Below are positions 1 to 12,251 of a stretch of DNA of 12,251 nucleotides, piece by piece (position 1 is the stretch's first letter; each line of letters begins with the position of its first letter). The translations under genes were made by a program, and so were the position numbers. The notes beneath the pieces were generated by a model, which ran no database searches, was not told the DNA's origin, and saw only the letters and a program-made list of their open reading frames with translations. The DNA comes from Fibrobacteria bacterium (lineage in GTDB: Bacteria; Fibrobacterota; Fibrobacteria; UBA11236), in contig JAYTHY010000065.1 of assembly GCA_043732185.1 (NCBI GenBank), positions 1-12,251 on the forward strand, written 5' to 3'.

Positions 1-117
1 TCACCAAGTGGCCACGACTCATCCAGAACGAATATCAAAAAGGGGAAATCCAATTCGAAATCAGGAGATCATGAGTTTCCGAAAGGCATTGGGTTTAAAT
101 CCAGTATATTTTGACTC

Positions 118-1254
118 ATGCTTCAATCTATATCCGAGCAAACACCAGACACGCTCAAGTACACGGATTCGCTGCTCGTCAAAGCTTTTACCCAAGCGGA
201 CTATGCGGTAAATTTGACCGACAAGACCGGATTGCTCGTCAAGGTGAACCAGGCCTATTTGGATCTCTACAAATTTCTTTCCGATGCGGAACTTTTGGGA
301 AAATCCCAACGCATTATCCGTTCGCCGCATACTCCAAATGCCGTTTACAACGAGATGTGGAAAACTATTTCGGCCGGAGAAATTTGGCGCGGAAATCTCA
401 CTAACATTGCCAAGGATGGAACAGAAGTTTTTGTTCATCTGACGATTACGCCTATTAAGGAAGCGGGAAACATTGTCGGATACATGGGTTTTTCGCTGGA
501 TCGGGCGCAGCAGGTGTTGCTGGAAAAGCAGCTCTTTCATGCCAATAAATTGGTGATTTTGGGGACCATGGGCGCAGGACTAGCCCATGAATTAAACAAC
601 CCTCTGGCCAGCATCCTGCTTGATGCCGAATATCTCCAGGAAATTTGCCTAGCCCCTGAAAAGCCCATAGATTGGGCCACGGCGTTGTCTGCATCCAACT
701 CATTGATTAAAGGGGTTGAGCGCATCAAGAAGGTTTTGGAACACCTGCTTTCCTATTCCCGCAAGGAATCGCATCAGAAGTACACGACCATGACGGTGTT
801 GAAACTCGTACAAGAAAGCTTTCTATTCATTGAAAGGCAGTTCAGCAGTCGTGGTATATCTATCGAAGTCGGCATTGACGATGACATATGCATTGCCGGA
901 AATCAAACTGAATTGGAATCCGTCATCCACAACCTCTTGCACAATTCCTGCGATGCCTTCGAAGGACGACCTGGAAAAAAAACCGTTTCCATTACTGCCA
1001 GCAAGGGTTCGGATGGATTCGTATTGATCGAGTACTTGGACAATGCCGGTGGCATTCCCGAAAAAAACCTACACAAGATCTTTGAGCCCTTCTTTACCAC
1101 CAAAAACGAACAAGAGGGAACCGGCTTGGGATTGGCTATCAGCAAGAAAATCGTGACCGAACATGGCGGAACAATCGTTTGCGAGTCGCAAAAGGACACC
1201 ACTTTGTTTCAAATTCAGCTCCCAATTGTATCAAATGGCCTTAGCCAGGAGTAA
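118..1254 (+). CDS. Cytoplasmic PAS-domain sensor histidine kinase (PAS-HisKA-HATPase_c, NtrB-like)
   Basis: 378 aa ORF. N-terminal PAS/PAC (LTDKTG..VNQAY..MWKTI..IWRGNLTN). H-box GLAHELNNPL, N-box IHNLLHNSCDA, G1 DNAGGI, F-box IFEPFFTTK, G2 GTGLGLAIS. No transmembrane segment seen. In-frame TGA at 112-114 limits the start; no clear SD. Confidence 0.95.
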   Translation: MLQSISEQTPDTLKYTDSLLVKAFTQADYAVNLTDKTGLLVKVNQAYLDLYKFLSDAELLGKSQRIIRSPHTPNAVYNEMWKTISAGEIWRGNLTNIAKDGTEVFVHLTITPIKEAGNIVGYMGFSLDRAQQVLLEKQLFHANKLVILGTMGAGLAHELNNPLASILLDAEYLQEICLAPEKPIDWATALSASNSLIKGVERIKKVLEHLLSYSRKESHQKYTTMTVLKLVQESFLFIERQFSSRGISIEVGIDDDICIAGNQTELESVIHNLLHNSCDAFEGRPGKKTVSITASKGSDGFVLIEYLDNAGGIPEKNLHKIFEPFFTTKNEQEGTGLGLAISKKIVTEHGGTIVCESQKDTTLFQIQLPIVSNGLSQE

Positions 1255-1267
1255 TCGATTCCTATTT

Positions 1268-1299
1268 TGCCAATTTAGCAAATATTTGTCATAATGGCA
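1268..1299. promoter_or_regulatory. Two tandem imperfect palindromes TGYCA-N3-TRGCA (candidate enhancer/activator binding sites)
   Basis: TGCCA-ATT-TAGCA at 1268-1280 and TGTCA-TAA-TGGCA at 1287-1299, 19-bp period, about 110-140 bp upstream of the -24/-12 element. Confidence 0.5.
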
Positions 1300-1406
1300 C
1301 ATAACAACCGTTTAATCAAGCTGTGTCCCCGCCAAACGAACGGTCCAGAGTGGGCTAAATGACAGTTTTTGAGTTTCTGGTAGAAAATAAGGCAGCCTGA
1401 AAAATA

Positions 1407-1422
1407 CGGTGTAATCCTTGCT
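1407..1422 (+). promoter_or_regulatory. Candidate sigma54 (-24/-12) promoter
   Basis: CGGTGTAATCCTTGCT: GG at 1408-1409, exactly 10 nt, then GC at 1420-1421 within TTGCT. About 30 nt before the ATG at 1454. Confidence 0.55.
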
Positions 1423-1453
1423 CTAATATGCACTAACTCAACCGGAAACGAAT

Positions 1454-2236
1454 ATGATGAACCTCAAGCAGTGGCTTTTTGCGGATACGACGATTGGCGA
1501 GTTATTGGCGATTCGACCGCAGGCCATTTCCGTGCTTGAAAAATTCGGGATTGACCCGTTTAAATTGCCAATGACAAGACTTGGAGAAACATGCCAGGAA
1601 AAGGGCATAGCCTGGGAGACTCTTTTACTGGAAACCGGCAAATTAGAAGTGCCTCGAAAAGATTCTGATTGGCAGCAATTGCCACTTTTTATGCTACTCG
1701 ATTTTCTTATCCAGGAACACAGAGAAATAGTCTCCGAATTCTTCCCCGCTATCCGGAATGCCATAATTTCTGAAGAAAAAGATCCCGGGAATTTGGAAGC
1801 CAATTCTGCCCTGGTCCGGGAATGGCCAGGTTTTATGGCCAATTTGACGGAGCATATTAAATCGGAAGATACATTCCTGTTTCCAAAAATTCTCCGCTAT
1901 GACTATTGCGCTAGGCACGATACTGTAGATCCGGATTTTTCCAATGGATCCGTGAAAGTCTTCGCGGCTTTGCACCTTTTAATGCATGAGCAACGCCAAA
2001 CGAGCGCTGTTACGAAATTTCTCGATGCAATGGCCTTTTCCCCCGCTCCAGATGGGGAAAATGATATGAGGCGAAAACATCTTTTACAAATGATGGCTAG
2101 ATTTCAAAAATCATTGATTGACCACTCCCGATTGGAGGTGGAGGTTTTATTCCCTTTGGCGACAGCCCTTGAAAAGAGACTGTATGATCGACTCATTTCC
2201 GGCCATAAAGGCAATACTAAAGGAGAAATGGTATGA
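1454..2236 (+). CDS. Divergent Ric/YtfE/ScdA-like protein (ScdA_N/DUF542-like N-terminal domain plus hemerythrin-like HHE domain)
   Basis: 260 aa. N-terminus TTIGELL...AISVLEKFGID...LGETCQEKGI resembles ScdA_N. Linker DW..LPL..LLDFLI..H. Two H-x3-E-x3-LFP motifs (EHIKSEDTFLFP, DHSRLEVEVLFP). Lacks the DFCCGG motif. Confidence 0.75.
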   Translation: MMNLKQWLFADTTIGELLAIRPQAISVLEKFGIDPFKLPMTRLGETCQEKGIAWETLLLETGKLEVPRKDSDWQQLPLFMLLDFLIQEHREIVSEFFPAIRNAIISEEKDPGNLEANSALVREWPGFMANLTEHIKSEDTFLFPKILRYDYCARHDTVDPDFSNGSVKVFAALHLLMHEQRQTSAVTKFLDAMAFSPAPDGENDMRRKHLLQMMARFQKSLIDHSRLEVEVLFPLATALEKRLYDRLISGHKGNTKGEMV

Positions 2237-2262
2237 TCTGGATTCCTTAACCGGGAATTTGC

Positions 2263-3447
2263 ATGGCAAAGATTAATTCAGGAACCCTTGCTACCTTGTC
2301 TGCCAATATGACAAACATGGAAAATAGCGCCGAACTATTAAATAGCCGCCCCCTGATTGAGGACGCGTTCTCACAGTCTGATTATGCCATCAATATCACC
2401 GACACCAAAGGGATCATTGTTGAAGTAAACGACGCCTATCTCCGCTTGTATAAGTTCCATTCCAAAACCGAAATTTTGGGTCAGAATCAACGAATCATTC
2501 GCTCTGCGCTAACTCGTGCCTCGGTTTATAAAAACATGTGGGAGACTATTCTTACCGGCCAGGTATGGCGAGGGGAACTGACTAATAAAGCTATCGATGG
2601 CTCGGAAGTATTCATTCATTTGACGATCAGTCCGATTCAAAGAAATGGCGAAACGGTAGGCTATATGGGTTTTTCCATCGACCGGGCCCAGCAAGTCCTC
2701 ATCGAACGGCAGTTATTCCATGCCAATAAACTAGTTGTACTGGGTACACTGGGAGCAGGACTGGCCCACGAATTGAATAACCCATTAGCCAGTATCCTAC
2801 TTGATGCAGAATTTTTGCGTGATTTTATTTCGGATCCAAATCGCACGACCGATCCTGCCATACCCTTATCGGCTGCCGATTCCGTTATTCGCGGCGCAGA
2901 AAGAATGCGACGTGTTCTCGAACATCTGCTTTTTTATTCCAAAAAGGATACAGGAACGGCCACATCGACCATATCACTCAGCCAGCTTTTGGAGGACAGT
3001 CTGCTTTTTATTGAAAGGCAGCTCACATCGCGAAGCATTGATATCAGAATCGAAATTGATGCCGATTATTTTATCAATGGAAACCGGACCCAATTGGAAT
3101 CGGTCATCCACAATTTGTTGGGCAATTCTCGAGACGCGTTCAATCAAGCCACCACTAAGGACAAATACATTTCCATTCGATCCAAGTTTCTCGAACAAGA
3201 AAAATTGGTGCAACTTGAATATTTGGATAATGCGGGTGGCATTACTAAAAATGTCCTTGAACATATTTTCGAACCGTTTTTCACAACTAAAGGAGCGGAT
3301 GGCACAGGGCTAGGTCTGGCAATTAGCAAACAAATTTTGACTGAACATGGTGGAAGCATCGACTGTGAATCCAAGCAGGGCAATACACTTTTTACAATGC
3401 TGCTCCCAGCCACTCGGCTTGTCAAACCATACGCCCCGAAATCCTGA
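2263..3447 (+). CDS. Cytoplasmic PAS-domain sensor histidine kinase, paralog of 118-1254
   Basis: 394 aa; alternative in-frame ATGs at 2308 and 2317. PAS (ITDTKG..VNDAY..MWETI..VWRGELTN), H-box GLAHELNNPL, N-box IHNLLGNSRDA, DNAGGI, IFEPFFTTK, GTGLGLAIS. Confidence 0.95.
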   Translation: MAKINSGTLATLSANMTNMENSAELLNSRPLIEDAFSQSDYAINITDTKGIIVEVNDAYLRLYKFHSKTEILGQNQRIIRSALTRASVYKNMWETILTGQVWRGELTNKAIDGSEVFIHLTISPIQRNGETVGYMGFSIDRAQQVLIERQLFHANKLVVLGTLGAGLAHELNNPLASILLDAEFLRDFISDPNRTTDPAIPLSAADSVIRGAERMRRVLEHLLFYSKKDTGTATSTISLSQLLEDSLLFIERQLTSRSIDIRIEIDADYFINGNRTQLESVIHNLLGNSRDAFNQATTKDKYISIRSKFLEQEKLVQLEYLDNAGGITKNVLEHIFEPFFTTKGADGTGLGLAISKQILTEHGGSIDCESKQGNTLFTMLLPATRLVKPYAPKS

Positions 3448-3457
3448 ATCTAAAATT

Positions 3458-4819
3458 ATGGAAATAACATTTTTAGGTGGCACAGGAACCGTTACCGGCT
3501 CCAAATACCAAGTCCAGTATGGCACGCGAAAAGTTCTCGTGGACTGCGGTCTGTTTCAAGGCTTGAAACAATTGAGACTGAAAAACTGGACCCCATTCCC
3601 GGTTTCCGTTCCAGAAATAGAAGCCATTTTCCTAACCCATGCCCATTTGGACCATAGTGGATACATACCGAGACTGGTTCAACAAGGTTTTACCGGAACC
3701 ATTTATTGTACTCCCGCCACCCGGGACCTTTGCCGCATACTGCTTTTGGACAGCGCCAAAATCATGGAGGAAGAAGCCGAGTTTGCCCGTCGGCATAAAT
3801 TCTCCAAACACAAACATCCTGTTCCACTCTATACAACCGAAGATGCTGAAAAGGCCATGCATCAATTCAAAACCATCGCATGGAATAAGCCTATGCAATG
3901 GAAGGATGGGTTAGAGATTGAATTCTTTCGCGCAGGACATATTCTAGGCGCCTCCATGATCCGTTTACGTCATGCGGGAACGTCGCTGACATTTTCCGGA
4001 GACCTCGGCAGGCAGTCGGATCCCATGTTCCCGCCACCCGATTCCCTGCCGGATACAGATTATCTGGTGGTGGAGTCTACCTACGGCGATCGAATACACG
4101 GAAATGTGGATCCTGGCTTCCAATTGCAATCCCTTATTTCCAAGGCCTTTAAAAATCATAGCGTCGTCTTGATTCCCGCTTTTGCAGTTGGCCGCACGCA
4201 ATCGCTCCTCTTGAAACTTTGGGAGATAAGGAAGTCCGGAAACTTGCCGGCCATTCCCATTTATGTCGATAGTCCCATGGCGATGAATGTGACGCGACTT
4301 TATTCCGAATACCCTGAAGCCCATTCCATGGGAGAGGCACATGCAGCAGAAGTCTTTGGCATGGCCAATTATGTCAATGACGCCGATGAATCCCGTCTGC
4401 TCTCCAATCGTAAAGGCCCCATGGTGATTATTTCTGCGAGTGGAATGGCAACGGGAGGCCGTGTACTGCACCACCTTAAGGCATTTGCTCCCGATCCAAA
4501 AAACCTTATCCTGTTGTCCGGTTTTCAGGCAGTAGGCACTAGGGGTGCAGCGCTGTTGGCAGGTGCGGATAGAATAAAAATCCAAGGTGAATATGTGGAA
4601 GTACGGGCGGAAGTGGCTTCGCTTGGGAACTTTTCGGCCCATGCGGATTCAAGTGAAATCCTGCAATGGCTGAGTACAGCCGCCAAGCCACCAAAGCAGG
4701 TATTCATAACGCATGGTGAGCCAGCAGCGGCTGAGGGGTTACGAAAGTCCATTGCTGAAACGCTGGGATGGAATGGCATAGTTCCGGAATATCGGGATGT
4801 ATACGCCTTGCCAGATTGA
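3458..4819 (+). CDS. MBL-fold beta-CASP nuclease (bacterial CPSF73/YSH1-like RNA-processing family)
   Basis: Start revised to ATG 3458 (MEITFLGGTGTVTGSKY), 10 nt after the kinase stop. Motifs VDCG, THAHLDH, AGHILG, FSGDLG, ESTYG, PAFAVGR, SASGM, FSAHAD and ITHGE are all present. Confidence 0.93.
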   Translation: MEITFLGGTGTVTGSKYQVQYGTRKVLVDCGLFQGLKQLRLKNWTPFPVSVPEIEAIFLTHAHLDHSGYIPRLVQQGFTGTIYCTPATRDLCRILLLDSAKIMEEEAEFARRHKFSKHKHPVPLYTTEDAEKAMHQFKTIAWNKPMQWKDGLEIEFFRAGHILGASMIRLRHAGTSLTFSGDLGRQSDPMFPPPDSLPDTDYLVVESTYGDRIHGNVDPGFQLQSLISKAFKNHSVVLIPAFAVGRTQSLLLKLWEIRKSGNLPAIPIYVDSPMAMNVTRLYSEYPEAHSMGEAHAAEVFGMANYVNDADESRLLSNRKGPMVIISASGMATGGRVLHHLKAFAPDPKNLILLSGFQAVGTRGAALLAGADRIKIQGEYVEVRAEVASLGNFSAHADSSEILQWLSTAAKPPKQVFITHGEPAAAEGLRKSIAETLGWNGIVPEYRDVYALPD

Positions 4820-4845
4820 GCTTACTAAATTTTAGCCTCTATGTG

Positions 4846-7566
4846 CTACCGGATTCTTAGCTGCTTTCCATTAATAGGCCTGAGTAACTTAAGACATTCC
4901 AATACCAGGAGTGGTATTGAAGCAAGCCCGAAAAGGACAAACCATTGAACTCCAGATAAGGGCATGATTTTCAGCAGTCGGCTCAAGGTTTCGTTCTGAT
5001 GGAGGAAAACTTGCAACAGTATGGAAAAGCCAACTACCAGCAGAAGCAGCGGATTACCGCGAGGATCCAAGGTAAGGAAAAGCCTGGTTTCACTTCTAGC
5101 TCCTAACGAGCGTAGCAACTCAGCCAAAACCAAAGCCGTGAACGCCAAAGCCCGCGCCACTTCCAAGCCATACGTTTTTAGGCCCCAAACAAAGGCGGCC
5201 AGAGACACCCCAGCCGTCAAGAATCCAGTTAATAAAAGCGAAAATAAAAAGTTTCGATCGGATAGAATTTCAGATTGAGTCCTGGGTTTCTTTTTCATGA
5301 CATCCGGATCGATTCTTTCCGAAGCTAAGCATAAAGCCGGCAGACCATCCGTAACCAAATTGATCCAGAGCAGGTGAATTGGCAGTAGGGGAAGCGGCAG
5401 TCCAATAATTATCGAAGCCGTCATGAATAAAAGTTCGCCCGCATTACCCGCCAAAAGAAATTGGAGCGTGTTTCGAATGTTTTGATAAATACCCCGCCCT
5501 TCTTCAACGGCTGCCACTATAGTCGCAAAATTGTCATCGGCAATAATCATATCGGAAGCTTGCTTGGTTACCTCAGTACCACTGCGCCCCATGGCAATGC
5601 CGATATGGGCGCCTTTGAGCGCCGGAGCATCGTTCACGCCGTCACCGGTCATGGCAACAATAGCCCCTAGGCCTTTCCAAGCATTTATAACGCGAAGCTT
5701 GTGCGCGGCCGTTACCCGGGCAAAAACAGAAACTTTTACCACACGTTCCTGAAGCGAAGCATCATCCATACCATCCATTTGCGAACCGGTTAAAGTCTCA
5801 TCATCCTTTTTCGCGATACCCAGTTCTTTCGCTATAGCCAAGGCGGTTGAAGGATGATCTCCGGTAATCATCACTACCCGTATTCCCGCTTCAAGGCATG
5901 TAGTCACGGCCTTTTTCGCCTCCGGCCTGGGCGGATCATACATACCAGTCAAGCCCAAGAAAACCAGATCCTTCTCGACATCTTCTACTTTAGGCGTTTG
6001 TCCTTTTGGTAATGCATCATCGCGATAGGCTGTGCCAAGCACCCGAAGCCCTCTTCCAGCCATTTCCAGATTCGCCTTTAAGATGGAATCTCTTTCCGCT
6101 TTTTCCAAAACGCGTATACCGTTTTTAGAATGAACCCGCGTGCACAAATCGAGCAATACATCAGGCGCGCCATTGACGTGGATGCGAGCGGAATCATTTT
6201 TCCATTTCTGAATGGCGCTGGCTCTTTTCCGATCCGAGTCAAACGGAAAGGAAAAAATCATTTCAGATTTCGATTGATCCTGAGGACTCAACCCAAGCTT
6301 TCTCCCAGCGGCAATCAGGGCTCCTTCGGTAGGATCACCGGCAACCTTCCACTGGCCATTCTCCGCATAGAGGCTGGCCGTAGTGGTTGCTGCTTGCGCC
6401 AATGCCAAATTGCGTAAAAGTTCGGTATGTTCCGGCAGTGTGGGCTTTTCTTTATTCAGCACGGTACCCACCGGATCCAAACCACCGCCTCCTACGATAA
6501 AAGTTTCGCCATCAACATAAAATTCCTTTACCGTCATTTCACCAGCCGTTAAAGTACCGGTCTTATCCGTGCAAATGACAGTGGCGGAACCCAACGTTTC
6601 CACGGACGGCAAGCGCCGCACCAAAGCTTTCCGCTTAGCCATGCGCCGCACGCCCAGAGCCAAGGCAACAGTGACTATAGCTGGTAGTCCTTCCGGAGCA
6701 GCTGCGACAGCCAAACTTACCGCCGTCATGAATTGCTGAAACAGGTCTCGACCCCTTAGGAGGCCTATCAAAAAAAGAATCGCCACGATTCCCAGGCATA
6801 CCCAGACCAACGTCTTACTGAGTGCGTTCATACGTTTTTGTAAGGGAGTTTCCGATTCCATTCCAGCCGATTCCAGCAGGCTCGCAATTTTTCCAATTTC
6901 GGTTCCGGAACCCGTACGGACTACAATCGCCTTTCCTGCACCACTGGCGATACTGGTTCCCATGTAAATCATATTATGACGATCTCCCAAGGAAACGTCT
7001 CCTGTAGGTAACGTATCGGATACCTTAAGCACCGACTCTGATTCACCAGTTAATGCGGCTTCCAGGCTTCGCAATCCAAAAACTTGGAAAAGCCGGGCAT
7101 CAGCCGGAACCAAGTCCCCGGCTTCCAGTTCAATCACGTCTCCGCGCACAAGAGCTTTGGCGGGAATAGACCGGACCAGGCCAGACCTTAGCACCTTAGC
7201 CATGGGCGCAGTCATCTTCCGAAGTGCAGCGATGGACTGCTCCGCATTGTATTCCTGGAAAAACCCTATGATTCCGTTGAGAAAAACTATTGTCAAAATG
7301 GCAATTGCATCGATAGCTTCACCCATGACACCGGATACAATTCCGGCTACCAGTAAAACCCATATGACCAAATTGTTGAATTGACCCAGAAATAATTTCC
7401 ATTTCTTGGTGCCGGGTGGCTCAGGCAAGGTGTTCGCGCCTTCAGTTGTAAGCCTGGTTTCCGCTAAAGAGTCCTGTAGACCTTGATCCAAATCCGACTC
7501 GACCTCGAGAACGACCTTTGAAATATCCGAGGTATGCCAGTTATCGGTAGGTATAATCGCTGTCAT
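4846..7566 (-). CDS. Type IIA cation-transporting P-type ATPase (SERCA/PacL-like, probably Ca2+)
   Basis: About 906 aa (ATG 7566; alternative TTG 7575). Motifs LTGES, PEGL, DKTGTLT, DPPR, MITGD, TGDGVNDAPALK, M5 GNAGE and M6 WINLVTDGLPA, plus multiple hydrophobic segments. Confidence 0.96.
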   Translation of the reverse strand: MTAIIPTDNWHTSDISKVVLEVESDLDQGLQDSLAETRLTTEGANTLPEPPGTKKWKLFLGQFNNLVIWVLLVAGIVSGVMGEAIDAIAILTIVFLNGIIGFFQEYNAEQSIAALRKMTAPMAKVLRSGLVRSIPAKALVRGDVIELEAGDLVPADARLFQVFGLRSLEAALTGESESVLKVSDTLPTGDVSLGDRHNMIYMGTSIASGAGKAIVVRTGSGTEIGKIASLLESAGMESETPLQKRMNALSKTLVWVCLGIVAILFLIGLLRGRDLFQQFMTAVSLAVAAAPEGLPAIVTVALALGVRRMAKRKALVRRLPSVETLGSATVICTDKTGTLTAGEMTVKEFYVDGETFIVGGGGLDPVGTVLNKEKPTLPEHTELLRNLALAQAATTTASLYAENGQWKVAGDPTEGALIAAGRKLGLSPQDQSKSEMIFSFPFDSDRKRASAIQKWKNDSARIHVNGAPDVLLDLCTRVHSKNGIRVLEKAERDSILKANLEMAGRGLRVLGTAYRDDALPKGQTPKVEDVEKDLVFLGLTGMYDPPRPEAKKAVTTCLEAGIRVVMITGDHPSTALAIAKELGIAKKDDETLTGSQMDGMDDASLQERVVKVSVFARVTAAHKLRVINAWKGLGAIVAMTGDGVNDAPALKGAHIGIAMGRSGTEVTKQASDMIIADDNFATIVAAVEEGRGIYQNIRNTLQFLLAGNAGELLFMTASIIIGLPLPLLPIHLLWINLVTDGLPALCLASERIDPDVMKKKPRTQSEILSDRNFLFSLLLTGFLTAGVSLAAFVWGLKTYGLEVARALAFTALVLAELLRSLGARSETRLFLTLDPRGNPLLLLVVGFSILLQVFLHQNETLSRLLKIMPLSGVQWFVLFGLASIPLLVLECLKLLRPINGKQLRIR

Positions 7567-7713
7567 TTTTTCCAATACTTTCTAAAACTAGTACTAGACC
7601 ATAAATCTAAAAGTCTCATGGAAGAAAAAGTCGCACATGCTAATGAAATAAACGATAATTTTGAAGACGAAACCAGTCGAATAAATAATCAACAGGAAAT
7701 TACCAGAGGACGT

Positions 7714-9561
7714 ATGCAGCTGAAATCACATTTCACTGAACAAGAGTGGAAGCAATGGGTAACGCCCGGATGCAGAGTATTCGTAGGATCTGGCGCGGCT
7801 TGTCCCACCGGACTCATGAAAAACTTTTTGGAATATGCGCATCATTTTATCGATATCGAACTGGTGCATATATTGACTCTAGGTGGATCTCCCTGGATAA
7901 CGGAAGAGCATTGTAAAAACTTCAAAGTCAATTCCCTATTCTTAGGCGAACAAAGCCGAAAAATGGTGGCCAAGGGATTGTCTGATTACACGCCTTGCTT
8001 TTTGTCTGAAATACCAAGACTTTTTCTCGATCATACCTTGCCTATTGACGTGGCCATTATTTCAGTGTGTCCACCCGACATTCATGGCTATTGCTCCTTA
8101 GGCGTATCGGTTGATGTGGTATCTGCAGCTACGCGATCGGCAAAATACGTAATTGCCCAGGTTAACCCAAAAATGCCAAGGACCATGGGAAGAAGTTTTA
8201 TCCATGTAAGTAAAATTACCGCCATGGTTGAGATAGCAGAACCACTTCCCGAACTCCCGCGCCCTGTCCTCGATGCAGTTACCATGAAAATTGGGAAGTT
8301 CGTTTCGCTCTTGATAGAAGACGGCAGTACCCTGCAAATGGGCATAGGGAAAATACCGGATGCTGTCTTGACATTTTTACACGACCATAAAGATTTGGGT
8401 ATTCATACGGAAATGTTCAGCGACGGAGTATTGGACCTTTTTGAAAAAGGCGTCATTACCAATTCAAAAAAATCAATCCACCCCAACTTGACCATCACTT
8501 CATTTTGCATGGGATCAAAAAAACTTTACGATTTTGTGGACAACAACCCGCATATAGAATTTCATCCAAGTGAATATGTCAATTCGCCATTAGTCATCGC
8601 CCAGAATAATAAAATGGTGGCGATAAACAGCGCCCTTGAAGTGGATTTGACTGGACAGGTTGTTTCAGATTCGGTGGGTTTTCGATTCTACAGCGGTATA
8701 GGCGGTCAGGTTGATTTTATTAGGGGCGCGGCACAATGTCAAAATGGCACGCCTATCATCGCGCTGGCCTCAACCTGTAAAAACGATAGCATTTCCAAAA
8801 TCGTCCCGTGTTTAACGGAAGGATCTGGAGTGGTGACTTCCCGTGGCGATATCCATTACGTAGTTACGGAATACGGCATCGCCACTTTAAGAGGCAGAAG
8901 CATACGGGAACGAGCCCTGGAAATGATTCAAATCGCCCATCCAAAATTTCGGGAACAGTTGTTAAAACAGGTGCGGGATCAGGCTTGGGTACCCGCGTAC
9001 CAGGAACAAAAATATTCACAAGCACCTGGAATAAGCAAATTTGAAATTCAAAAATTGAAATTAAACGATGGCGTCTATTTGTTACGGGCCCTTGGCCCTT
9101 CAGACGAGAGGCGGCTGCAAGAATTTTTTTACTCCCATAACCAGGATTCGATTTATCAAAGATACCGTTCCATAGTCAATAAAATGCCGCGGGAAACGGC
9201 TTATAAACTCGTTAATGTGGATCAAAATATGGATTTGGCATTATGCATCGTGGAGCGGCAGGGCCCACGTGAAATCATCCATGCCGTAGGCCGCTACTAT
9301 TTGGAGCAAAAGGAAAATCGCGCCGAAGTCGCTTTTATCGTTCGGGAAACCAAACGGAAATTGGGAATGGCCTCAATCATATTGGAACAGCTCATTGCGA
9401 CTGCAAAACAAAGGAATATCCTGCAACTCTTCGCGTTTGTCAGAAATGACAATTATCCCATGATCAAAATATTTACTAAGTTCCAATTCGATAAAAAAGA
9501 AACGGATGATGTGATGGAGAGCTATTTTACTTTGGATTTGACGAAATGTTTGCCGAACTAA
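7714..9561 (+). CDS. Fusion of acetyl-CoA hydrolase/transferase (4-hydroxybutyrate CoA-transferase-like) and C-terminal Pat-type GNAT acyltransferase
   Basis: Probable start ATG 7714 after AGAGGA. Transferase motifs GYCSLGVSVD, DGSTLQMGIGKIPDAV, LGIHTEMFSDG, INSALEVDLTGQV, SGIGGQVDF, VVTEYGIA, IAHPKFRE. Last ~160 aa are GNAT: LRALGPSDERRLQEFF, AVGRY, AEVAFIV, RKLGMA, DNYPM. Confidence 0.92.
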   Translation: MQLKSHFTEQEWKQWVTPGCRVFVGSGAACPTGLMKNFLEYAHHFIDIELVHILTLGGSPWITEEHCKNFKVNSLFLGEQSRKMVAKGLSDYTPCFLSEIPRLFLDHTLPIDVAIISVCPPDIHGYCSLGVSVDVVSAATRSAKYVIAQVNPKMPRTMGRSFIHVSKITAMVEIAEPLPELPRPVLDAVTMKIGKFVSLLIEDGSTLQMGIGKIPDAVLTFLHDHKDLGIHTEMFSDGVLDLFEKGVITNSKKSIHPNLTITSFCMGSKKLYDFVDNNPHIEFHPSEYVNSPLVIAQNNKMVAINSALEVDLTGQVVSDSVGFRFYSGIGGQVDFIRGAAQCQNGTPIIALASTCKNDSISKIVPCLTEGSGVVTSRGDIHYVVTEYGIATLRGRSIRERALEMIQIAHPKFREQLLKQVRDQAWVPAYQEQKYSQAPGISKFEIQKLKLNDGVYLLRALGPSDERRLQEFFYSHNQDSIYQRYRSIVNKMPRETAYKLVNVDQNMDLALCIVERQGPREIIHAVGRYYLEQKENRAEVAFIVRETKRKLGMASIILEQLIATAKQRNILQLFAFVRNDNYPMIKIFTKFQFDKKETDDVMESYFTLDLTKCLPN

Positions 9562-10532
9562 GCAAACGGTTTCCCATAAAAAATCGGCATTTTCGTCTGC
9601 TTGGTCACCCGAATTGTCTTTTACATGATCCTGGAAAAATGCATCCTGAAAGCATTGCTCGCTTGGAAGCCATTTTACGAGGCTTATTGAAACTTGATGC
9701 CCGACTGCCATTGGATATGGAAATTCCCGCGCCGGCGAATTTAATGGACCTCAAAATCGTCCACACAAAAAACTATTTGTTGTATCTAGAGGAAACCTGC
9801 TTAAAATCCGAATCGCATTTTATGTCCAAGGACAATCCCCTCTCCGAATTCAGTTTGGACGCCATTCTCGCCTCTGGTGGCATGTCCCTGACGGCAGGCA
9901 AACATCTTCTACAAGGTGGGAGCTGTTTTTGCTTAACTCGTCCACCCGGGCATCATGCTGGCAAAGAAAATTCTGAAGGATTTTGCTTTATCAATCACGT
10001 GGCTTTAGCCATTGAAAAAATTCGACTCAGCCAGCCCATGGCCCGGTTTCTCATTGTCGATTTCGATGTGCATCATGGCAATGGAATCGACACCATTTAT
10101 AGAGAAGACGACAATGTATTTTACTTCTCCCTGCATGGCTCTCCCGCACATGTCTATCCCGGAACAGGTTGGGAACAGGATACTGGCGGAAAAGAGAATC
10201 CTGGATCTAGACTCAATATCCCACTTGATCTGCATACGTCCGGTAAAGCGTGGATTGAAAAATTCCGCGAGCATCTCTCGATCGCCGCAGAAAAAAGCCA
10301 ACCGGATTTTTTACTCGTCAGCGCCGGTTTTGACGCCCATATTCAAGATCCCTTTGGACTAATGGACTTGCAGGACGAACATTATTCCCAGTGCATTCAA
10401 TTGCTTCTGCAAACCTCACATCAGTACTGCCAGGATCGAATGGGACTTTTTCTGGAAGGCGGCTACTCCATGGATGTGCTATCCCGGGTCGTGCCAAAAG
10501 TTATTGCCCAGTTGGCAATGGCGCTAAACTGA
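9546..10532 (+). CDS. Zn-dependent histone-deacetylase-family (AcuC/HdaH-like) amidohydrolase
   Basis: 328 aa, overlapping the upstream stop by 16 nt. Motifs HPE..RL, RPPGHHA, GFC..N, DFDVHHGNG, SLH, YPGTG, NIPL, SAGFDAH..DP and LEGGY are intact. Confidence 0.95.
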   Translation: MFAELSKRFPIKNRHFRLLGHPNCLLHDPGKMHPESIARLEAILRGLLKLDARLPLDMEIPAPANLMDLKIVHTKNYLLYLEETCLKSESHFMSKDNPLSEFSLDAILASGGMSLTAGKHLLQGGSCFCLTRPPGHHAGKENSEGFCFINHVALAIEKIRLSQPMARFLIVDFDVHHGNGIDTIYREDDNVFYFSLHGSPAHVYPGTGWEQDTGGKENPGSRLNIPLDLHTSGKAWIEKFREHLSIAAEKSQPDFLLVSAGFDAHIQDPFGLMDLQDEHYSQCIQLLLQTSHQYCQDRMGLFLEGGYSMDVLSRVVPKVIAQLAMALN

Positions 10533-10910
10533 ATGGTGGGAACAATCCATAGCATTTCGCACGCCAACCAGCAAGTCAGCAATTTGAAACGGTTTCATGA
10601 GAAAAATGGCGCGGCCTTCCTGAACCTCCTCAATCACCATCGGATGAGCCGAAAAACCGGAAATATAGAGAACTCTGGTTTCCGGTCGCATTAGTCGTAC
10701 ACATTTGGCCAATTCGCATCCGTCCATGAAAGGGTCCATTTGTACGTCAGTTATTAATAAATCAACCACCCCAGAATAATTGTCGAGCAGAATCAATGCT
10801 TCATCACTGTGGCACGCTACAAGCACAGCGTACCCCTCTCGCTTTAAAATGGTTTCCGTAAACCTACGAATGGGTTCGTCATCTTCAACTAAAAGCACAG
10901 CCCCATTCAT
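10524..10910 (-). CDS. Single-domain response regulator (receiver only)
   Basis: 128 aa. VLLVEDD acidic pair, DLLITDVQM phosphoacceptor Asp, YISG Ser, FLMKPF Lys. No output domain. Confidence 0.92.
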   Translation of the reverse strand: MNGAVLLVEDDEPIRRFTETILKREGYAVLVACHSDEALILLDNYSGVVDLLITDVQMDPFMDGCELAKCVRLMRPETRVLYISGFSAHPMVIEEVQEGRAIFLMKPFQIADLLVGVRNAMDCSHHSV

Positions 10911-11026
10911 TTCAACCGCCTTGCTGTATTCATGTATAGCCTGTAACGATTATTAATATACTACCACAAGGCCATCCAATCCAAATGAAATCAACCTAAT
11001 GCCAAATTAAGTTGGCCTTCCAGCGC

Positions 11027-11938
11027 CTAATCCGACTTTTTCTTCCTTACAATTTCCACCGTACATGGAGCGTGACTGGCTAGAGAAGAAGAAACGCTAC
11101 CTAAAAAAAACCTTTCCAATGCGCCCGTGCCATGCGATCCCAAGAACAGGCAATCCGCATGTGTTTCCGCTATTCTTTTCAGTAATACGTGACGAGGATC
11201 TCCATCATATGTTTCAACAACCACTTTTAACCCGATTGCCTTAAACCTCGTAGCCTCAATGGACAATTTATTTTGCATCCAGGAAGCCCATTCGGTTTGA
11301 AATTGGCCTATTCCCAATTCCTCCTGGGCATTCCGCACTTTCTTGAGATCAATGCCCTGGTCAAAAACCGATATCAACCTCATTAGGGTATTTGGAGGCC
11401 AATTTCTGGAGGCCAATTGTGTTAATAGGTAATCCGCATTGGGACTTCCGTCCATGCCAACGATTATTTCCAATGGGCTACCCGCAGCTCTAATCCTTGC
11501 CCTGTTTATCCTAACTGTTGTGTGGGCATGGTTGATGACATTGGTCGAAACACTTCCAAGAAATAGGCGCCGCCAAGCCGTGTGACCGTGGGAAGCCATG
11601 ACAATCAAATCCGGCTTCCACGCTTCCGCCTTGGCGAGAATACCTTGGGCAGGAAAATCCAGAACCACTTCGGACTGCACTTTCCATTCCGGAAAACGGG
11701 GTTCCAAATGATTTCTGCCTCGGCTTGCAATAATTTCGGCATTTTCGCGAGCCTGCTTCTCAAAGGCCAGCATGTCCGCAACAGCCGTCACTCCGGCTTC
11801 ATTCACACTAAAAAATGGCCATGGCGCGGCCACAGTTAGCACAATAACATGGGCTTTATCAGGTAATGCTGCCAAATCCAAGTCCGCGAGTGCTTCATCT
11901 GCATCCGCAGATCCATCATATCCAATTAGTATTTTCAT
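11027..11938 (-). CDS. Tandem-domain universal stress protein
   Basis: 303 aa with two USP domains: ILIGYDGS...DLIVMASHG...LGSVS and IIVGMDGS...LFLGSHG...LGSVS...APCTVEIV. SD AGGAG 7 nt upstream of the ATG. Confidence 0.95.
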   Translation of the reverse strand: MKILIGYDGSADADEALADLDLAALPDKAHVIVLTVAAPWPFFSVNEAGVTAVADMLAFEKQARENAEIIASRGRNHLEPRFPEWKVQSEVVLDFPAQGILAKAEAWKPDLIVMASHGHTAWRRLFLGSVSTNVINHAHTTVRINRARIRAAGSPLEIIVGMDGSPNADYLLTQLASRNWPPNTLMRLISVFDQGIDLKKVRNAQEELGIGQFQTEWASWMQNKLSIEATRFKAIGLKVVVETYDGDPRHVLLKRIAETHADCLFLGSHGTGALERFFLGSVSSSLASHAPCTVEIVRKKKSD

Positions 11939-12035
11939 AAGGCTGCTCCTGTAGGTAATTTCTTTATTCGGTCCGACTTGCCTATCCCTCTTCAGAATTG
12001 GATTCCATTAATCCTTTTCCACGATTAAATATCAA

Positions 12036-12052
12036 AGCGAAACTCATACCAA
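12036..12052 (-). promoter_or_regulatory. Candidate sigma54 (-24/-12) promoter for the USP gene
   Basis: Minus strand TTGGTATGAGTTTCGCT: GG-N10-GC with a TGGYAY-type -24 box and one mismatch at -12 (TCGC), about 100 nt upstream of the ATG. Confidence 0.45.
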
Positions 12053-12251
12053 TAATCAACGCTAATGCCGGGGATAAAACCACGAATAAATCAATTTAGT
12101 TGTAACTTTGTCGCAATATCGGTTTGTGTTTCGCATGGTATTCCTGAAAACCCTCTTTAATGTGGATGAAGGAGTATTCTATTTCTGAGAATAATGACGC
12201 CAGGATACACGACCACGGAAGAGTCGAAAAGATACTTTTTAGGAATCAGAG

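Follow-up and report, generated by a model that had tools for sequence, protein, structure and literature searches.

A forward-strand gene on contig JAYTHY010000065.1 of a Fibrobacteria bacterium encodes a protein in which a CoA-transferase of the 4-hydroxybutyrate type continues into a Pat-like GNAT acetyltransferase, and its 3′ end overlaps a gene for an HDAC-family zinc deacylase. The whole stretch of DNA that was analyzed, termed the window, is 12,251 nucleotides long. Enzymatic lysine acetylation in bacteria is known mainly from the Pat/CobB and AcuA/AcuC systems. Based on sequence comparisons, we propose, with a probability of about 0.5, that the fusion protein and the HDAC constitute a switch for short-chain acyl-CoA metabolism that works by reversible acetylation of protein lysines; in this switch, the fusion would be the equivalent of Pat on a CoA-transferase body. 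Such fusion–HDAC pairs occur in hundreds of bacterial species. Through the module, short-chain fatty-acid metabolism is probably tied to the reversible acetylation of proteins.

A CoA-transferase body carrying a Pat-like GNAT domain

The reading frame at 7534–9561 is open throughout, and the start at 7714 (MQLKSHF...), which is preceded by a Shine–Dalgarno-like AGAGGA, agrees with the N-termini of homologs. The features of the locus are listed in Table 1. As proposed in a first-pass annotation made from the sequence alone, Pfam assigned PF02550 (AcetylCoA_hydro; 87.3 bits, cut-off 24), PF13336 (AcetylCoA_hyd_C; 230.9 bits, cut-off 23.7) and PF00583 (GNAT; residues 524–591, E 8.6e-5, 23.2 bits, cut-off 20.7) to the fusion, and PF00850 (Hist_deacetyl; 258.3 bits) to the downstream gene. 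The structure prediction suggested in the same annotation yielded an AlphaFold2 model with a pLDDT of 87.7 and a pTM of 0.85, in which the linker residues 433–443 have a pLDDT below 50. The best Foldseek match of the model was 2oas (E 1e-48, target-normalized TM 0.95, rmsd 2.1 over 426 columns).

Table 1. Features of the fusion/HDAC locus (positions in the window)
Feature	Position	Strand	Basis
Fusion gene, 615 aa; 4-hydroxybutyrate-type CoA-transferase body and C-terminal Pat-like GNAT	7714..9561	+	Pfam, NCBIfam, PDB, AlphaFold2, Foldseek
CoA-transferase N-terminal domain, residues 14–172	7753..8229	+	PF02550, E 1.8e-24
Glu233 codon in GIHTEM, putative catalytic glutamate	8410..8412	+	Translation; alignment with HTEM of solved 4-hydroxybutyrate CoA-transferases
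CoA-transferase C-terminal domain, residues 267–419, including the GIGGQ loop	8512..8970	+	PF13336, E 7.9e-69
GIGGQ loop of CoA-transferase	8695..8709	+	Translation
Inter-domain linker, about residues 426–448, poorly conserved	8989..9057	+	Identity, pLDDT
Pat-like GNAT domain, about residues 449–600	9058..9513	+	PF00583/PF13302; Pat NCBIfam match at residues 449–592; PDB relatives
16-nt overlap of fusion 3′ end and HDAC start codon	9546..9561	+	Sequence
HDAC-family zinc deacylase gene, 328 aa, short class-II-like type	9546..10532	+	PF00850, E 1.3e-76; PDB HDAC6, 5ji5, 5zmp

In a PDB sequence search, the top solved match of residues 16–427 was the Thermus CoA-transferase TtCoAT (9vag; E 5.3e-144). 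The glutamate of the HTEM motif and the glycine-rich GGQ loop have catalytic roles in AbfT and AarC. Both are present in the fusion, within GIHTEMFSD (nt 8398–8424) and SGIGGQVD (nt 8692–8715; loop residues G328–Q332), and both were invariant in an alignment of homologs: Glu233, the glutamate that the first-pass annotation had described as retained, is Glu in 121/121 sequences, and the GIGGQ loop is unchanged in 121/121. The mean pairwise identity of the domains ranged from 54 to 75% among the 121 homologs, with 74.5% in the C-terminal half of the transferase, compared with 53.8% in the GNAT and 41% in the linker. The alignment shows that the transferase half is under strong purifying selection, and this half still looks catalytically competent. 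The score against the butyryl-CoA:acetate CoA-transferase equivalog (NCBIfam TIGR03948) was 284.4 bits, below the cut-off of 674.8, and the substrate is therefore not assignable by homology. With the fusion as a query, no second member of its transferase family was found in the window's own genome (G000) or in G002, G021 and G024. The N-terminal tail preceding Trp12 is lysine-rich, with at least one Lys in 83 of the 121 homologs against about 40% expected; the window's protein carries Lys4, and no tail lysine occupies a conserved position in the alignment.

The acyl-CoA loop of GNATs has the motif R/Q-x-x-G-x-A/G. It occurs in the fusion as R548-x-x-G551-x-A553, accompanied by Glu538 and Glu545. 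Among the 121 homologs, position 548 was R in 76 and Q in 41, G551 was present in all 121, position 553 was A in 106 and G in 13, and Glu538 was kept in 113. The best solved relatives of this half were PatZ, 4nxy, Sulfolobus Pat and Mycobacterium tuberculosis Pat (9it0/9isq, 2e-9; 4nxy, 2.9e-6; 3f8k, 1.6e-3; 4orf, 6e-3), and the NCBIfam model of mycobacterial Pat matched with E 1.6e-12 and 46.9 bits, far under its equivalog cut-off of 460. In sequence, the GNAT half resembles the protein-acetylating (Pat) type most among solved proteins. Its nearest relatives among 1.84 billion representatives were other fusions or small GNATs that stand alone; in the best 150 of these, 16 of which were domain-checked, no protein had the length of a type I Pat (approximately 900 aa). 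The domains of the Pat body, CoA_binding_2, Succ_CoA_lig and ATP-grasp_5, were detected by Pfam in the canonical Pat of a related genome (G022) and not in the fusion protein. We rejected membership of the type I or type II Pats, since the body of the fusion is not NDP-forming acyl-CoA-synthetase-like.

The overlapping HDAC gene

The HDAC gene begins with an ATG at 9546, and the fusion ends with a TAA at 9559–9561, in agreement with the 16-nt overlap given in the first-pass annotation; the two genes are likely to be translationally coupled. Residues His136, His137, Asp174, His176, Asp263 and Tyr307 were invariant in a 30-sequence subfamily alignment and aligned to those of HDAC6. According to the residue roles in HDAC8 and HDAC6, these are the tandem histidines, the Asp-His-Asp metal ligands and the catalytic tyrosine. 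The best PDB matches were HDAC6 catalytic domains, 5ji5 (2.8e-41) and 5zmp (2e-38), spanning 1e-64 to 2e-38. Structures of acetylpolyamine amidohydrolases (APAHs) scored far below these, at 6e-28, and aligned with residues 89–283 only. A gammaproteobacterial fusion-linked HDAC matched 5ji5 with 1.1e-91. In the HDAC tree, the fusion-linked proteins fall into two clades, A and B, that are separate from each other; the window's protein is placed in the well-supported clade A, which consists almost wholly of fusion-linked genes and contains no characterized member.

Distribution of the fusion and its linkage to HDAC genes

The first-pass annotation had expected the architecture in other genomes, had read the two genes as a possible writer/eraser pair, and had named non-conserved HDAC linkage as the observation that would speak against this. 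In a collection with one genome per species, the fusion family was found at no fewer than 588 places. It occurs in 55 of the 296 genomes of the window's phylum and in entire clades of Colwellia, Alteromonas, Rheinheimera and Idiomarina. A neighborhood survey showed that the linkage is conserved: of the 76 loci that could be assessed, 65 have an HDAC gene next to the fusion, 63 of them directly downstream and on the same strand, and in related loci the junction is either an overlap or a gap no longer than 230 nt. Because it recurs at these 65 loci of other genomes, the two-gene arrangement is not due to chance. The HDAC was also the sole conserved neighbor, forming a cluster of 60 among 280 neighbor ORFs, with at most 10 in the next cluster. 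As a control, 80 generic HDAC loci were inspected; the fusion occurred at none of them (0/80), and upstream sequence of 1.9 kb or more was available in 40/80.

The HDACs themselves are diverse. In the fusion operons of G110 and G102, a class-I/HDAC8-like enzyme takes the place of the class-II-like one. Single-chain CoA-transferase–GNAT–HDAC proteins exist, and one of these triple fusions (P0290) has a further, different HDAC type. In all, the fusion-linked HDACs stem from at least four unrelated lineages. The conserved adjacency, the multiple HDAC lineages and the single-chain fusions together make the writer–eraser coupling of the fusion and the HDAC well supported, and the pairing proposed at the outset holds in this respect.

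The linkage is phylogenetically clumped, with 57 of the 65 HDAC-linked loci in one gammaproteobacterial clade. No adjacent HDAC was present at 11 of the 76 assessable loci, the HDAC-less loci belonging to Magnetococcales, Myxococcota, Bdellovibrionota, Planctomycetaceae, Armatimonadota and Chloroflexota. In G021, the closest relative outside the species (71% identical), the HDAC lies on a different contig from the fusion. The main fusion clade of the window's phylum (the 40–47% clade) has an HDAC at 2 of 27 loci and an NDP-forming acyl-CoA-synthetase-like gene directly upstream of the fusion at 26 of 27. At 3 of 77 loci (L013, L053 and L068), an AMP-binding ligase gene is found no more than two genes from the fusion, and no Acs or ligase gene was found near the window's module. 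The USP, ATPase and RNase genes that neighbor the module in the window are conserved only in one conspecific genome and do not belong to it.

Acetylation genes in the genome of the window

The window's genome is 100% complete. It contains no SIR2 sirtuin and no canonical Pat, and its single HDAC is the gene at 9546–10532. One AMP-forming Acs is encoded, ending in ...PKTRSGKIMRR, in agreement with RSG(K)IMR, which is given as an acetylated site in the available part of PMC11532494. Within the genus, the fusion was found in G000 and G002, Pat in G006, G007 and G012, and both together in none, a complementary pattern drawn from five genomes within a single genus. In G022, a canonical 902-aa Pat has an HDAC gene directly 5′ of it. 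The best reading of this inventory is that the fusion module fills the slot of Pat in the window's genome.

Proposed mechanism and alternatives

For what the fusion/HDAC pair catalyzes, which proteins it modifies and in which direction it regulates them, we infer a scheme in which the writer would stand where Pat/PatZ stands in enterobacteria, on a CoA-transferase body instead of a dead NDP-forming acyl-CoA-synthetase homolog. The transferase half would pass CoA back and forth between short-chain carboxylates and acetyl-CoA, thereby reporting the acyl-CoA/carboxylate state. The fused GNAT, using acetyl-CoA, would acetylate lysines of acyl-CoA-forming enzymes, the likeliest targets being the AMP-forming Acs (at the RSGKIMR lysine) and the fusion protein itself, and the co-translated HDAC-type zinc deacylase would take the mark off.

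It is doubtful, but conceivable, that the main or only substrate of the GNAT is its own transferase, in cis or across a dimer, with the HDAC resetting the mark as in a fused version of a trio described in Thermus thermophilus. According to the available part of a 2025 preprint (bioRxiv 10.1101/2025.10.31.685773), TtCoAT (TT_C1083) is the main KAT-dependent acetylated protein of this organism; it is acetylated by the GNAT TT_C1711, chiefly at Lys5, and deacetylated by the metal-dependent TT_C0104. TtCoAT moves the CoA group of acetyl-CoA onto various short-chain acids and is required for growth on butyrate. By analogy, this precedent would apply to the fusion, of which TtCoAT is the closest solved homolog; the lack of a second transferase of this family in those carrier genomes that were checked, the lysine-rich tail (Lys4 in the window, Lys5 in TtCoAT) and the linkage of another acyl-CoA enzyme gene at 26/27 loci point in the same direction. 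The tail enrichment is weak evidence, because its lysines lack positional conservation and the homologs are related. Moreover, the same part of the preprint states that acetylation alone left TtCoAT activity unchanged, the effect being exerted through an accessory NAD+-sensing, alanine-dehydrogenase-like protein, and its authors judged Lys5 control to be confined to Thermus. Two triple fusions, P0290 (E→G) and G100 (E→L), have lost the transferase glutamate and the GGQ loop but kept the GNAT and the HDAC, and regulation of a dead enzyme would be purposeless. The reading of the CoA-transferase as a substrate of a GNAT and a zinc deacetylase was left out of the first-pass annotation.

The same triple fusions bear on the idea raised in that annotation, namely that the transferase makes acyl-CoA from an ambient short-chain acid and acetyl-CoA and passes it to its own GNAT. 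We regard such self-supply as unlikely, and likewise the acid-specific protein marks (propionyl, butyryl, 4-hydroxybutyryl or similar) that the HDAC would then erase. The invariant Glu and GIGGQ loop, and the fact that constraint is strongest on the transferase half, are what would be expected of a required catalytic step; the covalent fusion unites both acyl-CoA sites, in a domain arrangement that the pTM suggests to be fixed; and the donor use of TtCoAT, as well as the deposition of the HDAC match 5zmp as a "lysine deacylase" and the acyl range of the short HDAC CddA described below, would suit this scheme. However, free acyl-CoA diffuses, so that supply needs no fusion, and because the two triple fusions lost the catalytic residues of the transferase, acyl-CoA supply is not the general reason for the association, which outlives it. 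A pathway in which a small amine (such as a polyamine or an amino acid) is acetylated by the GNAT and deacetylated by the HDAC, with the transferase recycling acetate or acyl-CoA and proteins left unmodified, seems very improbable. Many GNATs and some HDAC-family enzymes, such as APAHs, do use small molecules, the window's HDAC matches APAH structures, and the nearest relatives of the GNAT include many uncharacterized small GNATs. Nevertheless, acetylation and deacetylation of one compound by one operon would be a futile cycle, HDAC6, 5ji5 and 5zmp outscore the partial APAH matches, and every solved relative of the GNAT acetylates proteins. In addition, Graf et al. (2024), in the available part, place bacterial polyamine deacetylases only in cluster 4, and the recruitment of four unrelated HDAC lineages would be more in keeping with a generic acyl-lysine eraser than with an amidase specific for one substrate. 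As a whole, the original interpretation is partly supported, and the acetylation switch for short-chain acyl-CoA metabolism is the reading that we prefer.

If this switch operates, it would offer a direct test of how acyl-CoA and short-chain-acid status is written onto proteins, and it may be the sole enzymatic acetylation system in genomes like that of the window. It would also extend the only experimental case, that of Thermus, which its authors, in the available part of the preprint, hold to be lineage-restricted. Should self-supply be true, the fusion would be a bacterial enzyme producing its own acyl donor for protein modification. The family has repeatedly captured zinc deacylases and also adjoins acyl-CoA-synthetase-like genes, and cultured, tractable carriers exist. 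Literature searches turned up no published study of the CoA-transferase–GNAT fusion, consistent with the first-pass statement that no biochemical characterization was known.

Comparison with known systems

Within its transferase family, the fusion shares fold and family with AbfT of Clostridium aminobutyricum (3gk7), 2oas, 3eh7, 3d3u and RipA of Yersinia pestis. The 4-hydroxybutyrate CoA-transferases match it with E 1e-111 to 8e-121 and TM 0.90–0.95, and their HTEM glutamate and GGQ loop align, but they are stand-alone proteins of about 430–450 residues without a GNAT. As for the eraser, 5ji5 (Burkholderia, uncharacterized) and 5zmp, which we take to be cyanobacterial CddA, are single-domain proteins of 300–330 residues with the full catalytic set, like the window's HDAC, whereas clade A is separate from these short class-II-like enzymes. 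CddA, a short cyanobacterial HDAC, removes acetyl and propionyl groups according to the available part of PMC12224894.

The Thermus trio and the window's two genes would have three activities in common: a transferase, a GNAT and a zinc-type deacetylase. In Thermus these are three separate proteins, whose gene numbers suggest that they are unlinked, whereas in the window the transferase and the GNAT are fused and the HDAC gene overlaps; the word "fused" does not occur in the available part of the preprint. No gene for an alanine-dehydrogenase-like partner lies beside the window's fusion. AcuA/AcuC of Bacillus subtilis resembles the window in that a GNAT writer and a zinc HDAC eraser are encoded together. 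However, AcuA is a single-domain GNAT without a transferase body, and, in the available parts of the sources, the pair acts on the acyl-CoA synthetase AcsA (PMC11532494, PMC11254643), whereas the window has no adjacent acs gene. AcuC is placed in the class-I-like cluster 2c (Graf et al., available part), in contrast to the class-II-like HDAC of the window; a class-I-like HDAC does accompany the fusion in G110 and G102.

Pat/PatZ (YfiQ), which with CobB controls Acs in Salmonella enterica and Escherichia coli, has a C-terminal GNAT that resembles that of the fusion in sequence (E 2e-9), and in both a dedicated eraser accompanies a large N-terminal body that descends from an enzyme handling acyl-CoA. 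The eraser is a sirtuin for Pat and a zinc HDAC for the fusion, and the bodies differ in their domains (CoA_binding_2/Succ_CoA_lig/ATP-grasp_5 in Pat, PF02550 and PF13336 in the fusion). The Pat body is described as inactive in the available part of a 2024 review (PMC11254643), whereas the body of the fusion keeps its catalytic residues. None of the five acetyltransferase types (I–V) set out there has a CoA-transferase body, and a writer built in this way would fall outside that scheme.

The fusion gene and the overlapping HDAC gene

The fusion gene encodes a 615-aa product with three Pfam domains. A PDB search matched its first 430 residues to solved 4-hydroxybutyrate-type CoA-transferases, with 9vag as the top match (E 5.3e-144), and residues 450–600 to the GNAT domains of PatZ (2e-9), 4nxy, Sulfolobus Pat and M. 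tuberculosis Pat. Translation also revealed the motif GIGGQ. The HDAC retains the tandem His, the metal ligands and the catalytic Tyr, and the first 16 nt of its gene, from the ATG, overlap the 3' end of the fusion gene. The first-pass annotation had described CoA-transferase domains with a retained Glu, joined to a Pat-type GNAT and overlapping an intact HDAC-family gene by 16 nt. Pfam, the PDB search and translation bore out its description of the fusion in every point, and Pfam and the catalytic residues likewise upheld that of the HDAC, including the overlap.

Features of the fusion and HDAC genes
Feature	Position (nt)	Strand	Evidence
Open frame of the fusion	7534–9561	+	start placed at 7714 by N-termini of homologues and Shine-Dalgarno-like AGAGGA
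AcetylCoA_hydro	within fusion product		Pfam, E 1.8e-24
AcetylCoA_hyd_C	within fusion product		Pfam, E 7.9e-69
GNAT (PF00583)	within fusion product		23.2 bits, cut-off 20.7
GIHTEM with Glu233	8410–8412 (Glu codon)	+	translation
HDAC-family gene	9546–10532	+	PF00850, E 1.3e-76

An AlphaFold2 model of the fusion from 121 sequences had a pLDDT of 87.7 and a pTM of 0.85, and its modelled CoA-transferase body superposed on the structure 2oas with a TM of 0.95. It superseded a poorer prediction from 20 sequences (pLDDT 71.7), in which residues 307–442 were unreliable. A promoter and terminator scan of the window gave counts no higher than those in shuffled sequence.

The window genes for a USP, a response regulator, a P-type ATPase and a beta-CASP RNase were weighed as possible module members or substrates and rejected, being conserved only in G002, a genome of the same genus, and not at the other loci. 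The beta-CASP/MBL ribonuclease gene (3347–4819, +) overlaps, as called, the end of a histidine-kinase gene (2263–3447) by approximately 100 nt, and its top NCBIfam match was the type VII CRISPR Cas14 model (3e-112; 376 bits, cut-off 800), ahead of aCPSF1. This kinase gene and a similar one at 118–1254, both PAS histidine-kinase genes on the + strand, flank a gene (1454–2236, +) with a weak RIC/hemerythrin-like (YtfE-type) match scoring far under the curated cut-offs.

Conservation and distribution of the fusion family

The best 120 database relatives of the fusion protein, drawn from several phyla, were all 605–660 aa long and 55–98% identical to it; all carried both CoA-transferase domains, and all but one a precomputed GNAT family. 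In the 121-sequence alignment, Glu233 and GIGGQ were invariant, and the GNAT kept R/Q548-x-x-G551-x-A553 and Glu538. Mean pairwise identity was 74.5% for the C-terminal and 61.8% for the N-terminal CoA-transferase half, 53.8% for the GNAT and 41% for the linker.

Scanning a single genome per species located the fusion at no fewer than 588 places. A match (E ≤ 1e-100) was present in 55 of 296 genomes and 30 of 70 genera of the window's phylum. Just one other genome among 14 of the genus carried the fusion, and its distribution is thus patchy. Databases name the protein only "GNAT family N-acetyltransferase" or "acyl-CoA hydrolase/RimJ...". A literature search, with subscription journals largely outside its reach, found no description of the architecture; it is not among the five acetyltransferase types in the accessible part of a 2024 review (PMC11254643), nor described in that of the HDAC survey of Graf et al.

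Several variant proteins were observed. In the metagenomic protein P0243 (1101 aa), the CoA-transferase–GNAT unit is part of a longer chain that also carries an NTE-type P-loop domain and a patatin-like phospholipase. A 1052-aa protein of genome G284 (L209:808–3966) has a C-terminal CoA-transferase (residues 624–1044) without a GNAT, preceded by approximately 600 residues without any Pfam match. At L073:5737–8424, a CoA-transferase gene without a GNAT stops inside the C-terminal domain (profile positions 1–83 of 154) and is followed by a phosphofructokinase gene; the copy is either decayed or the product of an assembly join.

Linkage of HDAC genes to the fusion

The best 80 genome loci of the fusion were taken, of which four end too soon to be judged. 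An HDAC gene adjoined the fusion in 65 of the 76 assessable loci; in 63 it was immediately downstream, on the same strand, and either overlapped the fusion or was no more than approximately 230 nt away, and in the other two it was upstream on the same strand or divergent. When neighbors (280 ORFs, 77 loci) were clustered, only the HDAC formed a large cluster (60 members), and every other cluster had 10 members or fewer. Non-HDAC neighbors included efflux pumps, sulfotransferases, MiaE and MurB. The 11 exceptions had unrelated neighbors, and in G021, which carries a 71% identical relative, the HDAC is on a different contig from the fusion. All 80 loci that hold generic HDAC genes in metagenomes lacked the fusion (40 with 1.9 kb or more of sequence upstream); these came from an HDAC-subfamily scan based on generic motifs, are only 31–38% relatives and serve as a control only, not as a linkage rate for the window's HDAC clade.

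The linked loci are phylogenetically clumped, with 57 in a single gammaproteobacterial clade, and the HDAC lineages are stronger evidence for coupling than this count. In the HDAC tree (144 rows), the fusion-linked HDACs fell into two distinct clades, both supported and set apart by unlinked HDACs: clade A, comprising those of the window and of Planctomycetota, Verrucomicrobiota and Geobacter relatives, and clade B, the 5ji5-like HDACs of gammaproteobacteria. In G110 and G102, both from the window's phylum, the fusion is overlapped by a class-I/HDAC8-like HDAC, and two further HDAC kinds are present in single-chain CoA-transferase–GNAT–HDAC proteins, P0290 (955 aa) and that of G100 (1001 aa; L208:497–3502). 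A protein search limited to 1078–3075 aa found no such chain, the known triple fusions being 955–1001 aa long. On this evidence, a zinc deacylase was brought to the fusion gene at least four times, which is hard to explain without a function shared with the fusion.

In both the fusion and the HDAC trees, L012 (Urechidicola MAG) and L077 (Acidimicrobiia MAG) nested with each other inside the Kangiellaceae/Colwelliaceae clade, a placement that suggests either a mis-binned contig or that the two genes were recently transferred as a unit.

Acyl-CoA-forming enzymes and the position of Pat

A second partner was found in the main fusion clade of the window's phylum, the 40–47% clade; the loci concerned are L084, L085, L180 and L182–L204, together with L205:7169–9283 and L206:5928–8042. 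An ACS-like gene (~700 aa) was located directly upstream of the fusion on the same strand in 26 of 27 loci, and an HDAC was present in only two. The upstream protein is NDP-forming acyl-CoA-synthetase-like (CoA_binding_2, Succ_CoA_lig, Ligase_CoA_2 and ATP-grasp_5), the same type of body that canonical Pat carries in fusion with its GNAT, and it retains SHTGSLAG, presumably the phosphohistidine site of ADP-forming acetyl-CoA synthetases. In G110 and G102, the ACS-like gene, fusion and HDAC occur in a row. An AMP-binding ligase gene was within two genes of the fusion in 3 of 77 loci. The upstream genes and nearby ligases tie the fusion family to enzymes that produce or consume acyl-CoA.

The window's genome (G000, 100% complete) encodes one Acs above the curated cut-off, with the C-terminal sequence PKTRSGKIMRR; its RSGKIMR type is that of the acetylated AcsA site as quoted in the accessible part of PMC11532494. 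The window's HDAC is the only one in G000; canonical Pat was not found there, and SIR2 had no match in G000 or in 26 genomes of its order. Among the 15 genomes of the genus searched, the fusion occurred in G000 and G002 and Pat in G006, G007 and G012, with no co-occurrence. In G022, of the same order, an HDAC gene directly precedes a canonical 902-aa Pat without a gap (one ORF ends at 1106 and the next starts at 1107; L098:150–3815), and this is a writer–eraser pair. The distribution and the G022 pair indicate that the fusion and HDAC probably occupy the place of Pat plus eraser in relatives, as judged from a few genomes, all of them kin.

Ranking of possible functions

Because the catalytic residues are invariant and conservation is highest there, we argue that the CoA-transferase half is likely to work, or at least to form covalent intermediates. 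Both triple fusions have lost the catalytic Glu (to G in P0290 and L in G100) and the GGQ loop and kept the GNAT and HDAC residues, so that their CoA-transferase part can be only a scaffold or ligand sensor. The invariance of these residues and their loss in the triple fusions led us to rank four readings. Foremost, with a probability of about one half, is that the fusion is equivalent to Pat, a switch with a live CoA-transferase body, whose GNAT would act on acyl-CoA-forming enzymes, namely Acs and possibly the fusion itself. Next is a built-in regulator, in which GNAT and HDAC control the fusion's own CoA-transferase, which we consider unlikely. The first-pass annotation had proposed self-supplying acylation, the CoA-transferase feeding acyl-CoA to the GNAT; this ranks third and seems rather improbable. 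Last is a small-molecule pathway, which we regard as very improbable. The fusion/HDAC module is widespread and has cultured carriers (Colwellia, Alteromonas, Rheinheimera and Lentisphaera); as a Pat-equivalent switch, it would be a variant of reversible lysine acetylation.

Comparison with the Thermus CoA-transferase

The top structural match, 9vag, is TtCoAT of Thermus thermophilus, described in a preprint (bioRxiv 10.1101/2025.10.31.685773). According to its accessible part, TtCoAT uses acetyl-CoA as CoA donor to various short-chain acids, is required for growth on butyrate and, of the KAT-dependent acetylated proteins in Thermus, is the most prominent. The GNAT TT_C1711 acetylates it, mainly at Lys5, and the metal-dependent TT_C0104 removes the acetyl group. 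Acetylation per se had no effect on activity; it lifted inhibition by an NAD+-bound alanine-dehydrogenase-like partner. In the fusion family, the short N-terminal tail ahead of the conserved Trp12 (7714–7749 in the window) contains 10.5% Lys versus 5.3% overall, with at least one Lys in 83 of the 121 sequences (Lys4 in the window). A conserved acetylation site in this tail was rejected, since Lys is enriched in the alignment, yet no position is conserved. The preprint's authors view the acetylation control of TtCoAT as confined to Thermus, and the accessible part of their account mentions no CoA-transferase–GNAT fusion. In the window module, the predicted CoA-transferase, GNAT and deacetylase activities, the same three as in the Thermus trio, are genetically united.
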